The notes beneath the pieces were generated by a model. That model did no database searches. It was not told the origin of the DNA and was given only the letters and a program-made list of their open reading frames with translations. Positions 1-64,000 of a stretch of 64,000 bases of DNA are shown piece after piece. Each line of letters opens with the position of its first letter. The stretch's first letter is position 1. The DNA lies in the IMG/VR virus record IMGVR_UViG_3300036766_000194, positions 1 through 64,000 of that record. One strand, 5' to 3'. The position numbers and the translations under genes are program-made.

Positions 1-1241
1 ATGACCAAGGGAACAAAGTTCAGCGTGATCTGGCTGAATACGATGTTTTGGTGCGGGACTTAACCGGGCGGGAAATTCTCAAGAAGGTATTGGCGAAACA
101 CCCAGGACCGTTCTTAAACTCAACGACTCTACAGAGAAAGCCGTTTGGTCCTCGTACAACGGACAGATATTTTGACGAATCCCAAATGACCGCGTTGAAC
201 GGGTCATTGAATCTGGTGCCGTGTTTGACAAAAGGCGGGAAGACTCTCTGGGTGGAATCTTCTAAAGTAGATGCCAACCAGGACGCCATAGGACTTTGGA
301 AAGTGGTAGTTCCCGCCGCGTCTGGCCCTACCCCGCGTCCTGATGCTCTAGGCCGATTCATCCTTCTAGGCAACACTGGTTGGATACTTCCGCCAGGTTC
401 CGTCTGTAGCGAAACCTATCTCGTGGTTTTCACATCTTTAGATGAGGAAGAAGCCAAACGAGCACTGGTTTTTGTTCGTTCAAAACTTTCTCAATTCCTG
501 TTGTATCTTCACGCTGGAGGTAATAACGTAAGTCAAAAGTCCTTCTCCTTCGTCCCTCTTATGGACCTCAGCCAATCCTGGGACGACGCCAAACTGGCGG
601 CCCATTTCAATCTCACAGCTGAAGAAGTCGCCTACATAGAAAGCAAAATCAAATGAGGATCTTATGAAGTTGAGCAGTTTCATCCGAGAGCAGCTATCCC
701 ATCCCAAACGAATCATTGTGGTTGGAAATCCGCCGTACCAGAAGGGCGCGGGGCGGCTTTCCACCACCCTCTATCACAAATTCATCGAAGCCGCACAGGA
801 GTTCGCGGAAGAAGTTCTCTTTGTGATCCCCTCCCGTTGGTACGCCGGGGGCAAGGGATTAGACGGATTTCGCAAAGCCACGCTCACCGAAGGCCACGTA
901 TACCAATTACGTGATTTCGCAGATGCGAGAGCCATATTTCCAAACGTTGACATCTCAGGTGGTGTTTGTTTTCTCCACTGGAAGAAGGACTACACGGGGC
1001 TGTGCAATTGGACGGATGACCAAGGGAACAAAGTTCAGCGTGATCTGGCTGAATACGATGTTTTGGTGCGGGACTTAACCGGGCGGGAAATTCTCAAGAA
1101 GGTATTGGCGAAACACCCAGGACCGTTCTTAAACTCAACGACTCTACAGAGAAAGCCGTTTGGTCCTCGTACAACGGACAGATATTTTGACGAATCCCAA
1201 ATGACCGCGTTGAACGGGTCATTGAATCTGGTGCCGTGTTT
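1..1241 (+). repeat. Direct repeat of at least 226 bp (1-226 = 1016-1241) between tandem MTase paralogs
   Basis: Base-by-base identity at offset 1015. Sequences then diverge and reconverge in gaagaagtcgcctacatagaaagcaaaatcaa at both 3' ends. Confidence 0.95.
3..656 (+). CDS. 5'-partial Eco57I/TaqI-like adenine methyltransferase catalytic/specificity half (copy A)
   Basis: Open frame runs off the window start. nt 1-226 are identical to 1016-1241 of the NPPY gene downstream. C-terminus WDDAKLA...EEVAYIESKIK is shared. Confidence 0.8.
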   Translation, partial: DQGNKVQRDLAEYDVLVRDLTGREILKKVLAKHPGPFLNSTTLQRKPFGPRTTDRYFDESQMTALNGSLNLVPCLTKGGKTLWVESSKVDANQDAIGLWKVVVPAASGPTPRPDALGRFILLGNTGWILPPGSVCSETYLVVFTSLDEEEAKRALVFVRSKLSQFLLYLHAGGNNVSQKSFSFVPLMDLSQSWDDAKLAAHFNLTAEEVAYIESKIK

Positions 1242-1668
1242 AACCGCCAGGGGGAAAATGCTCTGGGTTGAGGCCGTTAGAGTGGATTCTAATCAAGACG
1301 CCGTAGGTCTTTGGAAAGTGGTCACTGCTGCCGCTGGAGCAGCCAGCGGACGAGCCGGGAACGACGGCAAGTACAACATCATCGGTAACTCGTGCCACCT
1401 GTTGCCACCGGGAACGGTTTGCACGGAGACCTTTCTGGTGTTATTCTCTTCGGCGGAAGAAATCCAAGCAACAGTCTTCCTTGCGTACCTTCGCACCAGA
1501 TTTGCTCAATTCTTGTTGAGCTTGCGCGCCACCATGAATTTGAGCGCTTCCTCTTTCTCCTGGGTGCCGCTTCTCGACTTCACCCAATCCTGGGACGACG
1601 CCAAGCTCGCCGTCCACTTCGGCCTCACGCCGGAAGAAGTCGCCTACATAGAAAGCAAAATCAAGTGA
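664..1668 (+). CDS. N6-adenine DNA methyltransferase, motif IV plus target-recognition half (copy B)
   Basis: IVVGNPPY motif IV, LYHKFIE, VIPSRWY, FPNVDISGGVC. No SAM-binding motif I in this ORF. Confidence 0.85.
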   Translation: MKLSSFIREQLSHPKRIIVVGNPPYQKGAGRLSTTLYHKFIEAAQEFAEEVLFVIPSRWYAGGKGLDGFRKATLTEGHVYQLRDFADARAIFPNVDISGGVCFLHWKKDYTGLCNWTDDQGNKVQRDLAEYDVLVRDLTGREILKKVLAKHPGPFLNSTTLQRKPFGPRTTDRYFDESQMTALNGSLNLVPCLTARGKMLWVEAVRVDSNQDAVGLWKVVTAAAGAASGRAGNDGKYNIIGNSCHLLPPGTVCTETFLVLFSSAEEIQATVFLAYLRTRFAQFLLSLRATMNLSASSFSWVPLLDFTQSWDDAKLAVHFGLTPEEVAYIESKIK

Positions 1669-2129
1669 TCCACACCAAACAAAAAATCGCAGATTTCGGT
1701 GAAGTCTTCACCTCGGCTAAGACCGTGGAAGAGATGCTCGATATGCTTGACTGGGGTGACCCCGGTAGTGTCTTTGTGGAAACTTCCTGCGGTGAAGGGG
1801 CTTTTCTAACGGCTATTTTACGCAGGCGCGTGGAGGCCCTAAAGACAAGTCATACCCTGCGCCAAGCTCTCAGCATCACCCTCAATACTGTGTGGGGTCG
1901 GGAGATACAACGTAAAAATGCTCAAGCCTGCCTCCACCGTCTTCACAGTGTGGTAGCTGAATATACCGATGATGAAGAATTTCTTCTCTACGCGGCGGCT
2001 GTCCTTCAGTATCAAATCAAGTGCGGGGACGGCTTAAAATTCAAGATGGGACCGTGCTTTGACCAACTTCCCGAAGATGTCAAAAAGCACAGGATAGACA
2101 AGATACGAACGCACAACCAGCGTCGCTAA
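1665..2129 (+). CDS. Stand-alone SAM-binding half of an adenine methyltransferase (motifs X/I)
   Basis: GTG start overlaps the TGA of the upstream gene (GTGA). FGEVFTS and VETSCGEGAFL motifs. Confidence 0.8.
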   Translation: MIHTKQKIADFGEVFTSAKTVEEMLDMLDWGDPGSVFVETSCGEGAFLTAILRRRVEALKTSHTLRQALSITLNTVWGREIQRKNAQACLHRLHSVVAEYTDDEEFLLYAAAVLQYQIKCGDGLKFKMGPCFDQLPEDVKKHRIDKIRTHNQRR

Positions 2130-3010
2130 TAATAATATCGAAGTTTGCGTAATTCACCTAGTCGTATTGCTTCATAACGATTAAACTCGCATAAACATCC
2201 CTGCATGTCTTGCGCATCTAGAACTTTTTCTAATTTCAATTCTTGACGTAATTGATTGACTTCATTTGCCCATTGAAGTTGTTCTGCTAGAGTCATATCT
2301 ATCATTCGCCAGAAACCACCCTTACTTCGTGTTCCCTGTTTTGTGGTACTCATGCTGGTTAGCCAAGGGAGGCCGTTTACTCGGTTCAATCCACGAACTG
2401 AGCCTGGACCGGGTACTACAAAAGTCCACCAATCTCTGGCCCCGCGTAACCACTTAGTATATTTCAAGTCAGCTATAATCTGAGAACTGAACCACGGGCC
2501 TATGTTTTTTGTTTTTGACAAACGTGCATGGTAACTAGCTAAGGCTTCATTTTCAACTGGCCGCAAATTTATTCGTTGCTCCCAAATTGGAGAGAGTACA
2601 ATATCTGCTAGCAGTTGAGATTGAGTACCCTTATGACCGGGCACCACCAGCTGGTAGGCTTGAGTATTTAGGGTCTTTTCACCCCGCGCTTTACGGTCCC
2701 TGAGAATTGTCTTAAATTTACTTGGATCCCATGGTACGGGATAACCGAGTTCCTCTAAAGTTTCAGTGTGATTAGTTCCCCGGCGAGCAACAAGGAGAGC
2801 AAACCACAAATCTGGGTCGTTTTCATGGGGATCACGCCAGTTGATTTTAATCCACTTAGAAACTTTGTCATCCTCTCGTCGTAAATTACAGAAAAAATGA
2901 TGCTGTAGTATCATATCTTCTGTCCAAGGTCGTGGCTCCCCAGCCTCCTTTTTGACCCGGATGCGTTCTCTTTCAACCATGAAGATTCGTAATGGTTCTA
3001 AATTTTTCAT
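2126..3010 (-). CDS. aGPT-Pplase1 / 5-hmdU DNA kinase helical-domain family protein (copy 1)
   Basis: ERERIRVKKEAGEPRPWTEDMILQHHFFCNLRREDD, IADLKYT, PGPGSVRGLNR and D.QGCLCEF match this DNA-glycosylase-fold family. Start placed at ATG 3010. Confidence 0.75.
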   Translation of the reverse strand: MKNLEPLRIFMVERERIRVKKEAGEPRPWTEDMILQHHFFCNLRREDDKVSKWIKINWRDPHENDPDLWFALLVARRGTNHTETLEELGYPVPWDPSKFKTILRDRKARGEKTLNTQAYQLVVPGHKGTQSQLLADIVLSPIWEQRINLRPVENEALASYHARLSKTKNIGPWFSSQIIADLKYTKWLRGARDWWTFVVPGPGSVRGLNRVNGLPWLTSMSTTKQGTRSKGGFWRMIDMTLAEQLQWANEVNQLRQELKLEKVLDAQDMQGCLCEFNRYEAIRLGELRKLRYYY

Positions 3011-3405
3011 CCGACTATTTCTTTCTGACTGAGCCGATTTTGACAACCTATATTGCGTGAAATTATGATTTTTGCTCGTTTAATAGCTTTTGGATTTTGA
3101 GTTATGGATTGAACAAAAGTCAGTAGTCGTTTACGACAAGTCGTGATGTTTTTCTTTTGAATTTCTCCTGCAAATATAGTCTCAAGAGCAGTTAATACGG
3201 CTTCCTCCGTTCCTCCCAATGCTTGAGTTCGTTTCTGAAGCAATTGAATTACAATGGCCCCATCACCACAAGTTGGCTCAAGTAATATAGCACTTACATC
3301 TCCCCAGATTTTGACAGGTAATTGGTTGAGAGCTAAGGATACCAATGGATCAGGACTAAATACTTCCCCGAATTTTCGTACTTGTTTTCGTTTCCCCTGT
3401 TTCAT
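3007..3405 (-). CDS. Second stand-alone SAM-binding methyltransferase half
   Basis: KFGEVFSP and LEPTCGDGAI motifs. Coupled to the stop of the upstream gene (TAAcATG). Confidence 0.75.
   Translation of the reverse strand: MKQGKRKQVRKFGEVFSPDPLVSLALNQLPVKIWGDVSAILLEPTCGDGAIVIQLLQKRTQALGGTEEAVLTALETIFAGEIQKKNITTCRKRLLTFVQSITQNPKAIKRAKIIISRNIGCQNRLSQKEIVG
3011..3035 (+). repeat. 25-bp direct repeat, copy 1
   Basis: ccgactatttctttctgactgagcc, identical to 5632-5656. Confidence 0.95.
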
Positions 3406-3406
3406 G

Positions 3407-5179
3407 TTATTCCGTCATCAAGGCAAGAATAGCCGGGAGTTCACTTTCAAGATCAAGGTGCTTTGCCGTTTCTGTGATACTCCAAGATCTGGCTAAATCA
3501 AAATAAGGTAGGATGTTAAATCGCTCCTGACACACATCTGTGGTCCCTGTGTATTGCTCAAGCGCGTAGCGAAAGATGGGATTGTTTATGATTGCGCGAC
3601 CATTTTCCATGCTCTGCGCAGACCCTTCTGCCAAAACTAAATACTCCTCACCACACCTAACGCCGGGGTTGAGTACCTTTGCGCCGTTATGACCTCGTAA
3701 AAGGCCTCTTGCCACTAAGGGGACTAAACCATAAGTACAGCTTCTTCCTATGATTAAAGTGGATTCACTTGGGGAAGGAAATTTGAATGCAGAATCAGCG
3801 ACAAACTGAATTGTCCCTCCTGTCAATTTACCAGCAGTGGTGAAAACTGGAGCAGTTCCTGGAGGAAGTTTGCTATAGCCGCATACATAGGGGTCGCGTA
3901 CCCCAAAGCGCGACAGACTGGCTCCGGCCCAAGGGCCATGACGTTCAACAGCGGCCAAAAGTTTCTTGATAATCGTAACAGCAAGAGTGGTATTGGGTAT
4001 TACCGGGAGTTCGTTCAAATTACGCTGCTCCGCCTGTTGTCCATATATACAAAATTCTGCTAGGGGGCGGCCTTGGTGATTTTTGTCCCAGTAAACAATA
4101 TCAAGCCCCAAATCAGGATTTGCGTCCAACCATTCTTTAGGATGGGGAAGATGTAGAATACGATACACGCCGGGAAGATACTTAGCTCGCACCTTTTCAT
4201 GCTGCAAACTCCAACGCCAACGGGCTGGGGCAATATCAACCATCATATCCGGGTTGTCTTTTAAGTCACGGTCAATAAAGCTCCACCATTGACCAAAGGG
4301 GTGGTTTTTTATGAGTATTAAGGGCATACTTGTTAATACCTGATTTGATTGGAGATGATCAATATCTATTCCCCACCTATCTAAAACAGAATACATGACT
4401 TGAGGGTATGTAAGTGGTTGGCGGTTTTTATCAGTAAGACCCCCAACTCGTAGCCGTGAAATGATTGAGGGATCAAGTTTTAATAATCCCAGGACAAACG
4501 CTCCGTCTCGCTCCGACAAAACTTGAATATTGCTTGTAGGTATGCGATCAACTAATCGGGTATCATCAAGCGCGACTGTTACAAGTTCCCGGCTATTCAC
4601 AGGATGTACTACAGCCTTCACTTGACCCCTATTTGCGCTACTTCTCTTTTTATTGGATGGGGCATAAATTTTAGATAATTCACTTTCAAAGGTTGGGTTT
4701 TGGGGCGATTTTGTGACACTGGAAGGTAGAAGCGAATCGGGGTTAATTAATTCGTAGATAAATCCCCGCACTGGATCTGCTTTATACTTCCAAAGTTCAA
4801 ACGGATAAGCTACGAAACTTCCGTTGGCATCTTGGTAAAAGGACCTTTGGAGTAATCGAACAAACCGGGAGCCATACCCTGTTGCCACAAACTTGATAGG
4901 GCCGCTTTTTCCGTATCGTTCTTGAATGCGTAGAAAGTATTCTTCTCCGCGTGCAGTGTGACCATCATCAAGGTCGTGTACCATGGCCTCAATGGGTCCG
5001 AAATTCTCTTTGTTTTTATAGAGAATATCTGTCCTACCCCCACCAGAAAGGGTAACTTCGCGCTCCCCCGTTTCTGCGCCCAAAATGGACAAGTGGCGTA
5101 GGATATGTTCTTGAAGATCATCTTCATTATAATCTGGAATCATTACGGGCATGGCAGCGAGTTGACGTAGAGGATCCAT
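3407..5179 (-). CDS. PD-(D/E)XK (NucS-like) nuclease fused to a divergent MTase catalytic/specificity region
   Basis: N-terminal GRTDILY...IEAM...DDGH. Central IKNHPF...APARWRW aligns by eye with GNPPY...IPSRWY. C-terminus EEYLVL...PYFDLARSW aligns with the ETYLVV...PLMDLSQSW specificity domain. Confidence 0.6.
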   Translation of the reverse strand: MDPLRQLAAMPVMIPDYNEDDLQEHILRHLSILGAETGEREVTLSGGGRTDILYKNKENFGPIEAMVHDLDDGHTARGEEYFLRIQERYGKSGPIKFVATGYGSRFVRLLQRSFYQDANGSFVAYPFELWKYKADPVRGFIYELINPDSLLPSSVTKSPQNPTFESELSKIYAPSNKKRSSANRGQVKAVVHPVNSRELVTVALDDTRLVDRIPTSNIQVLSERDGAFVLGLLKLDPSIISRLRVGGLTDKNRQPLTYPQVMYSVLDRWGIDIDHLQSNQVLTSMPLILIKNHPFGQWWSFIDRDLKDNPDMMVDIAPARWRWSLQHEKVRAKYLPGVYRILHLPHPKEWLDANPDLGLDIVYWDKNHQGRPLAEFCIYGQQAEQRNLNELPVIPNTTLAVTIIKKLLAAVERHGPWAGASLSRFGVRDPYVCGYSKLPPGTAPVFTTAGKLTGGTIQFVADSAFKFPSPSESTLIIGRSCTYGLVPLVARGLLRGHNGAKVLNPGVRCGEEYLVLAEGSAQSMENGRAIINNPIFRYALEQYTGTTDVCQERFNILPYFDLARSWSITETAKHLDLESELPAILALMTE

Positions 5180-5631
5180 ATAGATATTCTACCGAACAGG
5201 ACGAAAAATAGCTATTCATTTCTACGCTGCTGTTGCTGAAGCAGCCAACCATCGTATCTTTTTGCAGAATTGACGCTGTTCTCTTAACCCCTTCGAAGTC
5301 ACCTTGTGCTCTTCCCGAGTGGGGTAGCAGGTGTTGCACTTGTCGGCTGCCAGTTTCTTGCGTTTCTTTGGTCCCCGAGTCTTTTTCTCAACGACCTTGA
5401 CTTCCGAGGCGGCAATCTCCCTGAGGTCACCCTTGCCCTTGCGAGCTTCCTTAGAACGTCCGTCTTTGCAAGCCTCTTGAGTTAATACTGGAATTTTGAC
5501 CTCGGGGTCGATTTTGCAAGGCTTGAAATTTGAACAATTGCCCGCTTGCTGGGAACTAACTCGCCGTGCGGAATGAACTTATCAGCCCTGCTCGGCACTA
5601 AGTGTGATAGCGCGAGCGTTGAATCTAAACG

Positions 5632-5656
5632 CCGACTATTTCTTTCTGACTGAGCC
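5632..5656 (+). repeat. 25-bp direct repeat, copy 2
   Basis: Identical to 3011-3035. Confidence 0.95.
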
Positions 5657-5719
5657 TACGGAAGTTAGTGAATCGCTAATGAAGAGGCTTTAGAAGGTAT
5701 TATAAAGTGAGGGAACGCT

Positions 5720-6646
5720 GTGTCGGATAATCAGTTACAAAGACTGCTGGATTTTATGGTAGAGCGGGAGCATATCCGAAAACTCAAGGATTCCGGACAA
5801 CTGTGGCCTTGGTCAAACGATCTCATCTTTCAGAATTTCTTCATTAGCAATCTCCGCTGTGAAGACGACAAAACAACGCGATGGCTGAAAACTAACTGGC
5901 GTGACCCCCACGAGGACAATCCTGATCTTTGGTTCTCAGAAGTCATCTTTCGACGTGGTATAAATTTCCCAGCCACTGCAGCAGAATTAGGCTTTCCCGT
6001 CCCCTGGAATCCTGAGAAATTCAAGAAAGTCGTAGAGGCTCGCAAGGCTCAAAAGCTCCCTTGGTGTAATGGTCGAGCCTATAAGCTGATGGTCGGACAC
6101 AAGAAGTCTTCTGGGGGTTTTCACGGTTCCCAGGAAGACATGTTAGTTCACTATGTATTCAATCCCGTTTGGGAATTGCGTAAGGATCTTCGTGTTCAGG
6201 TGAAAGAATCTATCGCTCACTATTTTGATCGTCTATCAAAAGCTCCCTGGATGGGTGGTTGGTACAGTTACCGTGTGATTTGTGACTTGAAATACACAAA
6301 ATGGTTGCGCGGCGCAGACGACTGGTGGAAATTTGTGGTGCCCGGCCCCGGTAGTATCCGAGGATTAAATAGAATTTTAGGGAGGCCCATTAACCAAAAT
6401 CTTCTACTCGCGCCACCTGGTCAGACAGGTGTTCTCCCAAGATTCACCGCAGCCGAACGCATTGCTTGGATTGAAGAAGTCAATGTTTTGAGATTAATAG
6501 TGGCGGCTTTGGGGTTCAATGAACCAGAACTCACCGGAATCACCGCTCAAACAATGGGTGGGGCACTTTGTGAGTTTGACAAGTATGAACGGATTCGTTT
6601 AGGAGACGGTGGTAAGGTTCGACCCTATTGTCACCAATCGCTGTAG
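5720..6646 (+). CDS. aGPT-Pplase1 / 5-hmdU DNA kinase helical-domain family protein (copy 2)
   Basis: Paralog of 2126-3010 (NWRDPHE.NPDLWF, DLKYTKWLRGA.DWW.FVVPGPGS.RGLNR, LCEFDKY). GTG start after gggaacgct. Confidence 0.75.
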   Translation: MSDNQLQRLLDFMVEREHIRKLKDSGQLWPWSNDLIFQNFFISNLRCEDDKTTRWLKTNWRDPHEDNPDLWFSEVIFRRGINFPATAAELGFPVPWNPEKFKKVVEARKAQKLPWCNGRAYKLMVGHKKSSGGFHGSQEDMLVHYVFNPVWELRKDLRVQVKESIAHYFDRLSKAPWMGGWYSYRVICDLKYTKWLRGADDWWKFVVPGPGSIRGLNRILGRPINQNLLLAPPGQTGVLPRFTAAERIAWIEEVNVLRLIVAALGFNEPELTGITAQTMGGALCEFDKYERIRLGDGGKVRPYCHQSL

Positions 6647-7309
6647 TACACGATCTTCTCTGGTTACACGATCTAATCCTAAAATCTTGTCAGAAAACGG
6701 GTTAGAGTTGAAGGTAAAGCACTTTCTCCAACCAAATTCAGCAGATTCTCCAGAAGGACGTTTGGCATTCATGGATGCGCCCACTCTCCTAAGTTCATTC
6801 CAATATTCAGCTTGCAAGCCCCTCATGGCTTCGGAGACAAGATCGGAACCCTGAGCAAAAGTGAAACGGGATAGTTTGCTGCTCGCGAAAACATAAATCG
6901 TGTTCCTTGCTGGGAGATTGTCGTTCAGGGTAGGACGCCCGTCCTTTGAAGACTTAATATCAATGAAGATTAGCTGTTTTCCAAAGATGAATACAAAGTC
7001 AGGAGAGGCCTGAGTTCCGAAGGGTTCCCTTACAAAGCCGTCGGGCAGCATCCACACACCTGAGTCGTGGTCGTTAAACGCCTTTTTCCAAGCCTTGGCT
7101 CTGTTTGCTTTTTTCCAACCCTTTTTGGGCGCTGGTCCCGGAGGAAAGGGAAATTGTTGTAATCCGAATCGCGCCGCCGTTTCTTCGATTACTCCTTCAG
7201 CTTGTTCACGGACCTTGCGCACCACCCCGTTATCTACCGAGAAAGACTGTTTCTGGAGGGTCTCAAAAATCTCCGTCAAAGCTGTTTTAGGTTGACCTGT
7301 TGTTATCAC
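6599..7309 (-). CDS. PD-(D/E)XK restriction endonuclease-like protein
   Basis: PFGTQASPDF...FIDIKSSK...P..NDNLP catalytic pattern. GTG start at 7309 after RBS ggagg. Confidence 0.65.
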   Translation of the reverse strand: MITTGQPKTALTEIFETLQKQSFSVDNGVVRKVREQAEGVIEETAARFGLQQFPFPPGPAPKKGWKKANRAKAWKKAFNDHDSGVWMLPDGFVREPFGTQASPDFVFIFGKQLIFIDIKSSKDGRPTLNDNLPARNTIYVFASSKLSRFTFAQGSDLVSEAMRGLQAEYWNELRRVGASMNAKRPSGESAEFGWRKCFTFNSNPFSDKILGLDRVTREDRVLQRLVTIGSNLTTVS

Positions 7310-7613
7310 AGCGTTCCTCCACATCTAATCGGACCCTCAAATTATTGTGGCGAAAGGCGGCTTCAAAGATAACAAGCACTTCGAGGTCTTTCATGAGGTT
7401 GGCGGTTTCGGCCACTGCTTTATCAAAGTCTAAAGTCTCCACTAGTACCCCACCAGGAAAACTACTTCGCGCCAACGCACCCACGATATTGCCTTGCTCT
7501 TTGATGCCAATACCGATTTCTTCTCCCAGCTGAGGCTGATTGATTTGCAGCCACTCGCGCTTGAGGCATTGACGTCCTGCTATGAATTTTGACTTTGAGA
7601 TGTGAACCAACAC
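7287..7613 (-). pseudogene. Truncated DUF2779/Cas4-like nuclease N-terminus
   Basis: ISKSKFIAGRQCLKREWL...FPGGVLV...IFEAAF...RVRLDV matches the family N-terminus, but the ORF stops at 108 aa. Confidence 0.6.
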
Positions 7614-7701
7614 GAATCCTCCAAATTATACTCTACTCGGATGGAGTGAAAAGAGTTATTGATTAGCTGCTTTAACTTTCTAGCTCGTAGAATGAAGCCA
7701 C

Positions 7702-8649
7702 ATGAATACTCCTCTCATTGACGCCTCCTATAAGAAGAAGCCTCATCACAGTGCTTTCTATTTTCAAAAGTTTTCCGAAATGAAAGATCTTCTTGAGAAG
7801 TCTCTCTCCTCCAAACACATATGGAATGTTGAGTATGAAGAAATTAAGCACTTCTTCTCCTCTGTTTGCGAAGGAGCCATGGATCAAGTTAGTCAACAGT
7901 TCAACGATGCCAATCGTGATCCTAAATTCACTCGCTGGCCCGACGATCCACGCAACCTAATCCCTTACTTTTTTGGTCCTCACCTTGCCGAATCTTATCT
8001 CAAGCGTCTTCTCAAGTGGCAGAAAAAAGAGAACTATCCGAAGATGCAAGAGATGATTGATCTCTACACAGAAGTTGCCGCCATCTATGACCAATTGAAA
8101 CAAGTCAAGCCTTTTATCGAAAAGGGTCGCAAACCGGACCCCAATGCTCCTCCTCCTGATCTTACTCACACGGGTCAGTGTGGAATCTGTATGCGCGTCA
8201 TCAAATTGGGTCCGGGAAATTTTATGGTAGCTCATGGATTTCAAATTAGTGGAGGTTACGGACACTATTTTGGTTATCGCCAAGGAAACTGCTTTGGAGT
8301 TAAGTACCAACCGCTGGAACTTTCCAACAAGGCCAATATAGCATTTAAGAAGAACTTGGAAGGCCAACTTAAATCCAATGAAGAACATCTCTCCGATTTG
8401 AAGGCTGGTCATCCTTCTTTGCTTTGGGAAGGCTATAAGCAAAACAAGATTGTTAAGGAATGGACTACAGACACCGATCCTCGTTATGCGAAACTGCATT
8501 CAGACTCCATACGAAATACGGAGCGGGATATCAAATATCTCAAGGATTATATACAAGATCAAGAGAGAATCATAACGAATTGGGTGGCGACGCCGCTCAA
8601 GCACGGCGGGCACAGCGCAAAAGTTTTGTCTTTTCTTAAAAAGAATTAG
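7702..8649 (+). CDS. Hypothetical phage protein with CxxC motif
   Basis: 315-aa ORF with CGICMR...HGF...GNCFGV segment. Confidence 0.75.
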   Translation: MNTPLIDASYKKKPHHSAFYFQKFSEMKDLLEKSLSSKHIWNVEYEEIKHFFSSVCEGAMDQVSQQFNDANRDPKFTRWPDDPRNLIPYFFGPHLAESYLKRLLKWQKKENYPKMQEMIDLYTEVAAIYDQLKQVKPFIEKGRKPDPNAPPPDLTHTGQCGICMRVIKLGPGNFMVAHGFQISGGYGHYFGYRQGNCFGVKYQPLELSNKANIAFKKNLEGQLKSNEEHLSDLKAGHPSLLWEGYKQNKIVKEWTTDTDPRYAKLHSDSIRNTERDIKYLKDYIQDQERIITNWVATPLKHGGHSAKVLSFLKKN

Positions 8650-8720
8650 CTTTTCTAGAAATCCACACGTAGAATATCTTTAGAAAAGCGATAATGAATT
8701 TGTGATTTGAACTTTTTCTG

Positions 8721-8728
8721 AGTATTAT
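8721..8728 (+). promoter_or_regulatory. -10-like element (AGTATTAT) 14 nt before the RNA/tRNA operon
   Basis: Same 14-nt spacing to a gene or RNA start as at 14097, 19358, 33445, 38540 and 59165. Confidence 0.5.
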
Positions 8729-8734
8729 ACAGTT

Positions 8735-8819
8735 GCTGAGTGGACTGGCCCTTTAGTCTAGCAAACCCAGAAATGGGCTGCTATGACGGTTTTATGTTTG
8801 GGAGCGCGTTGCAGTCAGC
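8735..8819 (+). ncRNA. Unassigned ~85-nt structured RNA at the head of the tRNA array
   Basis: gctga/tcagc closing stem, tggact/agtcta hairpin, ccca-GAAA-tggg hairpin. Confidence 0.45.
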
Positions 8820-8835
8820 CTCTAATCTCCGTTTT

Positions 8836-8911
8836 GGGTGTGTAGCTCATCTGGGAGAGCGTCTCGCTTGCACCGAGAAGGCGGCAGGTTCAAGTCCTGT
8901 CACATCCACCA
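8836..8911 (+). tRNA. tRNA-Ala(TGC)
   Basis: Cloverleaf, tctcg-cttgcac-cgaga anticodon arm, TTC T-loop, encoded CCA. Confidence 0.95.
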
Positions 8912-8920
8912 AAAGTTTTT

Positions 8921-9270
8921 GCTTCCTGAGGCCGAAAGGCTTTTGGAAGCTCAGTGAAACTTGATTCCCGTACCAGGATCCGCGTCTGGTGAGTTAATCT
9001 GTTCAAGGGAATCCCACTTTTAGTCAGGTGGAGAACGGATGAAGTTGGGGATGTAGTCTGATGTCGTAAGATGTTGGGGAACACCATCGGGGGAGGTACC
9101 GCAAGGTACTTCCCTCGGCCAAAACGAGATTACTATGAAGACGATCACCAACTCGAACCGTTTCACCAAAGGAACGGTAGGAGTGTTTACGGGGATCGTC
9201 GTCGTCACCTTCGGTGGCGAAGATACCAAGGGTATTGAGGGGTAATACCCTCGCTACCCGGACCTACCCA
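8921..9270 (+). ncRNA. Unassigned ~350-nt multi-hairpin RNA between tRNA-Ala and tRNA-Val
   Basis: Stems gcttcc/ggaagc, gattccc/gggaatc, gtac-cgcaag-gtac, gacgatc/gatcgtc, cacc-ttc-ggtg, gggtatt/aataccc. No credible ORF. Confidence 0.55.
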
Positions 9271-9286
9271 AACAAATTTAACGCAT

Positions 9287-9362
9287 TAGCCTGTTAGCTC
9301 ATCGGTCAGAGCGTCCGGTTTACACCCGGAATAGGGGGGTTCAATTCCCTCACGGGCTACCA
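9287..9362 (+). tRNA. tRNA-Val(TAC)
   Basis: tccgg-tttacac-ccgga arm, CCA end. Confidence 0.93.
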
Positions 9363-9400
9363 AGTTTTTGGAGTTTACTGTGGTTTAGTTTAGAAAGGAG

Positions 9401-9436
9401 TAAACTGGGGTAAACTGGGATAAACTGGAGTAAACT
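9401..9436 (+). repeat. Four TAAACT units at 10-bp period
   Basis: taaactgggg taaactggga taaactggag taaact. Confidence 0.9.
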
Positions 9437-9479
9437 CAGTAGCTTGAGCAGGTATGGCGGTACCAAGTTTTTAGAGTTT

Positions 9480-9554
9480 AGTCGTGAGGCTCTCCGGGTG
9501 AGCACCGTCTTGATAAGGCGGCATGAGTAGGTTCGATTCCTACCACGACTACCA
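9480..9554 (+). tRNA. tRNA-Ile(GAT)
   Basis: agtcgtg/cacgact acceptor, ccgtc-ttgataa-ggcgg arm, CCA. Confidence 0.9.
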
Positions 9555-9570
9555 AGTTTTGGGATGATCG

Positions 9571-9641
9571 TGGGTCGTAGCTTAATGGTAGAGCAGCGGC
9601 GTTAAGCCGCTGGTGCGAGGTTCGACTCCTCGCCGACTGAA
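9571..9641 (+). pseudogene. Degenerate tRNA-Asn-derived gene (loop CGTTAAG)
   Basis: Good D and T arms. Anticodon loop lacks U33, acceptor stem is mismatched, no CCA. Confidence 0.65.
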
Positions 9642-9721
9642 ATGCGACCGGGATTCCTAAACACGGGGAGGAAGGATTGGCAGCGGCTCGCACCGTCTGT
9701 TGAACTGGACTCCTCGGCTTT

Positions 9722-9795
9722 CCCCTGGTAGCACAATGGGAGTGCCCTGGTCTGAAGAACCAGTTACGGTGGTTCGATTCCACCCCTTGGGACCA
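9722..9795 (+). tRNA. tRNA-Phe(GAA)
   Basis: ctggt-ctgaaga-accag arm, CCA. Two acceptor mismatches. Confidence 0.85.
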
Positions 9796-9799
9796 ATTT

Positions 9800-9874
9800 A
9801 GGTGCGTAGCTCAGTGGCTAGAGCGTACCCTTGACATGGGTAAAACGAGTGTTCGATTCACTCCGTGCCTACCA
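9800..9874 (+). tRNA. tRNA-Val(GAC)
   Basis: taccc-ttgacat-gggta arm, CCA. Confidence 0.93.
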
Positions 9875-9877
9875 TAT

Positions 9878-9952
9878 GCGGGCATAGTTTAATGGCAAAA
9901 CCTCTGCCTTCCAAGCAGATGACCGCCGAATCGGTATCGGCTGCCCGCTCCA
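9878..9952 (+). tRNA. tRNA-Gly(TCC) with atypical T-loop
   Basis: tctgc-cttccaa-gcaga arm. T-arm gccga-atcggta-tcggc. CCA. Confidence 0.85.
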
Positions 9953-9988
9953 GAATTTTTGCAGTAGAATAAAACAGGAGTAAAATCT

Positions 9989-10054
9989 GCGGGAGTAGCT
10001 CAACGGTAGAGCGCATCGTTGCCAACGATGATACGTCGGTCCAACACCGCTCCA
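9989..10054 (+). pseudogene. tRNA-Gly(GCC) with a deletion in the T-arm/acceptor junction
   Basis: Canonical 5' half and catcg-ttgccaa-cgatg arm, but only 66 nt with a collapsed T-arm. Confidence 0.75.
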
Positions 10055-10068
10055 AAGAAGGTGATTGT

Positions 10069-10617
10069 ATGAATGTCTGGTTGATTCCGGATACCCATTT
10101 CAACCCGAACGGGATTGAAACGTATTGCATCCGGCCAGAAGGATATGGTGAGCGCATTCAAAAGTTGTGGCGCAACACCGTAAAGCCGGAAGACACGGTT
10201 ATCCACCTTGGTGACGTTATCATAGGGGGATATGACAAGGCCAAGGAAATCTTGGACAGTCTGCCGGGGAACAAGATTCTCGTCATGGGAAACCATGACT
10301 GGAGTAAGTCGGCAACCTGGTGGATGCGTAACGGTTTTTCGTTCGCTTGTCACGGAATGCTTTGGGGACGTGTTTGGTTGAGTCATTACCCGGTTGATTT
10401 TTTGCCACAGTACGCAAAGATCAACATTCACGGGCACTGTCACATCAACCGTCGTTCTTGGGCAGGCTTGAATCCGTTTAACAAGCTGTTCTGTCTTGAA
10501 TATGGGCTAGGTGGAAACGTAGCAAGCGCCTACAGTCCTGTCAAGCTGGAAAAGTTCGTGGATTCGAAGAAGATTACGGAATTGGGTGGTGATTACAAGC
10601 ATCCTCTTCCGTGGTAG
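10069..10617 (+). CDS. Calcineurin-like metallophosphoesterase
   Basis: DTHF, HLGD, GNHD, HGHCH motifs. Confidence 0.9.
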   Translation: MNVWLIPDTHFNPNGIETYCIRPEGYGERIQKLWRNTVKPEDTVIHLGDVIIGGYDKAKEILDSLPGNKILVMGNHDWSKSATWWMRNGFSFACHGMLWGRVWLSHYPVDFLPQYAKINIHGHCHINRRSWAGLNPFNKLFCLEYGLGGNVASAYSPVKLEKFVDSKKITELGGDYKHPLPW

Positions 10618-10687
10618 TAAAACGGCCCACAGAGAGCCGTGAGAGGGATAGATAAATCCTGTGTGAAATATGCCCTCTCATAATTTT

Positions 10688-10761
10688 GGCCTCGTCGTCT
10701 ATGGGTAGGATCTTGGGTTTTCAACCCAAGTAAGAGAGTTCGAGTCTCTCCGAGGCTACCA
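10688..10761 (+). tRNA. tRNA-Glu(TTC)
   Basis: ttggg-ttttcaa-cccaa arm, CCA. Confidence 0.92.
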
Positions 10762-10772
10762 GTTTTAAGTTT

Positions 10773-10847
10773 GGTGCCATGGTCAAGCGGAACTGACGTC
10801 GCCCTGTCACGGCGAAAGCGCGGGTTCAACTCCCGCTGGCACCGCCA
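10773..10847 (+). tRNA. tRNA-Asp(GTC)
   Basis: tcgcc-ctgtcac-ggcga arm, CCA. Confidence 0.95.
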
Positions 10848-10855
10848 TTTTCTTT

Positions 10856-10932
10856 GGCGCGTTAGTGCAGAGGCCCAGCACACTTGGTTCTCAACCAAGA
10901 AATCACCAGTTCGAATCTGGTACGCGCTACCA
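10856..10932 (+). tRNA. tRNA-Glu(CTC)
   Basis: cttgg-ttctcaa-ccaag arm, CCA. Confidence 0.92.
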
Positions 10933-10971
10933 ATATTACTCATTTCTCTCTCCACAGTAGTATATAAGAGT

Positions 10972-11715
10972 ATGAAACTTCAACTCATCTCAGATCTCCA
11001 CACGGAGTTTCATCAGGGACCAAAGCGTCTATTGGCGTCCCTGCCCATCGCTCCTAACTTAGACTTTCTGGTTGTAGCAGGGGACTCTGTAGTTATCCAG
11101 CGTCAGCATGAACAGGACATTCTTCCTTTCTTTAAATGGGCTTCAGCCCAAGCACGACATGTTCTTTGGATTGAGGGCAACCACGAATATTACGGCTCAA
11201 ACAATTCTCAACAAACAGACATTCAAATCGCCGCCTATGTTGGGAAGTACCCCAATATTCATTGGTTGCGAAATGAAGAAATAACTTTGGATGGAGTTCA
11301 TTTTTACGGTGGTTGTATGTGGTTTCCCAATGCCGACGGACTTAACAGTTTGTACGAGCGGGAACTGTCAGACTTTTCTCAAATCAAAGACATTCGTAAT
11401 TGGGTCTACGGTAGCAATCTACAGTTCCGTTTCAACGCAGATAGATTGGTACGAGAGGATACCATTGTTATCTCACATCATCTTCCCCACCCCAATTCTA
11501 CTCCTCCTATGTTCCGAGGGTCTAGCACCAATAGGTTCTTTGTAAGCGACGAATCAAACTTGATTTTGGAGAAGCAACCCCGACTGTGGTTTCATGGACA
11601 TACGCATGGGGCTTGTGACTATACATTGGGTAGAACCCGAATTATTTGTAATCCTTACGGCTATCCCAGTGAACGTGGCAGTTCTGAATACCCACAGATT
11701 GTGTTGGATGTATGA
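10972..11715 (+). CDS. Metallophosphoesterase
   Basis: MKLQLISDLH, AGD, GNHEYY, HGHTH, NPYGYP. Start re-placed to ATG 10972. Confidence 0.9.
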   Translation: MKLQLISDLHTEFHQGPKRLLASLPIAPNLDFLVVAGDSVVIQRQHEQDILPFFKWASAQARHVLWIEGNHEYYGSNNSQQTDIQIAAYVGKYPNIHWLRNEEITLDGVHFYGGCMWFPNADGLNSLYERELSDFSQIKDIRNWVYGSNLQFRFNADRLVREDTIVISHHLPHPNSTPPMFRGSSTNRFFVSDESNLILEKQPRLWFHGHTHGACDYTLGRTRIICNPYGYPSERGSSEYPQIVLDV

Positions 11716-11730
11716 AACATCTTTTGTATA

Positions 11731-11862
11731 ATGCTGGGAATTTTTGTGTGTCTATTTTTAGCCACTTGGCTGTTCAGCCGTTTAACCCTATTTATATTTT
11801 GGACCCCTCCTCTTTCCGTATTACTTGTTCTTCTAGGGGTGGCTGTTTTTTGTAACGATTAG
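11731..11862 (+). CDS. Small membrane peptide (43 aa)
   Basis: MLGIFVCLFLATWLFSRLTLFIFWTPPLSVLLVLLGVAVFCND, two hydrophobic stretches. Below the ORF-track cutoff. Confidence 0.4.
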   Translation: MLGIFVCLFLATWLFSRLTLFIFWTPPLSVLLVLLGVAVFCND

Positions 11863-11931
11863 ATCTATTAGAAAATTCTTCTCTTAATTTCCTCCACAAA
11901 ATAACTTCGGCTCCCAAATAGAGGGAGCACC

Positions 11932-12165
11932 GTGTTCAAGTCTAAGCTCTTTAAATTAGGGTATGGCTACGACATCAGTGGAGAAACTGGTTCTGGTGGG
12001 GGTACGTCCGGGCAACAGAAAGAAGTTAGCGATCAAGCCCAGCCGTGGACTCAACATCAAACTGGACCTAGTCCTGTAAATGTGATGCGGGATTCTGATG
12101 CTGAAGAAGAATTTCCTCAAATAGTTAAAAAACCAAACATCTTTCCTTCAAGGAACGTTAAGTAA
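11932..12165 (+). CDS. Hypothetical protein
   Basis: RBS gaggga, GTG start, coupled to the next gene. Confidence 0.6.
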   Translation: MFKSKLFKLGYGYDISGETGSGGGTSGQQKEVSDQAQPWTQHQTGPSPVNVMRDSDAEEEFPQIVKKPNIFPSRNVK

Positions 12166-12620
12166 TGGGAACTTACAAAACAGTACTCTTCAATACTCTT
12201 ACAAATTTGATAGAAGTTGCTCCTATTGCTTCTACAGATTACCTAGGACAAACTGCTTCGGTAGGACCTATTGTTCTAACCACCCCGGTAGATAATGGAG
12301 TCTACAGAGTTTCTGTCTATGAAGAGTGTACCGTGGCAGGAGCGGCGGCGGGGGGTTCTCCCTATGGAACTGGTTTGTATGGTTCCGGAGTCTACAATCC
12401 CGCAAATGACACATTACAGACTACAATTTATTGGACAGATGAAGCTGGGACTAGATTTACCACTCCAATTATAACTCCTTTGGACTTAAGTGATACAAAT
12501 GCCTCTAGTGGCTCTACGGTTGTTCGTTCCGTAAGTGGACAGCCTATTTCATTTTCATCAACCTTAGTAAAGACTGGATCACCCACTTACGGGGTGTCGG
12601 TACGAATAGAAAGACTGTAA
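12165..12620 (+). CDS. Putative virion structural protein
   Basis: Thr/Ser/Gly-rich beta-type sequence with YGTGLYGSGVY motif. Confidence 0.55.
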   Translation: MGTYKTVLFNTLTNLIEVAPIASTDYLGQTASVGPIVLTTPVDNGVYRVSVYEECTVAGAAAGGSPYGTGLYGSGVYNPANDTLQTTIYWTDEAGTRFTTPIITPLDLSDTNASSGSTVVRSVSGQPISFSSTLVKTGSPTYGVSVRIERL

Positions 12621-12652
12621 TTTAACTTTTGGAACGTAATTAGGGGAATAAA

Positions 12653-13603
12653 ATGCCAACGTCAACAACCTACATGGGTCTCAGTAAGCCAAGTGTCGGA
12701 GGAGACTCCAATACTTGGGGAACCTTGATAAATGCCGATCTAGACTCTCTCGATGCTTTGTCAGTCTATAACGTAGTTTCTGTGAGTATTACCGGAGCAC
12801 TATCTGTCTATAACGGCCCCGCTCTTATTAAGGCCACCGGAGGAGTAGGAGGTATAACTCTGACCCTCCCCGATGCCACTATAACTGCCAATAAGGGTCG
12901 TGTATATATTATAAATAAGGTGGATTCAGCAGCAGGAACCATTACCGTTAACACTACGAGTGCCCAGACAATTTCCGGTGCTTCTAGTACTTCTATAAGT
13001 CAGCAGTGGCATGCTAAGATTGTTCAATCTGATGGAGCTAACTGGGTATCTGTAGGAACACATCTATCGGACACTACAACAGGCACGGGTTCAAACGTTC
13101 TCTCCGCTTCTCCTGCTTTTACAGGTACAGTAGGTCTCCCCATTGTAACTTTGACAGGTGCTGTTACAAACTACAATAGCATTGCTACGGTTTCTAACGG
13201 TGTTCCTTCTGAATATGCCACCGTTGATTTGACCGCTCAGACAGTAGCTAAAACTTCTACTTTGTTATATGCTGTTCCTTCTGGTTCTCCTCCTGTTTCG
13301 GATATGTATCGTATTTCGTGGTCAGCTGCTATTACTACAGCAGACAGTGGTAGTCCTCCTAGCTCAACTTTGGGTGGAGCTAGTGGATTTCAAGTTAACT
13401 ACACTTCTCCCACAGATAGCGTATCAAAGACAACTATTGCGCAGGCAGATTGGTCTAGCAGCGCAAATACGACAGGAACAGCTGTTGGTGGTACAGTTGT
13501 GGTGTATGCAAAAGCAGGTACCAATATTAATTACACGTTCGGATATACCTCTTCAACTAACACCATGGCTTATGAGTTACATATAAAGCTAGAGGCTTTA
13601 TAA
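12653..13603 (+). CDS. Putative tail fibre / virion appendage protein
   Basis: N-terminal GLSKPSVGGDSNTWGTLIN typical of fibre N-termini. ITLTLP...INK...SDGANW module. Confidence 0.65.
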   Translation: MPTSTTYMGLSKPSVGGDSNTWGTLINADLDSLDALSVYNVVSVSITGALSVYNGPALIKATGGVGGITLTLPDATITANKGRVYIINKVDSAAGTITVNTTSAQTISGASSTSISQQWHAKIVQSDGANWVSVGTHLSDTTTGTGSNVLSASPAFTGTVGLPIVTLTGAVTNYNSIATVSNGVPSEYATVDLTAQTVAKTSTLLYAVPSGSPPVSDMYRISWSAAITTADSGSPPSSTLGGASGFQVNYTSPTDSVSKTTIAQADWSSSANTTGTAVGGTVVVYAKAGTNINYTFGYTSSTNTMAYELHIKLEAL

Positions 13604-13604
13604 A

Positions 13605-14090
13605 ATGAGTAAGTTTTTAACCGAACCAAGTGCTAAACCCACACAATCTTTTAGGTATTTTTTCTCTACAACCCATACAGACGCTGTGGCTGGGTGGAAG
13701 ACTTTTACAGTTCCTTTCCCGGTTTCTTTCTTTGATAGCAATTACACCCTAGTATTAGAGCTTCAAATAGATACAGCCAACATGGCTATTTGGCAAGCAA
13801 ATCACGCTTATACCACTAGTGACCAGGCTATTTATATTGGAAATGGACAAGTGGCCTATGTTACAGTAGGTGGTACTAGTGGAGGAACCGTTCCAACATG
13901 GCCTACTTCGGGAACCATAACCGACGGTAGCTTGTCCCCTCTCACCGCTGTTACTTGGCAGACTTATGGTTTTTCAACAGCGGTTTGGACGGGTGGTATT
14001 GTTTCTAAATCTTCCACGGGATTCGTGGAACAAATATCCACGCTAATCTATGCTCCTATGATTTTAAATGTAACAGCAACACACGACTAA
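13605..14090 (+). CDS. Putative virion protein with carbohydrate-binding-like motif
   Basis: WQANHAY...GTSGGTVPTWPTSGTITDG...TWQ. Confidence 0.55.
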   Translation: MSKFLTEPSAKPTQSFRYFFSTTHTDAVAGWKTFTVPFPVSFFDSNYTLVLELQIDTANMAIWQANHAYTTSDQAIYIGNGQVAYVTVGGTSGGTVPTWPTSGTITDGSLSPLTAVTWQTYGFSTAVWTGGIVSKSSTGFVEQISTLIYAPMILNVTATHD

Positions 14091-14110
14091 CTTTAGAGTA
14101 TTAACTCATC

Positions 14111-14275
14111 ATGAGTAGTTTTCAGTATCAAGAAGATTCAGACACTCGTAAAGAAGTAGAAATGGATTGCGAACATTACTACTTCGCAGAAGATCTAGGC
14201 ACAAAGATGCTTTGTATCTTAACCGCAGGACACCTGGGGTTACATTTAGATGCTACAGGAGTAGAATGGCCCTAA
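14111..14275 (+). CDS. Small hypothetical protein (54 aa), apparently leaderless
   Basis: MSSFQYQEDS...CEHY...LCILTAGHLGLH. ATG lies 14 nt after AGTATTAA. Confidence 0.55.
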   Translation: MSSFQYQEDSDTRKEVEMDCEHYYFAEDLGTKMLCILTAGHLGLHLDATGVEWP

Positions 14276-14937
14276 GAATCACAGTAGAATCATTGGGACT
14301 CCCGCAAAAAGATTTTTATCAAGTTAAAAACGAATTATTGTTAGTTGGTAAGAAATTCGATAAAGAAACTCTCCCTAGTATACCCTATTCTCAACTTCAT
14401 CTTTGTTCCCTAAGTTCTGCTAACTCCACCATTTGCTCTCTAAGATTAATTCAAGAAGAAAAACAATCTCGTCGTGAACGTTTCATTATCATGGATAGAG
14501 ATGAAATTTTACAGATGAAGAACTATCTTATCATTGAACGCATGTGGGATGATGTAGTCCAAGAACGTGCCTACAGGGTCCTCCCTCATTGGAATAATAT
14601 GAATGAGCGTCAACGGGTCTGGTTGAAACTCAATTGTGTATTCAATCATGTAGATGACCCAAACCAGAGGGGAGGAGAAATAATATCAGGATTAATAAAG
14701 TGTGGAGTAACTCGTCTTCTTCCCCCTGAAGTGGTGTTTAGTTTCTCTACTAAATTGAAGGATCTGTTGAAACTTTACCCAGTCAAGATTGCAGATAATA
14801 CGCTAAGAGATAGAATTTCTGTTTTGTCTGACGGTATACTACAATTTCTCCCCGAAGAAGAACGACAACTCATAGAAAATGAAGAAATACAAGAATATTC
14901 TTGTACTAGCGACTGTTACAGAGTACTTTTAGTCTAG
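14266..14937 (+). CDS. Hypothetical protein
   Basis: Long ORF. Start re-placed to ATG 14266, overlapping the previous gene. Confidence 0.7.
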   Translation: MALRITVESLGLPQKDFYQVKNELLLVGKKFDKETLPSIPYSQLHLCSLSSANSTICSLRLIQEEKQSRRERFIIMDRDEILQMKNYLIIERMWDDVVQERAYRVLPHWNNMNERQRVWLKLNCVFNHVDDPNQRGGEIISGLIKCGVTRLLPPEVVFSFSTKLKDLLKLYPVKIADNTLRDRISVLSDGILQFLPEEERQLIENEEIQEYSCTSDCYRVLLV

Positions 14938-15165
14938 AACAAACTAACCTTTTTCGTCTTATTCCGGTAGAATACCTGTGGAGGAACCCTACCATGGAAG
15001 AAGTCAATCGCGACGAAGACGTGACCGGAACAGAAGAATGGCTGGCTTGTGAAGTATATGGTCACAATTACACAAATAACGAGGACGGTAGCCATACTTG
15101 CCTTGACTGTGGCGATCATTATCAGGTGTGACTGAAGAGGGACAAATGGTATACGGCAACAACTA

Positions 15166-17934
15166 ATGTCTACTTCGGACAAACTCGTTACAATTAAGAC
15201 GGAGCCACTTAGCTTCGTTAAGAATTTGTCCGTAGAATATTCCCCCAATATTGAAGATCATTTTCCGTTTCCTACCGTTCGTGAAGCTCAGCGTCGTGCT
15301 ATGTCTGCTATTGTTCGCGCTAAGGAAGAGGGAAAGAAGTTTGTAATCATAGAAGCCCCTACGGGTATAGGAAAATGTCTAGGCCGGGGCACCCTAGTTT
15401 TGATGTTTGATGGATCTTTGCGGGAAGTTGAGGGTCTTCAAATCGGGGATCAGTTGATGGGACCAGATTCTAAACCCAGAACTATTTTATCTTTGACGCA
15501 AGGCACAGGTGAAATGTTTGAGATTTCTTCCGACACCAAAAAGAAAACGTCTCATTTTGAGTCCTATGTAGTGAACGGAGACCATGTCCTGGCATTGAAA
15601 TATTCTGGAGAGATAAGTCAAGGGCAGAGTTCCGACCTAGATACGGTTTATCATAGAAAATTTGTGATTGGGGATCACTTAGAACTTTCAGTCAGTGATT
15701 ATATTCAAAAATGCAAATGGTTCAAGCATTGTGTGAAAGGTTACAAAGTGGGTGTAGAATTTCCTGAAAGTCCCCTTACCGTAGACCCCTATTTTCTTGG
15801 TCTTTGGTTGGGTGACGGCTCCAGTGATTCTTCCGAAATTACGACCGCCGATGAAGAGATTAAGAAATACATTTACGAGGTCGCGGCTCAGTATGGACTA
15901 GGCGTGACCGTTGACGATAGGAAAGACGAAAGTGACTGCCCTTCTTATCACATATCGCGGGGAAGAAACAACAAAGAAGAAAATGGTCTCCTGATACAAA
16001 TGCAAAATTTGAAGGTGATTAACAACAAACATATACCCATGAACTACCTCATAAATTCGCGCTCAAATCGCTTGAAATTACTAGCCGGGTTGGTGGATTC
16101 AGATGGCTATGTTTCGAGCGGAACTTACGAGATAGCCACTAAGTGGGCGCATTTAGCAAATCAAATTAGGTACCTAGCCCGCTCTTTGGGTTTTGCAGCA
16201 CAATTTGAGATGAAGTGGGTTAAAAATCAATCAGAAAAGCGATTTAAGTCTTATGTACTCACTTTTTACGGCACCGGGCTAGAGGAACTCCCCGTTTTGC
16301 TTCCCCGTAAAAAGTCTCAGTCTAGGAAACAAATCAAGGATGCACTACGTTCGGGTCTGAACGTAGTTTCAAAAGGACTTGGAGACTATTTCGGTTTTAC
16401 CTTAAATGGTGACGGACTGTTTCTTCTAGGTGACTTTACGGTCACTCATAATAGCGGTATCGCTATTGCTGCCGCTTCCTGGGCTAAGACCTGGAATGCT
16501 CCAGGTTATGAACCAGGTGCTTATATTCTCACCCCTCAAAAAATTCTTGCTCAACAGTATATGAATGATTTTGCAAACTTTGGTTTGCTTGAACTTCGTG
16601 GTAAGGCTAATTATCACTGCGACACTTTTGACACCGATTGCGACAGCGGCGCGTTGATGAACGATTCTACTGAGGGTGGAGACAACCGTACCACCTGCCC
16701 CAGTTGTCCCTATAAACTAGCAAAGAAGGCTTTCATCGCCAACTCTCTGGGCACTACCAATTTTGCCTACTATTTGAATGAAACTCAGTATGCTGGGCAA
16801 CTTCCTCGTCGCAATATGTTGGTTCTGGATGAAGGACACAATACCGAGAGTAACCTACTTAATTTTGCCGACACGGTTATTTCTAAGTGGCGCATGAAGG
16901 AAATCGGACTTGGCGCTCTTCCTGTTTTCAAACCGGGTGAAAATATTGCCTGCCGCGATTGGCTGTTTCATACCTTCATCCCCCAATGCCAGCAGTTTAT
17001 GTCGGAATTGGAAAATCAGGTTGACGAAGCCAAGTTTGAAGGTCGTAAGGAAGATGCTTTGAAGTTGGTTAAGAAACTGGATAATTACGATAAATATATC
17101 TGCCGTCTGAATCGTTTTATGAATTCTGACGATCTCTCCAATTGGCTCTGCTTCACTACTGAAGACGATGAGAAGCGGGACACCCAGGCTGAGATTCTTA
17201 TCAAGCCTCTCACTGCTACTCTTGTGGCTGATGAGATTCTCTTCCGTAAGGCTTCCATGATTGTAATCATGAGCGCGACCATTCTTGACATAGCGACTTT
17301 TATGCGCAGCCTGGGGATAAAGGATGAGGAAGCCGTTGTTCTTACCCTCCCCAGCGAATTCCCAGTTGAAAATCGTCCCATCTATTACAAGCCCGTGGGC
17401 AAAATGAATTGGAACGAACGTGAAGCTACCATGCCCAGAATGCTAAAGTTCATTGAGAAGATTATGGATAAATATGAAGGCAAAAAGGGCATCATTCATA
17501 CTCACAGCTATGCCTTTAACAAGGCTATTACCGCTTACCTGCGTAACACTAAACATGCTAATAGGATTATCACACATACAGGGATACCTGGGTCTCGTGA
17601 TGCCGCTGTTGCGGAGCATTTTGAGCGTCCTGATGCCACGGTTTTGATTTCGCCCAGTCTGAATGAGGGATTGGATCTTAAAGAAGATCTGGCGCGGTTT
17701 TGCATCTTGATCAAGGTACCGTTTGCCTTCTTAGATCCCTATACTAAGGCTAGAATGCGTCGCGATCCTGCTTGGTATACTCTTCAAGCATCGCTTACTA
17801 TGATTCAAGCTACGGGGAGAATTATTCGTACCAAGGATGACAAGGGTCATTGCTTTATCCTTGACGCCGACTTTTCCAGTTTCCTTAATAGGGCAAGGCT
17901 ACCAACGTGGTGGACGGATGCCCTTGTTTTTTAG
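15166..17934 (+). CDS. DinG/Rad3-like SF2 helicase with intein
   Basis: EAPTGIGK|SG Walker A split by an intein. DEGH, SAT, HTHSY, EGLD and QATGRIIR motifs. Cys cluster. Confidence 0.9.
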   Translation: MSTSDKLVTIKTEPLSFVKNLSVEYSPNIEDHFPFPTVREAQRRAMSAIVRAKEEGKKFVIIEAPTGIGKCLGRGTLVLMFDGSLREVEGLQIGDQLMGPDSKPRTILSLTQGTGEMFEISSDTKKKTSHFESYVVNGDHVLALKYSGEISQGQSSDLDTVYHRKFVIGDHLELSVSDYIQKCKWFKHCVKGYKVGVEFPESPLTVDPYFLGLWLGDGSSDSSEITTADEEIKKYIYEVAAQYGLGVTVDDRKDESDCPSYHISRGRNNKEENGLLIQMQNLKVINNKHIPMNYLINSRSNRLKLLAGLVDSDGYVSSGTYEIATKWAHLANQIRYLARSLGFAAQFEMKWVKNQSEKRFKSYVLTFYGTGLEELPVLLPRKKSQSRKQIKDALRSGLNVVSKGLGDYFGFTLNGDGLFLLGDFTVTHNSGIAIAAASWAKTWNAPGYEPGAYILTPQKILAQQYMNDFANFGLLELRGKANYHCDTFDTDCDSGALMNDSTEGGDNRTTCPSCPYKLAKKAFIANSLGTTNFAYYLNETQYAGQLPRRNMLVLDEGHNTESNLLNFADTVISKWRMKEIGLGALPVFKPGENIACRDWLFHTFIPQCQQFMSELENQVDEAKFEGRKEDALKLVKKLDNYDKYICRLNRFMNSDDLSNWLCFTTEDDEKRDTQAEILIKPLTATLVADEILFRKASMIVIMSATILDIATFMRSLGIKDEEAVVLTLPSEFPVENRPIYYKPVGKMNWNEREATMPRMLKFIEKIMDKYEGKKGIIHTHSYAFNKAITAYLRNTKHANRIITHTGIPGSRDAAVAEHFERPDATVLISPSLNEGLDLKEDLARFCILIKVPFAFLDPYTKARMRRDPAWYTLQASLTMIQATGRIIRTKDDKGHCFILDADFSSFLNRARLPTWWTDALVF
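15376..16452 (+). mobile_element. Class 1 intein with LAGLIDADG endonuclease (359 aa)
   Basis: C1 (CLGRGT), block B NGDH, LGLWLGDG and LAGLVDSDG, ends THN followed by Ser+1. Confidence 0.92.
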
Positions 17935-18047
17935 GACGACCAATTTGATGATTTACAGGCAGACCCAAGAATTCTGCTTCCACCCTCTTCAAACGCTTGA
18001 GATATTTCTCCGATTTTAGGTATTTATTAGGTGAGAGAACAAATAGT

Positions 18048-18350
18048 ATGAGAAAGAAGCGTCCAATCTATCCCCGTAAACCGGATATTGATATAGTGCT
18101 TCGTGCTCTCCGATCATTGGTGCCTATGGATACTCCGCTTGAAATGTCTTGGAGGAATTCTCATGCAGGTAATCCGAATTTACGTGTAAAATCGTTAACT
18201 AAAAATATTGAGTGGGTAGTGGATGTATATCCAAGGAACTATTTTTATGTTTGCGTAGATAGACACTTCACCCAGGCGTGTCATTCAATTCCTTCTCTGG
18301 TAGGTTACATTTGTAGAATGCTGGGAGTAGTACCGAACCACCAGAGGTGA
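18048..18350 (+). CDS. Hypothetical protein
   Basis: ATG after ggtgag RBS-like site. Confidence 0.6.
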   Translation: MRKKRPIYPRKPDIDIVLRALRSLVPMDTPLEMSWRNSHAGNPNLRVKSLTKNIEWVVDVYPRNYFYVCVDRHFTQACHSIPSLVGYICRMLGVVPNHQR

Positions 18351-18354
18351 CAAA

Positions 18355-18654
18355 ATGTGGGAAAATCTTCTCCTACTTTTACCGAAAAATTATCTTCCTT
18401 ACGAAGTGGAGTTCCACCGTTCAAGAAGTCTCCGTGTGTATAGACAAGTTGTTGACAATTTCTATGCCACGGGGTACCGTGATAAAGAAGCTGTGAAGAT
18501 GGCTTATGAAAAAATTCATTACAGTATGAATGTTCTACAAAGGACTGATCCAACTATTTGGAAGAAGATAAATGACACTCATAACAGTTTGATGAATTTA
18601 CGAGGGTCTGTATTTAAGGCGAATGTTGCCCATATGGTAGTATCTAGACCTTAG
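18355..18654 (+). CDS. Hypothetical protein
   Basis: Tightly packed ORF. Confidence 0.65.
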   Translation: MWENLLLLLPKNYLPYEVEFHRSRSLRVYRQVVDNFYATGYRDKEAVKMAYEKIHYSMNVLQRTDPTIWKKINDTHNSLMNLRGSVFKANVAHMVVSRP

Positions 18655-18663
18655 AGACCCTCT

Positions 18664-19359
18664 ATGCCCGTAGCCACGATAGAAACTGTTCAAGATCTGT
18701 ATAGAATCCTAACGCTAAAGCGTATTATTAGCCGTCGCGCTAATGATGAATTATTGAAAATTGCGGGTGATCGTGTTCTAAAAAGTGTGAACCCTACAGA
18801 TGAAGAAACTCTTCAATTTATGAACGAAGAAAAAGGGCTTCTTCGTAAATATGCTAATTATCCTACATTGACTGAATGGGAACAGATGCCCCACTTACGA
18901 ATAGGAAGCAAATGGGGGAGTACTTTTGGTGTGACGATTTTAGTTGGAGAACTAGTGTTAGAAATTGTCAAAGAAGTCCATTCAGAATTCCCTACCTCTG
19001 TTCTACAGAAGATGTTATTTGGTATTTTAGGAGAATTAGATTCTCCTTCTGCTACCTATTTGATTGAACCCTTTGAAAAGATGATCACAATTAATGTAGA
19101 ACGTGTTGATAATAGAGAGATGACTCCTGAAGAAAAAAGTCAATTTGTTACTCGTGTATTGACTCATATTTTAGAGAGCTTTATGCTTGTGTTAGAAAAG
19201 TATGGATTAGTTGAAATCGATGGTGGAGTGGCAGTAGTAACCACTCTAGGAAGACGAGTATTGATGCATCTTAGAGATGCTAAGGAATTTGTTGACATAT
19301 TGAGTAAGGCCCATTCTCGACTTCAGTCTTCAAAAACGGATCTTACACTAGAGAACTAG
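18664..19359 (+). CDS. Hypothetical protein
   Basis: 231-aa ORF, tightly packed. Confidence 0.75.
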   Translation: MPVATIETVQDLYRILTLKRIISRRANDELLKIAGDRVLKSVNPTDEETLQFMNEEKGLLRKYANYPTLTEWEQMPHLRIGSKWGSTFGVTILVGELVLEIVKEVHSEFPTSVLQKMLFGILGELDSPSATYLIEPFEKMITINVERVDNREMTPEEKSQFVTRVLTHILESFMLVLEKYGLVEIDGGVAVVTTLGRRVLMHLRDAKEFVDILSKAHSRLQSSKTDLTLEN

Positions 19360-19371
19360 TATTAACTCTGT

Positions 19372-20298
19372 ATGCTATTTACTGAGAGACCCTTAGCAGT
19401 GGTGTTTGATTGGGATAAAACATTAAGTAGTCATTATATGCAGAAGCCCATATTTCAAGAGTATGGAGTGGATGAGAAACAATTTTGGGTAACTAGTAAT
19501 TCTCAGGCTTATGCTAATTCCAGTTATCTGGGACTCCAATGCTTCATAGAACATGCGTATCTTAATTCTATCCTAGACCTTGTTCGTAACGGAACTCTAC
19601 CAGGATTAAACAATAAGAAATTAAGTGAACTGGGTAAGAAGATAGTAGTTTACCCTGGAGTTGAAGACTTATTTCATAGGCTGAAGACCCATGGAGTGGA
19701 AATTTATATTGTCACTTCGGGTATTCGTTCAATGCTTAAAGAAATACCTTTTGTTAAAGATTGTGTGACAGAAATTTTTGGCGCAGATTACACAGACTAT
19801 GTCTTTGACAAAGAAGGTAATATAATTCCCTGTGACACAATACAATCCTTAGTTAGAACTGTCATTCCTTCGGATAAAGTAAGAATTCTTAATGAGATAT
19901 CTAAAGGGTCCGTACAGGGGAAATTTGACGCCTGCGTATGGATACCAGAAAATGAACGTCGCATACCGTTTAAGCATATTATTTATGTAGGAGACGGAGT
20001 CAGTGATATATATGCTTTTGAGACGGTTCGTAGCGGAGGAGGTTATGCGGTGGGCGTCTACAGTCCCACAGATCCTCAGTTTGAACAAATTGAAACCATT
20101 CGTGAAGATGGCTTCCTAGACATTTTAGGGTTGGCTGATTTTGGTGTCAATTCTACAGTAGGTACTTGGATTATTAAAAAAGTAGAACAGCTTCAATTTT
20201 CTCTTCGTAAAGAAGAACAAACAGTCAAAGAGGATGAATTCACCCAAGTAAGAAAACATTCTCCTAAGATTATCCATTCTTGGGGAAAAACTAAGTAA
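19372..20298 (+). CDS. HAD-superfamily hydrolase
   Basis: FDWDKT motif I, VTSG motif II, YVGDGVSD motif IV. Confidence 0.85.
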   Translation: MLFTERPLAVVFDWDKTLSSHYMQKPIFQEYGVDEKQFWVTSNSQAYANSSYLGLQCFIEHAYLNSILDLVRNGTLPGLNNKKLSELGKKIVVYPGVEDLFHRLKTHGVEIYIVTSGIRSMLKEIPFVKDCVTEIFGADYTDYVFDKEGNIIPCDTIQSLVRTVIPSDKVRILNEISKGSVQGKFDACVWIPENERRIPFKHIIYVGDGVSDIYAFETVRSGGGYAVGVYSPTDPQFEQIETIREDGFLDILGLADFGVNSTVGTWIIKKVEQLQFSLRKEEQTVKEDEFTQVRKHSPKIIHSWGKTK

Positions 20299-20316
20299 TA
20301 TATCTTTGGAGGCTCT

Positions 20317-20586
20317 ATGAGTACATTTCTTATTCTAGGATTAGCAGGATTGCTGACGGCTTTGATCTACATTTTTCGTAATGCTGTTGTCGCTGAAGTA
20401 GAATTGAAGTTCAATCAGGCACATGCTTGGGCTGTTTCTCAAGAGGCTGCTGTTGAACACAAAGTTGTGAATGAGTTAGAACATATTTGGACCGTAACGA
20501 TCACTTCGGCAGGAGTTGTTACCAAGGGCATCGGTGCCACCCTTACCGCTGCTGTAGAGAATCTCAAGTCTAAACTGTATGAGTAA
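20317..20586 (+). CDS. Small protein with N-terminal membrane anchor
   Basis: Hydrophobic first 22 aa, RBS ggagg. Confidence 0.65.
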   Translation: MSTFLILGLAGLLTALIYIFRNAVVAEVELKFNQAHAWAVSQEAAVEHKVVNELEHIWTVTITSAGVVTKGIGATLTAAVENLKSKLYE

Positions 20587-21349
20587 ATTCAGAACTGGTG
20601 TTGCCGCTGCTCCCGAATTTCCGACGACACCAGTTCTGTTATCTAAGGCGCGTTTTCAACGTAATAACATATTGGTTGGTAACGATCCTGTTCAAACTCG
20701 TTTCGCTGAACAATTTTTCGGAGTCCCTTGTAAAGAAGTAGATGTTGTTAGAGATGAAGACATTCTAAAAGACACTCCTACTTTGTATCAAGTTCTTATT
20801 TCAAAATCCATAGAAATCTCACCAGAACTCCGTCTAAAGACAGGTATATGGAGTTTATCTCCTGTAGTAAAGGGGAGTGCCTCGGCCACAGCCGTTATAA
20901 AGTCTGCCATGGAAATTTTAGATGTAAAACTAGACAAAGAATCCGTAAATAGAGCCTGTGATATTCTTACTGAGGAAGAAATCGGTGACGTAAGAGCCGC
21001 ATTGTGGAATGCGGTTTGGGTGATAGCAGGAGAAATCCCCGCTCAACCTGAATTCTGGAAAGCTCCCTGGTCTAAAGGAAACTGGATGCCTAAAGGGGTA
21101 GACCCTAAGTACAGACTAAATGCTCTGTATAGGGAATTGGTGGGTTACGTTCTGGTTAGAGATAATGATGAACCAGCAGCTAGACGATTCGGGATATCTC
21201 CAGCAAAAATTAAGAAATTGAAAGCTCTAGCTCTAGACCTAGATAGAGTGTATAATTCTATTTCAGAACTTTCTAAATGGCGACAACTAAAGTATGACCC
21301 CTACCTTTGTGCTTTGAAAATTGCTAGAATCTGGAAAATACAGTATTAA
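20579..21349 (+). CDS. Hypothetical protein
   Basis: 256-aa ORF overlapping the upstream stop. Confidence 0.7.
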   Translation: MSKFRTGVAAAPEFPTTPVLLSKARFQRNNILVGNDPVQTRFAEQFFGVPCKEVDVVRDEDILKDTPTLYQVLISKSIEISPELRLKTGIWSLSPVVKGSASATAVIKSAMEILDVKLDKESVNRACDILTEEEIGDVRAALWNAVWVIAGEIPAQPEFWKAPWSKGNWMPKGVDPKYRLNALYRELVGYVLVRDNDEPAARRFGISPAKIKKLKALALDLDRVYNSISELSKWRQLKYDPYLCALKIARIWKIQY

Positions 21350-21391
21350 GAGTTTACTGGGCCAAATTTTTAAAAATCGAAAGGAAAATCA

Positions 21392-22141
21392 ATGAAATTT
21401 ATTAATTCAGTTATTGCTGTTCTCGCGCTAGTCCTCCTATCTGCAGGAGTAGCTTCCGCACAGAATGGTGTGTTTGCTCCTTATGTTAACGTTAATTTGT
21501 CTGTCACGGGAACCGGAGCGGCAATTGGTACTTCAAATCCTAACTATCGTATCGGTGGTGGTATTGAATCCAGCACCAAGCATTTGCTGTTCGATGCCAA
21601 TGGTCAGTTCGACTCAGCCAGTCTTACAACTCCATCTCTCATTTCTCTGGATGGTGGGGTGGTTAACAACCAAGGCGGTTACACAGGAACTTTCACAGCC
21701 TCGGCTTATTATAAGCTAGGTGGAGTAGTTCTTGTCGGAGCCGGAGTATCCTATTCAAATCAGGTGTTGACCGGACAGGCATTATTTGGTGAGTATGGGT
21801 TCAATCTTGGTCTCAATCGTAACCAGATTCGCCCATTTGTCGGAGTAGGATTGAACTTATCCCGCGATCGCATCATCGTCAATTATGTTCTGCCTGGTAA
21901 GGACCGTCTTAACACTGGGGGAGGAATCGTGGGAGAAGTCCTAGGGTCTAATGTTGTGACGGGTTTTAATGACCGCACAATTAACGTTCAGAACGAAATT
22001 ATTCTTGCTAAGAGTGGATTGTTCCATCATATCCGTTTAACGCAGAATGTTTCTGTTTCTACTTCTAATGTAGCGAGTGTATTTAAGTACATCCGTACAG
22101 AAGGTGTTACGGCTGGCGTTGGCGTCAAGTTCGTACTCTAA
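21392..22141 (+). CDS. Signal-peptide-bearing, outer-membrane beta-barrel-like protein
   Basis: MKFINS...GVASA signal peptide, alternating Gly/hydrophobic strands, C-terminal GVGVKFVL. Confidence 0.55.
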   Translation: MKFINSVIAVLALVLLSAGVASAQNGVFAPYVNVNLSVTGTGAAIGTSNPNYRIGGGIESSTKHLLFDANGQFDSASLTTPSLISLDGGVVNNQGGYTGTFTASAYYKLGGVVLVGAGVSYSNQVLTGQALFGEYGFNLGLNRNQIRPFVGVGLNLSRDRIIVNYVLPGKDRLNTGGGIVGEVLGSNVVTGFNDRTINVQNEIILAKSGLFHHIRLTQNVSVSTSNVASVFKYIRTEGVTAGVGVKFVL

Positions 22142-22154
22142 TTATTAACTCTAT

Positions 22155-22185
22155 AAAAGGCCAGGGAGAAATCCCTGGCCTTTTT
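22155..22185 (+). terminator. Rho-independent terminator (likely bidirectional)
   Basis: aaaaggccaggga-gaaa-tccctggccttttt. Confidence 0.9.
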
Positions 22186-22245
22186 GTTTTTCAAGTATTA
22201 ATAACCACATATACCCCGTAAAGGGGAACACTAGGAGATAACCGT

Positions 22246-23082
22246 ATGACTACATTTCAAGATGACGATGAGCTAGACGCGCTACCTGCAGCAAAAACGG
22301 AGGCTACAACCAAGACCACCACAACCCCTCCTACCACAGCAACTGCCACCACTGCCACTGCTACACCCCGCCCGGCTCCCGCTGCTATGGATGAGGACCT
22401 GGACGTTGATTTTGGTGATGAAAAGATTACTTCGTATTCAGATGGTCTGGAGAAAGTCAATCCTGAAAAAGGAAAGTCCATACGGTTTTCTCTGCTTACG
22501 GACATGCTTAAAGCTAAAGCAGCTTACACCCATTACGTTGAAAATGGGGAAAAGAAAGGTAGCTATCGCTGCCTTCGCCCAACCAAGGGAACTCTTTCTG
22601 AGCAGCCTATTTGCTGCACAAAGCTGGATGAGTCCTACCTGTACGTTGTAGCTCTTGTCCTTCTCTACACTAACGCCGATCAAAAAGGTGGTCTTCCTAC
22701 CGACAGCGCCAAGAATCCTATCGTGGAATGGAAGGTGGGTTTCGTAAAGCTGGGACGTGGAGTATTCCGCACTATCAGTGAACTTGTCAGTGAGGATGCT
22801 GAGGAATCTCAGGATAAGGTTCCTGTTGAGATGTTGGACATCAAGATGACGCGTCTCGCTAACAATAAGTTTGAAGTGAAGCGCGTTAACAAGAAGGCTA
22901 TCTGGCGTCGTAACCCTGAACTGGTGGCTGAAGTCACAGCTGCTCTTACTCCTTTCAAAGACGGCAAAAAGCTGGAGTCTAAGCTAGGCCGTAAGTTGGA
23001 CAATCTTGGTTATAAGGCTCTTTTTGCTTCTACCAGCGTTAAGGCCGAAGAAGCAGATTTGTCCGACGTTGATTCGCTGTAA
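22246..23082 (+). CDS. Putative single-stranded DNA-binding protein
   Basis: Acidic termini, Thr/Ala linker, HY...YRCL...CC core, located among recombination genes. Confidence 0.5.
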   Translation: MTTFQDDDELDALPAAKTEATTKTTTTPPTTATATTATATPRPAPAAMDEDLDVDFGDEKITSYSDGLEKVNPEKGKSIRFSLLTDMLKAKAAYTHYVENGEKKGSYRCLRPTKGTLSEQPICCTKLDESYLYVVALVLLYTNADQKGGLPTDSAKNPIVEWKVGFVKLGRGVFRTISELVSEDAEESQDKVPVEMLDIKMTRLANNKFEVKRVNKKAIWRRNPELVAEVTAALTPFKDGKKLESKLGRKLDNLGYKALFASTSVKAEEADLSDVDSL

Positions 23083-23102
23083 ACCTCTTACCGATAAAAG
23101 GG

Positions 23103-23131
23103 GAGCCGGAGATCGTTTAGATCTCCGGCTC
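23103..23131 (+). terminator. 12-bp intergenic hairpin
   Basis: gagccggagatc-gttta-gatctccggctc. Confidence 0.65.
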
Positions 23132-23141
23132 TAATTTTCTA

Positions 23142-23870
23142 ATGATACTACTCCTACTTGACTTTGAAACCACAGGGCTTGATCCTCACACGCACTCCAT
23201 CTGTGAAGTGGGTGTGGCATTGTGGGACACCGTTATACAGAGAATTATCCGTGTAGCTGATTACCTTGTTTATGAACCCAATGCTGTCTGGGAAGCGGCA
23301 GCAATGGAGAAAAATGGTCTTACTCCTGAATTGTGTGAAAAATATGGTATGCCCACGGATAAAGCCTTCCGCCAATTAATGACTTGGGCAAATAGTGCTG
23401 ATGTTTTTGTGGCCTATAATGGTAAAAGTTTCGATTTCCCAATGTGGGACGCTTGGGCCGAAAAACAGGGTTCTATAGTTCCCAATAGACTTCGTCTAGA
23501 CCCTATGGTAGATATTCAATGGCCGAAAGATTATAGATCACGAGAGTTATTCTATGTGGCGGCTAAACACGGAATTTTAAATCACTTCATACACACTGGT
23601 GCAGGAGACGTACTCACCATGGTTACTCTCCTTAGTAGACAACCCGACTTGGGGATGATCCTTGAATATGCTAAAATGCCCGATATTATTATTGAGGGAA
23701 GGTGCTCCATTGATGATCGTCAACGGGTTAAGTCAAACGGGTTCAATTGGCTTTTCCCTCCTGGGTTGTCTAAAACTAAAAAATGGATTAAAACCATAAA
23801 AGAGGGTATGTTGGATAAAGAAATTCAATTAGGAAAAGAAGTTGGTTATGAGGTAAGGAGACTGACCTAG
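23142..23870 (+). CDS. DEDDh 3'-5' exonuclease (Pol III epsilon-like)
   Basis: DFETTG, AYNGKSFD, HTGAGDV. Confidence 0.88.
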   Translation: MILLLLDFETTGLDPHTHSICEVGVALWDTVIQRIIRVADYLVYEPNAVWEAAAMEKNGLTPELCEKYGMPTDKAFRQLMTWANSADVFVAYNGKSFDFPMWDAWAEKQGSIVPNRLRLDPMVDIQWPKDYRSRELFYVAAKHGILNHFIHTGAGDVLTMVTLLSRQPDLGMILEYAKMPDIIIEGRCSIDDRQRVKSNGFNWLFPPGLSKTKKWIKTIKEGMLDKEIQLGKEVGYEVRRLT

Positions 23871-23964
23871 TTAGCGGGTAGATTTGTTTAACAAGTAGGT
23901 AGACGCCACACTTATCTACAAGACAGATTTTGGAAATGACTTCATGTTATAGAAATGGAAAGCC

Positions 23965-24825
23965 TTGATGCCAAAAGAAAAACGTTCATTGGTTGACATC
24001 CCTCTGAGGATCCCTGAGAAGCACGATGTGGATTCTTGGGTAGTCCTTGGTATAGATCCATCCTTGTCTCGTACGGGTCATGCTTTGCTTTTCGTAGAGA
24101 GTTTACAAAACTGGACGATTGCTAATTGGTCAGATGTGGGGTCTGCAAAACCAGAAGAAACTAAAGACCCGGTTTGGTTGCGCAGTAAACTGATTTCTAT
24201 GTATCTTTGTAGTCTCTTACATGATTTAATTGAACGGGAAGGCCATACCTGGAAAGGTAAGATTGGGTTGATTATCAGTATGGAGCAGCCAACTCCCTAT
24301 GATGATTTTCTTAACCGCATAAATGCCATAATCCACTGCGCTCTCCTGGAAGAAATCAGCAGCTTTCCTTCTGCTGTTACTGGGGGAATGCCTTTTGAAT
24401 TTGCTGAAGTACACATCCTACAGACGAATGCTTCTACTTTGCGTTCCCTGATGGGTCTGACCCAGAGGGGAAATAAGAATAAGATAGAAAACCAAATCAA
24501 GGCTCATGAATATTTGGACGATGCTAAGGCATTCCCTCAATTAGATACCGATGCCTGTGATGCGGTTCTTCTAGCTGTTATGGGTAGATTTGCGGCTTCA
24601 ATTCTGTTAGGGAAAGAAGCGGAAGTTCCTCAAAGATTCAAACAAACCTTATGTTCCTCCGAAGTAGTGGTAAAAGGAAAAGGACGAAATCAGCGGACCG
24701 AAATCAAGGGATTGTTTTGGAATAAACGGTATTTTAATACATACACTAAGAAGGATTTTGTAATCTTGTTGAAGAATGCTCGGTCACCAAAACTCAGACT
24801 TGACAGGAAAACATATACCATATGA
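23965..24825 (+). CDS. RuvC-like Holliday junction resolvase
   Basis: LGIDPSLSRTG, SMEQP, DACDAVLLA. Confidence 0.75.
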   Translation: MMPKEKRSLVDIPLRIPEKHDVDSWVVLGIDPSLSRTGHALLFVESLQNWTIANWSDVGSAKPEETKDPVWLRSKLISMYLCSLLHDLIEREGHTWKGKIGLIISMEQPTPYDDFLNRINAIIHCALLEEISSFPSAVTGGMPFEFAEVHILQTNASTLRSLMGLTQRGNKNKIENQIKAHEYLDDAKAFPQLDTDACDAVLLAVMGRFAASILLGKEAEVPQRFKQTLCSSEVVVKGKGRNQRTEIKGLFWNKRYFNTYTKKDFVILLKNARSPKLRLDRKTYTI

Positions 24826-26141
24826 CCCCCATTAAAAAGGAAGAAAAGAAGAAAGCCACTGTAGCAGACAAGGATCCGCGTGAACTTACTCCTAAAGAAC
24901 GTCGCGATAAGTTTCTAGCTCTGAAGAAAGCCAACATTAAATCCGAGGACTGGCGCATTCAAAAATCCGAAGTAGCCGAAGAGAAAATCCCCTTCGGTAT
25001 GATTGCTTTGGACAACGCTATGCAACTGGGTGGTCTACCCCGTCGTGGTAGAGTTATTCAGTTTCATGGTCAAGAACACGGCGGTAAGTCTACCATGTGC
25101 TGTAAGACCGTTGCAAATTATCAGGCGCAGACTGGTGAACCTGCTATGATCTGCGACTTTGAAGGAACTTTGTCCTGGAACTACTTACAAGCTATTGGTG
25201 TTGACCCCGACCTGGCGGAACTTTACACTCCGGACTCCGTTCAAGCCTGCTGTGCTAAGGTTATGGAATTCATGTTGGCGGGAACTCGTTTGTTTGTATT
25301 TGACTCTATTCCCGCTATGAAGGAAAAGATTGAAGCCAAAGAAATCATGAAGGGTTCAAAGGGTAAAGCATTCGCGGCTAATTACGCTGCACATGCTAAG
25401 ACTATGCAGCGTTTCTTTGACTTGATGATTCCGCACGCCAAGGAACATAATTGTACGTTCCTTATGGTGAACCAGGTTCGTGACCGTATTGATGGTACGC
25501 GTGAAGCTGAAATGGCTCAAAAGTATCCTTCGTTTACTAACCTTCCCTACATTTTGCCTGGTGGCCGCGCAAGCCGTTACTTGATGTCTGCTATGATTGA
25601 AGTTAATGTCAAGAAGGCGTGGAAAGCAGGCAAGGCTTATACCAGAGATGGTAGGGTGAATGACTGGGTTCTTGGCCCCGAACTCCCTGTAAATCAACAG
25701 GGTGATTTCATTGCCACTGAAGTTGTAGCTCGTGTTCTTAAGAACAAAATGAGTGGAGGTGGGTACCGGGGTGGAACGCTTTGGATGCGTCCTGGTATGG
25801 GAGTTGATGACGATATGTCCGTTCGTCAATTAGCCTATGATTATGATCTAATTTCCAGTGTGGGTAAGAAGTGGATTGTAGGCGAAGCCGCTTCTCCTCT
25901 TACTACCTACAACACAAAGGCAGATGCTCTTGCGGACTTGGTAACTACGCCAAACCGTGAAATCTTGGACCGCCTCAAGCCTCTTGTTGCTAGTTATATT
26001 GATCGTGATAAGTCCACTCGTTTTGAATCTGATATTGATGACAATGTCCGTAGTTACATGGAAGGCGAAAAGGACTTTGTTGATCCTCTAGAAAATGATG
26101 ATGAAGTGATCGTTAAAAATATTGATGTTGAAGAGTTATAG
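24822..26141 (+). CDS. recA: RecA/UvsX recombinase
   Basis: GGLPRRGRVIQFHGQEHGGKST, FVFDSIPAM, NQVRD, PGGRA, KNK motifs. Confidence 0.92.
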   Translation: MTPIKKEEKKKATVADKDPRELTPKERRDKFLALKKANIKSEDWRIQKSEVAEEKIPFGMIALDNAMQLGGLPRRGRVIQFHGQEHGGKSTMCCKTVANYQAQTGEPAMICDFEGTLSWNYLQAIGVDPDLAELYTPDSVQACCAKVMEFMLAGTRLFVFDSIPAMKEKIEAKEIMKGSKGKAFAANYAAHAKTMQRFFDLMIPHAKEHNCTFLMVNQVRDRIDGTREAEMAQKYPSFTNLPYILPGGRASRYLMSAMIEVNVKKAWKAGKAYTRDGRVNDWVLGPELPVNQQGDFIATEVVARVLKNKMSGGGYRGGTLWMRPGMGVDDDMSVRQLAYDYDLISSVGKKWIVGEAASPLTTYNTKADALADLVTTPNREILDRLKPLVASYIDRDKSTRFESDIDDNVRSYMEGEKDFVDPLENDDEVIVKNIDVEEL

Positions 26142-26576
26142 GTGAATCCTACAATGAAAGACTACTTTCTTCTAAGGAGCAAGTCCTCGGGTAAGTACTA
26201 CCGGAAGGTCCCATCCTTGGGAGGAGTAATCGCTTCTCAGGATGGTGTGCTGGATAATCCCACTTCATTGTTACAGCTGTTCTTTTTTGAAACTCCCGAA
26301 CAAGCCTTCAACTTTCTTAAAACTACAGGTGGAGGACTACCTCAAGATGACACAGAGGTTGTTCCGGTCACCCTTACTGTAAAGAATGTAGTCCCTTTGT
26401 ATGAAGCCGTGTTTACTGTTGAAGAATCTTTCACTCCCACCATTGAGTTACCTATAGCTCCTTCCAGTTATCGTTGTAACAAATGTAGCAGAGAGTATTC
26501 TATTATGAAATTGGGAGAAGTATGCGGGGCACCAATAGGACATTCTCACACAAGTTGTGATGGCGTGATAAAATGA
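26142..26576 (+). CDS. Hypothetical protein with C-terminal Cys motif
   Basis: CNKC...C...C. Confidence 0.6.
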   Translation: MNPTMKDYFLLRSKSSGKYYRKVPSLGGVIASQDGVLDNPTSLLQLFFFETPEQAFNFLKTTGGGLPQDDTEVVPVTLTVKNVVPLYEAVFTVEESFTPTIELPIAPSSYRCNKCSREYSIMKLGEVCGAPIGHSHTSCDGVIK

Positions 26577-27730
26577 AATTTAGTGGTAGGAATTTCCAGG
26601 CATGGGAAAAATTCGATCTAGATGTTCAGGGGCTTACGGTAATAACTGGCCCGTCTGATAAGGGTAAGTCAGCACTATTCCGCGCTCTAAAGGGACTATT
26701 CTACAATAAACTGTCCGAGTCCTATATTCGTGATGGACAAGAATCTTTAGAACTCACCGTAGAAATTGACGGCCATACCATAACAGCGAAGCGTAAACGT
26801 GAAAGTTCTTCTAAGTATACTGTGGATGGTAAAGAATTTGTTAAATTAGCCGGGGGTCGTCCCGAGACATTAAAGGCATTGGGAGTTAATGAGATTCGCA
26901 TAGGGGACACAGAACTTGATCCTATTTTTGCTTCTCAAAATGAAGAACAATTTCTAATTCAAGGAGTTTCCCCCGCTGAACTAAACAATATCCTCGGGGG
27001 ATTTGCTAGTACGGAGAAATTAGAACAAGGTAAACGTGAAGCTAATCTCCGCATAACGCAAAAGAATTCTGAGGCTCGCACTCTAGCTGTAGAGATTCAT
27101 GATGCTGAAGTACGCAAGGCTAAATTTGAAGAAAAAAGTATTTCTTTGATTCCTATCCTTGAAGACGTCACATTGATGGAAGAAATCGTCAAAAAATTAG
27201 AAGAAAGAGCTGACATAACCGAAATTGCCTTAGTTCACTTGTTAAACGTAAGATTATACCAAACAATACTTAATCGCATTGTCGTTCCCGATATTATACC
27301 TTTGGTCACTATGTTTCAAAGAGCCAAAACTGCTTACACTGCTCTATGCGCTTATGATGCCCAAACTCGTCACGTCTACCACCAGATGAAGATAGAAGAA
27401 ACCGTTGCTGCGTGGCGTGAAGTCAAGAAAATATACCTGGGTGTCCTGGCAGCCAGAGAAATTATAGTTGCTCAGAAAATTAAGAACCAAGCCGCTGAGT
27501 TGTCTAAGATAAACTTAAAGGATGAAACACTCATTGTTAAAATCCTTGACGGTATTAAGATTGCTAGAGAGTGTAGGTCTCGTCTAGCTGCTGTTGCTGA
27601 GCTAAAGAACTTTGAAATGGATTTGACTAATAAAATAGAAGAGCTATTGAATTCTGAAAAATGTCTCCACGAAACATTTTCTAAGGAAGTAATGATTTGT
27701 CCAAAATGTGGTGAAAGGTTTGTAAGATGA
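26573..27730 (+). CDS. Rad50/SbcC-like ATPase, N-terminal half ending at the zinc hook
   Basis: NFQAW, GPSDKGKS Walker A, Q-loop FASQ, coiled coil, terminal CPKCG. No signature or Walker B. Confidence 0.85.
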   Translation: MKFSGRNFQAWEKFDLDVQGLTVITGPSDKGKSALFRALKGLFYNKLSESYIRDGQESLELTVEIDGHTITAKRKRESSSKYTVDGKEFVKLAGGRPETLKALGVNEIRIGDTELDPIFASQNEEQFLIQGVSPAELNNILGGFASTEKLEQGKREANLRITQKNSEARTLAVEIHDAEVRKAKFEEKSISLIPILEDVTLMEEIVKKLEERADITEIALVHLLNVRLYQTILNRIVVPDIIPLVTMFQRAKTAYTALCAYDAQTRHVYHQMKIEETVAAWREVKKIYLGVLAAREIIVAQKIKNQAAELSKINLKDETLIVKILDGIKIARECRSRLAAVAELKNFEMDLTNKIEELLNSEKCLHETFSKEVMICPKCGERFVR

Positions 27731-28005
27731 ACTTCAAAGAAACCGAACAAGAAATACATGATCTTCAAGCCAGAGTAAAGGTTTTATCTACAAAGAGGGA
27801 TGGTATTATCCGCCAAGCTGGAAGCGAAGAGCAGAAGCTCCAGGAGGCTTACGCAAGATTGCGTGAGCTAGGTGTAGAGAATCCAGAGAAGCTCTCTACG
27901 GATGCCCTGGAGGGGTTAGCTGGCAGTTTACAGACGCAGTTAGGAGTAGCGGTAGCCGAACTTACTGCTAAGGTGGCGGAGGGAGAACGGCTGTTGTCGC
28001 AATAG
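27727..28005 (+). CDS. Small coiled-coil protein
   Basis: Heptad-rich 92 aa, coupled to the upstream gene. Confidence 0.7.
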   Translation: MNFKETEQEIHDLQARVKVLSTKRDGIIRQAGSEEQKLQEAYARLRELGVENPEKLSTDALEGLAGSLQTQLGVAVAELTAKVAEGERLLSQ

Positions 28006-28006
28006 T

Positions 28007-28564
28007 ATGAATTATCATGATTTGTATAACAAGCTGTTAGAAAAAACTCAAGCGGGAAGATGGGTTGTGGAAGAACCAACAGGACAATTGTTGATTCAAG
28101 GAGTAGGATTCAAGAAAATCGGGGAAGAAGAAACCGATTATGGAACGGGCGCGCATAGGGATAAACGACGTGGTAAGGGTGCGTTACAATTTGTTCCCTG
28201 GGATGCTATGTTTCTCGTCTCCCGCATCTATGAGGAAGGCAATATAGGACGTGGTCGCCCCGGAGAAAACGGGAATGACCGTAACTGGGAGAACGGGATG
28301 CCTATACAGGATCTTGTCCAGTCAGCTCTTAATCATTTGACAGCTTACTTGGCGGGGGACCGTAACGAACCTCATCTTCCTCAAGCTGTGTGGAACACCT
28401 TAAATGCTATTGCTATGAGTATCTGGGTATATATGGGGTGGCGTCCCGCGTCACTCAATAAATGTGTGAACCAACGGGGAGGAATGCCTGATGATGCTTC
28501 TCCGTGCCCATTGTCTCCACAAGAGATTGAGTGGTTGAAAGTGAAGGGGATTGAAAAGAAGTGA
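28007..28564 (+). CDS. dATP/dGTP diphosphohydrolase domain protein (DUF5664-like)
   Basis: GA.RD...GKG...VP, NWENG, SALNHL.AYL.GD..EPHL..A.WN. Confidence 0.75.
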   Translation: MNYHDLYNKLLEKTQAGRWVVEEPTGQLLIQGVGFKKIGEEETDYGTGAHRDKRRGKGALQFVPWDAMFLVSRIYEEGNIGRGRPGENGNDRNWENGMPIQDLVQSALNHLTAYLAGDRNEPHLPQAVWNTLNAIAMSIWVYMGWRPASLNKCVNQRGGMPDDASPCPLSPQEIEWLKVKGIEKK

Positions 28565-28962
28565 CAAAACTAGAATGCGGCCTTGAGGTTCTGAGAATCT
28601 GCGCAGAGCATGACATATGCGAGATGGTTTGGTGGCGTACAGATGATGAGTACGCGCCTGTCACGTTCTTGGTCAACGTGAATGACCAATTCTACCCCGC
28701 TGCAGATGCCGAGGCTATCACACCAGAAAACTTAGATGTGTTTAAGCAGGCAGTTGCTGATTGCGCAGAATTGGACCGTCAACAGCCGCCCACCCCGGAA
28801 GACATCGGTAAAGGAACGGATGGATACGCCATCTCTCGTGCCGATGTACTGTTTGTGGCCCGGTTGCGAAAGACCCGGCTTTGGAAACGGAAGCACGAGA
28901 AGTATCCGACACGTCTACAGCCGTTGCTGTTGGCTGCCGGGGATACGGGATGCGGGTGGTGA
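28561..28962 (+). CDS. Hypothetical protein
   Basis: Coupled ORF. Confidence 0.65.
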   Translation: MTKLECGLEVLRICAEHDICEMVWWRTDDEYAPVTFLVNVNDQFYPAADAEAITPENLDVFKQAVADCAELDRQQPPTPEDIGKGTDGYAISRADVLFVARLRKTRLWKRKHEKYPTRLQPLLLAAGDTGCGW

Positions 28963-28968
28963 GGTAAC

Positions 28969-29871
28969 ATGAGCAATCGTAAAACTCTTATTTGGGCTTA
29001 CAACATGGAGACAGGACGGCAGACCCGCGTAGCCAAAGTCTCGGACATTCTACTTCCGTGGGTTCCTGGCCGAGTTCCTCTAAGGAACACTAAGTGCAAC
29101 GACTGCGGGATTGAACTCTCTGACAGAAAATTGAGTCCTTGCTTGGACAAAGTTCTTCGCTGTAAGGATTGTGGAAGTTTCGTGTGGACTTTGAAGCAAT
29201 ACGGAATGACATTGGAGGATTTTCAAAAGCTGTCTGACAAACAGGGGAGCAAATGTGCCATCTGTAAAGAACTCCCTAAAGATGGTCAAAGGCTTTGCGT
29301 GGATCATGACCACAGCACAGGAAAGGTGCGTGGGTTGCTTTGCCGTTCTTGTAATCTCCTTCTCGGAAATTTGAAGGACAAATTGGCCAATGCACGCGCC
29401 GTTGTTTCCTACCTTTTGCGTCACGACGGACGTAGAAGTTGGGACCATTATTTCTTGGATATTGCAGAAGCGACAGCAACAAGAAGCAAGGATACCTCCG
29501 CCCAAGTCGGAGCTGTGCTGGTTAGAGATAGACAGGTGCTCGCAACGGGATATAATGGATTCCCGTCTGGTGTGAACGATGCTGTGCCAGAACGCCATGA
29601 ACGCCCCGCAAAATATATGTGGACTGTCCACGCCGAAGTGAATGCAATTTTGCAAGCAGGCAAACACGGTATTAGCACAGACAAAGCTACCCTGTATGTC
29701 AATCCGCTTTCACCGTGTTTGAATTGTGCCAAAGCTATAGTGCAAGCAGGAGTTAGAGAAGTCGTTTGCCCGAATCCGGGATCACTTGGGACTGGTGATG
29801 CTGCGGTTGAATTGGGAAAAGCTCTAGAGCTTCTGGCAGCAGCAAAGGTGCTAATTAGAAAACCCGATTAA
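28969..29871 (+). CDS. Endonuclease VII-like domain fused to dCMP deaminase
   Basis: CAIC...VDHDHSTGKVRGLLCRSCN, then WDHYFL..A...RSKD, GYNG, HAEVNAI, PCLNC. Confidence 0.9.
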   Translation: MSNRKTLIWAYNMETGRQTRVAKVSDILLPWVPGRVPLRNTKCNDCGIELSDRKLSPCLDKVLRCKDCGSFVWTLKQYGMTLEDFQKLSDKQGSKCAICKELPKDGQRLCVDHDHSTGKVRGLLCRSCNLLLGNLKDKLANARAVVSYLLRHDGRRSWDHYFLDIAEATATRSKDTSAQVGAVLVRDRQVLATGYNGFPSGVNDAVPERHERPAKYMWTVHAEVNAILQAGKHGISTDKATLYVNPLSPCLNCAKAIVQAGVREVVCPNPGSLGTGDAAVELGKALELLAAAKVLIRKPD

Positions 29872-29886
29872 AGAAAGAGGAGAATC

Positions 29887-30195
29887 ATGCCGACATTTCG
29901 AGAAGAAGTGAAGAGATTAGTGGGGCAGACTGCAGTGGGGTCGCCAACGGAAAATAGAGTGTTTTACCTTGTCCTTGACTCAACCGATCCCAACATTCTG
30001 GCAAGACTTATTGGGAATCTTTTCAAAACACTAGAAGAAAAGAAGATTCTAGCTCCCGCAGATATTGATGCTCTTTTGGCTGACAGCATTAGTCCTGAGG
30101 CTTCTGAACTTTTGAGAGGGAAGACTCTGGAGCAGTATCTTGAAGATTATCCAGAGGCCGCGCCGGGGAATAATCCGGTTGAGGCCCAGAGATAA
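29887..30195 (+). CDS. Hypothetical protein
   Basis: RBS gaggag. Confidence 0.65.
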   Translation: MPTFREEVKRLVGQTAVGSPTENRVFYLVLDSTDPNILARLIGNLFKTLEEKKILAPADIDALLADSISPEASELLRGKTLEQYLEDYPEAAPGNNPVEAQR

Positions 30196-30475
30196 TCGCT
30201 CCCGCCGCGACCGCTAACTGTTCTAATCTCTTATACATGCCGTTGAAGCGCCACTCCGACAGACGCGGGTAGTGGCAGGCGTGAGTAACGCAGTATCCCA
30301 GCCAGAAAGAATAGGCTTCTTGGGCGACAATCTTGGCCTCGCCGTCTGCTACATCTACGATGTTTTTGAGGTAATCCGCGAAGGTATCTTCGGCCTCTTT
30401 GGTGAGGTCTTTCTCGATGCAAAACCAGTCCCAGGTTGCCCGGATGGCGACGCCCGTCTCGTTAGAAAGTTCCAT
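30089..30475 (-). CDS. Hypothetical protein
   Basis: ATG 30475 after ggagg. Convergent 3' overlap with the neighbour. Confidence 0.55.
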   Translation of the reverse strand: MELSNETGVAIRATWDWFCIEKDLTKEAEDTFADYLKNIVDVADGEAKIVAQEAYSFWLGYCVTHACHYPRLSEWRFNGMYKRLEQLAVAAGAIISGPQPDYSPARPLDNLQDTAPESSLSKVQKPQD

Positions 30476-30603
30476 GAACCCTCCGGTCAAAATATTGCCA
30501 TCTAATTTGAATACGGTATTACAGAAGTAGGAGGCAAATTGAGAACACCCGACGGGAAGTCATTTTATCCTATTGTAGCATATACCCTGGCTCCCAGCCC
30601 ATA

Positions 30604-31953
30604 GTGGCCGTGGACACAGAAACTGGTATGAAATTTTCTCCCAATAGGATTGATACCAACAAACCTCTCAAAGAGGGAGATAGAGTGACTGCGCCACTCG
30701 AAGTCATTAAGCAGTACGTGGAGAATCAGAAAATGTCTGACCAGAAGCGTGGCATAAAAGGACGAGTGTATTTGACACCAGAAGAGGTGTCTCCCGCTGC
30801 GCAAGCATTCGGCTGCGACCGCTTCGTCTATAACCACCTTTTGGAATTTGAGCAGAATAGGTATGCCACAGACCAGACCAAAACAAACAAGAAAGACAGG
30901 AACATCGAATTCAATCGTCTCAAGCAAGAATTTCCTTGGCTGTATGATGTCAACGCTCAGATGCTTCAGCAGTCCACGAGGAAACTGGATACAGCGTGGG
31001 ACAATTTCTTCGCCACCTGCAAAACAACGAAACATTGGAGACGCCCGAAGTTCAAAAAGAAAACGAACAGGCAGTCAGCACGGTTCACCAAAGGTTCATT
31101 CAAGTTCGAGAACGGCGTGCTCACCCTCTCCAAAATTGGAGACATCTCAATACCTTGGTATCGCCGAGTAAAAGGCGAGCCATCATCTGTCGTTCTTAGC
31201 ATGACGCCTTCGGGTCGATATTATGCGTCGTTTCAAGTCGAGCAGCCGTTGCGTGTAGTCGGCTCCGCAATCAATCAGGTTGCCTCAATTGACATCAACA
31301 CCAAGACTTTCAATTTCTTTAACGGCAGGACGTATTCGCATGTTGCTCTGCCCCGCCCGTTGCTCGGTGCTCTGTCGCGGCTCCGCACGGCACAGAAGCA
31401 CCTGAGCCGCTGCACCAAAGGCTCCAAGAATCGGGAGAAAGCCCGTCTCAAAGTCGCCAAGATTCACCAGCGGGTGTCAGACATCCGCACTGATTTTCTC
31501 CAGAAGTTAAGCACTCAACTTGTTCACGAGAACCAAGTGATAGTAGTTGAAACGCTTCGCACCAAGAACATGCTCAAGAATCGCCATCTGTCTCGTGCAA
31601 TTTCAGATGCAGGCTTCGGCGGCTTCCTCCGCATGTTGGAATACAAGTGCAAGTGGTATGGCAGAATGCTCGTCAAAGTAAACACGTTCTTCCCATCATC
31701 AAAGTTGTGCTGCATTTGTCGAGAGAAGAATGCAGACCTCAAACTCCAAGACCGCTGGCAGTGCCCGAATTGCAAGACGGAACACCAGCGAGACGAGAAT
31801 GCTGTCGTAAACATTTTCGTAGAGGGTTTGAGAATCTTAGCCGAGGGACGCTCGGTATCAGCCTGCGGAGGCACAGCAAGACCTAATCGCAAGATTAGGC
31901 GTGTGCCTGTGAAGCAGGAAACATCGTTGGAGACGAGCAGCAATGCTGCTTAG
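30604..31953 (+). CDS. tnpB: TnpB (IS200/IS605 RNA-guided nuclease) with N-terminal extension containing a TnpA tail
   Basis: FGCDRFVYN, P.FKKK, RuvC SID / VVETL / RDENA, Zn finger CCIC...CPNC. Typical TnpB body starts near ATG 30733. Confidence 0.92.
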   Translation: MAVDTETGMKFSPNRIDTNKPLKEGDRVTAPLEVIKQYVENQKMSDQKRGIKGRVYLTPEEVSPAAQAFGCDRFVYNHLLEFEQNRYATDQTKTNKKDRNIEFNRLKQEFPWLYDVNAQMLQQSTRKLDTAWDNFFATCKTTKHWRRPKFKKKTNRQSARFTKGSFKFENGVLTLSKIGDISIPWYRRVKGEPSSVVLSMTPSGRYYASFQVEQPLRVVGSAINQVASIDINTKTFNFFNGRTYSHVALPRPLLGALSRLRTAQKHLSRCTKGSKNREKARLKVAKIHQRVSDIRTDFLQKLSTQLVHENQVIVVETLRTKNMLKNRHLSRAISDAGFGGFLRMLEYKCKWYGRMLVKVNTFFPSSKLCCICREKNADLKLQDRWQCPNCKTEHQRDENAVVNIFVEGLRILAEGRSVSACGGTARPNRKIRRVPVKQETSLETSSNAA

Positions 31954-31961
31954 TAACTCCA

Positions 31962-31995
31962 AAGAATCCCCCGCCTTTAGGCGTGGGAGTCTCAC
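31962..31995 (+). mobile_element. IS200/IS605 right end (3' scaffold of reRNA)
   Basis: aagaatcccccgcctttaggcgtgggagtctcac: subterminal hairpin typical of IS605 right ends, ending TCAC. Confidence 0.8.
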
Positions 31996-32015
31996 GACGA
32001 CGCGGACCAGTCGTG

Positions 32016-32141
32016 ATGTCACGTAGTAAACAACTGAAAAGAAGAATTCAAAACCGACACCGTCGGAGGCAGAAAATTCAAAATTTCAAACGGCAACCCA
32101 AAATCCTAACCCCGTTACCAAGCCACAGCCTCTGGCTGTAA
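32016..32141 (+). CDS. Small, very basic peptide (41 aa)
   Basis: MSRSKQLKRRIQNRHRRRQKIQNFKRQPK... No strong RBS. Confidence 0.3.
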   Translation: MSRSKQLKRRIQNRHRRRQKIQNFKRQPKILTPLPSHSLWL

Positions 32142-32324
32142 AATCTAACATCTGTAAACATAAGCGTTCCCGTAACCTTTGTGTCATATGTTCCGGCTGG
32201 TCAGTTTGCCTCTGGGTCCAGTGCGTTGGAGTTACAAACAGAGAGCCACTCTCCCCGGTGGTTATCCCAATGATGCGGATTGGGCAGCCCAGCAACTATT
32301 TGACGGCCTCCGGTGCCGTTGCAT

Positions 32325-33173
32325 TCAACACGGAGCCAATGGCTTGTAAGGGAACTTCCATCCTGGCGTCGCCTTCAATGCTTTTTTGGCGATGGCTATA
32401 AAGTTGATTTTAGACCCAGTTGCCGCCGCCACCGCCGCCGCCACCGCCGCCGCCTCCGTCGCCGCCTCCGTCGCCGCCCACATCGCCGCTTCCGCCAACG
32501 CCAGGTCCGCCCTTGCCAGCCCCCCTTCCGCCGCCGTCGCCGCGCCCACCGCCGCCGCCTCCGTCGCCGCCTCCGTCGCCGCCCACATCGCCGCTTCCGC
32601 CAACGCCAGGTCCGCCCTTGCCAGCCCCCCTTCCGCCGTCGCCGTCATCGCCGCTTCCGTTGCCACCCGCGCCGCCCTCTCCGCCGTCCTCGACGCAGCC
32701 GCCGATCTATCGTTCCCCGACATCCAGTTGTCGGCCCAAACATTCCATTTTTCATCTTTGCAAACTTCTTTCACGCAAAGAATTGCAAACATCACCCGCT
32801 GGGTCGGCGTTATAATCGGCAAGGAAATGCGCTTCGTGGTGGTGAGCCGACGGCAACCGACCTTGAGGCCGTAATCGTTCTTGCCGATTTTTCCTTGGGC
32901 CTCCCACAGTTGGGGATTCTGGAAATCCGCGTGTATAGGGTTCAGCAAAACAGCCAGGAGAGGATGAGTGTAAGCATGTATCCATCCAGGTCCGCACAAC
33001 TCCCCCTTGCCAGTGCCGGAATGCGTCACGCCCTCGCCCCATTGAGTTTCATCCCGTGTCTGTCCGCGTTCATTGGTCAATTTATAGAGTTTCATTTTCT
33101 CTCTCTCTCTCCTTTTCGGCGTCTCCCCGGTATCACCTTGATTTTGTGTTCCGTGTTTAGCTTTGCCAGCCAT
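32325..33173 (-). CDS. Phage protein with Ala-rich repeat C-terminus
   Basis: RBS ggagg. KLYKLT...WGEGVTH...LC..GWIHAY.HPLLA core, then AAT/AAE repeats. Confidence 0.75.
   Translation of the reverse strand: MAGKAKHGTQNQGDTGETPKRREREKMKLYKLTNERGQTRDETQWGEGVTHSGTGKGELCGPGWIHAYTHPLLAVLLNPIHADFQNPQLWEAQGKIGKNDYGLKVGCRRLTTTKRISLPIITPTQRVMFAILCVKEVCKDEKWNVWADNWMSGNDRSAAASRTAERAARVATEAAMTATAEGGLARADLALAEAAMWAATEAATEAAAVGAATAAEGGLARADLALAEAAMWAATEAATEAAAVAAAVAAATGSKINFIAIAKKALKATPGWKFPYKPLAPC
32441..32638 (+). repeat. 93-bp direct repeat, period 105 bp (32441-32533 = 32546-32638)
   Basis: Exact in-frame duplication inside the Ala-rich gene. Confidence 0.9.
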
Positions 33174-33178
33174 GGCAA

Positions 33179-33261
33179 CGTTCCTCCACTCTTATTCTAC
33201 TGTAGAGGATGGAAAAGAGTTAACAACTAACCTTTCCCCGTAGAATGAGGGTGGAGGAACG
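33179..33261. promoter_or_regulatory. Divergent promoter/RBS pair formed by a 22-bp inverted repeat
   Basis: gtagaataagagtggaggaacg (minus) versus gtagaatgagggtggaggaacg (plus): TAGAAT -10 plus GGAGG. Confidence 0.7.
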
Positions 33262-33262
33262 C

Positions 33263-33385
33263 ATGGATAAATTAACGCAGTTGCTATCGGTGATGGAGAT
33301 GACGCCGTCGGCGGCTTATTTTCTTACCAGATGGGCCAGAGAAAATCCAGCTGCGTCGGGACCTCGCCGCGTACTGCGCGGTTGA
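33263..33385 (+). CDS. Small hypothetical protein (40 aa)
   Basis: ATG right after a strong ggagg RBS. Confidence 0.4.
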   Translation: MDKLTQLLSVMEMTPSAAYFLTRWARENPAASGPRRVLRG

Positions 33386-33458
33386 CACCTTTGCTGTGGT
33401 AAAATTGCTGGAAAAGATAGAAGCTAGTTGTGTGGTCTCCCTCCCGTATTAACAGAGT

Positions 33459-33623
33459 ATGACAACAAAATCCTACACGCCCGGACATGATTTTGAACTT
33501 GATCTAGCCTATGGTCAGACGGGAGAACGTTGGATGAGGCACCGCTCGGTCCACGTTTGGGATAAATGCGCCGACGAACCCTCCTCCCTCCTAGCCCGCA
33601 TCCAACTGGAGGTGCCGAAATGA
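33459..33623 (+). CDS. Short ORF, possibly a truncated phage nuclease N-terminus
   Basis: DFELDLAYGQTGE motif. ATG 14 nt after CGTATTAA. Confidence 0.4.
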   Translation: MTTKSYTPGHDFELDLAYGQTGERWMRHRSVHVWDKCADEPSSLLARIQLEVPK

Positions 33624-33871
33624 ATACCGGAAAGTATAATCGCGGGCATCGAACAGGGTGCCCTTCGGATGTACCAGAAGGCTGGTACGGTTGTGGGTGT
33701 AGTTGCCAATGGCTTGAATTAGTTGATGCCGCCAGAAAAGAATCTGGATTTCATTGGCAGGAAGGAGTTTATTTTAAGCGTTTGGCGAACAAAATGGTTC
33801 AGATGAGAATTTTCGGGTCATACAACGGCACGCCTAACGTATCGAAAGGCTTTACAGTTTCACGACCCTGA
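33620..33871 (+). CDS. Hypothetical protein
   Basis: ATG 33620 after ggaggt, overlapping the upstream stop. Confidence 0.6.
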   Translation: MNTGKYNRGHRTGCPSDVPEGWYGCGCSCQWLELVDAARKESGFHWQEGVYFKRLANKMVQMRIFGSYNGTPNVSKGFTVSRP

Positions 33872-34015
33872 ATTTGAGCCAGAGCCAGCCGCCGCGAAGG
33901 AGAAGCCGTCTCCGGGAATAAGTGTTTCATGAACGCCGAAGTAGTATCTATTATTGAGGATGTTTGTTACGCAATAAACTGTATGAACTTTTCTACTGGG
34001 AATATGATATAGCCT

Positions 34016-35032
34016 ATGACCTCTAATACGAATTCAAAAGTTGTAAAACTTCCTCATATAAATGTAAATTTTACCTTCATTTCCGATTCTCATCTTTCTG
34101 CTGTACCTCCAGGTACAAGAAGAAGAGATGATTATGCTACTGCCATTCTTAATAAATTTGAATTTGTTAGAGAATTAACCGAAAAAATTCAAGGCGTGTG
34201 CTTACATGGAGGTGATTTTTGGCATATAAAAACTCCTCGTTCCCCAGCCAATAATCTTTCCATAATTTGTCGTGCTATCCGTTGCCTATCAAAATTTCCT
34301 ACCGGATGTATCTATACCACCCCCGGAAATCACGATTTGAGTCATGATTCTTTAGGGAGTTTGCCCCATCAACCCTTAGGAATACTAATGGCTGCTGGTG
34401 TTTGTCACGATTTATCAGTTACGTCCGTAATCTTTGAAAACAGTGATGGTTCCGTCCGTGTTCAAGTGGAGGCTTTTTCTTATGCAGACGAATCTGTCAC
34501 CATGGCCCGATTACTTGCCAGTGGTCCTCGTATCCCCGGATGTTACCGGGTGGGTATTGTTCACTCCTACGGATCTCCCAAATCTCACAGTCTCTGGGGA
34601 ATTGACACCCTCGGATACGATCAACTCATGGACTTGGACTACGACTTTTTACTTTGGGGACACGACCATTCAAGAGAAGAAACCATAACTGTAGGAAATG
34701 TGACTCATGTGCGATTGGGATCACTTTCTAGGGCATCCCTATCTACCGATGAAGTAGACCGCCCGGTTAGCGCCGCTGTGATCTCATTCACGACAGAAGG
34801 CATCAAGTACCAGGAGCGTCGCATCCCGGTTAAGCCTCTGGAATTGGCGTTTGTTACAGCCGATCATAACCTCGCCAACGTTGCCAAACTAGATGAAATC
34901 ACGACATTCTTTTCAGACATGGATCAGGCCGTCTCCGGAATTGAGAGTACGGACCCAAGAAATATCATTCAGTCCTTGACCGCAGAAGACCCCGCACTAA
35001 CGCAGATGATATTTGAATTATGCGAACTGTAA
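34016..35032 (+). CDS. Mre11/SbcD-like DNA repair exonuclease
   Basis: ISDSH, HGGDFWH, PGNHD, GIVH, WGHDH, GSLSR. Confidence 0.85.
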   Translation: MTSNTNSKVVKLPHINVNFTFISDSHLSAVPPGTRRRDDYATAILNKFEFVRELTEKIQGVCLHGGDFWHIKTPRSPANNLSIICRAIRCLSKFPTGCIYTTPGNHDLSHDSLGSLPHQPLGILMAAGVCHDLSVTSVIFENSDGSVRVQVEAFSYADESVTMARLLASGPRIPGCYRVGIVHSYGSPKSHSLWGIDTLGYDQLMDLDYDFLLWGHDHSREETITVGNVTHVRLGSLSRASLSTDEVDRPVSAAVISFTTEGIKYQERRIPVKPLELAFVTADHNLANVAKLDEITTFFSDMDQAVSGIESTDPRNIIQSLTAEDPALTQMIFELCEL

Positions 35033-35191
35033 TACGGATGTCCTTACAGATCAATATCTTATCTATGTTTTGCGCGATCCCAGAACTGGAGAGCCGCGCT
35101 ATGTCGGTCAGAGTTCGCGAGGATTAGAACGACCTCAAGAGCATCGATTTTGAGGAGCGTGAATCAACATCTGAATAACTGGAGAAGGATT

Positions 35192-35785
35192 ATGAAGAAC
35201 ATCTGGTTCAATAGCGATCTTCATCTGTCACATGCTAATATCATAAAGTATTGCAAGCGTCCCTTTGTGCGCACTGAATTCCCCGAAGACGATAAGCGTC
35301 ATTGGGATTACGAAACCATGGATGAGACTCTAGTAAAGAATCACAATGAACTTGTCGGATCTGATGATGATGTTTACAATCTTGGCGACCTGACTTTCGG
35401 TCGTGATGCGAACGTTGATCGTGCACGTCAACTGCTACGCCGCATGAACGGTAGGCACCATTTCATCTTTGGCAATCATGATAAAATAGCCACCCAACTT
35501 TCAGACATGTTTGTGTGGATGAAACACTATCATGAGTTCAAACAAGGTGAAATCACCATAATCCTCTTTCATTATGCCCTCCGGACATGGAATCATCAAT
35601 TCAAAGGTTCCATGCATCTCTATGGTCATAGTCACGGCACCCTACCCGAGGACAAGTCTCTGTCCTTTGACGTCGGTGTTGATACTCATGATTTTCGTCC
35701 TTATCACTTAGATGACATTATTAAGAAGATGGAGCGTAAACGTCGTGACAACTCAACCGGATTACCACCAGGCGACAGCAAGTAA
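35192..35785 (+). CDS. Calcineurin-like metallophosphoesterase
   Basis: FNSDLHLSH, NLGD, FGNHD, HYA, YGHSH, DVGVD. Confidence 0.9.
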   Translation: MKNIWFNSDLHLSHANIIKYCKRPFVRTEFPEDDKRHWDYETMDETLVKNHNELVGSDDDVYNLGDLTFGRDANVDRARQLLRRMNGRHHFIFGNHDKIATQLSDMFVWMKHYHEFKQGEITIILFHYALRTWNHQFKGSMHLYGHSHGTLPEDKSLSFDVGVDTHDFRPYHLDDIIKKMERKRRDNSTGLPPGDSK

Positions 35786-36710
35786 ATTCGCCGAACAAAT
35801 CAATTCAACATTCTCGACCGAAGAGAGTCTAAAGACTCTCTTCGAATCGTATTTCCCAGGACTTCCATTTGATCGGACAGATCATTGGAACGGTATTTTA
35901 AACCGTGAGATCACTAAGGCATGGCAAGAAGCCGGACCCGCCGTCAAGACTAATCCCACCATGACGGACATTCTTAAGATCTTAAAAGCATTACATCCTT
36001 TGCTTGATTACAATCTCTACACCCAAGTAGCCCTAAATTTGCAGAGTTTCACTGGGTTTGCTTATCAATCTGGCGACGCAACTAAGGAACTGGAACATTT
36101 ACGCCATAAATGGGTAGACCGGACTCTCAGTAGCAGTTATATCCAAGACCCTTTCGAACCCAAAGCCAAGATGATGAAGGAAGCCAACACAGATTTAGAC
36201 TTTGAATATAATTCTGATCTATCTGCTATTAAGGCGCTGCGAATTATTGCTAACTTCGGTCCCTTGTCTAGCTTTCGTGTATCTCCCAAGGGCAGCACTC
36301 CGGCATTTGCCGACAGTAAGAACATTTCTATGATTGGGATTGGTGGAGATCGTTTTATCAAAACTTTGCCTAACTTGAAAGTTCACTACATCACCTGGGA
36401 GTCCGCTCCTAACATTCTCACCCTACAACCCGACGGATCTTTCAGTGCTCAGAATATACCTTACAATTTTGTTTCAAAAAGCGGGGGACAAATTCTTAAC
36501 GAGGTTCTTTTTTCTCGTTGGTTGGCGTACAGGGTTTATGGAGTTGTGGATATGGTACAGAAACCCCTCACCGTTATTCCACGTATGAACAGTGTTATGA
36601 TTGTGTCTACTCATGTCCCTGAAGTAGAAGAATTCGTTAAAGATTTAAGAGCTTCTCAAAGAATATTTTTACACGAAGGAGCGCGTCCCGCGAATGCTAT
36701 ACTTTCCTAG
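35745..36710 (+). CDS. Hypothetical protein
   Basis: Long ORF. GTG start after ggag. Confidence 0.7.
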   Translation: MTTQPDYHQATASKFAEQINSTFSTEESLKTLFESYFPGLPFDRTDHWNGILNREITKAWQEAGPAVKTNPTMTDILKILKALHPLLDYNLYTQVALNLQSFTGFAYQSGDATKELEHLRHKWVDRTLSSSYIQDPFEPKAKMMKEANTDLDFEYNSDLSAIKALRIIANFGPLSSFRVSPKGSTPAFADSKNISMIGIGGDRFIKTLPNLKVHYITWESAPNILTLQPDGSFSAQNIPYNFVSKSGGQILNEVLFSRWLAYRVYGVVDMVQKPLTVIPRMNSVMIVSTHVPEVEEFVKDLRASQRIFLHEGARPANAILS

Positions 36711-37122
36711 CCGTGAATCTTGGACCACCTTCACTGTGTTTGACTGTCCTGAGGGAGATTACCTTGGAGGTCATGCTGTTGTGAGTAAGGGTAGGAATCA
36801 TTCTCCTCTTTCAGTAACTTATGGTTGGGCAGAGGACAAGGAATGTTACCTATTCGAAATTGCGTTAATATCCACTTCATCCCTCATATCTATAGCAGAG
36901 CATCCTGCCGAAGTTGCTCATGCTAAGGATGAACAAGAAGCCGTGAATATTGCTAACGATACGTCTGGTGGAGAAGCTGATATTGTAGGTGACGTTGCTC
37001 AAGGAGTGTTTGGAGTGAACGTGGTGTTATTAGACTATGGGGCGATGATAAATGTTGGGTTAGACCAACACGAAGATGCTATCGCTTGGTTAACCAGACG
37101 AATTAAAGAGTTGGTACAATGA
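36694..37122 (+). CDS. Hypothetical acidic protein
   Basis: Overlaps the upstream stop. Confidence 0.65.
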   Translation: MLYFPSRESWTTFTVFDCPEGDYLGGHAVVSKGRNHSPLSVTYGWAEDKECYLFEIALISTSSLISIAEHPAEVAHAKDEQEAVNIANDTSGGEADIVGDVAQGVFGVNVVLLDYGAMINVGLDQHEDAIAWLTRRIKELVQ

Positions 37123-37303
37123 GCATAATTCTTAAATTGTTGCTTTGGAATCGTGATAGAGATTTCCTAGGGAAACAGGCGACGGATCGTGCCCACCAGG
37201 TCCACATGGAGAAGGGGAAATAGTAGCGTATTGTGACTCTCCACAAGTTTGTATTAAACGATCAGATGGAACCACATTTTGGTGGAGAGCGGACCTTATA
37301 GAA

Positions 37304-37828
37304 CTAGTAACTTTGAATCAAAACAGTAACCAAGTTTGAAGTCACTAAAAATTGAATCTGGTTAAGGGTTTGGGTATAAAAGGAACTAGGAGTAATTGCT
37401 ATTTGAGCATGATCTGCGGTAGGAATTACATAACTTACAATGTCCGCTTTTCTTCCTAAGGAGTCCGGAGCAGAATAGATGGTAACGGTAGAATTTGTGT
37501 ATACCCCCCAGAAAGTTGTAGCAGAAGCAGGAGTCTGATTAAGGTTGGTCCCTGCGTTTGCTAATGCGATGTAAGTTGTAGTTACGGCAGGAGATCCAGC
37601 AGTTACGTTTACAACCCGACCTTGAGTGTACACTGTAGAGGAACTCCAAACAGAAGCGGCTGAAGTAGGGGAACAACTAAAAGTAATCAGGTCTCTACCA
37701 GAAGCAACAAAGTAGTTTCCATTGATAGGATCAACGGTTGAGAATGCAAGATTTAGAGACGTTCCCGTAGCTGGTCCCGAAGCTAATATAGAGCTAAGGG
37801 GTACGCTAGTTAAGAGTGTGTATGCCAT
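37304..37828 (-). CDS. Putative virion structural protein
   Basis: Ser/Thr-rich, WSSSTVYTQG..V...N..QTP...TFW motif. Confidence 0.6.
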   Translation of the reverse strand: MAYTLLTSVPLSSILASGPATGTSLNLAFSTVDPINGNYFVASGRDLITFSCSPTSAASVWSSSTVYTQGRVVNVTAGSPAVTTTYIALANAGTNLNQTPASATTFWGVYTNSTVTIYSAPDSLGRKADIVSYVIPTADHAQIAITPSSFYTQTLNQIQFLVTSNLVTVLIQSY

Positions 37829-37908
37829 GAAGTTTCCTCTTAATGGATCTTATAGTTTAGAAAATTTGACTTTCCGTCTGGTATTGCTACTGTTTGTATG
37901 CTCAGGGC

Positions 37909-38481
37909 TTACGGCGTAATAAGGTGGTACCACAAGGTAACTTTGACGCTTCCATCGCCGAGAGTAAAGTTCCCGTTGGAGGCGACAATGAAAACTCCTG
38001 CCCCAATGGTTGCGGCGTTGTACATCACGTTTCCCGAGGCTTGATTGTTGTTTGGGGAACCGAACCCAATGCTGCCCCCCGTGTTCACGGTCAAGTCAAT
38101 TGAGGCTTCGGCGTATGGACCAAAAGTAGCAGCGTTGTCCGTCTCGATTCCAAAAAACTGGCGTGCAGATGCACTTGCTGACGGAGTCGTATCGTATTGC
38201 AGGTTGAGTGTGTTGCCAGTGGCATTGCCGAAAGCGATGGGTCCGGGTCCAAGTTTGTACTGAGCGAGGCATCTCTCAACGAGGTAAAATTGTCCGGGAA
38301 CGGGCGGGAGACATTGCACAGACGTAGACAATGTTTTGAGTTGTGCCGATGACAAAGTCACGGAGATAGCAATTCCTCCTCCCGCATTATCAAGGATTTG
38401 TAGATTCTTGTTATCATCTAGATGTTCATCATCATTGTAAGCCGATAAAATCAGTCCAAGATTTTTTGTTGTATCAGGCAT
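37909..38481 (-). CDS. Putative virion/fibre protein
   Basis: MPDTTKNLGL...N.QILDNA start resembles fibre N-termini. Confidence 0.6.
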   Translation of the reverse strand: MPDTTKNLGLILSAYNDDEHLDDNKNLQILDNAGGGIAISVTLSSAQLKTLSTSVQCLPPVPGQFYLVERCLAQYKLGPGPIAFGNATGNTLNLQYDTTPSASASARQFFGIETDNAATFGPYAEASIDLTVNTGGSIGFGSPNNNQASGNVMYNAATIGAGVFIVASNGNFTLGDGSVKVTLWYHLITP

Positions 38482-38553
38482 ATAGTGTTCCTACCAAGAA
38501 GGAAATAGTTAGAATTTTAGCTAAAAATGTAGACTATCCAGTATAGTATAGAT

Positions 38554-38616
38554 ATGAGATACATGCGACCAAATTCGCCGTGCCCCAGTTTGCTGGGCAT
38601 CTATACCACCGATTAA
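38554..38616 (+). CDS. Putative leaderless 20-aa leader peptide ahead of the tRNA-Pro cluster
   Basis: ATG 14 nt after AGTATAGT. MRYMRPNSPCPSLLGIYTTD. Confidence 0.3.
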   Translation: MRYMRPNSPCPSLLGIYTTD

Positions 38617-38702
38617 CGCGGTATAGACACCCAGCGAGCCATCGTTTGGGTGTGTAGAAGTTCTTTCCGAGTAATAACCCCATACGATAATTAAGCGTCA
38701 CA

Positions 38703-38776
38703 CGGAGTGTACGTGGACGGACGACGGCAGGCGTCGGAAGCCTGAGCACCCGGTTCAATTCCGGGCACTCCGACCA
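38703..38776 (+). tRNA. tRNA-Pro(CGG)
   Basis: cggagtg/cactccg acceptor, caggc-gtcggaa-gcctg arm, CCA. Confidence 0.88.
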
Positions 38777-38782
38777 ATTTTT

Positions 38783-38861
38783 CGGGAAGTAGCGCAGCCT
38801 GGTCCAACGCGCCTGCTTTGGAAGCAGGAGGTCGTGGGTTCAAATCCCACCTTCCCGACCA
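38783..38861 (+). tRNA. tRNA-Pro(TGG)
   Basis: cctgc-tttggaa-gcagg arm, CCA. Confidence 0.95.
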
Positions 38862-38875
38862 AGTTTTTAGTTTTA

Positions 38876-38949
38876 CGGGGACAAGTGTTAAGGCCGCATA
38901 TATGCTTTGGGAGCATAGGGTCGGAGTTCAATTCTCCGGTCCCCGACCA
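38876..38949 (+). tRNA. tRNA-Pro(TGG), second divergent copy
   Basis: tatgc-tttggga-gcata arm, CCA. Confidence 0.88.
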
Positions 38950-39327
38950 GGAGCCGGAAGCCGTTGAAGAGTAAGCCTTGTAGAAGGCAACGGCAGGCTC
39001 CTCGTAATTTCTGTAGGGAGCAGCCGCCGTAAGGCGGAGGACGAGGCTGCAGTTGAAAGAGCCGTGGGGAAAGAGTGCCATTATCCTAACCCGTAAGGGA
39101 AGGACCTAAGTCCTGAGGGGAGCGTGGGTGAAACGCCTCCTGCTCACAGATTTTCGTTGTGGAAGATGCAGACCCCAACTTAATGGGGAGTCGGATTCGC
39201 ACAAGGAAAGATTCGGTCTAGTAGCCAAGTCTAACCGACCCAGGCGGATTTGCCGATAAACGGAGGAGCAGCTTTCCTGGAGCCTAGTGTTCCGTTGGAA
39301 GGTAAGACTTCACCGAACGCAACGGAA
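38950..39327 (+). ncRNA. Unassigned ~380-nt multi-domain structured RNA
   Basis: Consecutive closed domains: ggagcc/ggctcc, gcagcc/ggctgc, ttgtg/cacaa, ggaaag/ctttcc, ttccgttg/caacggaa. GNRA loops. Confidence 0.6.
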
Positions 39328-39331
39328 GTTT

Positions 39332-39409
39332 CGGGGACGTAGCGAAGCCTGTTATCGCGCACCCTTGGGGTGGGTGAGATCGCTGGTTAAAATCCAGTCG
39401 TCCCGACCA
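39332..39409 (+). tRNA. tRNA-Pro(GGG)
   Basis: caccc-ttggggt-gggtg arm, T-loop TTAAAAT, CCA. Confidence 0.9.
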
Positions 39410-39418
39410 AACTTGTCT

Positions 39419-40021
39419 GTGATATATCAAGTTTACCCCAGTTTATGTGATTGTGGCCTAAACTGGGGTAAACTTCGTATAGCCTTTTATAAATACGATG
39501 GTAGCAATCTACGCTGGGAGTGGGCACCCAAACGTGGCTGGTACAAGTATGGTACCCGGACGCAACTTTTTAATGAGACTGATCCGTTGTTCGGTCAGGC
39601 TATTCCCATATTCCAAGATACCATGGGAGCGGAAATAGCTCGTCGTTGTAAGGATGCCGAACGCGGAGTACAGAGAATTATTGTTTATACGGAATTCTTT
39701 GGACCTTCTAGCTTCGCCGGAGAGCATGAATTGGCGGAACCAAAGAAATTGAAGTTGTTTGACATTAAGTTGTACAAACGTGGAATAATGTCTCCGCGAC
39801 AGTTCGTAAAAACTTTTGGAGATTTGCCTTATTCAGCGCAAGTGACTTATGAAGGCAACCTTAACAAGCAATTTATTGATGATGTTCGTAAGGGAGTCTA
39901 TCCCGTTTGGGAAGGAGTCGTAGCCAAGGGGGATGATTTTATAATAAAGATAAAAACGGACATATACTTTAAAAAATTGAATGAAGTTTACGGAACCGAG
40001 TATAGGAACTATTGGGAATGA
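39419..40021 (+). CDS. ATP-dependent RNA ligase-like nucleotidyltransferase
   Basis: KYDGSN motif I, TEFFG, FDIK, EGVVAK, KIK. GTG start chosen so that YPS leads. Confidence 0.75.
   Translation: MIYQVYPSLCDCGLNWGKLRIAFYKYDGSNLRWEWAPKRGWYKYGTRTQLFNETDPLFGQAIPIFQDTMGAEIARRCKDAERGVQRIIVYTEFFGPSSFAGEHELAEPKKLKLFDIKLYKRGIMSPRQFVKTFGDLPYSAQVTYEGNLNKQFIDDVRKGVYPVWEGVVAKGDDFIIKIKTDIYFKKLNEVYGTEYRNYWE
39429..39475. repeat. 17-bp perfect inverted repeat at the start of the ligase gene
   Basis: aagtttaccccagttta / taaactggggtaaactt. Confidence 0.9.
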
Positions 40022-40081
40022 CTCAACGTGAGCGCATGAAGAATCGGTACCCTAAGAAGTTAGGCTTTGTAGTAAAGTAAT

Positions 40082-40158
40082 GGCTCTGTCGTATAATGGT
40101 CCAGTACGCCGCTCTCATAAAGCGGAGACGGTAGGTTCAATTCCTCCCAGAGCTACCA
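40082..40158 (+). tRNA. tRNA-Met or Ile2 (CAT)
   Basis: ccgct-ctcataa-agcgg arm, paired 1:72, CCA. Confidence 0.9.
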
Positions 40159-40177
40159 AAATTAAGTATCAAGTAGT

Positions 40178-40414
40178 ATGATCATAGAAGTGAAACCCTC
40201 TATAGGCCGTATCCCAGAATGGGGCGTCTTTATTGACGATGTTCTATTTGGGGTTAGTAAGCATAGTTGTGACGCGGATCTAGCTGCTTGGAAGTTACAG
40301 AGCATGTTTGCTGATGAGAAACCTGAAGTATTAAATCATCCTGAGAGAAGACAATTCCTTCTCCAGCAAATAGAAGAGATTAAAAAAGAAATAAAGAAAA
40401 CTACCCGAAAATAG
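40178..40414 (+). CDS. Hypothetical protein
   Basis: 78-aa ORF with no SD (probably leaderless). Confidence 0.6.
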   Translation: MIIEVKPSIGRIPEWGVFIDDVLFGVSKHSCDADLAAWKLQSMFADEKPEVLNHPERRQFLLQQIEEIKKEIKKTTRK

Positions 40415-40458
40415 AATTACAGGGTAGAATAAAAGAGCAGGAAAGAAGGAGAACATAG

Positions 40459-40611
40459 ATGCTCGTATTAAAAAGACCAATTAGGCCGTTGTGGCAGGCG
40501 CTGAGGTATCTAATTCCGCACCGTTTGACCATGTTTCATACGCCAACGATTTGGGCAATACTGTGGTGGAACTACTGGAATGAGCGAAAAGCTCTTTATC
40601 CACACAGTTAG
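40459..40611 (+). CDS. Small Trp-rich hypothetical protein (50 aa)
   Basis: RBS aaggag. Below the track cutoff. Confidence 0.5.
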   Translation: MLVLKRPIRPLWQALRYLIPHRLTMFHTPTIWAILWWNYWNERKALYPHS

Positions 40612-40655
40612 GGTTAGGGGAAGTTCAAGCTCAACTTGGACTTCCCGTATTAAAT

Positions 40656-40937
40656 TGCAGGGATAGGTATGGGGCGACAAAAGGGCAGCAAAACCATGCT
40701 GACTATAAATCGCCTGCCTTTTCGAGACGCCATAGCGCCTCGAAGGGAACCCAGCCTTTGATGGTTGGTCCTGCATGCGCACTTGAGCCGCTCTCCGGGA
40801 AGGCTCATGACGAAGAGAACTTCTTTCTTGAAGTTCTCTTCGACCCCGGTAAATTTTAAGGTGGCAGATCCGTCAAGATGTGAACGGCGACCGTTCCGGA
40901 TACTAATACCCAAAGGTCGAAAATCATGGGAGCCACC
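40656..40937 (+). ncRNA. Unassigned ~280-nt structured RNA
   Basis: tgcagg/cctgca, perfect 13-bp hairpin 40811-40842, ggtggc/gccacc. Preceded by CGTATTAA. Confidence 0.5.
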
Positions 40938-40944
40938 ATGAAAA

Positions 40945-41037
40945 TTGAACGTGCTGTGGTGTAATGGAGCACGCACGGTAGAATCCGTAATCCATCAGGG
41001 CTAAGAGGTCCCAGACGAGTCTGGGTAGCGCGTTCAA
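40945..41037 (+). ncRNA. tRNA-like RNA with an 11-bp closing stem
   Basis: ttgaacgtgct/agcgcgttcaa, D-arm-like gtggtgtaatggagcac, acgg/ccgt arm, cccaga/tctggg arm. Confidence 0.45.
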
Positions 41038-41067
41038 TACTTTTAAATAAAGAAATAGGAGACGACA

Positions 41068-41481
41068 GTGGCAAAAGCACAAAAATCGGCATTACCGAAG
41101 GGTGACAAGCCCGAGATTTCCAGAGAAGAGATGCTGCGTGTCGTCATTATGAACACGAAGCAGGGACTCTTTACCGGAAATGTTGACTATGTCAACGTTC
41201 TGGTGGAATCGTATGAAATGGAGAAGGATGCCGTCGCTACTCTTGCCCCGGCTTGTTCTGGACTGTTGAAGCGTGCCGAGACGGCGGAAGCAGAGGTTGC
41301 TTCTTTGAGGGAGGAAGTTCTCAACCTCCGTATGGAGGTCATGGGACTTCGGGCAGGTCTGAACAGCGGAATTGAAGCAGTCATGGAAAGGGTCGCTGCT
41401 CAAGAAGAGTCTCAGGACGGTATTGCAACTCCGGCTGGAGTAAGCGCATCGTTGAATGAGTGCGAAGCAACGGGATCTTGA
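41068..41481 (+). CDS. Coiled-coil hypothetical protein
   Basis: RBS aggag, GTG start. Confidence 0.7.
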   Translation: MAKAQKSALPKGDKPEISREEMLRVVIMNTKQGLFTGNVDYVNVLVESYEMEKDAVATLAPACSGLLKRAETAEAEVASLREEVLNLRMEVMGLRAGLNSGIEAVMERVAAQEESQDGIATPAGVSASLNECEATGS

Positions 41482-41517
41482 AAAGATTTGACTGAAAGTT
41501 ATTCAGTCTAAATGATT

Positions 41518-41891
41518 TGTGATGGACTGGACTGTCGCTGGCGACTGCTAGAATGAGTTGCGGGAGGAAGTTCGGGGCAGCATCAGAGCAACGTGCCAGG
41601 TAATAACTGGGCATCGGAGAAATCCGATGACGGAAAGTGGAACAGAAAATAACCGCCACGGCGCAAGCCGGGGTAAGGGTGCAAAGGTAGGGTAAGAGCC
41701 TACCAGCACGGCGGTAACGTCGTGGCTGCTAAACCCCACGTGCTGCAATGCCAAATAAGGATGGGATGATCTGCTCGATCGTTTTTCTCATCCGGGTAGG
41801 CAGCTTGAGATCATAGGTGACTATGATCCTAGACGAATGACAGTCACTCAGCATGGGCTGATGACAGAACCCCGGCTATAGGTTCATCACA
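41518..41891 (+). ncRNA. rnpB: RNase P RNA (bacterial type A-like)
   Basis: P1 tgtgatggac/gttcatcaca. P4 halves GAGGAAGTTCGGGG and ACAGAACCCCGGCTA. Also GAAAGTGGAACAGAAA, GGTAAGAGC, GCTAAACCC and AGACGAATG conserved segments. Confidence 0.93.
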
Positions 41892-41892
41892 A

Positions 41893-42036
41893 ATGAAAAA
41901 TAGTCACAAACGTGAGTCTAAACAATTGGGAATAAATGTCCAAACGGCAACCAATCGTTTGGTTAGAATGCTGCTGTTCAAATTCGCCCTCGAAACAAAG
42001 AGGGAGAATTGGAATAAATTCCCAACGATTTGCTGA
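41893..42036 (+). pseudogene. Truncated HNH endonuclease-type N-terminus
   Basis: SKQLGINVQTATNRLVRMLLFKF resembles the start of phage HNH genes. ORF stops at 47 aa before any HNH motif. Confidence 0.45.
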
Positions 42037-42188
42037 TTTCTCTAGGGTATTGAAGTAGAAGGCTGTGGTGCGTGGAGGAATTCCACGACGTTACTTACCA
42101 ACTCTCTGTAAACAGAGAAATTTGGGAGTGGCAGTGAATCACTTTTTACTTCAATGTTTTTAGTTTTAGCAGTATTAGTAGACTACAG

Positions 42189-42299
42189 CGCGGGGTGGAG
42201 CAGCCAGGTAGCTCGTTTGCCTCACGGAGAGGAATCCTAACGGGTTTCTCTTCGACCATAAGCAAAAGGTCGTCCGTTCAAATCGGACCCCCGCACCCA
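42189..42299 (+). tRNA. Initiator-type tRNA-fMet(CAT) interrupted by a 34-nt insert in the anticodon loop
   Basis: cgcggggtggagcagccaggtagctcg 5' half with C1:A72 mismatch. Removing 42223-42256 restores tttgc-ctcataa-gcaaa. CCA end. Confidence 0.9.
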
Positions 42300-42326
42300 G
42301 AATTACTAACGGGAGAAGTTTCCCAG

Positions 42327-42470
42327 TTATCCGTTCCGCTTAAACGGTTTGCAAGGGTGGGCAATCCACCCACGATTTTGTGGTGCTGAGACTCAGATCT
42401 ACACCTAATTGAGCAATCCCGAAAGGGTCGTTTGGAGAGACCGCTCTCCGTCGAGGCTCGAACGGGATAA
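42327..42470 (+). ncRNA. Unassigned ~145-nt multi-hairpin RNA upstream of the repeat protein
   Basis: ttatccgttc/gaacgggataa closing stem, gggtgg/ccaccc, ccc-GAAA-ggg, ggagag/ctctcc. Confidence 0.45.
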
Positions 42471-42493
42471 ATCGCCGCCGCGAAGGAGAAGCC

Positions 42494-42886
42494 ATGATGA
42501 CACATGCCGACTACGAAGCGCAACGCGCACTGCTCTATGACGACTACGAGGCGCAATGCGCACCGCTTTATGCCGACCACAAGGCGCAACTCGCACTGCT
42601 CGATGACGACCACTACGAAGCGAAACACGCACTCGATGACGACTACGAGACGCAACTCGCACTGCTCGATGACGACTACAAGGCGCAACGCGCACTCGAT
42701 GACGACTACGAGACGCAACTCGCACTGCTCGATGACGACTACGAAGCGAAACACGCACTGCTCTATGACGACTACAAGGCGCAACGCGCACCGATCGATG
42801 CCGACTACGAAGCGAAACGCGCACTGCTCGATGACGACTACGAGGCGCAACGATCAGTAATCGAAAATCCGTTCAAAGTTTCATGA
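42494..42886 (+). CDS. Acidic 11-aa (33-bp) tandem-repeat protein
   Basis: RBS aaggag. About 11 units of DYEAQRALLDD with point variants and 10/12-aa indel units. Confidence 0.8.
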   Translation: MMTHADYEAQRALLYDDYEAQCAPLYADHKAQLALLDDDHYEAKHALDDDYETQLALLDDDYKAQRALDDDYETQLALLDDDYEAKHALLYDDYKAQRAPIDADYEAKRALLDDDYEAQRSVIENPFKVS

Positions 42887-42924
42887 GTTTTGCTCCAAGC
42901 AGGGCGCACACGAGCCGATATTTG

Positions 42925-43002
42925 TGCGGGGATAGAGCAAAGGTAGCTCGGGAGTCTCATAAACTCCACGATGGCAGGTTTCGATACCGCCCCCCGCTAC
43001 CA
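42925..43002 (+). tRNA. Second fMet-like tRNA(CAT)
   Basis: ggagt-ctcataa-actcc arm, U1:U72 mismatch, irregular T-arm, CCA. Confidence 0.8.
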
Positions 43003-43005
43003 ATT

Positions 43006-43067
43006 TGTAGCGTAGCATGTGATGGGCAGGAACTTCACACCTGACTCTTTTTATGTGGGACGCTACA
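43006..43067 (+). ncRNA. ~62-nt extended hairpin
   Basis: tgtagcgt/acgctaca plus cagg/cctg. Confidence 0.35.
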
Positions 43068-43076
43068 AAACAGTTT

Positions 43077-43252
43077 GTAACGTGGTCCTTGTTGGTGTCC
43101 GTCGGAAAGCTGCCTGGCTTAACGGCCTTGCCTAAGATTTACTAGTAATCCCCGACGAGTAGACGATAAGGAAAGAGCGGCGGCTATGAGACCGTGCAGC
43201 GAATCTGGGGAAGCACAGGGCCAGGGAAATAAATGCTGGCATACCACGTTAC
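43077..43252 (+). ncRNA. 176-nt rod-like RNA, 6S RNA-like architecture
   Basis: Perfect 10-bp closing stem gtaacgtggt/accacgttac, central asymmetric bubble, inner cctggc/gccagg. Confidence 0.5.
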
Positions 43253-43261
43253 TTTAAGTTT

Positions 43262-43338
43262 GGTTCGAGTCGAGATTTCCGGCGCATTGGTTGGTGCGCA
43301 GTTAACCGGATGGGGAACACTGCAGCCCCCGCTCACCA
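43262..43338 (+). ncRNA. 77-nt tRNA-sized RNA ending in ACCA
   Basis: ggt..gag/ctc..acc closure, tccgg/ccgga and gggg/cccc arms, tRNA-type aagtttt trailer. Confidence 0.4.
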
Positions 43339-43358
43339 AAGTTTTTTAGGATAAACTA

Positions 43359-43499
43359 ATGTCCACTCGTTTGACCTGCCCACGTTGTAGCGCAATAGCA
43401 AAAGATACCAGTAAAGAGCGGAAGCGTTTTTTGCTCAGACACTCAGTCTCTGGCCCATGTATTACTCCGGGCAGGAAGATTGTTCTTGAGAGTAATTAA
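43359..43499 (+). CDS. Small CxxC peptide (46 aa)
   Basis: RBS agga. MSTRLTCPRC. Confidence 0.45.
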   Translation: MSTRLTCPRCSAIAKDTSKERKRFLLRHSVSGPCITPGRKIVLESN

Positions 43500-43528
43500 G
43501 GTCTTATATGTCGGCTGAGACCGAACAG

Positions 43529-43534
43529 TATAAT
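43529..43534 (+). promoter_or_regulatory. Consensus -10 box TATAAT
   Basis: 7-8 nt upstream of the structured RNA starting near 43542. Confidence 0.6.
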
Positions 43535-43541
43535 AAGTGGT

Positions 43542-43736
43542 GGAGCTATATCCAACGGGAAACCGTTGAATTTATGGTCCTGCGTAACCGTTCACGCATG
43601 TAGTAGAGAACGGATGGCTGGACTATACCCAGGGAGTTCCCGTACACTCTGAAATGAATGGTACGGGTGGAAGGGTTCCGTTCCCTGGTGATGATTTAGA
43701 GCGGAAGGTGGCGGGTTGCGGCAATAGCCGTGTCTC
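43542..43736 (+). ncRNA. Unassigned ~200-nt pseudoknotted RNA with its own promoter and terminator
   Basis: ggag/ctcc closure, caacgg-GAAA-ccgttg, tgcgt/acgca with loop ccgttc complementary to downstream gaacgg, ccaggga/tccctgg, cccgtac/gtacggg. Confidence 0.6.
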
Positions 43737-43741
43737 CAAGA

Positions 43742-43786
43742 AAGGGAGGAACTTGGTAGGTGTCTAGTTCCTCCCTTTTTCTTTTT
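43742..43786 (+). terminator. Rho-independent terminator
   Basis: aagggaggaact...agttcctcccttttt followed by ctttttt. Confidence 0.88.
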
Positions 43787-43792
43787 AGGATT

Positions 43793-43956
43793 TCTCGGTT
43801 GTGGCGGAAAAGACGATTAATAAATAAAGACGCACCGGACTTAACACTCCGGGATTCTACGAGCTTACTGGTTTATGAGACCATCCGTACCCCGTGAGGG
43901 ATCGGGCGTAGGATTCAAGTCCAGGGTGGAGAATCGGGAATCCCTGGCAATCGAGA
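43793..43956 (+). ncRNA. 164-nt expanded tRNA-Leu(TAA)-like RNA
   Basis: tctcggttg/caatcgaga acceptor, Leu-type D arm gcgg...agacgc with expanded loop, ccgga-cttaacac-tccgg (8-nt loop), branched variable arm, enlarged T-loop, no CCA. Confidence 0.7.
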
Positions 43957-44008
43957 ATAATTTTCAACTATAGACCTTCATACAGTCCAACAAAATTTTG
44001 GAGACTGT

Positions 44009-44296
44009 ATGCATAATAGAGAATGTTGTGGTTGTGAGAATGAAGTTCCTCAGCAGCAATGTAGTTGTAAATGTCATCGTCAATACGATTGTGAATATTG
44101 GGAGACTCTAGCATTTATTTGGATATGTGATGCTCCCGACGAATTCCGTCGTGAAGACGCCTGGCATAGATTTTGTCAAGCCTTCCCTGAATATGGGCAT
44201 GAAACTCATCATGAGTTTTGGAACCGTATTCTCCGCACTAAGTGGTATCATAAACAGGGACATCACCATCATCGAGGACATCAGCACGATTACTAA
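44009..44296 (+). CDS. Cys/His-rich small protein
   Basis: RBS ggag. CCGC...CSCKC and C-terminal GHHHHRGHQH. Confidence 0.65.
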   Translation: MHNRECCGCENEVPQQQCSCKCHRQYDCEYWETLAFIWICDAPDEFRREDAWHRFCQAFPEYGHETHHEFWNRILRTKWYHKQGHHHHRGHQHDY

Positions 44297-44339
44297 TTTC
44301 AACCCCATTACATAAGTTCTGCGCGATAAGAACACGGAG

Positions 44340-45410
44340 GTGGTAGAAATGCCAAGACCCCCTGTTCGCCAGAAGCTCAACCCCGCCGCTCGTTCAGATG
44401 AAACGAGAGAATTTGGGGAGAATTTACGAGCCAAAATAGTTGGACAAGATGAAGGTGTTAAAGCACTTACGGACATCTACCAGGTATTCTGCGCTGGACT
44501 TAACTCACCAAATCGTCCTGTGGGAAATTTCCTATTCCTCGGTCCTACGGGTTCTGGTAAAACACGCATAGTAGAAGCTGCGGCTGAAATACTCTTTGGG
44601 GATCCTCGTGCGGTTATAAAAGTAGACTGCGCGGAATTCCAACACTCTCACGAAATTGCAAAATTAATCGGTTCTCCTCCAGGGTACCTAGGACATAAGG
44701 AGACTCATCCTCTTATCACGCAAGAAGCACTAGCTCAATATCATAAAGATGAGTTAAAATTATCCTTTCTTCTTTTTGATGAAATAGAAAAGGCTAGTGA
44801 CTCCCTGTGGCAATTGTTACTAGGAGTAATGGATAAAGCCACCTTGACTTTAGGAGACAACCGTAGAGTGGATCTTTCTGGTACCATAATATTTCTAACT
44901 TCAAATCTAGGTGGAGGAAGAATCTCTGAACTTATGAATGGTGGCATGGGATTTGTTCAATCGTCTGATACTAACCTGGACAATAAAATAGACTCCGCTG
45001 CTGTAGACGCGGCTAGACGAAATTTTTCTCCTGAGTTTATGAATCGTCTTGATAGAGTGGTCGTATTTCATCCACTAACTCGCATACAACTAGATGATAT
45101 TCTTAGTATTGAATTGGATCATGTACAACAAAGAATATTGGGCACGGCCAAGGGGCAATTCTTGTTACAAGTCACCCGGTCCGCCCGTGATCTTATTTTG
45201 AGAGAAGGTACTGACAGCCGCTTTGGGGCTAGACATTTAAAGAGAGCTATTGAACGTCTCTTAGTTCATTCCATAGCAAACCTCTTGTCCACTGAACAAT
45301 TAAAAGCAGGAGATGTTCTCTGTATAGATTGGGATCGTAAAAGTGATGATTTATTTTTTACACGTGAGGAACATAACGTATTAGTCAATCCAGAACAGCA
45401 TGATTTCTAA
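44340..45410 (+). CDS. ClpA/ClpB-type AAA+ ATPase, D2 domain only
   Basis: IVGQD, FLFLGPTGSGKT, KLIGSPPGYLG, LFDEIEKA, FLTSNLG, PEFMNRLD, GARHLKRAI. Confidence 0.9.
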   Translation: MVEMPRPPVRQKLNPAARSDETREFGENLRAKIVGQDEGVKALTDIYQVFCAGLNSPNRPVGNFLFLGPTGSGKTRIVEAAAEILFGDPRAVIKVDCAEFQHSHEIAKLIGSPPGYLGHKETHPLITQEALAQYHKDELKLSFLLFDEIEKASDSLWQLLLGVMDKATLTLGDNRRVDLSGTIIFLTSNLGGGRISELMNGGMGFVQSSDTNLDNKIDSAAVDAARRNFSPEFMNRLDRVVVFHPLTRIQLDDILSIELDHVQQRILGTAKGQFLLQVTRSARDLILREGTDSRFGARHLKRAIERLLVHSIANLLSTEQLKAGDVLCIDWDRKSDDLFFTREEHNVLVNPEQHDF

Positions 45411-45520
45411 AACAACCCATATCATCCAAGGATGGTGGAGTAGAAAATCGCTAATGTAGGAAATTCTTGGTTATCCTTTCCCCCTTATGTAGGTCAAAAT
45501 GACCAATTTGTGAGGATACC

Positions 45521-46054
45521 ATGAAGAATGAAACTAAGAAGTCTCAAGAAGTAGCAAAAATAAAACTTAACAATGAACAAAAGCACTATGTAGAAGTGCT
45601 TCAACTTGTAGAGGATGATATAAAGAAGAAAACAGCTGCATTAGAACGTGCTGAGGCTCGCATCGCTAAAGCTCGTAAAGAAGTGATAGAGTTAAAAGGT
45701 TCTTTGAATAGCTTGGAACAGATAAAGAAGGGTGCTGAGGCTGTTCTTTCTAGCACCCCCGCCCCCCTACAGTGGGAGAATGTTTTCAAAACTGTGTACG
45801 AACATCACTACCATTATCACTATCCAAACACTCCCGTTTATTACCCCCCCTACATTACTCCCTGGTGGAGTACCATAACTTCGTCAGGGACAGTTAACCT
45901 GAACACGGTTACAACTCTTGTTACTAACACCACACCAACCGTAAATGGTACATTTACCTTGGAAATGCTTCCTACTCTTGTAACAAATTCATCTGTAAAT
46001 CCTAGTGTCTCTTTCAGTACAGGGACTACAATGTATAGTAATGGACCTAAATAA
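45521..46054 (+). CDS. Coiled-coil protein with His/Tyr/Pro and Thr-rich tail
   Basis: RBS gagga. Confidence 0.7.
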   Translation: MKNETKKSQEVAKIKLNNEQKHYVEVLQLVEDDIKKKTAALERAEARIAKARKEVIELKGSLNSLEQIKKGAEAVLSSTPAPLQWENVFKTVYEHHYHYHYPNTPVYYPPYITPWWSTITSSGTVNLNTVTTLVTNTTPTVNGTFTLEMLPTLVTNSSVNPSVSFSTGTTMYSNGPK

Positions 46055-46161
46055 ATAAGTTCTATCACGGGTGGCTCCCTTAATGGTTAAGGCCGACCTT
46101 GAGCATCCTCCGGGCGTCTCGCTTAAACGTTTGGGATACAGGGGGCGAATGTGGTACAGAC

Positions 46162-46209
46162 AAAAATGGCGGGCGTCTGAAAAACAGACCAACCCGCCAT
46201 TTGCGTTTT
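46162..46209. terminator. Bidirectional terminator between convergent units
   Basis: aaatggcggg...cccgccattt 10-bp stem with A/T flanks. Confidence 0.8.
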
Positions 46210-47164
46210 AAGAGACTTGTTCTTTGATCCATCTGTAGGTCGGGATAAGACCATCAGCAAGTAAGGTCTTGGGTTCCCATCCGAGGACTTGGCGGAGGAG
46301 ACTATTGTCACTGTTGCGCCCACGTACCCCTTGGGGCTTGGTAAGATCGTGCTTCTTCGTCAGGCTCTTTCCCGCGATACCACAAACGAGGTCTACCAGG
46401 CCATCTATTGTAACCAATTCATCAGTTCCCAGGTTGAGAGGTTTTTGGTAGTCGGACGCCATCAAGCGCAGAATACCTTCCACGCAGTCGTTAATGTACA
46501 TGTAAGATCGGGTTGCCTGCCCGTCACCCCATATTTCAATCTCTCCACCGTTTTGTGCTAGAGCCACTTTGCGGCAAATTGCCGCAGGAGACTTTTCCTT
46601 GCCACCTTCATAAGTTCCCAGTGGGCCGTAGACGTTATGAAATCGTACTATGCGGATGTTTAGACCATAGTCCTTAGCGTAGTATTCACACATCTGTTCG
46701 GCAAAGAGTTTCTCCCAGCCGTAGCCGGGTTCCGGGAGTGCCGGATAAGCGTCCTCTTCCTTGAGTGGTGTCACGTTAGCATCGCGCTGTTTGTCTTGGT
46801 TATAGACACAGGCCGAAGAGGTGTAGAGATATTTTCCCACCTTGAAATTCTTGGCTTCTTCCAGCATGTTGACGTTAATCAGAATGTTGTTGCGAGCGAT
46901 ATCGGCCAGGTACTGTGTAATGTAGCCGATTCCACCCATGTCCGCTGCGAGATTATAGACCTCGTCAAAAGTCTCGTCATTGAAAGAGTGAACCGCGTTA
47001 GCCGCATGACGTAGATCATAAATCCAAAAATCATCAGCAACAGTCCGCTCAAACTCGGGATACTTGATGTCAATACCCCGGACAAAGTTTCCCTCAGCCT
47101 TGAGCCGTTTGACAAGATGATGTCCAATGAAACCACCTGCTCCAGTTACAAGAACTTTCTTCAT
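46208..47164 (-). CDS. GDP-mannose 3',5'-epimerase-like SDR
   Basis: GAGGFIG, LAADMGGIG, SSACVY, YGWEK, GGKEKSPAA, RSYMYI.DC, GVRGRNSDN. Confidence 0.88.
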   Translation of the reverse strand: MKKVLVTGAGGFIGHHLVKRLKAEGNFVRGIDIKYPEFERTVADDFWIYDLRHAANAVHSFNDETFDEVYNLAADMGGIGYITQYLADIARNNILINVNMLEEAKNFKVGKYLYTSSACVYNQDKQRDANVTPLKEEDAYPALPEPGYGWEKLFAEQMCEYYAKDYGLNIRIVRFHNVYGPLGTYEGGKEKSPAAICRKVALAQNGGEIEIWGDGQATRSYMYINDCVEGILRLMASDYQKPLNLGTDELVTIDGLVDLVCGIAGKSLTKKHDLTKPQGVRGRNSDNSLLRQVLGWEPKTLLADGLIPTYRWIKEQVS

Positions 47165-48489
47165 TTGTCTTCTCCAACACCTAAAGGCCAATACTTAATC
47201 CCATTACACTCTGCAAGATTAGGTAATACACGCCAACAATCAACAACGATGCGGTCGGTTCCCGAACCGTCACGACGTTGCTCGGCAGTACGTGCCCAAG
47301 CGGTTGGTTCAAGAGCAATTACTTCAGGATAGGGAAGCATCACAATGACCAAATCAGTTTCTTCAATACATTGACGCAAATCAGTCATTCTTTTCACACC
47401 TCTTAGTATAGGACTAGAAAACAAGGGATCATAAACATAGAGGTCAACATATTTTTCATGAAGCGCAAGCATCATTTTCCAACCTGCCGATTCTTCAATG
47501 ACTTCGGATCCTATTTTGTAAGTTAATCCTATGATAGCTACTCGACGTCCTAGTGCTCGACTCATCACTCTTTTTACTAGTGAATCAACACGGTGAATAT
47601 TACTATTATGAACTTCTCTAGGAACAGAGACATCAACACCTAAAGATTCTCCCAGAGCCTTTAATGCAACATTGTCTCTCGGGAAACAGGGACCACCGAA
47701 GGCGACGCCACCCTTGAGGTATTTTATCCCGATACGACTATCGGCTCCAATTGCCGCCGCAACCACATCAACGTTGGCTCCCGATAATTTGTCACAAAAA
47801 TCAGCCAGCATGTTCGCATACGCGATTTTTGTAGTCACGAACGTGTTGACGGCAATCTTCGTCAACTCAGCCTCGACGGGCTTCATAAGAGCGATTATGG
47901 GAAAACTGTTAACAAATGTGCCATAGAATGTCTTCAGCGTGTCCCCGACACGGGAGTCGTCTGTTCCAATGAGGAGCAAGTCGGGGTTGTGTAAATCGTG
48001 AATCACGGACCCGAGTGCGATAAATTCCGGATTGTACGCAACACCGAAATCAACACCGTGTTTCTTTCCACTGGCGTGCTCAAGTGCCGCTGTGACCTCT
48101 GCTGTCTGACCAGGCATGACCGTGCTTGTCAAGATGATAGTGTGGTATGTGCTCTTTTGTGAGATGGCCGCACCGATACTTTCGCAAACGGGGAGCACAT
48201 ATTTAAGGGAAAATTTGCCATCTTCTTGTGAAGGCGTGGCGACAATGATGAAGGTCATATCGGTGTTGATAATTGCAGAACCCGTGTCAGTGGTGGCTGA
48301 GAGACGATTGGGTGGTAAAGAGCTTATAAGCTCTTCGAGTCCCGGTTCGCCGACGGGAGCATGACCGGAGTTAACGGTGTCACACTTGCTTGCATCGAGG
48401 TCCACGCCAATCAACATGTGGCCCGCCGCCGCGAAAACTGCACACATTGGAGAACCAAGTTTGCCGAGACCGATTACAGAAATTTTCAT
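47161..48489 (-). CDS. UDP-glucose/GDP-mannose dehydrogenase
   Basis: GLGKLG, IVATP, STVMPG, YNPEFIALG, AELTK.A.N, GGPCFPRD. Confidence 0.92.
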   Translation of the reverse strand: MKISVIGLGKLGSPMCAVFAAAGHMLIGVDLDASKCDTVNSGHAPVGEPGLEELISSLPPNRLSATTDTGSAIINTDMTFIIVATPSQEDGKFSLKYVLPVCESIGAAISQKSTYHTIILTSTVMPGQTAEVTAALEHASGKKHGVDFGVAYNPEFIALGSVIHDLHNPDLLLIGTDDSRVGDTLKTFYGTFVNSFPIIALMKPVEAELTKIAVNTFVTTKIAYANMLADFCDKLSGANVDVVAAAIGADSRIGIKYLKGGVAFGGPCFPRDNVALKALGESLGVDVSVPREVHNSNIHRVDSLVKRVMSRALGRRVAIIGLTYKIGSEVIEESAGWKMMLALHEKYVDLYVYDPLFSSPILRGVKRMTDLRQCIEETDLVIVMLPYPEVIALEPTAWARTAEQRRDGSGTDRIVVDCWRVLPNLAECNGIKYWPLGVGEDK

Positions 48490-49256
48490 ATTGGCTCCGC
48501 TGTAATTAATAGATGCCAACCCAAAAATCGTTCAAGGATATGGAAGAGAACATTAGGCATCCAGCGGTAGTACCAGCATTTCACATATCGATGTTGAATG
48601 TAATCCGAAATCTTCCAAGGGAAAATATGGGTCTTACGAATCTCCGTGACCTTGAATCCCGCCTCATTTAACAGATCCTTAACTTCCTCCTTCGTCCATA
48701 CAGTAGCAATCGGACATCCAGCCTGAGCTTCCGGTTGTTGCATAGTAAGGTTCTTGATGCTCCACTTGGCATACAACATGATTTTAATCGTTGTGCCTTT
48801 GTGACAATATTTTCGCATTTCTTTAAGAACAGCTTCAGGATTAGGTGTGTGGTGAATGACACCAAACGAATAGATCAAATCGTAAGGTTCAACCGGGACG
48901 TACTTGGATAATTCTTCTGCATTGAGTTGGTAGAACGTGATCCAATCTTGAAGACTATAGACTTGCGAACGTTGGATTGAGAGCTTGAGAGATTCGTCGG
49001 ACAGATCAACGGCAGTGACCTTGCAGCCATACCGGGCGAAATTCATCGTATCGGTGCCAATTCCACATCCAACCTCTAAGACTTTGGAATCTTTGTGTTG
49101 AAAGAAATCTGCAAAGCCGGGTATGTGCGGTTCTACAAAATATTTTCGTTGCTCAACTTCATCAAAATATTGCCTGCTGCCAACGGGAGCTGTAGAGTGC
49201 CGTAGATTGCACGGCCTGGCATCCCAAAAATATCTAATAGTTTCAATTGTTGTCAT
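48486..49256 (-). CDS. Class I SAM-dependent methyltransferase
   Basis: VLEVGCGIGTD, DLIYSFGVIHHTP. Confidence 0.9.
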   Translation of the reverse strand: MTTIETIRYFWDARPCNLRHSTAPVGSRQYFDEVEQRKYFVEPHIPGFADFFQHKDSKVLEVGCGIGTDTMNFARYGCKVTAVDLSDESLKLSIQRSQVYSLQDWITFYQLNAEELSKYVPVEPYDLIYSFGVIHHTPNPEAVLKEMRKYCHKGTTIKIMLYAKWSIKNLTMQQPEAQAGCPIATVWTKEEVKDLLNEAGFKVTEIRKTHIFPWKISDYIQHRYVKCWYYRWMPNVLFHILERFLGWHLLITAEPI

Positions 49257-49302
49257 CGCAACCCCTGATATCATTTTGGGTTGCGTAAAGCCTTTTAGAT
49301 GA

Positions 49303-50442
49303 TTAAATATCAGATTGTGTGGGGATAAAGAATTTTCCTTCATAGTTATACTTGAAACGTTCCATGATTTCCTGAGCATAATTCCATGAGAAGATGCAAG
49401 TGTAATCAGGTCGCGCTTCTAACCAATTCTTTGGATATAGAACCTCAGTTCTGGTTCCTGGAATAAATTTTTGAAATTTAGCCGGGGCATCATCTGCAAC
49501 TGCTTCAATCAAAGTGTGATCAATGTTGCAATAATTCATCATGACGGTTGCCTTAGCCGCCGCACCGAAACCCCATACTCGTTTGCCTTTTTCTTTTAAT
49601 TTAAGTAGGGTACTTTTTAGTTTGACGGCGATTTCATCTACTTGTTGTTGAAGTGTTGGCACTCCTTCTAGCCCCCACTCTTCAAACTGACAAGAAGTCC
49701 CGTTCTTGCTTGCTGTAATGCGCAGAGAACCCCCTTGTGATTCTAGATGCTCCACTTCTTGAATGTGAAGTCCATTTCGACCGAATAGGATGGCTAGAGA
49801 TTTGAAAGAAAAATAGAAAACATGCTCATGATAGATGGTGTCAAAATTGCCCTTACTTATTAAATCTCCAAAATAGGGAACTTCCACGATACAAACCCCG
49901 TCGGGCTTCAAAACTTCTGCGATTCCTGCAACAAAGTCATTGGTGCTGGGTACATGAGCTAAGACATTGTTAGCGTGAATCACATCGGCTTTGGGAAGTT
50001 GCTTCGCCAATTTCAGGGAGAAGAAATCTTGTACAGTGGGAATTCCTTTTAGGGCAGCTTCGTTAGCAGGTCCTCGCGCCGGATCTATTCCCAAGACCTG
50101 AATTCCTAACCCGTCATAGAACTGTAGTAAATAGCCGTCATTGCTTGCGATTTCTATCACCAAGGCATCTTCAGAGAGAGTTTTGCTAACCCGTTCTACC
50201 AAAGTTCGTGCCGCATTGACAACAGAATTGGACACTGTAGAATAGTAGAGATACTCCACAAACATCTTTTCAGGTAGCACAACGTCTCGTAATTGTCCTA
50301 GCGAACATGATAAACAATACATTACTTCTAGAGGATAGCACTCAAATGGAGAATCGGCGGTAGTCAGCAATTCGTTGGCAAGAGGCTGTTTCTTCAAGGA
50401 AAGAACTAGTTCAGTTGGCGCTCCACAACTTCTACAATTCAT
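49303..50442 (-). CDS. NDP-hexose C-methyltransferase
   Basis: CRSC/CLSC zinc module, EIASNDG, NNVLAH, YHEH, GAAAK. Confidence 0.9.
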   Translation of the reverse strand: MNCRSCGAPTELVLSLKKQPLANELLTTADSPFECYPLEVMYCLSCSLGQLRDVVLPEKMFVEYLYYSTVSNSVVNAARTLVERVSKTLSEDALVIEIASNDGYLLQFYDGLGIQVLGIDPARGPANEAALKGIPTVQDFFSLKLAKQLPKADVIHANNVLAHVPSTNDFVAGIAEVLKPDGVCIVEVPYFGDLISKGNFDTIYHEHVFYFSFKSLAILFGRNGLHIQEVEHLESQGGSLRITASKNGTSCQFEEWGLEGVPTLQQQVDEIAVKLKSTLLKLKEKGKRVWGFGAAAKATVMMNYCNIDHTLIEAVADDAPAKFQKFIPGTRTEVLYPKNWLEARPDYTCIFSWNYAQEIMERFKYNYEGKFFIPTQSDI

Positions 50443-51377
50443 AGACTTAACCCCTCAAGCATTTTGATGTTATAGTATTTTGGACTATCCCAATCGGAAA
50501 AACTCTCAACATTTGCCACCAATTCCTCCACTATCTGTTCCACCTTTTGTTGAGGATGGAATGACAAAATTGCTTTTGCTTTTGCCGTAGAAATCTTGTA
50601 ATTTCTAAGATCGGGACCCGATTTTGTTTTGACATTAACTTGGAGTATATCCGCAACTATTTTTCCAACTTTTCCCACCGTGTAGTTTTCAGAGGCAATG
50701 TTGAATGCTCCAGAAATAGCAAGATCGGCCTCTGTTGCTTTGATATATGCTTGAGTTGCATCGGAGATGCTTAGAATGGGTCTCCAAACCTCGGGGTTAA
50801 CAACCGTGATAGCCTTATCTTTCAGAGCTGATTTTACCATCGCATTCACAATAAGATCTAAACGCATGCGAGGACTATACCCACACACCGTTCCCATGCG
50901 GAATGCGATTACAGAAAAGATTTCATCTTGTAAGTGCAAAACTCCTTGCTCCCCAAGAAGTTTAGACATTGCGTAGGGGTGAGAACAAGAAGGGGAAAAA
51001 GTCTCTCTACACGATTCGTTTAGGGGAGCTTCATAGACTGAACAAGTGCTGGCATAGATAAATCGTTTAACCCCAGCCCGTTTGGCACAATATGCAAGAT
51101 AACTAGGAGCTGCCGCATTGAAGATGAAATTCTTTGCAGGCAAGATTTCAGCAGTAGGAACACTAGAAACTCCGGCCACAAAGATCACTTGATCGTACTG
51201 TTCTAGATCAGACTCTACTAGTTTGAAAACATCATTTTGGATTAGTTTAACGCTTGTGGGTAGGTAATTTCCAAACCAAAGTAGGTCTATGACATCTACG
51301 TCATATCCATGTTCCAACAAGGCTGGCACAAGCCGTGAACCAAGATATCCCGCTCCACCTGCAACTAGAATCTTCAT
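50439..51377 (-). CDS. NAD-dependent epimerase/dehydratase (SDR)
   Basis: GGAGYLG, ASTCSVY, YAMSK, GYSPRMRLDL..N. Confidence 0.9.
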   Translation of the reverse strand: MKILVAGGAGYLGSRLVPALLEHGYDVDVIDLLWFGNYLPTSVKLIQNDVFKLVESDLEQYDQVIFVAGVSSVPTAEILPAKNFIFNAAAPSYLAYCAKRAGVKRFIYASTCSVYEAPLNESCRETFSPSCSHPYAMSKLLGEQGVLHLQDEIFSVIAFRMGTVCGYSPRMRLDLIVNAMVKSALKDKAITVVNPEVWRPILSISDATQAYIKATEADLAISGAFNIASENYTVGKVGKIVADILQVNVKTKSGPDLRNYKISTAKAKAILSFHPQQKVEQIVEELVANVESFSDWDSPKYYNIKMLEGLSL

Positions 51378-51415
51378 TCAATCTTCCCCTCTTTAGAGAG
51401 GGAAAGTCATGATTT

Positions 51416-51568
51416 TTAGAGATTTTCTAACTTTCCTGTACGCATCTTACGACCCCAATTGTCTTTAGCACATTCATCGCAAAGGACAATAACACTATCG
51501 TCGTAGCACCGTTCTTGGACGGTTTTGTCTTGCTTGGCGCAATATTGGCACATCAGTTCTTCAGACAT
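51416..51568 (-). CDS. Small zinc-finger-like protein
   Basis: CQYC...LCDEC. Confidence 0.5.
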   Translation of the reverse strand: MSEELMCQYCAKQDKTVQERCYDDSVIVLCDECAKDNWGRKMRTGKLENL

Positions 51569-52505
51569 TATGTGTTCTAAGACGAGCAGCCTGTTCAATG
51601 GCATTCACTCTATTTATGTATGTATGTTTTGCCGCAACTTCATCCATTAATTCATGCAAATCCTTGAGTGGAATTTGAGGCAGCTGTTCTTTTGCTGTAT
51701 AGAATAATTGGCGTGAATCTGAGTTGAAGATTAGACGGTCTTCAAAAACTGCATTAACATGTTTGGATGTTGTCACTCCATATTGACCATACGAGATATT
51801 CTTAAAGATTCGGCAAGGCGCATATCCTTGCATCTGAGAATTCGCGGGAATCGTTGGCGCGATATACGATTCCTGGACTAGTCTGATATTTTCTTCCAGA
51901 GTAACAGGAGGAGTACCAGAATAACCGCCTATAGCTCGGAACTCAATACCATTCTTTTGGCATTCATCAGCAAAAGGTGGAACGGTGCCACCGTTGTGTC
52001 GGGGTTCGTAAGTACCCACCCAATTGACCACTTTGCTTTCACTACGAAACACCCGATTGGGTTTGAGTGCTTCTATCTCGTGTGGAAGTAGATCAGTTGC
52101 CCATTGTATTTCCACCCCGTTTGGCGGGACAAAATAGGTGTTGATTGCAAGTTTGACGCAACCAGGCACACGGAGTTCACGATGTGTTCGTTCTTCTTCG
52201 TAATAATAGCACCAGAAATGGAGTTGAGGACAGTCTACAAGATATTCTCGGCACTTCGGGTCACCACCGTTGTAGTTAACATAAAGACAATCTTTACGCC
52301 GGGGGATATTAAGACATACATCATTTTCAGTTAGGAAGAGAGTGTTGGAAAAGTCAGAACCGTCATCTTCGTCAAGCCAGCGCACGTTCTTTCCCATGAA
52401 CTGAAGCGCCCTGTAGAACCCCGCGTGGATATAGGTGTGAGTATGCCAGTTATTCTTGAACCCCCAGATCACCCAGTTACAAGTGTCAAGGTTGAATTCA
52501 TTCAT
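51561..52505 (-). CDS. Putative glycosyltransferase
   Basis: HTH.YIH, WATDLLP.EI, PCRIFKNISYG, HTYINR; located in the sugar operon. Confidence 0.55.
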   Translation of the reverse strand: MNEFNLDTCNWVIWGFKNNWHTHTYIHAGFYRALQFMGKNVRWLDEDDGSDFSNTLFLTENDVCLNIPRRKDCLYVNYNGGDPKCREYLVDCPQLHFWCYYYEEERTHRELRVPGCVKLAINTYFVPPNGVEIQWATDLLPHEIEALKPNRVFRSESKVVNWVGTYEPRHNGGTVPPFADECQKNGIEFRAIGGYSGTPPVTLEENIRLVQESYIAPTIPANSQMQGYAPCRIFKNISYGQYGVTTSKHVNAVFEDRLIFNSDSRQLFYTAKEQLPQIPLKDLHELMDEVAAKHTYINRVNAIEQAARLRTHNV

Positions 52506-53028
52506 GTGTCCACCAATCTTCAAAAGGAGTACGATTTTGATTCGGTCCCCAAGCTGGAGCAAGAACATCTGGCTTGATTAAGGTATAACCCGCACCAGAT
52601 AGAAGTTCCCGTTCTTTACGTTTAATTTCAGGTTCGTTATCGTGTTCTATCGTGATGACGTGAAATGAAAATCCAGCTTCTAATAATGCTTTCATAATGT
52701 CAGGTTCTTCGTCCATTAGGTCTAATGAAAGAAAGTCAATGATGCTGCCCAAGCCTGCTGCGGTTAATTCAGTTTTCCAATCAATGGTTAGCGCGTTTTC
52801 GCAAATGGCGTGGGTTATCCGCGAAGTGTTAAATTTTGCAACAATTTCAGGATTGTAGTCTACGCCAACCCCATGCCAACCGATTAGTTCCAAGCCATAA
52901 GTATTGTTGCAATCAAAAGGATCACCACAACCAATGTCTAAGAATGTTCCAGTGGAAAGTTTATGAGCCTTCGCCCAATCGTAGGCAAAACGGTCTTGTT
53001 CAACTTCTCCAAATGCTTTGTAGTTCAT
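52498..53028 (-). CDS. FkbM-like methyltransferase
   Basis: FLDIGC.DP...NNTY.LE..GW.G, IDFLSLD, ITIEHD. Confidence 0.75.
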   Translation of the reverse strand: MNYKAFGEVEQDRFAYDWAKAHKLSTGTFLDIGCGDPFDCNNTYGLELIGWHGVGVDYNPEIVAKFNTSRITHAICENALTIDWKTELTAAGLGSIIDFLSLDLMDEEPDIMKALLEAGFSFHVITIEHDNEPEIKRKERELLSGAGYTLIKPDVLAPAWGPNQNRTPFEDWWTHE

Positions 53029-53831
53029 AAAGCTAAAACTTTCTTCAGCCATATAGTTTTTTTGGCATGATAGTCATTTGATTGATGATTCCAATTAGAA
53101 CCGCTCACATAGTGTAGAATGGTAGGTGTGGTTTCTAACCAGTATTTCATGTAATTAGCAGGGGCAAAATCTACTTGAGGGTCATCGTAAATGCGTTCTT
53201 CTTTGACGTGAAGTCTAGTTAATTCTGGATGTGCTCTTAGATAGCAAAAGGTCTGACCACCTACATCTACTGGGATGCCTTCGGCTTTTCCACACCACCA
53301 ATTAATGCTTTCTGGTTCTGGAATTTGGCTTAAATCAGCTAAGAAAAAACCGCTATGCATATGTTCTGCACTTCTACCTACCGGAGTGTTGGAACTCTGT
53401 GGAACATAGATTATTTGATACTTTTGCAGATAATCTGTCAAACGGACAGGAGTCATCAGAAACATATCTGATTCAATAAACAATATCGGACCTTTTTCTT
53501 TTACAATGTAATTGTCCCAAGCCCAAGCGAGCGGATATGCGCAAGCAATACACGCATTGTAATATTCACCTGCTGAGGTAAATAGGGGGCAGGCTTCAAA
53601 ACTTTGGTAGTGATCTACTGTGGTTTGTTCTTTAATAACATCAATCATTGGAAGTCCCAGCCGTTCACACTCTGAGCGAATTTGTTTGGCGATTTGTTTA
53701 TCGTTGAGATCAAAGTGTGCGTTGTTAAGAATGGTGAGTATAAAATCTTCTTGCAGATGTTTTTGAAAGGACTTTAGTTGTAATTCGATAAAATCCGGTC
53801 GCTTATGTGAGGAAGTATAGATCTTTAGCAT
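53025..53831 (-). CDS. Putative GT-A fold glycosyltransferase
   Basis: RPDFIELQ, FIESDMF, DVGG, LHY..GSNW. Confidence 0.5.
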   Translation of the reverse strand: MLKIYTSSHKRPDFIELQLKSFQKHLQEDFILTILNNAHFDLNDKQIAKQIRSECERLGLPMIDVIKEQTTVDHYQSFEACPLFTSAGEYYNACIACAYPLAWAWDNYIVKEKGPILFIESDMFLMTPVRLTDYLQKYQIIYVPQSSNTPVGRSAEHMHSGFFLADLSQIPEPESINWWCGKAEGIPVDVGGQTFCYLRAHPELTRLHVKEERIYDDPQVDFAPANYMKYWLETTPTILHYVSGSNWNHQSNDYHAKKTIWLKKVLAL

Positions 53832-53840
53832 CTTTGGTTC

Positions 53841-54506
53841 CTATTCGGTCAAACCCAATGAACGTAGTTTATTTCTCACATCCCAATACAAAGAGTTGCT
53901 TGTGGGCCATTCGGCATGGAACTCAACTTGCATTTGTTTGATATGATTTTTTAAAACTTCTGGTCCGGTGCTCATAATCACTTCGTGCTCTGCCCCTTCT
54001 ATATCCATTTTTACAAAATCCCAAATGGTGTCACCAAGAGCATCTGTAAGAGACACACAAGGTACCATAGTTGCGTCTGATATACCGCTTGTTTGAATTA
54101 GCCCATTACGACAAAAGTGTCCTCTTTCTGACTTGTGCCCACCACCTTGAAATTTTATTTCTCCTGTATATGTCCATATGGCCGCGTTGATGGCACTGAC
54201 CTTTAGACCAGTTTGCGTAAGCATATCGGTCAAGATTTTATAAGTTATAGGATCAGCTTCATAAGCAGTAACTTTAGCCCCATTAAGCGCCCAATACGCA
54301 GTAAGCAGCCCTGCGTTCGCCCCAATATCCAGGACGTTAGCTCCTGAAAATGGTTTGAAGTGTTGTTCATTATCGAGTATAAGAGTTTCTACGGACCATG
54401 GATTGTCTAAAGAGTCATGTTCATGTGTAAATTCAGGATGTTCCGAAGCCATTCGCGACCAGATCCTTAAACATGCTTCTTTGTGGGTTTCTTCTCTATC
54501 CTTCAT
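53841..54506 (-). CDS. FkbM-family methyltransferase
   Basis: VLDIGANAG, AYEAD, VKMDIEGAE, VEFH. Confidence 0.88.
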   Translation of the reverse strand: MKDREETHKEACLRIWSRMASEHPEFTHEHDSLDNPWSVETLILDNEQHFKPFSGANVLDIGANAGLLTAYWALNGAKVTAYEADPITYKILTDMLTQTGLKVSAINAAIWTYTGEIKFQGGGHKSERGHFCRNGLIQTSGISDATMVPCVSLTDALGDTIWDFVKMDIEGAEHEVIMSTGPEVLKNHIKQMQVEFHAEWPTSNSLYWDVRNKLRSLGLTE

Positions 54507-55866
54507 TGTTACCTTCTACATAAAATATTGTCTCTGTACATGCAGTGCCCCAAGCCTCGCCAACAATCGTCTCTTCTGTGTAACTTTGAAAATGCTTTGT
54601 CAAATCTTCTTTACGGAAAGAGAAAATCGGAATTCCAAATTCATCAAAACTTAGCAGCTGCGTTGTTTCTGCAAACGGGGTACAGATCACAATCGCGAGT
54701 TTCTTGCAAGATATCAATGCGTTTTTCAAGATAGCTTCCCACTCAAAATTATGTTCTAACACGTGGCGCAGAAGAATACCATAAGTGTTGGATTTGTGTT
54801 TTGCCAAGTCAGCGACTATATCGCAATAATCAGGTGTTCCATCCACCCCGGTATACTTATTTGTGACAAGTTTTTTCGCGTAAACTGTTCCGCAACCCCA
54901 ATCTTCCACTGGTCCGTGATCAATAAATGCTACAGATTTTCTATAGGTTTCTTCAACCCCATAGCACTCACCACCCATAGTGTCTTTTCTCGCCCCCATC
55001 CATCTGTTAAGCATGCTACGTTCCTCGGTAGGCCAGAGATCTGTGTGTAGGGTTCGCATTCTAGAAATCAATTCCTGTCGCTTTTTAGTTGCTTCTTGAA
55101 GCATAGACCCAGGCTTTTCTCGATAGTGAAAAAGACATTCAGGAAGAATTTTAATCTTATAACCTCGTTTCATAATGTCAAGCCAGAGATTCCAATCCTC
55201 ATAACCCGTTAAGTGCTTGTTATAACCACTTAAAGCCGGATTGTAGCCCCCAACTTCTTTCAACACTCCACGTTTAATCAAGGAGCAACAGGGAATATGA
55301 TTGTCTTCCATTAGCTGTTCAATAGTAGGTACCCATGTTTGCCACGTATAATCCCTAACACCAAACACAGCGGCCCAAGTTCCTACAACAGCCACGCGGT
55401 CTTTCATCAAGGGTACTACCTTACTCAGGTAATTTGATTCAATCCAATCATCGGCGTCAAGCGGGAGAATGAATTCGTGGAGTTCGGTAGAAGAAGCGTT
55501 GATCCCCGCATTTCGTGCTAAGGCAAGACCCATATTATTTTGTTTGAGGATTTTCATTTTTGGTGACCAATGAAGTTTCTCAGCAGCAGTTTGAGCTTCT
55601 TTTAAAGTCATGGGATTATCTTTATTTTTTTCTTCTCTATATTGTTGAGTGTAGTGAATTATCAGGGCATCAATAGTAGCCTGATAAACATATTCTATCT
55701 TTTTTAAATGAGACATGGCAACTTCGTAGGAATTATCAGTAGAACCATCATCAATGACAATTACTTCAACATTGGGATAGTCTTGACCGAGGGCTGATTC
55801 GATAGCCTGTGACAAATACTGTGCTTGATTGTAACAGGGAATGATAATAGATACCTTGTCTGACAT
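54496..55866 (-). CDS. GT2 glycosyltransferase fused to a methyltransferase-like C-terminal domain
   Basis: IIIPCYN, DDGSTD, LDADD, EDW. Tail VEDWGCG...RHVLEHN. Confidence 0.85.
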   Translation of the reverse strand: MSDKVSIIIPCYNQAQYLSQAIESALGQDYPNVEVIVIDDGSTDNSYEVAMSHLKKIEYVYQATIDALIIHYTQQYREEKNKDNPMTLKEAQTAAEKLHWSPKMKILKQNNMGLALARNAGINASSTELHEFILPLDADDWIESNYLSKVVPLMKDRVAVVGTWAAVFGVRDYTWQTWVPTIEQLMEDNHIPCCSLIKRGVLKEVGGYNPALSGYNKHLTGYEDWNLWLDIMKRGYKIKILPECLFHYREKPGSMLQEATKKRQELISRMRTLHTDLWPTEERSMLNRWMGARKDTMGGECYGVEETYRKSVAFIDHGPVEDWGCGTVYAKKLVTNKYTGVDGTPDYCDIVADLAKHKSNTYGILLRHVLEHNFEWEAILKNALISCKKLAIVICTPFAETTQLLSFDEFGIPIFSFRKEDLTKHFQSYTEETIVGEAWGTACTETIFYVEGNNEG

Positions 55867-56547
55867 TTATCGTTGTCCTCTCTTTTCTAATACCATAAAA
55901 ATGGGTTTGTATTGAGAAGCAGGCCAGCCGTAATTTCCTGTGTAACTCTCAGGATAGCAAAATGAAGGTGAAAGTACAAGAGCCGGAGGATGGTCAAATA
56001 AATAACGATTCAGATGGCTTTCATCATGCCAAACTGCGACAATGCCCTTGGCTTTGTCTGAGTCTACTCCTTGGCGAATCACTTCTGCCATCTTTAAATA
56101 GGCTTCGCTTGTTCCGCCGTTAAATCCCCCACAAAAGTATGTACACAGATGAGGTAGATAGGCAGCAGACTCAGGATTTCTTTCGGGTGAACCTTGCTGA
56201 TTTTGTACATGATATCCAGAATGAACCGTGGCTGTAATACCTTCTGAGAATATGTCTTCTTCTTCTACCGGAGCAACAAACAATGCGTCAGCATCGCCAT
56301 AAAAGATGTTATCGTATTTTGATAGTAAGTCTCGTTGGGATAGTACAATGTGGTAACGATAGAGTGTGGCATCCGGATAGCCTAGCGGCTCCTGTGTAAA
56401 CTGATAACACACATCAAAGGGTTCTTCTCTGTCCGTGAACAAGATAACGTCATGGGGCACAAAGAATTTCTTTGCTGAGGCAATTAGATCCTCTGCAAAT
56501 TTCCAGTATCGTGGTCTAGTTGCTATGATTATCAGAGCTGTACTCAT
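55867..56547 (-). CDS. GT6 (ABO-type) glycosyltransferase
   Basis: IIAT..Y, SAKKFF, LFTD, DAD, YFCGGFNGG, WHDESHLNRY. Confidence 0.88.
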   Translation of the reverse strand: MSTALIIIATRPRYWKFAEDLIASAKKFFVPHDVILFTDREEPFDVCYQFTQEPLGYPDATLYRYHIVLSQRDLLSKYDNIFYGDADALFVAPVEEEDIFSEGITATVHSGYHVQNQQGSPERNPESAAYLPHLCTYFCGGFNGGTSEAYLKMAEVIRQGVDSDKAKGIVAVWHDESHLNRYLFDHPPALVLSPSFCYPESYTGNYGWPASQYKPIFMVLEKRGQR

Positions 56548-57401
56548 AGCTTCAACCATCTTTCGGGAATAATGTCCATAGGGTCCGCCTCATCTGACCC
56601 GGCTACGAACCATGCTTTGGGCGCAATGATGATACGTTGTCCTAAAGTTTCTTTGGGCGATAGCCACGCGCCCCACCAAGAAAAGGTACTATTAGCAAGA
56701 ATACCATGATCACACAGACTCATCAAATACAAATCTTCCACCTCCCGTCCTTCATTGTTGCGGTGGATAATTCCGCTACTATCACAGATTCCGCTCATTG
56801 GATTACAATCAATCACGGTTGCATCTCTGTATTTCATGTTTTGTTTACACCAAGCAGCCTCGTCTGAGAACAGATAAAAATGGACATTTGAAATTTGTCC
56901 CCGGATAAGGTCCATTGCCGTTTTGTAATAGTTTTCGCCTAACTCTCCATGGAATACTCTGGCCCGTTGTGAAAGATTATCAGAACGTCTTATATGTAGG
57001 AAAGCTGATGGCCCTTGTTTGATCTTTTCTGCCACCTGTCTCGTTTCTTCGCTAAGTGGCATTCCTCGGAAAACTTCTGAACGAATTTTGTGTTGAACAC
57101 GTTTGAAGTATTGTTCACATTGCCAATATCCTTGTAGGAAAAGATCATTATCCATACCAAACTCTAGAATCTCTGGTTTGAAGCGAAGACTTCCTTCAAC
57201 AAATTTTGGACTCTCACACCGATGAACTAATTGTAAATTTGTTAATCCGAGTTTATCCAGCAGATAAACACGACCCATGTCATTATCAATCGCTGACATG
57301 TCATACTGAATGTCACCCGGCGCATTAATTTCCAATGAACGTCCAAGTGCATATTGGAACAATTGATTTCCAAGGCCTCCAGATAGTCCTATAGTTAACA
57401 T
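56544..57401 (-). CDS. GT11 alpha-1,2-fucosyltransferase
   Basis: GGLGNQLFQYA, GYWQ, LHIRR.D, FSDE..W, NSTFSWWGAWL. Confidence 0.92.
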   Translation of the reverse strand: MLTIGLSGGLGNQLFQYALGRSLEINAPGDIQYDMSAIDNDMGRVYLLDKLGLTNLQLVHRCESPKFVEGSLRFKPEILEFGMDNDLFLQGYWQCEQYFKRVQHKIRSEVFRGMPLSEETRQVAEKIKQGPSAFLHIRRSDNLSQRARVFHGELGENYYKTAMDLIRGQISNVHFYLFSDEAAWCKQNMKYRDATVIDCNPMSGICDSSGIIHRNNEGREVEDLYLMSLCDHGILANSTFSWWGAWLSPKETLGQRIIIAPKAWFVAGSDEADPMDIIPERWLKL

Positions 57402-57982
57402 ATGTTTCTCAAATCTTTAACTTGTGTGATTAGAATCGGGTTATTTGACTTATAGAAATTATAGCTTTGCACGATGTAGTCTGGAATTTCCTTGAAAAAG
57501 ATTCCTTCATTACCTAGAGTTTGACCTACCCATCTGTCTTCGGCCCAGTCGTTGATGGCAGCATCAATTAGGATCTTCATAGAACGTTCTGACAGCCAGT
57601 ATCCACCACCACTGGCATAATCAAATTTTATAGTACCAAGGGGAAGAGGAGGAATATTTAAATTGGGCATTCCCATGTCATTTTTGGGTATCCATATTCC
57701 CGCATAATCTTCATGAATAATTTTAAATCGTTCAACATTCAGGTAGGCATCATCGTCTAGTTTTAACAATCGTTTGTAACCGTGATCCAAAGCCCACTGA
57801 CATAAAGTCCTAACTTTTAAAGGGAGGGACATGTAGTCGTCGGGAACATTCAGTCTTTCACCATCAAATACTTCAACAGTATATCCGTATGCCTGCGCTT
57901 TAGGAATCCAGGTATCCTGTTGCGCCTGAACTCGGTGGGCATATTTCTTACAACTTACGATAGCAATAAGAGTATCACTCAC
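57395..57982 (-). CDS. GT31/Fringe-like glycosyltransferase
   Basis: DDYMSLPLK, LKLDDDAY, YASGGGYWLS, AEDRWVG. Confidence 0.7.
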   Translation of the reverse strand: MSDTLIAIVSCKKYAHRVQAQQDTWIPKAQAYGYTVEVFDGERLNVPDDYMSLPLKVRTLCQWALDHGYKRLLKLDDDAYLNVERFKIIHEDYAGIWIPKNDMGMPNLNIPPLPLGTIKFDYASGGGYWLSERSMKILIDAAINDWAEDRWVGQTLGNEGIFFKEIPDYIVQSYNFYKSNNPILITQVKDLRNIC

Positions 57983-58625
57983 CTAATAGTCCTGCGACCG
58001 TCGCCCAGGGAACAGGAGCATATTCTCTTCCTAACGATTTTTTACAGGCATTATTAGGATGAACTGACGCCACTATCAAGGTAGGATCATTAAGATCACA
58101 CCTTGATTCCTGAGGGATCTGTTTAAGAATGTTATAGTCTGCCCCTGCCAAAATACTATCAAAACGATTCCCTTCCCAATAAGATTTGCGTACCGCGATA
58201 CTCGCCATCCAACCGATAGTAGAAGGAGAAGTGTATTGAAAAGCTCTCTTATCTGGTGTGTAGTAGTACAGTGTGGTGGATCCGGTTATTTGGATAGAAG
58301 GATTTTCTATAAATGGAAGAATCTGACGAGAGATTCTGTTGGCAGCGTAAACGTCATCATCATCCCAGACTATCCCTATTTCTCCATTAGAAAGTTCAAA
58401 ACAACGATTCATTTTCTCCCCATGATTTCTCTTAGGAAGTTCATAGAAGTATTTAATTCGAGAATCGTCTGGAAGTAGATTTTTTATTGAGTCAGTGCCA
58501 TCATCAAGGATTACAAGTTCCACATACCAATCAGTAGGATATTGTTGGGATAAAAAACAAGAAATTGAACGAGGCACGAACTCTCGACGATTATAGGTTG
58601 GCATCAACGCTGATACAGTTACCAT
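57975..58625 (-). CDS. GT2 glycosyltransferase
   Basis: LMPTYNR, ILDDG, WDDDDVY...RI..Q. Confidence 0.88.
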   Translation of the reverse strand: MVTVSALMPTYNRREFVPRSISCFLSQQYPTDWYVELVILDDGTDSIKNLLPDDSRIKYFYELPKRNHGEKMNRCFELSNGEIGIVWDDDDVYAANRISRQILPFIENPSIQITGSTTLYYYTPDKRAFQYTSPSTIGWMASIAVRKSYWEGNRFDSILAGADYNILKQIPQESRCDLNDPTLIVASVHPNNACKKSLGREYAPVPWATVAGLLGE

Positions 58626-58672
58626 TCAATCACCCTCTTAACACATAGGATAGTATAAATACTCTTAAAATG

Positions 58673-58696
58673 AAAAAGCCTCCTATTGTAGGAGGC
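58673..58696 (-). terminator. Rho-independent terminator
   Basis: Minus strand gcctcctacaataggaggc followed by ttttt. Confidence 0.8.
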
Positions 58697-58721
58697 CTCT
58701 TCAAGAAATATTTATCCGGTT

Positions 58722-59123
58722 TTAGTTGGACATCACAACTGTTGCCATTGGGAGGTTCTCGAAGCAGGTAAGCGTCAAGGATCTGACATAGCTTGTGACA
58801 TTTGCTGGAGATCCAATAGCGTTATTGGCTACAAGGTTCATCCAGTAGATGAGTGCCACACCGCCATCAGCAGAAATTTCATAGGTGTTGGAGTTGGTAG
58901 TCGAACTAAGTATGGTTGCGTGAGTGCTCGGAGACGCGTTTGCCAGGACAACGAACTGAAAAATGTTGTTGTTGATAGAGATGGTTGGACACCCAACAAC
59001 GTACTGGTGGGCCTCAGCGGGGGATCCCGAAGTGTTAGCATTTTCGGCTATGTATTCGTTAACCAGTGCCGCACCGCCTGATGCAGAGATGTTAAAAAGT
59101 TTTCCAATGAATCCGTTTGCCAT
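58722..59123 (-). CDS. Hypothetical protein
   Basis: RBS aggag, downstream terminator. Confidence 0.7.
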   Translation of the reverse strand: MANGFIGKLFNISASGGAALVNEYIAENANTSGSPAEAHQYVVGCPTISINNNIFQFVVLANASPSTHATILSSTTNSNTYEISADGGVALIYWMNLVANNAIGSPANVTSYVRSLTLTCFENLPMATVVMSN

Positions 59124-59178
59124 GTATTTTCTCCTGGCGGTAATTTCCGCTCATTATGAAGTCTAGTATTAAGTGATT

Positions 59179-59541
59179 ATGGACGCAAACACCCTATGTC
59201 AAAAATTATATTCTTCTAAGTTTAACTTTTCCAATGAGTTAGAGCTACAACTTGGGATAGAACAACTTTTAATTTCTCTCCCCGTTCATTATCAAAAAGA
59301 AGTAATCTTCTCTCCAGAGGATAGAATAGACTTTTTAGTCGTTCTTGATACTGAAGTAAAAGTGGGGATAGAAGTCAAGGTAGACGGTTCATTAATTTCG
59401 GTGACTAGACAACTGTGGAGATATTCTCAGTCATCATTGGCCGATGTTCTGGTTTTAGTAACAACTCGAACCAAACATAGACATCAGCCTGTGGAAATAA
59501 ATGGGAAAACCATATTTGTCGTGGTCTTATGCTCCTTATGA
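59179..59541 (+). CDS. Small PD-(D/E)XK nuclease-like protein
   Basis: E...Q..I, DRIDF...IEVK, QLWRY. ATG 14 nt after AGTATTAA. Confidence 0.7.
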   Translation: MDANTLCQKLYSSKFNFSNELELQLGIEQLLISLPVHYQKEVIFSPEDRIDFLVVLDTEVKVGIEVKVDGSLISVTRQLWRYSQSSLADVLVLVTTRTKHRHQPVEINGKTIFVVVLCSL

Positions 59542-59697
59542 AAATCATAGATCTATCAGGACAACAATAAAGGCTACACAAAAGAAAACTGCACTGTTTG
59601 CTGTAAAACTTGCAACTATGCCAAAGGGAATCGTTATACCTTTGAAGAATGGGTTGCAATGACAAAAGCACTTCGAAAAGTAAGATCCAAGTTTTGA
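59538..59697 (+). pseudogene. Internally deleted HNH endonuclease remnant
   Basis: MKIIDLSGQ start joined out of frame to DNNKGYTKENCTVCCKTCNYAKG. Confidence 0.65.
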
Positions 59698-59738
59698 GCA
59701 GTATAAAGGAAGTCAGGATTTCAGGACCTTTGCAAATC

Positions 59739-62700
59739 ATGTCGAAAACCTACGGAACACTAGAATACGACAAGAAGAAACGGGTCTTCCTGATTGAGTG
59801 TGCTCCTCATGTTGCTATTAGGGTCAAGCGCGTATTCGCTAAGATAAACACTTACGAGTATGGTAAGCTGAAGTTATCTGCTACTCCTGAGAACGCCAGG
59901 GATCTTGAATGGTTCCTGGAACGCTATCCCATGGAAGTAAAGCACCCAGAAATTCTTAAGGAACTCGCCACCCAACAAAAAGAACGCGCCATCCTAGTTG
60001 AACAACTTTTGAATGGATATTCTGCTCGCCAATTCCCCTTGAAACTTCCAGCCCGAGACTATCAATCCTTGGCTGCTAATATGTGGTTAGTAGCAGGAGG
60101 ACTCCTTCTAGCGGACGATGTGGGTCTCGGGAAGGCTCAGACCCTTTCCGCTAAGATCCTCACTCCTACGGGATGGACTACCATGGGAGAAATTAAAGTG
60201 GGTGACGCCGTAGTCGATCCCGACGGCGGCATAGGGTATGTAGAGGGGGTGTATCCTCAAGGAGAGAAGGAAATCTTCCTCATGACAACTTCTGATGGGG
60301 TGGAAGTTGAGTGTTGTGACGAGCACTTGTGGTGGGTCCAAACTCACAATGACCGAATGCGTAATAGTTCGCGTGTTGTACCTTTGAAGGATTTTCGTAA
60401 TGATTTGTTTGGAAAGGAACACGATAGTTGCTGGCACGCCAAATGGTTTATTCCAGTAGTTCAACCTCTTGTTATGCAAAGAATTGAGTTTTCCTTTCCT
60501 CCCTACCTTTTGGGATGTCTTTTAGGAGACGGTTCCCTTAGGAACAGCATACAAACGTTGACCTGTTCGGAGTCTCAGATTATAGAAAAGATAAAGAAAT
60601 CACTTCCTTTGGATTTGCGGGTTAAGAATGCTAGCAACCCCATAGAATGGTCTTTTCCTAGAAAAATCTATAGCAACAAGCCGCACCCCTTTACAGTCCA
60701 ACTGCGCAAATGGGGTCTTTGGACAAAATACTCCTACGAAAAGTGGATCCCTCTCGATTGTTTCTTTTGGTCAGTGGAACATCGTATTGAACTTCTTCGT
60801 GGCTTAATGGATACCGATGGAGAATGTGGCAAATCCTATGGTGCGTATTTCTCTTCTACCTCTAAGCAACTCGCTGATGGATTGGCGGACTTAGTTCGTT
60901 CCTTGGGGGGACTAGCTAAAGTTAAGTATGTAGGGAAGGGAAACTATCGAAAGGAAGATGGTACTGTAAAGGTGTGTAGGGATTCTTGGAATGTCTCTGT
61001 TCAAACTTTATTTGTGCCTTTTCATTTGAAAAGAAAAACTGAACGTTGGCACAAGCCTAATATGGCTAGAGCGATAAAGAAAGTGGAGTCAATTGGTTAC
61101 AAAATCGCCAAATGTATCAAAGTTTCTACTAAGCGTCATTTATACATTACGGATGGATATCTTCCAACTCACAACACTTGCACAGCCATCGCAGGACTCA
61201 CGGACTCTAGGCTCCTCCCTTCCTTAATCGTATGTCCCACCCACTTACCCCCTCAATGGGAGAATGAGGTTCATAAGTTCACCGATCTTACGGTCCATCG
61301 TCTTCGTCAAGCCACTCCTTATGACATCACCAAATATACCAACGGTATATTCCCCGACGTGATAATTTCCAACTATCATAAATTGTCAGGATGGGCTGAG
61401 ACAATTGCTCCCTGCGTCAAGAGCATCATTTTCGATGAAGTTCAAGACTTACGTCATACAGGTTCTAACAAATATATGGCAGCTAAACACATAGCGGATT
61501 CATGTGAGTGGCGTCTGGGCCTCAGTGTGGGACCAGATTCTTTGTTGCTATTACGGGGTGGCCCCTTTGGGGGTGGGTGGCAGGGGACTATAGAACAGGC
61601 TTATCAGATGGTTTTAACTTCATCCAGGGTGATCTTGGAAGGTGGGTATAGTCTCCTACCTGTGAAACACTCGAATATAGAAAGTCGCGGTTGGGAACAA
61701 GATGGCTTTTGTTGGAAAACAGTTAAGACATTTATACGGCATAAGTGTGACAAGCCAGTCCGAGAAATAGAAGTAAGAGGTTCTCGTCTTCTCCTCACCG
61801 ATGATCACTCCTTGTTCAAAATTACTAAGGGGAAGATAGCATGTGTATCCAGTGAGCAGTTGAAACTTCATGACTGTTTGCCTTTGGATAATGGAAAGAA
61901 TTGGGAAATCGGGGCAAATAAAGAAGTCGTGTTAGATATTGCTTCTATCATAGATCCTCATAAAAAGGTTCAAGTCTTGGTGGACATTTCTGGTTTAACT
62001 CGTAAGGAGGTAGGTGTAAATCCTCAAAACTGGTATAATTTTAAGAAAGAAAGGAAATTTGGACCAAGAATACCGCTTAGATATTTTCTAACCCATCGTC
62101 GTAAATTACCAGCACCGCAAGGTTTATATTTTAGCCAAACTAGAGGCAAGGCTAGAGTGATTGGGAATCTGACTTTGCGGCTTAGTAATTGGGCCTATGT
62201 TTTGGGATTCTTTTTAGGGGCTGGTTGGCTTAATAGGGATAGCCGAGGTGTTATTACGAGTGTCAGCTTTTCTGTGGATGCACCTCATTACAAAAAATTG
62301 TGCACTGCCTTGGGAGCCATTAAAGAAACACCCCTGCGTATCCGAGAACGCTTCAGCACAGTTGCAATGGTTGAGATTGAGTGCGATAACAAATTCTTCG
62401 CAGAAATTTTGGCTTACGTTTTCAAGGGGGCAAAGAAATGTTGGGAAAAAGAACTTCCTACAGAATGGACAACTACTTGGTCCAGGAAAGCTCGTGAACA
62501 GCTATTGGAAGGACTTAGAGATTCAGACGGCGTAGCAGCTGGTTCTAATCCAACTACTAGTAGTGCCTATACAACCACTTCTCTGGCTTTAGCAAAATCA
62601 ATTCTTCTCTTGCTGAGGAGTCTAGGTATATCGGGGAGTTACAGTGAACACTCTCCGAGTCTTGGGGGGTGGGTTAAGGAAAAGGACGGTTCATTACGTC

Positions 62701-63917
62701 AGATACAAGGTAAAAGAATTTCCTACATAATTGGGTGGAGTGTTGGAACGGGTCATTGGGGTTCGGCTTTGCCCTATAAATCCCCCGAATTGTGGAATCA
62801 AGCCCCAATACATAGGATTAAGGATGTCGTTCCGCCATCACATGTATACGATTTAGAAATGGAAGGTCATCCTTCTTTTTGCCTTGAAGGAATTGGTATG
62901 CTAGGAAAAAATTCCGCGACTCCAATTTACAACTATGGAGGAGAGATGTTTAACGTTCTAGATGTTCTCTATCCAGGTTGCCTAGGAACTTGGGATGAAT
63001 TTAGCCGCGAGTGGGTTGCTTATGCTTTTGGGGATAAACCCAAGATAAAGGATCCTAAAGCGTTTGGTGTTTATACTCGTGAAGCTGGACTCATGCTACG
63101 TCGGACCCGTATAGAGGTACGCCGCGAATTGCCTGAGGTTACGGTCGTCCCACACAGCATTGATTGTGACACGGCCATCCTTGACAAGATGAAGGGCAAG
63201 GCTATTGAGCTTGCCAAACTGATCCTTGCGCAGAAGCAAGATTTTCGTGGGCAAAAGATGCAAGCTGCTGGAGAATTTGATTTGCGTATGCGTCAAGCTA
63301 CAGGTATTGCCAAGGCTCCCTATGTTTGCGAATTTGTAAAATTCTTGATACAAGAGAGTAACGAACCTATTGTATTGTTCGGATGGCACAGGGAAGTTTA
63401 CGAGATCTATCTAGAAAAATTGAAAGAGTTTAATCCTGTGATGTATACAGGGAGTGAGACAGCTGTACAAAAGGAAGAGTCTAAGCAGAAATTTATCAAA
63501 GGTCAGAGTAAGGTTATGATAATCAGCCTCCGCTCTGGGGCGGGGCTGGATGGTTTACAGGATATTTGTCACATCGCGGTATTCGGAGAGTTAGACTGGT
63601 CAAATTCTGTTCATACTCAGTGTGTGGGTCGTATTCATAGAGATGGTCAGGATGAACCTGTCATCGCCTATTATTTGCTGAGTACTGATGGCTGTGATCC
63701 TATTATGTGCGATGTCTTAGGGATCAAACGGCAGCAATCTGAAGGCATATTAAATCCGTTAGGTGAGTTCGTAGGAGAAAACATAATACGGGAGCAGTAT
63801 ATAAGGGACCTAGCCGCCGATTTTTTGACGAAACAGGGAGTTGACGTTGAGAAGATTGAAAAACCCAAAGAAATCTCTGAAACACAAGTTTCCTCAGATA
63901 GCCCAGGAATGGCATGA
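59739..63917 (+). CDS. SNF2-family helicase with two inteins
   Basis: LADDVGLGK|T, FDEVQ, LGL|SATP, GAGLDGL, Q.VGRIHR.GQ. Start placed at ATG 59739. Confidence 0.9.
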   Translation: MSKTYGTLEYDKKKRVFLIECAPHVAIRVKRVFAKINTYEYGKLKLSATPENARDLEWFLERYPMEVKHPEILKELATQQKERAILVEQLLNGYSARQFPLKLPARDYQSLAANMWLVAGGLLLADDVGLGKAQTLSAKILTPTGWTTMGEIKVGDAVVDPDGGIGYVEGVYPQGEKEIFLMTTSDGVEVECCDEHLWWVQTHNDRMRNSSRVVPLKDFRNDLFGKEHDSCWHAKWFIPVVQPLVMQRIEFSFPPYLLGCLLGDGSLRNSIQTLTCSESQIIEKIKKSLPLDLRVKNASNPIEWSFPRKIYSNKPHPFTVQLRKWGLWTKYSYEKWIPLDCFFWSVEHRIELLRGLMDTDGECGKSYGAYFSSTSKQLADGLADLVRSLGGLAKVKYVGKGNYRKEDGTVKVCRDSWNVSVQTLFVPFHLKRKTERWHKPNMARAIKKVESIGYKIAKCIKVSTKRHLYITDGYLPTHNTCTAIAGLTDSRLLPSLIVCPTHLPPQWENEVHKFTDLTVHRLRQATPYDITKYTNGIFPDVIISNYHKLSGWAETIAPCVKSIIFDEVQDLRHTGSNKYMAAKHIADSCEWRLGLSVGPDSLLLLRGGPFGGGWQGTIEQAYQMVLTSSRVILEGGYSLLPVKHSNIESRGWEQDGFCWKTVKTFIRHKCDKPVREIEVRGSRLLLTDDHSLFKITKGKIACVSSEQLKLHDCLPLDNGKNWEIGANKEVVLDIASIIDPHKKVQVLVDISGLTRKEVGVNPQNWYNFKKERKFGPRIPLRYFLTHRRKLPAPQGLYFSQTRGKARVIGNLTLRLSNWAYVLGFFLGAGWLNRDSRGVITSVSFSVDAPHYKKLCTALGAIKETPLRIRERFSTVAMVEIECDNKFFAEILAYVFKGAKKCWEKELPTEWTTTWSRKAREQLLEGLRDSDGVAAGSNPTTSSAYTTTSLALAKSILLLLRSLGISGSYSEHSPSLGGWVKEKDGSLRQIQGKRISYIIGWSVGTGHWGSALPYKSPELWNQAPIHRIKDVVPPSHVYDLEMEGHPSFCLEGIGMLGKNSATPIYNYGGEMFNVLDVLYPGCLGTWDEFSREWVAYAFGDKPKIKDPKAFGVYTREAGLMLRRTRIEVRRELPEVTVVPHSIDCDTAILDKMKGKAIELAKLILAQKQDFRGQKMQAAGEFDLRMRQATGIAKAPYVCEFVKFLIQESNEPIVLFGWHREVYEIYLEKLKEFNPVMYTGSETAVQKEESKQKFIKGQSKVMIISLRSGAGLDGLQDICHIAVFGELDWSNSVHTQCVGRIHRDGQDEPVIAYYLLSTDGCDPIMCDVLGIKRQQSEGILNPLGEFVGENIIREQYIRDLAADFLTKQGVDVEKIEKPKEISETQVSSDSPGMA
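60135..61175 (+). mobile_element. Class 3 intein (Ala1) with LAGLIDADG endonuclease (347 aa)
   Basis: Starts AQTL. WCT signature: EHLW, block F KCI, PTHN then Thr+1. LGCLLGDG and LRGLMDTDG. Confidence 0.88.
61524..62912 (+). mobile_element. Ser1 intein with degenerate LAGLIDADG domain (463 aa)
   Basis: Starts SVGPDS, block B TDDH, block F VYDLE, ends GKN then Ser+1. Motifs LGFFLGAG and LEGLRDSDG. Confidence 0.85.
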
Positions 63918-64000
63918 TGAGAAGAACACTCCAATTACGCCCGAAACTATTTTTGCAAGTTCTAATTTTCGAGCTTGGTGGATCTGCGGGCGCGGTCACG
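63847..64000 (+). CDS. 3'-partial DUF4379-like zinc-ribbon repeat protein
   Basis: TTG start after ggag. SLKHKFPQIAQEWHDEKN..ITP....S...WWICGRGH. Overlaps the helicase end. Absent from the ORF track. Confidence 0.7.
   Translation, partial: MRRLKNPKKSLKHKFPQIAQEWHDEKNTPITPETIFASSNFRAWWICGRGH

What the first reader, a model, noticed from the sequence alone, without database searches (positions are those of the whole stretch)
1..3405. Split, modular adenine methyltransferase system: separate SAM-binding halves and tandem catalytic halves with swapped specificity domains
Seen: gene 664-1668 has NPPY but no motif I. Two separate short ORFs (1665-2129, 3007-3405) carry only FGEVF/xxCGxG. The upstream paralog is 100% identical over at least 226 bp, diverges across the presumed target-recognition region, and reconverges at the last 32 nt. 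Established: gamma-class/Eco57I-like MTases normally carry motif I, motif IV and the TRD on one chain, and TRD exchange between conserved flanks changes specificity. Inference: the phage assembles MTases from shared SAM-binding subunits plus several specificity subunits, and conserved flanks allow TRD shuffling to match host R-M systems.
Basis: partly seen in the sequence, partly recalled or inferred. Interest (0 to 1): 0.72.

Follow-up and report, generated by a model that had tools for sequence, protein, structure and literature searches.

The report
Split phage adenine methyltransferase genes
A 300-kb phage encodes DNA adenine methyltransferases as separate SAM-binding and catalytic/recognition proteins; this is a rearranged phage version of the known DrdVI-type "split methylase/RM" family, and its recognition modules are visibly exchanged between strains.

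Summary
Gene B (664-1668) has NPPY and a TaqI-like recognition domain but no motifs X/I-III. The short ORFs 1665-2129 and 3007-3405 carry only motifs X, I, II and III. The upstream paralogue A shares 100-nt, 226-nt and 32-nt runs of 100% identity with B.

There are three pairs, not "two halves plus tandem genes". A third SAM-binding half is fused to the C-terminus of an upstream helicase. The 590-aa ORF (3407-5179) is a third, divergent catalytic/recognition half.

All components are homologous to the three genes of pDrdVI. REBASE authors call that family "split methylase/RM genes", and co-expressed M1+M2 give m6A. A complex prediction supports B binding the 154-aa half (0.88; best control 0.00).

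Comparing three near-identical strains shows recognition-domain replacement, a segment swap between A and B, a 77-bp in-frame inversion, and a compensated frameshift that turns A's NPPY into NPPV.

Depth and independent assemblies show the tandem copy is real.

Sharing of one SAM subunit, and a role in matching host R-M systems, remain untested. The helicase/nuclease relatives suggest a restriction-type function is equally possible.

Verdict: a new variant of a known kind.

The parts
1..656 (+). 3' two-thirds of paralogue A (catalytic/TRD half). The gene starts at G000:C1:299403 and wraps across the contig junction; it is 333 aa. Its motif IV reads NPPV in this strain.
1..226 (+). Copy 1 (in A) of the 226-nt block that is 100% identical to 1016-1241 in B. 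The contig start coincides with the first base of the block.
664..1668 (+). Paralogue B: catalytic half (motifs IV-VIII; NPPY at nt 727-738) plus a TaqI-like TRD and the conserved tail. It has no motifs X or I-III.
815..914 (+). 100-nt block identical between A and B. It has double depth in the source run.
1016..1241 (+). Copy 2 (in B) of the 226-nt identical block. It spans the end of the catalytic domain and the first part of the TRD.
1142..1218 (+). 77-nt segment (also at 127-203 in A) that is reverse-complemented, with 1 mismatch, in the B orthologues of L001 and L013. It is in frame and open in both orientations.
1132..1141 (+). Left arm, ACTCAACGAC, of the 10-nt inverted repeat flanking the 77-nt segment. 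The right arm is at 1219-1228; it has 2 mismatches here and is perfect in L001.
1633..1664 (+). 32-nt tail identical to 621-652 in A (encodes EEVAYIESKI).
1665..2129 (+). SAM-binding half XI154 (motifs X, I, II, III; M1-like). Its GTG start overlaps B's TGA stop.
3007..3405 (-). Second stand-alone SAM-binding half, XI132 (30% identical to XI154). Its ATG lies 1 nt after the stop of the 590-aa ORF.
3407..5179 (-). 590-aa third catalytic/TRD half. Residues 298-585 are homologous to B residues 37-329. The probable motif IV variant NHPF (about residues 292-295) was assigned by eye. The N-terminal ~270 aa are unknown and possibly PD-(D/E)xK-like.
2126..3046 (-). Context: HMUDK_hel (5-hmdU DNA kinase helical domain) gene, downstream of XI132 and overlapping its 3' end on the same strand.
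5720..6646 (+). Context: second HMUDK_hel paralogue, divergent from the 590-aa gene.

Best explanation
The locus is a phage-borne, rearranged member of the DrdVI/MaeIV-type 'split methylase/RM' family. It encodes gamma-class (Eco57I/TaqI-like) N6-adenine DNA methyltransferase modules as two polypeptides.

- One chain is a small SAM-binding half (motifs X, I, II, III; strands beta1-3).
- The other is a catalytic/recognition half (motifs IV-VIII, a TaqI-like TRD and a conserved tail).
- The two are inferred to assemble by completing one Rossmann sheet, with beta1 of the small chain lying against beta4 of the large chain.

The phage has three such pairs:
1. An 802-aa SF2 helicase, possibly with a T5orf172/GIY-YIG-like N-terminus, whose C-terminus carries a KSGVFL-type SAM half. 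It is followed by A.
2. B followed by XI154. This is the canonical, probably active methylase.
3. The 590-aa protein followed by XI132.

A and B are a recent tandem duplication. Homologous recombination keeps them partly homogenised and exchanges or replaces their TRD segments between strains. Their first ~50 codons (first ~150 nt) are the least homogenised part of A versus B, are identical between strains (apart from the compensated frameshift), and include about half of the predicted contact residues with the SAM half.

Shown: the anatomy, the homologies, conservation of the split, strain-level mosaicism, and that the tandem is real.

Inferred: heterodimer formation, m6A activity, and which half pairs with which.
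For: - B aligns at 35-41% identity over all 334 residues with the C-terminal two-thirds of more than 4000 single-chain Eco57I/N6_Mtase proteins, most of them about 500 aa.
- The short ORFs and the helicase C-terminus align with the N-terminal motifs X-III of those proteins.
- The B model (pLDDT 85.9) matches CamA, M.TaqI, M.BseCI and BrxX/PglX.
- Complex prediction for B + XI154: ipSAE 0.88, best of 3 controls 0.00. That mark was reached by 58 of 80 solved complexes and by 2 of 110 mismatched pairs. The interface covers B residues 13-25 (beta4/NPPY) and XI154 residues 32-42 (beta1/motif I) and 123-134.
- The split is conserved. L009 has the TRD tail stop overlapping the start of a 54%-identical SAM half. 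Aeromonas phage Ah1 has Ah1_00104 (NPPF + TRD) followed by Ah1_00103 (SAM half). About-140-aa 'N-6 DNA methylase' clusters are mostly viral.
- Homology to all three pDrdVI genes: XI154 vs the 212-aa protein, 33%, E 1e-19; B vs the 539-aa protein, 28%, E 1e-34; helicase vs the 851-aa helicase, 25%, E 8e-45; helicase C-terminus vs the N-terminus of the 539-aa protein, E 5e-5.
- Literature: M1-2.DrdVI gives GCAGCC m6A, and M1/M2.MaeIV give GCACY m6A on co-expression. [quoted passage not shown]
- Mosaicism and TRD replacement between strains.
- Two copies are supported by depth and by independent assemblies.
Against: - There is no biochemical or methylome evidence for this phage.
- The complex model may simply recall single-chain methylase folds, and my own alignments were used.
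- In DrdVI-type cassettes the large subunit keeps its own KSGVFL-type N-domain. The role of the small M1 protein there is unclear, so 'M1 completes the catalytic half' is an extrapolation.
- A carries NPPV and the 590-aa protein NHPF, so two of the three pairs may not methylate adenine.
- The NHPF assignment was made by eye; hhalign starts three residues after it.
- Many short hits in the 1.8-billion-protein search could be gene fragments.
Confidence: 0.7

Rival explanations
1. One M1-like SAM-binding subunit (XI154) is shared by both A and B, as M1 serves M2 in DrdVI. The KSGVFL domain on the helicase then acts as a coupler rather than as A's SAM half.
For: - XI154 belongs to the same CGxGxF-type family as the DrdVI M1 protein.
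- The helicase C-terminus belongs to the KSGVFL type found at the N-terminus of M2.
- The N-terminal regions of A and B are similar at the protein level.
Against: - The three SAM halves and three catalytic halves sit in adjacent, translationally coupled pairs.
- The first ~50 codons of A and B, which include about half of the predicted contact residues, are the least homogenised part of the two genes.
Confidence: 0.25
2. The halves are decaying fragments of once-intact methylase genes and have no function.
For: - A has a frameshift-altered motif IV.
- XI154 has a 9-nt deletion relative to its relatives.
- The 590-aa protein is very divergent.
Against: - All ORFs are intact, and the frameshift in A is compensated 24 nt downstream.
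- The overlapping stop/start and the split are kept at 54% identity in L009 and in cultured phages.
- Diagnostic motifs are invariant across the short family.
- The same split family is active experimentally.
Confidence: 0.08
3. B and XI154 are made as one circularly permuted chain (order IV-VIII, TRD, X, I-III) by -1 frameshifting at the GTGA overlap.
For: - The XI154 reading frame is open for 270 nt upstream of its start.
- The phrog_11371 profile carries the TRD tail ahead of motifs X/I.
Against: - In phage Ah1 the two genes are separated by 39 nt containing a hairpin, and the second gene has its own GGAG ribosome-binding site.
- The 590-aa/XI132 pair is separated by a stop plus 1 nt.
- No slippery sequence is evident at 1655-1668.
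Confidence: 0.05
4. The tandem A/B duplication, or the circular join, is an assembly artefact.
For: The contig breaks exactly at the 226-nt repeat, and the 127-bp 'terminal repeat' lies inside it.
Against: - The shared block has depth 82, against 36-39 for the unique flanks.
- A 222-nt contig bridges the end of A and the start of B.
- A 15-kb contig joins the N-terminus of A to the shared block.
- L001 and L013/L014 independently contain the tandem.
Confidence: 0.03
5. Some pairs, especially the 590-aa/XI132 pair (XI132 overlaps the downstream HMUDK_hel gene), are not adenine methylases. Instead they act on hypermodified thymidine or another base as part of the hypermodification pathway.
For: - The genes are interleaved with HMUDK_hel genes (two here, a third at ~236.7 kb), a PLP enzyme, phrog_3271 and a P-loop kinase-like gene.
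- Motif IV is non-canonical (NHPF).
- The published thymidine-hypermodification pathways do not include such a step (PMC8989533).
Against: - All recognisable homology is to adenine-specific enzymes.
- Linkage alone is weak evidence.
Confidence: 0.1

Closest known systems
DrdVI / MaeIV 'split methylase/RM' family (REBASE; pDrdVI NZ_CP031164.1; PMC6430315, PMC10113651)
   Same: - The same three protein families are present: a small M1-like SAM-binding protein, an Eco57I-type catalytic/TRD protein, and a large SF2 helicase.
- The methylase needs, or is cloned as, two genes.
- Related bacterial cassettes L015 and L017 add a T5orf172-like nuclease domain on the helicase.
   Different: - In DrdVI the gene order is M1, M2, helicase, and M2 (539 aa) keeps its own KSGVFL-type N-domain with a Zn-ribbon.
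- Here that N-domain is detached and fused to the helicase C-terminus, and the catalytic halves (A, B) start directly at motif IV.
- The M1-like gene follows B rather than preceding it.
- The catalytic half is tandemly duplicated with mosaic TRDs.
- A third pair carries a different N-terminal extension.
- The host is a 300-kb phage, and the genes lie inside a thymidine-hypermodification cluster.
Single-chain gamma-class N6-adenine methylases with a C-terminal TRD (M.TaqI, CamA, M.BseCI, PglX/BrxX)
   Same: - The fold of B's catalytic sub-domain and TRD.
- NPPY motif IV.
- The motif order X-I-II-III-IV...TRD, if the two chains are read together for the helicase/A pair.
   Different: - The polypeptide is broken between motifs III and IV.
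- For B/XI154 and for 590-aa/XI132 the gene order is permuted, with the catalytic half first.
Single-chain helicase-methylase-TRD restriction enzymes (PADLOC model PDLC03626 'REase_MTase_IIG'; Type ISP enzymes such as LlaGI, recalled from my own knowledge)
   Same: The helicase (residues 119-276) and B (residues 19-111) both match one 1359-position profile, at its positions 148-311 and 1015-1112. This gives the order helicase, then methylase, then TRD.
   Different: - Here the enzyme is split into at least two chains.
- The nuclease domain is unproven: there is no Pfam hit, only a pairwise alignment to a T5orf172-bearing relative.
- A's catalytic Tyr is lost in this strain.
Naturally two-subunit C5-cytosine methylases M.AquI and M.EcoHK31I (PMC3404938)
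   Same: A methylase catalytic domain is divided between two polypeptides that must associate.
   Different: - These are a different class (C5-cytosine) and are unrelated in sequence.
- They split at different motifs (within the variable region, or at motif IX).
TRD/half-TRD shuffling in Type I hsdS genes and phage orphan methylase mosaicism (PMC9957025)
   Same: Specificity modules are exchanged by recombination between conserved flanks, giving within-gene mosaicism between close relatives.
   Different: - No dedicated recombinase was found (no serine-recombinase gene in the genome; tyrosine recombinases were not searched).
- Exchange occurs between tandem direct paralogues and with outside alleles.
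- It also includes a single 77-bp inversion at 10-nt inverted repeats.

Membership tests
Gamma-class (Eco57I/TaqI-like) N6-adenine DNA methyltransferase | Motif IV (D/N/S)PP(Y/F/W) after strand beta4 | tested here: met
   B has GNPPYQ. A has NPPV in the window and L001 but NPPY in L014. The 590-aa protein has NHPF, assigned by eye.
Gamma-class (Eco57I/TaqI-like) N6-adenine DNA methyltransferase | Motifs X, I, II, III (SAM binding) on the same chain, N-terminal to motif IV | tested here: not met
   These motifs are found only on separate ORFs (1665-2129 and 3007-3405) or on the helicase C-terminus.
Gamma-class (Eco57I/TaqI-like) N6-adenine DNA methyltransferase | Catalytic-domain plus TRD fold | tested here: met
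   The B model (pLDDT 85.9) matches CamA, M.TaqI, M.BseCI and BrxX in Foldseek at E 1e-7 to 1e-10. Pfam Eco57I hit at 4.5e-11.
Gamma-class (Eco57I/TaqI-like) N6-adenine DNA methyltransferase | SAM-dependent site-specific m6A formation | not testable with these tools
   Only assembled contigs of the metagenome runs were available, with no kinetic or Nanopore signal.
DrdVI/MaeIV split methylase/RM family | Small M1-type protein carrying motifs X/I-III | tested here: met
   XI154 vs the pDrdVI 212-aa protein: 33% identity, E 1e-19. XI132 is 30% identical to XI154.
DrdVI/MaeIV split methylase/RM family | Large M2 protein: Eco57I catalytic domain plus TRD | tested here: met
   B vs the pDrdVI 539-aa protein: 28% identity over 95% of B, E 1e-34 (hit H41).
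DrdVI/MaeIV split methylase/RM family | M2 retains a KSGVFL-type N-domain, and the gene order is M1-M2-helicase | tested here: not met
   A and B start at motif IV. The KSGVFL domain is on the helicase. The order here is helicase-XI, A, B, M1-like, whereas pDrdVI, L015 and L017 have M1, M2, helicase.
DrdVI/MaeIV split methylase/RM family | Adjacent large SF2 (ResIII/DEAD) helicase | tested here: met
   The 802-aa protein has a ResIII hit at 8e-09. It is 25% identical to the DrdVI helicase (E 8e-45) and 27% identical to the L015 helicase (E 6e-51).
DrdVI/MaeIV split methylase/RM family | Both methylase genes are needed for methylation | not testable with these tools
   Only a complex prediction is available (0.88; best control 0.00).
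Phase-variable (recombinase-driven) specificity shufflons | Site-specific recombinase plus inverted-repeat-flanked alternative TRD cassettes | tested here: not met
   The genome has no PF00239 match. The paralogues are direct repeats. The only inversion is one 77-bp segment with 10-nt inverted repeats. Tyrosine recombinases were not searched.

The most novel reading that the evidence does not exclude
The locus is an offensive, reprogrammable restriction apparatus rather than a protective methylase set.

- The nuclease-like/helicase-SAM-half fusion, together with the catalytically dead (NPPV) recognition subunit A, would form ATP-driven, sequence-directed nucleases. The nuclease-like 590-aa/XI132 pair may do the same.
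- These would attack unmodified host or competitor DNA.
- The phage's own genome would be shielded by thymidine hypermodification, and by B/XI154 methylation.
- Targets would be re-aimed by TRD cassette exchange and by the in-frame 77-bp inversion.
Probability: 0.15. Interest if true: 0.85.

Novelty: new variant of a known kind. Interest (0 to 1): 0.55.

Why it matters
- Natural two-chain gamma-class adenine methylases are barely described outside REBASE notes. This phage shows the cleanest form of the split: the catalytic/TRD chain begins at motif IV, and the SAM half is free or fused to a helicase.
- The phage has three paralogous versions in one locus, which makes pairing rules and subunit sharing directly testable.
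- The strain comparison is a natural experiment in specificity-module exchange.
- About-140-aa 'N-6 DNA methylase' proteins and about-320-aa NPPY-first proteins are common in phage genomes and are often annotated as hypothetical or as complete methylases (Ah1, PTm1). Recognising them as halves would improve methylome and anti-restriction annotation.
- The family offers ready-made split scaffolds for targeted methylation tools.
- Linkage to a thymidine-hypermodification cluster hints at coordinated self/non-self marking.

Tried and rejected
- Sequence search of B and XI154 against PDB chains found nothing meaningful.
- The word-indexed homologue search for the 590-aa protein found only itself.
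- The single-sequence AlphaFold model of the 590-aa protein was unusable (pLDDT 34), so no fold search was run on it.
- Its N-terminal PD-(D/E)xK idea rests only on Atlas scores of 0.75-0.79 and a secondary-structure pattern. Pfam at E<=10 gave nothing.
- A T5orf172 domain in the window's helicase has no direct Pfam support. It rests only on a pairwise alignment to L015.
- BLASTP of the 590-aa protein against Ah1_00104 was not significant.
- P0007 and P0009 (short B-like proteins) start at contig ends, so I did not count them as evidence for a split.
- The promoter/terminator scan was no better than shuffled controls.
- The open reverse frame of the 77-nt segment is not statistically remarkable, since 2 of the 3 reverse frames are open. 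I therefore do not claim a programmed switch.
- Only assembled contigs, not raw reads, were available, so minor TRD-swap or inversion variants within one sample could not be assessed.

Full report
**1. Observation**

- B (664-1668, 334 aa) begins at strand beta4/motif IV (KRIIVVGNPPYQ). Its only Pfam hit is the distal part of Eco57I (PF07669, 4.5e-11, profile positions 77-171).
- ORF 1665-2129 ('XI154') starts at a GTG overlapping B's TGA. ORF 3007-3405 on the minus strand ('XI132') is the second short ORF. Both carry FGEVF(T/S) and E(T/P)xCGxGA.
- Alignment with full-length relatives shows that both also contain motif II and motif III (IKCGDGL / IGCQNRL). They are therefore complete SAM-binding halves and stop just before motif IV.
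- A and B share exact runs of 100, 32, 226 and 32 nt, against 62% identity outside the two long runs (100 and 226 nt).

**2. What lies to the left of the window**

- The genome is one 299,875-bp IMG/VR virus record, rated 100% complete by CheckV and classed as having 'direct terminal repeats'.
- The 127-bp terminal repeat lies inside the 226-nt A/B block, and the contig starts at the first base of that block. The 'DTR' is therefore a k-mer overlap at a collapsed repeat.
- Joining the ends gives a complete gene A (333 aa; ATG at G000:C1:299403). Its ATG overlaps the stop of an 802-aa ORF at 296998-299406.
- That ORF is an SF2 helicase (ResIII, 8e-09). Its last ~95 residues carry a third X/I module of the KSGVFL type.

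**3. A third catalytic half**

- hhalign places residues 298-585 of the 590-aa ORF (3407-5179, minus strand) on B-family residues 37-329 (probability 98.3%, E 1.7e-14).
- tblastn finds its tail in A (E 4e-8).
- Three residues upstream of the hhalign start sits LILIKNHPF. I read this, by eye, as beta4 plus a variant motif IV.
- The N-terminal ~270 residues have no family hit. A PD-(D/E)xK nuclease fold is a weak lead only.
- XI132 starts 1 nt after this ORF's stop.
- The genome therefore holds three SAM halves and three catalytic/TRD halves, in three adjacent pairs, and no further copies.

**4. The halves are parts of one domain**

- B is 35-41% identical over its full length to the C-terminal two-thirds of more than 4000 Eco57I/N6_Mtase proteins, most of them about 500 aa.
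- Its AlphaFold model (pLDDT 85.9) matches CamA, M.TaqI, M.BseCI and BrxX/PglX.
- A complex prediction for B + XI154 scored ipSAE 0.88, with the best of three controls at 0.00. That mark was reached by 58 of 80 solved complexes and by 2 of 110 mismatched pairs. These counts hold only roughly here, because my own alignments were used.
- The predicted interface joins B residues 13-25 (beta4/NPPY) to XI154 residues 32-42 (beta1/motif I) and 123-134 (after beta3). This is what completion of a split Rossmann sheet requires.
- The result supports binding but does not show it. It may also reflect the model's memory of single-chain methylases.

**5. The split is conserved, not a local accident**

- L009 is an NCBI metagenome assembly whose SAM half is 54% identical to XI154. 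There the TRD tail (...EEVAYIDSTIK, then stop) overlaps the start of the SAM half.
- Cultured Aeromonas phage Ah1 has Ah1_00104 (545 aa; NPPF, TRD tail) followed after 39 nt by Ah1_00103 (166 aa; motifs X, I, II). Both are annotated as hypothetical.
- Tenacibaculum phage PTm1 gp277 (344 aa) starts at MKFDIIVGNPPYQ. One HTH gene further on lies gp279, a 335-aa protein that matches the SAM-half profile only weakly (E about 1e-4).
- PHROGs has a 156-position stand-alone family, phrog_21201.
- The ESM Atlas puts XI154 (score 0.97) among 138-157-aa 'N-6 DNA methylase' clusters that are 75-100% viral.
- An exhaustive HMMER search found 1175 relatives. The top 150 are almost all 98-285 aa and lack NPPY. 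Some of these may be gene fragments.
- In jumbo-phage contig L004, helicase genes precede an unsplit 501-aa methylase with the same tail. This suggests the gene boundary shifted in the window's lineage.

**6. Family identification**

- Metagenome relatives L015 and L017 show a three-gene cassette: an XI-only protein, a ~500-aa Eco57I methylase, and a helicase of the same ResIII type. In L015 the helicase is a single 835-aa T5orf172+ResIII protein. In L017 it is split into two ORFs, with only a weaker MUG113 hit at the N-terminus. An XI-only gene directly upstream of a full-length methylase also occurs in L010, L016, L018 and L020, and ~1 kb upstream in L019.
- The same cassette is on pDrdVI of Deinococcus wulumuqiensis: a 212-aa 'DNA methyltransferase', a 539-aa Eco57I protein and an 851-aa DEAD/DEAH helicase.
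- Every window component matches its DrdVI counterpart.
- The window helicase aligns from residue 2 to 711 with the L015 helicase, including L015's T5orf172 region.
- One PADLOC profile, PDLC03626 'REase_MTase_IIG' (1359 positions), is hit by both the helicase and B, at its two ends.
[quoted passage not shown] Cloned M1-M2.MaeIV gives GCACY m6A, and M1-2.DrdVI gives GCAGCC m6A and is typed IIG (PMC10113651, PMC6430315). [quoted passage not shown]
- The kind is therefore known.
- What differs here:
  - M2's own KSGVFL N-domain has been detached and fused to the helicase.
  - A and B are bare catalytic/TRD halves.
  - The M1-like gene follows its partner rather than preceding it.
  - The catalytic half is duplicated.
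  - A third pair has another N-terminal extension.

**7. TRD dynamics**

L001 (ENA) and L013/L014 (JGI) come from nearly identical phages: the helicase is 99.9% identical at DNA level, and the 590-aa protein differs at 2 residues. A four-way alignment shows the following.
- a. The first 150 nt are paralogue-specific and 100% conserved between the window and L001 (L014's A allele differs only at the compensated frameshift and four nearby substitutions). About half of the predicted contact residues with the SAM half lie in these first ~50 codons.
- b. A ~60-nt middle segment is swapped between the paralogues. The window's B resembles L001's A, and the window's A resembles L001's B.
- c. The 226-nt block is shared by the window's A and B, but L001's A is entirely different there.
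- d. There are three unrelated distal TRD segments: window A; window B, which equals L001 B; and L001 A.
- e. The tails are again conserved.

In a second sample, contigs show a TRD tail stop followed by the last ~28 nt of the helicase gene. That indicates a different duplication boundary or copy number. TRD exchange between conserved flanks is therefore observed in nature. Its selective driver is not known.

**8. Two further polymorphisms**

- A 77-nt segment in the TRD (1142-1218 in B, 127-203 in A) is reverse-complemented, with 1 mismatch, in the B genes of L001 and L013. It is flanked by a 10-nt inverted repeat and stays in frame. Both orientations encode an F-G at the family's invariant FG position. 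Because 2 of the 3 reverse frames are open, I treat it as a real inversion polymorphism, not as a demonstrated switch.
- Gene A in the window and in L001 carries a +1 G and, 24 nt later, a -1 T relative to L014. This converts NPPYQIGYHH to NPPVSDRVPP. In this strain A probably binds DNA without methylating it.

**9. Context and function**

- The pairs are interleaved with two HMUDK_hel genes (a third copy lies at ~236.7 kb), a PLP-dependent enzyme, phrog_3271 and a small P-loop NTPase with a kinase-like AAA_28 domain.
- A thymidylate-synthase-family gene lies elsewhere in the genome.
- This is the gene set of thymidine hypermodification (PMC8989533), and that paper describes no methylase step.
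- Most likely reading: B/XI154 is an active two-chain m6A methylase.
- The helicase fusion with A, and the 590-aa/XI132 pair, resemble the R-M-S parts of helicase- or nuclease-linked restriction enzymes. They may act as restriction or exclusion functions on DNA that lacks the phage's modifications. This last part is inference.

**10. Verdict**

This is a new variant of a known, though sparsely published, kind.

Noticed in passing
window 1142-1218 and 127-203; L001:1500-1576; L013:1139-1215: A 77-nt in-frame segment of the TRD is inverted between near-identical strains. It is flanked by the 10-nt inverted repeat ACTCAACGAC/GTCGTTGAGT. Both orientations keep an F-G at the family's invariant position.
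   Followed up: partly
G000:C1:299470-299500 (gene A, codons 23-33); L014:3540-3570: A compensated frameshift (+G, then -T 24 nt later) turns NPPYQIGYHH (L014) into NPPVSDRVPP in the window and L001. This removes the catalytic Tyr while keeping the protein intact.
   Followed up: yes
window 1-127 = G000:C1:299749-299875: The record's 'direct terminal repeat' is a 127-bp k-mer overlap lying inside the A/B 226-nt repeat. It is not independent evidence of genome termini. Circular closure is still the simplest reading of the assembly graph.
   Followed up: partly
window 2126-3046, 5720-6646; G000:C1:236665-237483, 293657-296838, 111471-111980: This looks like a thymidine-hypermodification gene set: three HMUDK_hel paralogues, a PLP enzyme, phrog_3271, a P-loop (AAA_28) kinase-like gene and a thymidylate-synthase-family gene. 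The HMUDK_hel proteins consist of the helical domain only.
   Followed up: partly
L015:4-4883, L017:1981-6649, L032 (pDrdVI):2175-6989; also L010, L016, L018-L020: A recurrent bacterial cassette pairs a stand-alone SAM-binding half with a full-length ~500-aa methylase that has its own X/I-like N-domain. L015, L017 and pDrdVI add a large ResIII/DEAD helicase (T5orf172-like N-terminus in L015; split into two ORFs in L017). Why an extra SAM half is needed there is unexplained.
   Followed up: partly
run X2 laid on window 1668: In another sediment sample, a contig follows the TRD tail stop with the last ~28 nt of the helicase gene (ACTCTTTTGTGGGATTGAACATCCCGAA). This implies a different tandem-duplication boundary or an extra copy.
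   Followed up: no
window 3011-3035 and 5632-5656: An exact 25-nt direct repeat (CCGACTATTTCTTTCTGACTGAGCC). One copy lies immediately upstream of an in-frame ATG (3010) that is an alternative start of the first HMUDK_hel gene (the listed TTG start at 3046 lies upstream of the repeat). The other lies in the intergenic region between the 590-aa gene and the second HMUDK_hel gene. It may be a shared regulatory element.
   Followed up: no
L022:2-2339: Three tandem ORFs each end in the same TRD-tail motif, and the contig has no SAM half. This is another tandem array of recognition-type genes.
   Followed up: no
window 15166-17934 and 59649-63917: Two large ORFs (922 and 1422 aa) combine hits to terminase-large-subunit-like P-loop PHROG families with helicase/primase families.
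   Followed up: no

What the first reader, a model, noticed from the sequence alone, without database searches (positions are those of the whole stretch)
8921..9270. ~350-nt unassigned structured RNA between tRNA-Ala and tRNA-Val
Seen: a dense series of hairpins, several with stable short loops, a long-range gtagtct/agattac pairing, and no plausible ORF. Flanking tRNAs would release it as a discrete RNA through RNase P and 3' processing. Established: large ncRNAs such as GOLLD and ROOL occur beside phage tRNAs. I cannot match this sequence to any known class.
Basis: partly seen in the sequence, partly recalled or inferred. Interest (0 to 1): 0.7.

Follow-up and report, generated by a model that had tools for sequence, protein, structure and literature searches.

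The report
tRNA-end mimic hairpins plus micro-gene
The gap between two tRNA genes of this 300-kb phage is not one big RNA: it holds a row of 34-base hairpins built like the amino-acid-accepting end of a tRNA (13 pairs, a four-base loop, then NCCA), followed by a conserved 36-codon gene, an arrangement I could not find described.

Summary
The hairpins are real: MFE -146.8 kcal/mol, z -4.8 on the + strand, and no Rfam match even at E<=10. The interval is a composite, not a single ~350-nt RNA.

Three syntenic homologues from related uncultured phages (L031, L038, partial L039) show two parts.

1. Tandem 34-nt modules: a 13-bp stem, a GNRA or UMAC tetraloop, then discriminator+CCA, spaced 1-2 nt apart. 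L031 and L038 have five each. The window has three (8921-8954, 9053-9086, 9088-9121) around a derived middle. Across 14 modules 91% of cells pair and all 13 pairs show double changes.

2. A micro-ORF at 9135-9245 (36 aa; 32-45 aa in relatives). Start and TAA stop are kept, indels are in frame, and divergent pairs differ most at third positions.

One more module interrupts the anticodon loop of an initiator-like tRNA at 42225-42258.

Most likely (inferred) the modules are natural hairpin-CCA substrates of RNase P, whose RNA this phage encodes. They would punctuate the tRNA precursor, release the micro-gene mRNA, or act as acceptor-end decoys. No expression data exist.

The parts
8640..8728 (+). 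Likely promoter region of the tRNA array. It holds a copy of the phage's recurrent motif (TTAGCTTTTCT..N..TAGAATAT, 8640-8677) and a sigma-70-like site (TTGTGA-17-TATTAT, 8700-8728).
   Evidence: The motif TAACCTTTTT-N~14-TAGAATA recurs upstream of many genes in the genome. Neither is shown to be functional.
8836..8911 (+). tRNA-Ala(UGC) with encoded CCA; the 5' neighbour of the element.
   Evidence: ARAGORN; Rfam tRNA, 62.1 bits.
8921..8954 (+). Module H1: 13-position stem (12 pairs) + GAAA loop. Its tail is UCAG, so the CCA is lost in this copy. Orthologous to H1 of L031 and L038, which end in ACCA.
   Evidence: R1 model hit, 28.8 bits. Alignments. By direct reading, five positions carry compensatory double changes against L031 H1.
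8963..9016 (+). Derived hairpin in place of modules H2/H3: GAUUCCC/GGGAAUC plus ACCAG/CUGGU, with a 9-nt loop and a 16-nt bulge, followed directly by CCA (9014-9016).
   Evidence: Direct reading. Not matched by model R1. The alignment with L031 and L038 is poor here.
9053..9086 (+). Module H4: 13-position stem (11 pairs, four of them G-U) + GUAA loop + ACCA.
   Evidence: Scan; R1 hit, 28.3 bits.
9088..9121 (+). Module H5: perfect 13-bp stem + GCAA loop + GCCA. Orthologous to H5 of L031 and L038.
   Evidence: Scan; R1 hit, 38.9 bits; alignment A7.
9122..9134 (+). A/U-rich, predicted unpaired linker before the start codon, with a weak GAGA purine patch.
   Evidence: Centroid structures; direct reading.
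9135..9245 (+). Micro-ORF of 36 codons (MKTITNSNRFTKGTVGVFTGIVVVTFGGEDTKGIEG) with a TAA stop.
   Evidence: ORF list. Family members: P0063, P0065, P0067, P0071, P0064, P0066. Codon analysis.
9230..9259 (+). Conserved 3' hairpin (GGGUA..UACCC around GAGGG..CCCUC). The TAA stop lies in its loop.
   Evidence: RNAalifold on four homologues: 10 pairs, one compensatory.
9288..9362 (+). tRNA-Val(UAC); the 3' neighbour. RNase P cleavage here would set the 3' end of the micro-ORF RNA.
   Evidence: ARAGORN; Rfam, 62.3 bits. The cleavage is inferred.
42225..42258 (+). A further 34-nt module (13 bp, UAAC loop, ACCA) inside the anticodon loop of an initiator-like tRNA gene (42189-42299).
   Evidence: R1 hit, 33.6 bits. 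ARAGORN finds a tRNA with a 34-nt intron. After removal of exactly this module it calls tRNA-Met(CAT).
41519..41894 (+). Phage-encoded RNase P RNA, class A, with the L15 GGU that binds substrate CCA. The presumed processing enzyme for the modules.
   Evidence: Rfam RF00010, 255.4 bits, full length. The sequence CCGGGUAGGC was read.

Best explanation
The interval is a composite segment of the polycistronic tRNA-array transcript. It is not one ncRNA.

The 5' two-thirds is a chain of tRNA acceptor/T-arm mimics. Each is a 13-bp helix closed by a GNRA-type tetraloop, followed by a discriminator base and CCA, packed 1-2 nt apart like the tRNAs around them.

The 3' third is a 36-codon gene for an orphan, probably beta-strand-rich peptide. 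Its stop codon sits in a conserved hairpin.

Proposed mechanism (inferred):
1. RNase P, whose RNA subunit the phage encodes with an intact CCA-binding loop, cuts at the 5' side of every module and of tRNA-Val.
2. The 1-2-nt trailers are trimmed back to CCA, as for tRNAs.
3. The precursor is thereby resolved into tRNA-Ala, several ~34-nt minihelix-CCA RNAs, and a ~200-nt micro-gene mRNA that starts with the stable H5 hairpin.

On this view the modules work as processing punctuation, comparable to plant-mitochondrial t-elements, which frees and stabilises the small mRNA. The released minihelices may also occupy enzymes that bind tRNA 3' ends.
For: Shown:
- Homologues lie in the same slot (tRNA-Ala(tgc) / element / tRNA-Val(tac), upstream of a Metallophos gene) in L031, L038 and L039. 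nhmmer gives E 5e-18 to L031.
- L031 and L038 each carry five modules of identical architecture.
- On the gapless alignment of 14 modules, 91.2% of cells pair, against 57% in shuffles and 37-54% when the partner is slid. All 13 pairs have double changes, and the covariation score is 0.947 against 0.26, with 0/500 shuffles as high.
- 30 of 166 paired cells are G-U, which places the structure on the + strand RNA.
- Genome-wide, only 7 of 438 13-4-13 hairpins are followed by NCCA, as chance predicts. In the three elements 11 of 12 are.
- Model R1 finds only these copies in the 300-kb genome. It finds none in 30 other loci or five related phage genomes.
- Micro-ORF: the ATG and TAA are kept in five lineages, lengths are 32/32/36/44/45 codons, and all indels are in frame.
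- Differences by codon position are 7/9/15 (window vs L039), 12/13/24 (window vs L033) and 16/13/28 (L039 vs L033).
- The 3 SNPs among L032-L036 are all synonymous.
- The phage has class-A RNase P RNA, a CCA-adding-type nucleotidyltransferase and RNA-ligase-family genes.

From the literature: E. coli RNase P RNA cleaves acceptor/T-stem hairpin-loop model substrates at the canonical site. Tetraloop variants are cleaved less well, with shifted sites (PMC11143913).
Against: - No RNA-seq covers the element. The one RNA-labelled run only matched the tRNA-Ala of another organism. Transcription, cleavage and translation are therefore all inferred.
- Tetraloop-capped hairpins are poorer RNase P substrates than T-loop hairpins (PMC11143913).
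- Five tandem modules are more than punctuation needs.
- Module H1 of the window has lost its CCA, and the window's middle modules are degenerate. Selection on individual copies is therefore loose.
- Among the closest homologues the ORF shows no third-position relaxation: position identities are 0.81/0.75/0.72, against 0.79/0.85/0.50 for the neighbouring Metallophos gene. Part of its conservation may therefore act at RNA level.
- The Shine-Dalgarno signal is weak, the peptide has no Pfam or Atlas relative, and AlphaFold confidence is low (pLDDT 52).
Confidence: 0.5

Rival explanations
1. Decoy or sponge. The released minihelix-CCA RNAs are the functional product. They would titrate host factors that recognise tRNA acceptor ends (nucleotidyltransferase toxins of the MenT/AbiE type, acceptor-stem nucleases, 3' exonucleases). 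This would protect the phage's own tRNA supply.
For: - Shape is selected, not sequence, and copies are multiple and tandem.
- The genome is heavily invested in tRNA supply and repair: 46 tRNAs, tmRNA, RNase P RNA, a CCA-adding-type enzyme and RNA ligases.
- Toxins acting on tRNA acceptor ends exist (PMC7450476, listed).
Against: - No target is identified.
- The modules are confined to one small lineage.
- Copy number drifts, and one window copy lacks CCA.
- No expression data exist.
Confidence: 0.17
2. Selfish or relict hairpin elements. On this view the 34-nt unit is a small mobile or duplicating palindromic module that lands in tRNA-rich DNA, and its structure serves its own spread rather than the phage.
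For: - One copy interrupts an otherwise intact tRNA anticodon loop.
- Copy number and flanking insertions differ between relatives.
- The window's array is partly degenerate.
Against: - Copies within one genome are only about 50-60% alike, so spread is not recent.
- Orthologous copies keep pairing through many compensatory changes, which indicates long-term selection on the RNA fold.
- G-U pairs argue against a DNA-level hairpin.
- No transposase or nuclease is associated.
Confidence: 0.13
3. The 3' block is an RNA element (sRNA or processing signal) and the open frame is incidental or secondary.
For: - The window, L031, L038 and L039 share runs of 16-30 identical bases in the frame's 5' end and around the stop.
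- There is no third-position relaxation.
- Conserved helices are predicted (GACGAU/AUCGUC, CGUUUC/GGAACG, the 3' hairpin).
- Other frames of this G+C-rich stretch are also fairly open.
Against: - All indels are in frame, and start and stop are conserved.
- In the more distant L033 group the peptide motif R[FI]T[KR][GD]T..VVVT..GIE persists, while the nucleotides and the CGUUUC/GGAACG hairpin do not.
- Divergent pairs differ about twice as often at third positions.
- 3 of 3 SNPs are synonymous.
Confidence: 0.15
4. One large structured ncRNA of a new class, released whole by tRNA processing.
For: Strong folding z-scores in the window and both full homologues. No known family matches.
Against: - No conserved long-range helix spans the hairpin half.
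- L038 tolerates insertions of 78 and 110 nt and L031 lacks 26 nt of the window's middle.
- The units are self-contained.
- The conserved core is a coding frame.
Confidence: 0.05

Closest known systems
Synthetic acceptor/T-stem hairpin-loop ('minihelix', pATSer-type) model substrates of bacterial RNase P
   Same: A single helix of about 12-13 stacked pairs with a 3' NCCA. Such hairpins are cleaved by M1 RNA at the canonical site (PMC11143913).
   Different: These modules are natural, genome-encoded, tandem and capped by GNRA/UMAC tetraloops instead of a 7-nt T-loop. Cleavage has not been tested.
Non-tRNA RNAs processed from phage tRNA clusters or by RNase P (T4 species 1/2 stable RNAs, phi80 M3 RNA, P1/P7 C4 RNA). 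Recalled from my own knowledge, not tested here.
   Same: Phage-encoded RNAs that are not tRNAs, are embedded in or processed like tRNA precursors, and mostly have unknown function.
   Different: No sequence or structural relation was tested. Those are single RNAs of 80-140 nt, not arrays of 34-nt hairpin-CCA units.
t-elements of plant mitochondria (tRNA-like processing signals). From my own knowledge.
   Same: tRNA-like structures placed next to mRNAs, so that RNase P and tRNA 3' processing define the mRNA ends.
   Different: t-elements are cloverleaf-like and organellar. Here the mimic is reduced to the acceptor arm and is repeated.
RNase P RNA class A (RF00010), which occupies the array in distant relatives
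   Same: Same genomic niche. In L004, L008, L010, L014 and L015 a ~350-400-nt structured RNA flanked by tRNAs lies in the array downstream of the homologous 315-aa gene.
   Different: The target gives no RF00010 score at E<=10 and lacks the P4 strands. The phage's real P RNA is at 41519-41894.
GOLLD / ROOL large phage-associated ncRNAs
   Same: Found next to tRNAs in phages; rich in GNRA loops.
   Different: No Rfam match, half their size or less, no global fold, and it contains a coding frame.

Membership tests
Any Rfam 15 family (incl. GOLLD, ROOL, HEARO, raiA, tmRNA, SRP, 6S, group I intron) | Covariance-model score at or near the gathering threshold | tested here: not met
   No hit in 8912-9287 at gathering score or at E<=10 apart from a chance-level RAGATH-16 match on the - strand (17.9 bits against a threshold of 65.6). 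None in the homologous elements of L031, L038 or L039 at E<=1.
Bacterial RNase P RNA class A | Full-length RF00010 match with conserved P4 strands (GAGGAAAGUCC / ACAGAA..GGCUUA) | tested here: not met
   No RF00010 hit in the interval. The motifs are absent on reading. The genuine copy at 41519-41894 scores 255 bits.
tRNA minihelix / RNase P hairpin substrate | Continuous helix equal in length to the stacked acceptor + T stems (12 bp, plus the stacked T54-A58 layer) | tested here: met
   13 positions in all 14 modules, 91% paired.
tRNA minihelix / RNase P hairpin substrate | Single-stranded 3' NCCA directly after the helix | tested here: met
   13 of 14 modules have NCCA; window H1 has UCAG. 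The background is 7 of 438 hairpins.
tRNA minihelix / RNase P hairpin substrate | 7-nt T-loop (UUCRANY) | tested here: not met
   The loops are GNRA (8), UMAC (4), UAAA (1) and GAAA-type tetraloops.
tRNA minihelix / RNase P hairpin substrate | Cleavage by RNase P at the 5' end of the helix | not testable with these tools
   No RNA reads cover the element.
Protein-coding gene (micro-ORF) | Frame, start and stop conserved through indels | tested here: met
   32-45 codons in five lineages. ATG and TAA are kept and indels are multiples of three. Two distant variants lose the stop and read on (P0064, P0066).
Protein-coding gene (micro-ORF) | Excess of third-position and synonymous change | tested here: inconclusive
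   Present in divergent pairs (7/9/15, 12/13/24, 16/13/28) and in 3 of 3 SNPs. Absent among the closest homologues.
Leader-peptide transcription attenuator | Intrinsic terminator and alternative antiterminator after the short ORF | tested here: not met
   No terminator-like site between 8912 and 9287. The 3' hairpin has no U-tract.
Archaeal/eukaryal-type tRNA intron (for the 42225-42258 insertion) | Bulge-helix-bulge motif at the exon-intron junctions | tested here: not met
   By reading, the insert is a 13-bp hairpin flanked by 4 and 7 unpaired bases. There are no 3-nt bulges around a 4-bp helix.

The most novel reading that the evidence does not exclude
The 34-nt minihelix-NCCA unit is a new kind of RNase P-defined intervening RNA. 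In the array it is cut out as free acceptor-arm mimics. In the initiator-like tRNA at 42189-42299 it acts as an intron, removed by RNase P-type cleavage plus end trimming, and the halves are rejoined by one of the phage's RNA ligases. That would be a tRNA splicing route not known in bacteria or phages, and the excised minihelices would double as acceptor-end decoys.
Probability: 0.08. Interest if true: 0.9.

Novelty: new variant of a known kind. Interest (0 to 1): 0.58.

Why it matters
If the modules are cut and matured like tRNAs, this would be the first natural array of acceptor-arm minihelices that I could find. Until now such hairpins have been laboratory model substrates or figures in origin-of-tRNA arguments. 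Here they sit in a phage that also carries its own RNase P RNA, tmRNA, CCA-adding-type enzyme and RNA ligases.

It would show a new way for phages to punctuate tRNA operons and express a tiny gene from them. It might also show a new way to shield tRNA 3' ends from host attack.

The copy inside a tRNA anticodon loop raises a testable question: does a non-group-I, non-BHB tRNA intron exist in a bacterial virus?

It also illustrates that a strongly folding intergenic RNA can hide a conserved micro-gene.

Tried and rejected
**Searches for relatives that found nothing**
- BLAST of the element against GenBank phages: no match.
- The 315-aa upstream protein alone in IMG/VR: nothing.
- A RecA-like marker: one remote locus only.
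- Exact-pattern scans with conserved blocks in viral contigs and genome contigs: nothing.
- Relatives at 33-36% identity of the upstream protein (L004, L008-L016, L018-L030) have tRNA arrays but no homologue by nhmmer or BLAST, by model R1 or by the peptide profile.
- Two closer contigs (those of P0002 and P0003) had no retrievable DNA.

**Ideas tested and rejected**
- Divergent RNase P paralogue. This was suggested because relatives carry RNase P RNA in the array. It was rejected because there is no CM signal and no P4.
- Split tRNA with a group I intron. Rejected on reading: no D or T arm at the ends.
- The gap L024:8376-8772 turned out to be an HNH endonuclease gene.
- Leader-peptide attenuation. 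The peptide is rich in V/I/F/G/E/D, the amino acids of the downstream tRNAs. But the enrichment is weak (21 of 36 against about 44% expected) and there is no terminator.
- G3:U70 alanine identity in the modules. Present only in window H5 and not conserved.

**Runs with no usable result**
- Sequencing runs gave only near-identical DNA contigs, and an RNA-labelled run matched only a foreign tRNA-Ala.
- For the peptide: Pfam, the exhaustive representative search (family members only) and the Atlas found no relatives. AlphaFold gave pLDDT 52, so no fold search was run.
- The 315-aa upstream protein and several neighbours have no Pfam family.

Full report
**Context.** The window is the first 64 kb of a 299,875-bp phage record with direct terminal repeats, recovered from sediment metagenomes. 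The genome carries 46 tRNA genes in clusters sorted by amino acid and a permuted tmRNA. Inside the window it also carries a full-length class-A RNase P RNA at 41519-41894, scoring 255 bits. The finding lies between tRNA-Ala(UGC) 8836-8911 and tRNA-Val(UAC) 9288-9362. This is the start of an array of Ala, Val, Ile, a UUA-anticodon tRNA, Phe, Val, Gly, then a Metallophos gene, then Glu, Asp, Glu.

**Checking the observation.** The + strand of 8912-9287 folds to -146.8 kcal/mol, against -114.8 +/- 6.6 for dinucleotide shuffles (z -4.84, 0/100 as good). The - strand is weaker, z -2.85. The loops are GAAA, GUAA, GCAA and UUCG-type. No Rfam family matches at gathering score or at E<=10 on a 2.1-kb slice. 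So the hairpins and the lack of a known class are confirmed.

**Finding relatives.**
- Direct DNA searches found nothing.
- The protein upstream (7702-8649) has homologues. Relatives at 33-36% identity are 170-460-kb phages whose arrays downstream of that gene lack the element. Many of them carry an RNase P RNA between tRNA-Cys and tRNA-Gly.
- This prompted the idea of a decayed RNase P paralogue, but nothing in the target supports it.
- The downstream Metallophos gene (10069-10617) led to closer relatives.
- L031 (Metallophos 64.5% identical by global alignment; 69% by BLASTP) has tRNA-Ala(tgc), a 336-nt gap, then tRNA-Val(tac). nhmmer aligns the 3' half of the target to that gap at E 5e-18.
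- A peptide profile then found L038, with a 515-nt gap in the same slot.
- A cluster member gave L039, whose contig starts inside the element.
- L031 and L038 fold even better than the window, with z -6.96 and -6.64.

**Anatomy, 5' part.** In L031 the MFE fold is five consecutive hairpins. Reading them shows one rule: a 13-position stem, a four-base loop, then N-C-C-A, then 1-2 bases, then the next unit (386-419, 422-455, 457-490, 492-525, 527-560).

L038 has the same five units (598-631, 633-666, 669-702, 704-737, 739-772). It also has two unrelated hairpins upstream and a 110-nt insert downstream.

The window keeps H1 (8921-8954, tail UCAG instead of NCCA), H4 (9053-9086, ACCA) and H5 (9088-9121, GCCA). 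Between them, 8955-9052 holds a derived, bulged hairpin followed by CCA and a small hairpin.

The 14 units align without gaps. On that alignment:
- 91.2% of cells form standard pairs, against 57.0 +/- 2.7 when 3' partners are shuffled and 37-54% when they are slid by 1-3 columns.
- All 13 pairs show changes on both sides.
- The covariation score is 0.947 against 0.26, with 0/500 shuffles as high.

The rows were chosen as hairpins, so the paired fraction is partly circular. The fixed 13-4-13-NCCA register and the compensatory changes between orthologous copies are not. For example, window H1 against L031 H1 has five double changes in 13 pairs.

About 18% of paired cells are G-U, so the fold belongs to the + strand RNA. 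The loops are GNRA or the GNRA-like UMAC, with an invariant A at loop position 3.

Background check: the genome has 438 hairpins of 13-4-13 form with at least 11 pairs on both strands. Seven are followed by NCCA, which is the chance rate of 1/64. In the three elements 11 of 12 are.

A covariance model of the unit finds four copies in the 300-kb genome. It finds none in 30 other loci or in five related phage genomes of 88-463 kb. The unit is therefore specific to this small lineage.

Its supposed partner AGAUUAC (9127-9133) is the spacer before the start codon. L031 and L038 have nothing complementary at those places.

**Anatomy, 3' part.** The block that nhmmer aligned coincides with ORF 9135-9245 (36 codons). 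This ORF has a gene call on the record itself (P0063).

Homologous frames:

| Source | Length | Peptide |
|---|---|---|
| L031 576-674 | 32 aa | MRMTITNSTRFTTGTGEVRFIIVGEDTMGIGR |
| L038 891-989 | 32 aa | P0065 |
| L039 110-247 | 45 aa | MKTLTTNSNRFTKGTVSVCKGEIDVLFTSERFEGGIGVDTVGIGR |
| P0067 | 32 aa | not shown |
| P0071 | 32 aa | not shown |
| L033 5715-5849 (more distant, Metallophos 56% identical) | 44 aa | directly upstream of tRNA-Val(tac) |

Evidence for coding:
- The ATG and the TAA are kept.
- Every length difference is a multiple of three.
- Differences by codon position are 7/9/15 (window vs L039), 12/13/24 (window vs L033) and 16/13/28 (L039 vs L033).
- The three SNPs among L032-L036 are all synonymous.
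- The motif R[FI]T[KR][GD]T...VVVT...GIE survives in L033, where the nucleotides and the local CGUUUC/GGAACG hairpin do not.

Evidence of extra, nucleotide-level constraint:
- Among the close homologues the three codon positions are equally conserved (0.81/0.75/0.72). The Metallophos gene next door shows 0.79/0.85/0.50.
- 16-30-nt runs are identical across phages whose proteins are only 45-65% identical.
- Helices are predicted inside and after the frame. These include a conserved hairpin at 9230-9259 with the stop codon in its loop.

The homology of the L033 peptide rests on position and weak similarity (pairwise E 0.06), bridged by L039. I treat it as likely, not proven.

The peptide has no Pfam family. 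It has no relative beyond its own small family among 1.84 billion representatives and no Atlas neighbour. AlphaFold gives only a low-confidence four-strand model, pLDDT 52.

**A module inside a tRNA.** The fourth genomic hit of the module model, 42225-42258 (13/13 pairs, UAAC loop, ACCA), lies in the anticodon loop of an unannotated tRNA gene at 42189-42299. That gene has an initiator-type acceptor stem (C1 opposite A72, CGCGGGG).
- Removing exactly the module restores the loop CUCAUAA and a tRNA-Met(CAT) call.
- It is the only interrupted tRNA in the genome.
- The junctions do not form a bulge-helix-bulge.

This shows the unit is a discrete, portable 34-nt entity. Whether it is spliced out is unknown.

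**How it most likely works.**

Shown: the architecture, its conservation by compensatory change, the NCCA tails, the coding signature, and the phage's own RNase P RNA. That RNA retains the L15 GGU which pairs with substrate CCA (read). The phage also has a CCA-adding-type nucleotidyltransferase and three RNA-ligase-family genes.

Established elsewhere: bacterial RNase P RNA cleaves hairpins made of acceptor stem + T stem + loop at the canonical site. Tetraloop versions are cleaved less efficiently (PMC11143913).

Inferred:
1. The array is transcribed from the promoter region at about 8640-8728.
2. RNase P cuts 5' of each module and of tRNA-Val.
3. Exonucleases trim the 1-2-nt trailers to CCA.
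4. The products are tRNA-Ala, free ~34-nt minihelix-CCA RNAs, and a micro-gene mRNA that begins with the stable H5 hairpin and ends at 9287.

I rank the functions as follows:
- Processing punctuation and mRNA release or stabilisation first.
- Acceptor-end decoy second.
- Selfish or relict hairpin modules third.

These are not mutually exclusive. A single large ncRNA is now unlikely.

**Comparison with known things.** In working principle, the nearest are the laboratory minihelix substrates of RNase P, plant-mitochondrial t-elements, and the old, unexplained stable RNAs in the T4 tRNA cluster. The last two are from my own knowledge and were not tested here. It is not a member of any Rfam family, of RNase P RNA, of tmRNA, or of the attenuator class; the tests are listed in the membership table. 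Full-text searches for minihelix or CCA hairpins in phage tRNA arrays, and for phage-encoded RNase P RNA, found no description. That is absence in an open-access library, not proof of novelty.

**Verdict.** The element is real, conserved and without a known class. It is a modular array of tRNA-end mimics plus a micro-gene, not a 350-nt ribozyme-like RNA. Function is inferred only, and no expression data could be obtained. Interest is moderate to high, mainly for three reasons: the natural minihelix-NCCA modules, the copy inside a tRNA anticodon loop, and the RNase P-equipped phage they sit in.

Noticed in passing
window 41519-41894; also L004:13264-13653, L008:10750-11124, L010:9232-9582, L014:9223-9573, L015:8940-9257: Full-length class-A RNase P RNA genes encoded by jumbo phages. 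In the relatives they sit between tRNA-Cys and tRNA-Gly inside the tRNA array (167-255 bits). Literature searches found no paper that names phage-encoded RNase P RNA.
   Followed up: partly
window 42189-42299 (insert 42225-42258): An initiator-like tRNA gene (C1 opposite A72), missed by default ARAGORN and Rfam. Its anticodon loop is interrupted by one 34-nt minihelix-ACCA module. Removing the module gives tRNA-Met(CAT). It is the only interrupted tRNA in the genome.
   Followed up: partly
window 9571-9641; L031:1502-1572; L039:1077-1145: A tRNA with anticodon UUA (would read UAA), with a weak Rfam score of 34.9 bits. Its counterparts in relatives have odd anticodon loops. Stop-codon-free ORF statistics gave no clear sign of recoding. 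The micro-ORF ends in TAA in all homologues.
   Followed up: no
window about 9395-9440: A tandem 9-nt repeat (GTAAACTGG-like, 4-5 copies) between tRNA-Val and tRNA-Ile. Public assemblies break here, depth is 4-7x higher, and one run shows a different copy arrangement.
   Followed up: no
window 8640-8677 and many sites genome-wide: A recurrent motif TAACCTTTTT-N~14-TAGAATA(T/C) a few bases upstream of start codons. It is probably a phage-specific promoter, and one copy precedes the tRNA array.
   Followed up: partly
window 30604-31953: A TnpB/IS605 OrfB-type gene (OrfB_IS605, Cas12f1-like TNB, HTH). Its omega RNA was not looked for.
   Followed up: no
window 15166-17934 and 59649-63917: Two helicase genes interrupted by inteins with LAGLIDADG homing-endonuclease domains. 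The SNF2-type gene appears to hold two.
   Followed up: no
window 5720-6646: A 5-hmdU DNA kinase homologue (PF18723, E 1e-23), which hints at hypermodified thymidine in the phage DNA.
   Followed up: no
window about 42494-42886: An ORF built of tandem ~36-nt repeats (DDYEAQ/KRALL-like units), directly downstream of the interrupted tRNA.
   Followed up: no
genome (outside the window) 234274-234654 (-), 115386-115745, 82198-82656, 84140-84574, 136882-137379: A permuted tmRNA, a CCA-adding/poly(A)-polymerase-family gene and three RNA_ligase-family genes. No RtcB was found.
   Followed up: partly
L024:8376-8772 (and L023): In a distant relative, the gap after tRNA-Ala(tgc) is filled by a small HNH endonuclease gene. 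Inter-tRNA gaps in this clade are used by mobile genes as well.
   Followed up: partly
L008:8861-9781: A 921-nt gap between tRNA-Ala(tgc) and tRNA-Val(tac), the same flanks as the target, in a 456-kb relative. It has no convincing ORF, no module and no peptide match. Its content is unexplained.
   Followed up: partly

What the first reader, a model, noticed from the sequence alone, without database searches (positions are those of the whole stretch)
38950..39327. ~380-nt multi-domain RNA wedged between proline tRNAs
Seen: starts at the base after the tRNA-Pro CCA and ends 4 nt before the next tRNA-Pro. It has five consecutively closed domains, GUAA tetraloop hairpins, a D-arm-like uaguagccaag and a T-arm-like gagcgugggugaaacgccuccugcuc. 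No credible ORF. It does not show group I, group II or tmRNA hallmarks by eye. Inference: a new large phage ncRNA excised by tRNA processing, comparable in context to GOLLD/ROOL.
Basis: partly seen in the sequence, partly recalled or inferred. Interest (0 to 1): 0.76.

Follow-up and report, generated by a model that had tools for sequence, protein, structure and literature searches.

The report
Structured spacer RNA between phage tRNAs
A 382-base non-coding stretch between two proline tRNA genes of a 300-kb sediment phage is most likely a real folded RNA released by tRNA processing, but only its last ~185 bases are conserved, in one other phage, and the closest relatives lack it, so it is a lineage-specific accessory RNA rather than a new widespread giant RNA.

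Summary
The stretch exists as described. It is 382 nt (38950-39331), ORF-free, on the tRNA strand, and starts at the base after the CCA of an odd tRNA-Pro(UGG). It runs up to C1 of tRNA-Pro(GGG). No Rfam family matches it, even at E<=10. It is GC-rich (0.55 against 0.434 for the genome) and folds moderately better than shuffles (z -2.7).

It is not one conserved multi-domain RNA. Only the 3' ~185 nt (39148-39331) has a homolog, a 172-nt inter-tRNA spacer in one syntenic metagenomic phage contig (L069):
- nhmmer E 4e-10.
- 61% identity, against 36% at four-fold sites of the adjacent RNA-ligase gene.
- 10 of 40 predicted pairs are compensatory.
- Each sequence folded alone gives the same three-arm fold, closed by a helix between the upstream tRNA's trailer and the downstream tRNA's leader.

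The 5' ~200 nt has no homolog. Its terminal hairpin duplicates the 3' end.

The closest relatives have their tRNA-Pro genes back to back, or carry unrelated filler or an HNH gene. The D-arm and T-arm resemblances are not supported.

Verdict: an orphan, accessory RNA embedded in a tRNA operon, of unknown function. A relative that carries RNase P RNA between two tRNAs is a precedent within this phage group.

The parts
38875..38949 (+). Upstream flank: non-canonical tRNA-Pro(UGG) ending in an encoded CCA. It is conserved in L069 and L078.
   Evidence: ARAGORN. Rfam tRNA 35.6 bits. 87% identical to L069 3076-3149. Alignment of tRNA-Pro genes.
38950..39001 (+). 5' hairpin starting at the base after the CCA. 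The outer helix is GGAGCC/GGCUCC and the inner helix is GCCGUU/AACGGC. It is a paralog of the 3' terminal region 39279-39331.
   Evidence: Pair probabilities >=0.96. Local alignment with the 3' end gives z 4.0, with 2 of 200 shuffles as good. Repeat D5 and inverted repeat I4. It is the only GC-rich, structured trailer directly after a CCA among the 46 tRNAs of the genome.
39002..39147 (+). Lineage-specific central part with short hairpins: GUAA-capped at 39024-39037 and 39090-39099, CUAA-capped at 39101-39114, and a 7-nt-loop hairpin around 39118-39140. No homolog was found and the overall fold is uncertain.
   Evidence: The 5' half alone (38950-39147) folds with z -1.87. nhmmer and Smith-Waterman searches found no homolog. 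There is no tRNA-like signal.
39148..39331 (+). Conserved 3' module, a closed three-arm RNA.
- P1, the closing helix: 39154-39161 with 39318-39325. It can extend to 39149-39161 with 39318-39330.
- P2: 39171-39177 with 39184-39192.
- P3: 39193-39200 with 39244-39251, enclosing hairpin 39205-39236.
- P4: 39261-39268 with 39308-39315, with a tip specific to this phage.
   Evidence: Homolog at L069 2900-3075: nhmmer E 4.3e-10 and Smith-Waterman z 10.4. RNAalifold predicts 40 pairs, all kept in both sequences, 10 with changes on both sides. Slid controls give 0-2. Independent MFE folds of the two sequences give the same architecture, z -3.09 and -3.77. Identity is 0.61, against 0.36 at four-fold sites of the neighbouring gene.
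39279..39331 (+). 3' terminal region holding the second copy of the duplicated hairpin (CCGUUG...CAACGG). Its CAACGG strand can pair either locally or in P1.
   Evidence: The motif (C/U)CGUUG..GAAG occurs three times within the element, at 38961, 39154 and 39292.
39332..39409 (+). Downstream flank: tRNA-Pro(GGG). RNase P cleavage at its 5' end would set the 3' end of the element.
   Evidence: ARAGORN and Rfam, 51.7 bits. A G-run indel at 39333 in other samples restores a perfect C1-G72 acceptor stem.
38545..38702 (+). Conserved operon leader upstream of the first tRNA-Pro. It probably holds the start of the transcription unit that includes the element.
   Evidence: Conserved blocks shared with L069, L075 and L089. 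The simple scan found no sigma-70 consensus promoter.

Best explanation
The element is an accessory, lineage-specific structured RNA embedded in the phage's tRNA-Pro operon.

**Shown**
- It is non-coding.
- Its 3' ~185 nt form a discrete three-arm domain. Sequence and base pairing of this domain are conserved in one other phage.
- The domain's closing helix is built from the trailer of the upstream tRNA and the leader of the downstream tRNA.
- The 5' ~200 nt are specific to this phage lineage and arose at least partly by duplication of the module's terminal hairpin.

**Inferred**
- It is transcribed with the four tRNA-Pro genes.
- RNase P cuts it free at the 5' end of tRNA-Pro(GGG). The phage carries its own RNase P RNA 2.2 kb downstream.
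- An endonucleolytic cut at or near the CCA of the upstream tRNA frees the other end. The excised fragment would then be protected from exonucleases by its terminal helices.

**Most likely role**
A dispensable stable RNA, or a processing-modulating spacer. The closing helix holds the downstream tRNA's leader and the upstream trailer in a duplex, which could set the order or efficiency of tRNA-Pro maturation. A trans-acting role for the excised RNA cannot be excluded.
For: - It lies on the same strand inside the tRNA-Pro array, starting right after a CCA and ending at the next tRNA.
- It has no ORF and no protein-family hit.
- GC is 0.55 against 0.434 for the genome, as in the tRNAs and the RNase P RNA.
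- The module is homologous to L069 2900-3075: E 4.3e-10 and z 10.4.
- All 40 predicted pairs are kept in both sequences and 10 are compensatory, against 0-2 in slid controls. Many G-U pairs make the fold specific to the + strand.
- Independent folds of the two sequences give the same architecture.
- Module identity is 0.61, against 0.36 at 50 four-fold degenerate sites of the adjacent ligase gene.
- The element is kept in three sediment samples with a single SNP.
- Precedent in the same phage group: relative G002 carries a bona fide RNase P RNA (208 bits) at 305811-306131, filling the gap between tRNA-Cys and tRNA-Gly.
- From general knowledge: phage T4 carries two stable RNAs of unknown function inside its tRNA cluster.
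Against: - Only one homolog was found, so covariation rests on two sequences, and the structure was derived from those same sequences.
- Syntenic relatives lack the element. L075 (ligase 84% identical) and L090 (77%) have adjacent tRNA-Pro genes. L089 and L078 have unrelated 107- and 244-nt fillers.
- In L069 the module sits in a different slot of the array.
- The 5' half has no homolog and folds only marginally better than shuffles (z -1.87).
- No RNA-seq run holding the sequence was listed, so neither transcription nor the RNA ends are shown.
- No promoter or terminator was identified by the simple scan.
Confidence: 0.55

Rival explanations
1. It is non-functional filler. tRNA arrays of these phages are highly plastic, and the element is a patchwork left by duplications, rearrangements and decay. 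Its hairpins would persist only because GC-rich duplicated sequence folds by itself.
For: - It is absent from the closest relatives, and each relative carries a different filler.
- Hairpin copies are duplicated within the element.
- The 5' half has no homolog and folds with z only -1.87.
- Whole-element z is only -2.7.
Against: - GC is 11 points above the genome average.
- Module identity of 0.61, against 0.36 at neutral-proxy sites, shows constraint.
- There are 10 compensatory pairs and the same independently predicted fold in both sequences.
Confidence: 0.25
2. It is a mobile element or its remnant, for example a non-autonomous insertion or a scar of a homing-endonuclease or intron cassette that targets slots between tRNA genes.
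For: - Its distribution among relatives is sporadic.
- The module occupies a different slot in L069, where the equivalent slot holds an HNH endonuclease gene.
- A GIY-YIG-like ORF fills another 377-nt tRNA slot in this genome.
- The two ends of the element carry imperfect direct repeats of ~50 nt.
Against: - The genome holds a single copy.
- No copy was found in three related phage records.
- Motif scans of IMG/VR and GTDB genomes gave only chance hits.
- No group I or group II intron or ribozyme family matches, even at E<=10.
- There is no ORF.
- Both flanking tRNAs are complete, so it is not an intron.
Confidence: 0.12
3. It is a new large multi-domain ncRNA class comparable to GOLLD/ROOL, conserved as a whole and acting as one particle.
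For: It sits next to tRNAs, has several GNRA-capped hairpins, and matches no known family.
Against: - The whole element was found only in this phage population.
- Only its 3' half is shared with a single other contig.
- The 5' half is not conserved.
- It has no relatives in 127-463 kb related phage records.
Confidence: 0.04
4. It is a set of decayed tRNA genes. The T-arm-like hairpin followed by CACAGAUUUU would be the relic of a T arm, an ACCA end and a U-rich trailer.
For: - In the MAFFT and nhmmer alignments, the stretch just upstream of the module lines up with the T arm and 3' end of L069 tRNA-Pro number 2.
- The motif AGAUUUU resembles the AGUUUU trailers that follow most tRNAs here.
Against: - There is no tRNA covariance-model hit at E<=10.
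- A tRNA-Pro profile gives no hit.
- Local alignments to tRNA-Pro genes plus trailers give z<=1.2.
Confidence: 0.04

Closest known systems
Stable RNAs of unknown function inside the phage T4 tRNA gene cluster (species 1 and 2; rnaC and rnaD). Cited from general knowledge, not retrieved here.
   Same: They are non-coding RNAs encoded among phage tRNA genes, co-transcribed with them and released by the tRNA-processing machinery. They are not essential and their function is unknown.
   Different: The present element is 382 nt and composite.
RNase P RNA embedded in a tRNA array of the related phage record G002 (305811-306131)
   Same: It belongs to the same phage group (RNA-ligase protein 74% identical). 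It is a ~320-nt structured RNA that fills the gap between two tRNA genes to within ~6 nt on each side, so it must be freed by tRNA processing.
   Different: That RNA is a recognised ribozyme (208 bits to RF00010). The present element has no RNase P signal at E<=10, and this genome already has its own RNase P RNA at 41519-41894.
GOLLD and ROOL large RNAs
   Same: They are large, structured, non-coding, often phage- or prophage-borne and often next to tRNA genes (general knowledge).
   Different: They are roughly 580-800 nt and widely conserved with strong covariation. No Rfam match to them was found here. The present element is smaller, and only ~185 nt of it is conserved, in one relative.
Functional spacers of bacterial tRNA operons, such as the 3'ETS of leuZ acting as an sRNA sponge in E. 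coli (general knowledge)
   Same: They are pieces of a tRNA precursor outside the tRNAs that survive processing and act in trans.
   Different: Those are short and largely unstructured, and they act by base pairing. No target complementarity was tested here.

Membership tests
GOLLD / ROOL (Rfam) | Match to the family covariance model | tested here: not met
   cmscan of all 4227 Rfam 15 families gave no hit at gathering score or at E<=10, including on the element alone.
GOLLD / ROOL (Rfam) | Location next to tRNA genes in a phage or prophage | tested here: met
   The element lies between two tRNA-Pro genes of a 299,875-bp phage record with direct terminal repeats.
Group I intron | It interrupts a gene whose exons join into an intact product, and it has the conserved P3-P8 core | tested here: not met
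   Both flanking tRNAs are complete cloverleaves. There is no Intron_gpI hit at E<=10.
tmRNA | tRNA-like domain plus a tag reading frame | tested here: not met
   ARAGORN calls none here but does call a permuted tmRNA at c234274-234654. There is no Rfam hit. The only similarity is a shared 14-mer hairpin.
Bacterial RNase P RNA | Match to the type A or type B model (P4 core) | tested here: not met
   There is no hit at E<=10. The genuine gene is at 41519-41894, at 255 bits. Smith-Waterman against it gives z -0.9.
tRNA or tRNA-like element (D arm, T arm) | Cloverleaf or T-arm signal in the tRNA covariance model or in a tRNA-Pro profile | tested here: not met
   No RF00005 hit inside the element at E<=10. 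The tRNA-Pro HMM gives no hit. Local alignments give z<=1.2.
Y RNA / YrlA | Partner Ro (TROVE) protein encoded in the genome, plus a match to the YrlA model | tested here: not met
   There is no TROVE domain in the genome and no YrlA hit in the element.
Stable RNA embedded in a phage tRNA operon (T4 species 1 and 2 kind) | Non-coding, on the same strand, between tRNA genes of one array | tested here: met
Stable RNA embedded in a phage tRNA operon (T4 species 1 and 2 kind) | Accumulates as a discrete processed RNA in infected cells | not testable with these tools
   No RNA run holding the sequence was listed. Only DNA metagenome contigs were available.
Conserved structured ncRNA (generic criterion) | Base pairs kept through compensatory changes in homologs | tested here: inconclusive
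   This is met for the 3' module but with two sequences only: 10 of 40 pairs are compensatory, against 0-2 in slid controls. There are no data for the 5' half.

The most novel reading that the evidence does not exclude
The conserved 185-nt three-arm module, and possibly the second orphan 376-nt RNA at 8912-9287, represent new classes of phage RNA. They would be produced by excision from tRNA arrays, like the array-embedded RNase P RNA of a relative. They would act in trans in the phage's own RNA-processing and translation toolkit (46 tRNAs, tmRNA, RNase P RNA, RNA ligase). Possible roles are a decoy or regulator for tRNA-targeting host defences, or a regulator of the phage RNase P or RNA ligase.
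Probability: 0.15. Interest if true: 0.7.

Novelty: new member of a known kind. Interest (0 to 1): 0.38.

Why it matters
Huge phages that carry near-complete tRNA sets, a tmRNA and even RNase P RNA are rebuilding parts of the host's RNA machinery. This locus shows that their tRNA arrays also hold orphan structured RNAs that tRNA processing would release. At least one ~185-nt module is under selection for its fold.

If such RNAs act in trans, tRNA arrays would be a general place to look for new phage ncRNAs.

The element's patchy distribution also argues that most of it is dispensable and evolves fast. That limits how much weight this single locus can carry.

Tried and rejected
**Searches that found nothing useful**
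- Rfam at gathering score and at E<=10: no family.
- BLAST against the phage collection: only the flanking tRNAs match.
- BLAST and nhmmer against three related phage records, 127-463 kb: nothing.
- Motif scans of IMG/VR with four patterns, and of GTDB genomes with one pattern: only chance hits in coding regions, all rejected by covariance model R1.
- Model R1 against the related records: only the two training sequences match.
- RNA-seq runs: none was listed.
- Contigs from three DNA runs: near-identical, with one SNP in the element, so not informative for covariation.

**Ideas tested and dropped**
- Relic-tRNA origin of the 5' half: not significant.
- Homology between this element and the second orphan RNA at 8912-9287: none.
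- Similarity of the L089 107-nt spacer, which I thought I saw by eye: not significant (z 0.9) and not found by R1.
- An HDV-like or theta-type ribozyme right after the CCA: rejected by inspection, because the hairpin between the P1-like strands is far too long. Rfam also gives no hit.
- Y RNA idea: there is no Ro protein in the genome.
- Retron idea: the gene immediately downstream is an RNA ligase, not a reverse transcriptase. The rest of the genome was not searched for one.
- Small ORF starting at the conserved AUGGGG: only 'MGS' is shared between the two sequences and there is no ribosome-binding site, so it was dropped.

**Could not be done**
- The contig of the closest unexamined relative (P0002, ligase 82% identical, with an 800-nt gene-free stretch upstream) could not be fetched.

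Full report
**What is there**

The window is the first 64 kb of a 299,875-bp IMG/VR virus record with direct terminal repeats. The whole genome carries 46 tRNA genes in several arrays and a permuted tmRNA. It also carries a bacterial type-A RNase P RNA at 41519-41894, at 255 bits.

One array holds four tRNA-Pro genes, at 38703-38776, 38783-38861, 38876-38949 and 39333-39409. The finding is the stretch between the third and the fourth. The third tRNA ends in an encoded CCA at 38949. The fourth begins at 39332 if the C1-G72 pair shared by these tRNA-Pro genes is counted. The element is therefore 38950-39331, 382 nt.

**Checking the observation**

- No credible ORF lies in it. The longest stop-free stretch on the + strand is 49 aa, and none of the stop-free stretches has a Pfam hit at E<=1.
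- No Rfam 15 family matches at gathering score or at E<=10, even when the element is searched alone.
- GC is 0.55 against 0.434 for the genome.
- The + strand folds to -143.3 kcal/mol, z -2.69. The - strand gives z -1.69.
- GNRA-capped hairpins are enriched: 4 against 0.95 expected, P about 0.01.
- It is the only trailer in the genome that is GC-rich and structured immediately after a CCA. The others are A/U-rich, typically AGUUUU.

Two parts of the description did not hold. The 'five closed domains' are not reproduced: the single-sequence fold is one 5' hairpin plus a large multibranch with long-range pairs, and these conflict with the helices supported by comparison. The D-arm and T-arm resemblances get no support from the tRNA covariance model, from a tRNA-Pro profile, or from shuffled-control alignments.

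**Relatives**

The gene just downstream (39413-40021) has the KxDG motif and matches the PHROG family 'RNA ligase'. It has 365 homologs, typically 199 aa long. I used it to fetch syntenic contigs.

- L074 is the same phage.
- L075 (ligase 84% identical) has four tRNA-Pro genes back to back with 0-4 nt between them and no such RNA.
- L090 (77%) also has adjacent tRNA-Pro genes.
- L089 (73%) has a 107-nt spacer before tRNA-Pro(GGG). It is not significantly similar.
- L078 (69%) has an unrelated 244-nt filler.
- The 463-kb record G002 has an unrelated 416-nt gap before its tRNA-Pro(GGG).
- L069 (78%) has the same leader, the same odd tRNA-Pro(UGG) and the same ligase. It carries an HNH endonuclease gene in the slot that the element occupies here, and a 172-nt spacer one slot upstream.

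**The conserved module**

The L069 spacer is homologous to the 3' half of the element: nhmmer E 4.3e-10 and Smith-Waterman z 10.4.

On the two-sequence alignment, RNAalifold predicts 40 pairs in four main helices. All are paired in both sequences, and 10 have changes on both sides. Sliding the partners by 1-3 columns leaves 0-2 such pairs and 33-46% pairing. The structure was derived from these same sequences, so this control is generous. However, each sequence folded on its own gives the same architecture, with z -3.09 and -3.77.

That architecture has four parts:
- A closing helix formed by the U-rich trailer of the upstream tRNA and the leader of the downstream tRNA.
- A small hairpin.
- A long-range helix enclosing a hairpin.
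- A third arm with a variable tip.

Identity in the module is 0.61. It is 0.36 at 50 four-fold degenerate sites of the adjacent ligase gene, and 0.73-0.87 for the flanking tRNAs. The module is therefore under constraint. The many G-U pairs tie the fold to the + strand.

**The rest of the element**

The 5' ~200 nt have no detectable homolog and fold only marginally better than shuffles (z -1.87). The 5' hairpin (38950-39001) is a diverged copy of the last ~50 nt of the element (z 4.0; repeats). The motif (C/U)CGUUG..GAAG, which forms the 5' strand of the closing helix, occurs three times within the element. The element therefore looks composite: a conserved module plus a lineage-specific extension built at least partly by local duplication.

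**Search for more copies**

None was found:
- in the genome itself;
- in three related phage records, by BLAST, nhmmer or covariance model R1;
- in the GenBank phage collection;
- in IMG/VR, by four motif patterns;
- in GTDB genomes, by one pattern, where all 31 hits were rejected by R1.

Three sediment metagenomes hold the element almost unchanged, with one SNP at 39115 and a G-run indel at the tRNA junction. That shows persistence in the population but says nothing about structure. No RNA run was listed.

**Interpretation**

The best reading is an accessory structured RNA of the tRNA-Pro operon. It would be co-transcribed with the tRNAs and cut out by RNase P at its 3' end and by a cut near the upstream CCA. 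Its conserved core is the 185-nt module. Co-transcription and excision are inferred, not shown.

A precedent exists within the same phage group. In G002, a bona fide RNase P RNA (208 bits) fills the gap between tRNA-Cys and tRNA-Gly almost to the base. So these phages do deliver functional RNAs by excision from tRNA arrays.

The function of the present RNA is unknown. The geometry suggests that the closing helix influences the order or efficiency of maturation of the neighbouring tRNAs. A trans-acting role is possible. Its absence from the closest relatives shows it is dispensable.

The rivals are:
- plain filler from array rearrangements, disfavoured by the GC content, the constraint and the covariation in the module;
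- a mobile element or its scar, suggested by the patchy distribution, the endonuclease genes in equivalent slots and the terminal repeats, but with no other copies and no intron or ribozyme signature;
- a GOLLD/ROOL-like large RNA, not supported;
- decayed tRNA genes, not significant.

**Verdict**

This is a real, probably functional but narrowly distributed orphan ncRNA candidate. It is a new member of the known kind 'stable RNAs embedded in phage tRNA operons'. It is of moderate interest in itself. Its context is more striking: a phage-encoded RNase P RNA, a tmRNA, a tRNA with a 34-nt insert in its anticodon loop, and a second orphan 376-nt RNA.

Noticed in passing
window 8912-9287: A second ORF-free, GC-rich (0.50) 376-nt stretch lies between tRNA-Ala and tRNA-Val. 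Its predicted structure is stronger than the target's (z -4.84), with long helices capped by GAAA, GUAA, GCAA and UUCG loops. It has no Rfam hit, no homolog, and no relation to the target.
   Followed up: partly
window 41519-41894; G002:C1:305811-306131: The phage encodes a bacterial type-A RNase P RNA (255 bits). A 463-kb relative has one (208 bits) wedged exactly between tRNA-Cys and tRNA-Gly. Two other related records gave no hit. The huge-phage survey I read (PMC7162821) mentions tmRNAs but not RNase P RNA.
   Followed up: partly
window 42189-42299: A tRNA gene carries a 34-nt insert, itself a 12-bp hairpin, in its anticodon loop. ARAGORN with introns allowed reads Val(CAC) with an intron at 37/38. 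Removing the insert one base earlier gives Met(CAU). It has a C1xA72 mismatch like an initiator tRNA. Contigs from other organisms match the 5' half at high depth and diverge at 42224. An insert this short is not a group I intron. An RNA ligase gene lies 2 kb upstream.
   Followed up: partly
G000:C1:234274-234654 (minus strand) and window 39089-39102: The permuted tmRNA gene shares an exact 14-mer, ACCCGUAAGGGAAG (a CCC-GUAA-GGG hairpin with its flanks), with the target element. These are the only two copies in the genome. It may be chance or a shared recognition hairpin.
   Followed up: partly
window 39333: There is a G-run length polymorphism at the junction of the element and tRNA-Pro(GGG). 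Two other samples and contig L074 lack one G, which gives a perfect C1-G72 acceptor stem. The window's version has an extra G.
   Followed up: no
window 9380-9440 and 39423-39481: The motif GTAAACTGGGG occurs in tandem between tRNA-Val and tRNA-Ile. It also forms the arms of a 23-bp hairpin that overlaps the start of the RNA ligase ORF. It may be a phage regulatory or terminator element.
   Followed up: no
G000:C1:126857-127233; L069 3128-3793: Homing-endonuclease-like genes occupy other inter-tRNA slots. In this genome a 377-nt slot between tRNA-Ser and tRNA-Ile holds a GIY-YIG-like ORF. In L069 an HNH ORF sits between tRNA-Pro(UGG) and tRNA-Pro(GGG).
   Followed up: no
window 38545-38702: The leader of the tRNA-Pro operon has blocks conserved in four phages (for example ATGCGACCA and a ~30-nt block ending in GGGTGTGTAG) and a hairpin whose sequence differs between phages. 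It may be a promoter plus a structured leader.
   Followed up: partly
window 38876-38949; L069 3076-3149; L078 294-367: A non-canonical tRNA-Pro(UGG) with an unusual D arm is conserved at 87% identity across three lineages, more than the canonical tRNA-Pro genes beside it. G002 has 90- and 93-nt tRNA-Pro genes with long extra arms.
   Followed up: no
window 40415-41067: About 650 nt have no convincing ORF, between a small ORF and the ORF at 41068. GC is about 0.5. The stretch was not examined beyond the Rfam gathering scan.
   Followed up: no
window 42494-42886: An ORF is made of tandem DDDYEAQ-like repeats just upstream of a tRNA-Met. Other samples show length variants there, including a 28-nt insertion and an 87-nt back-joint.
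   Followed up: no
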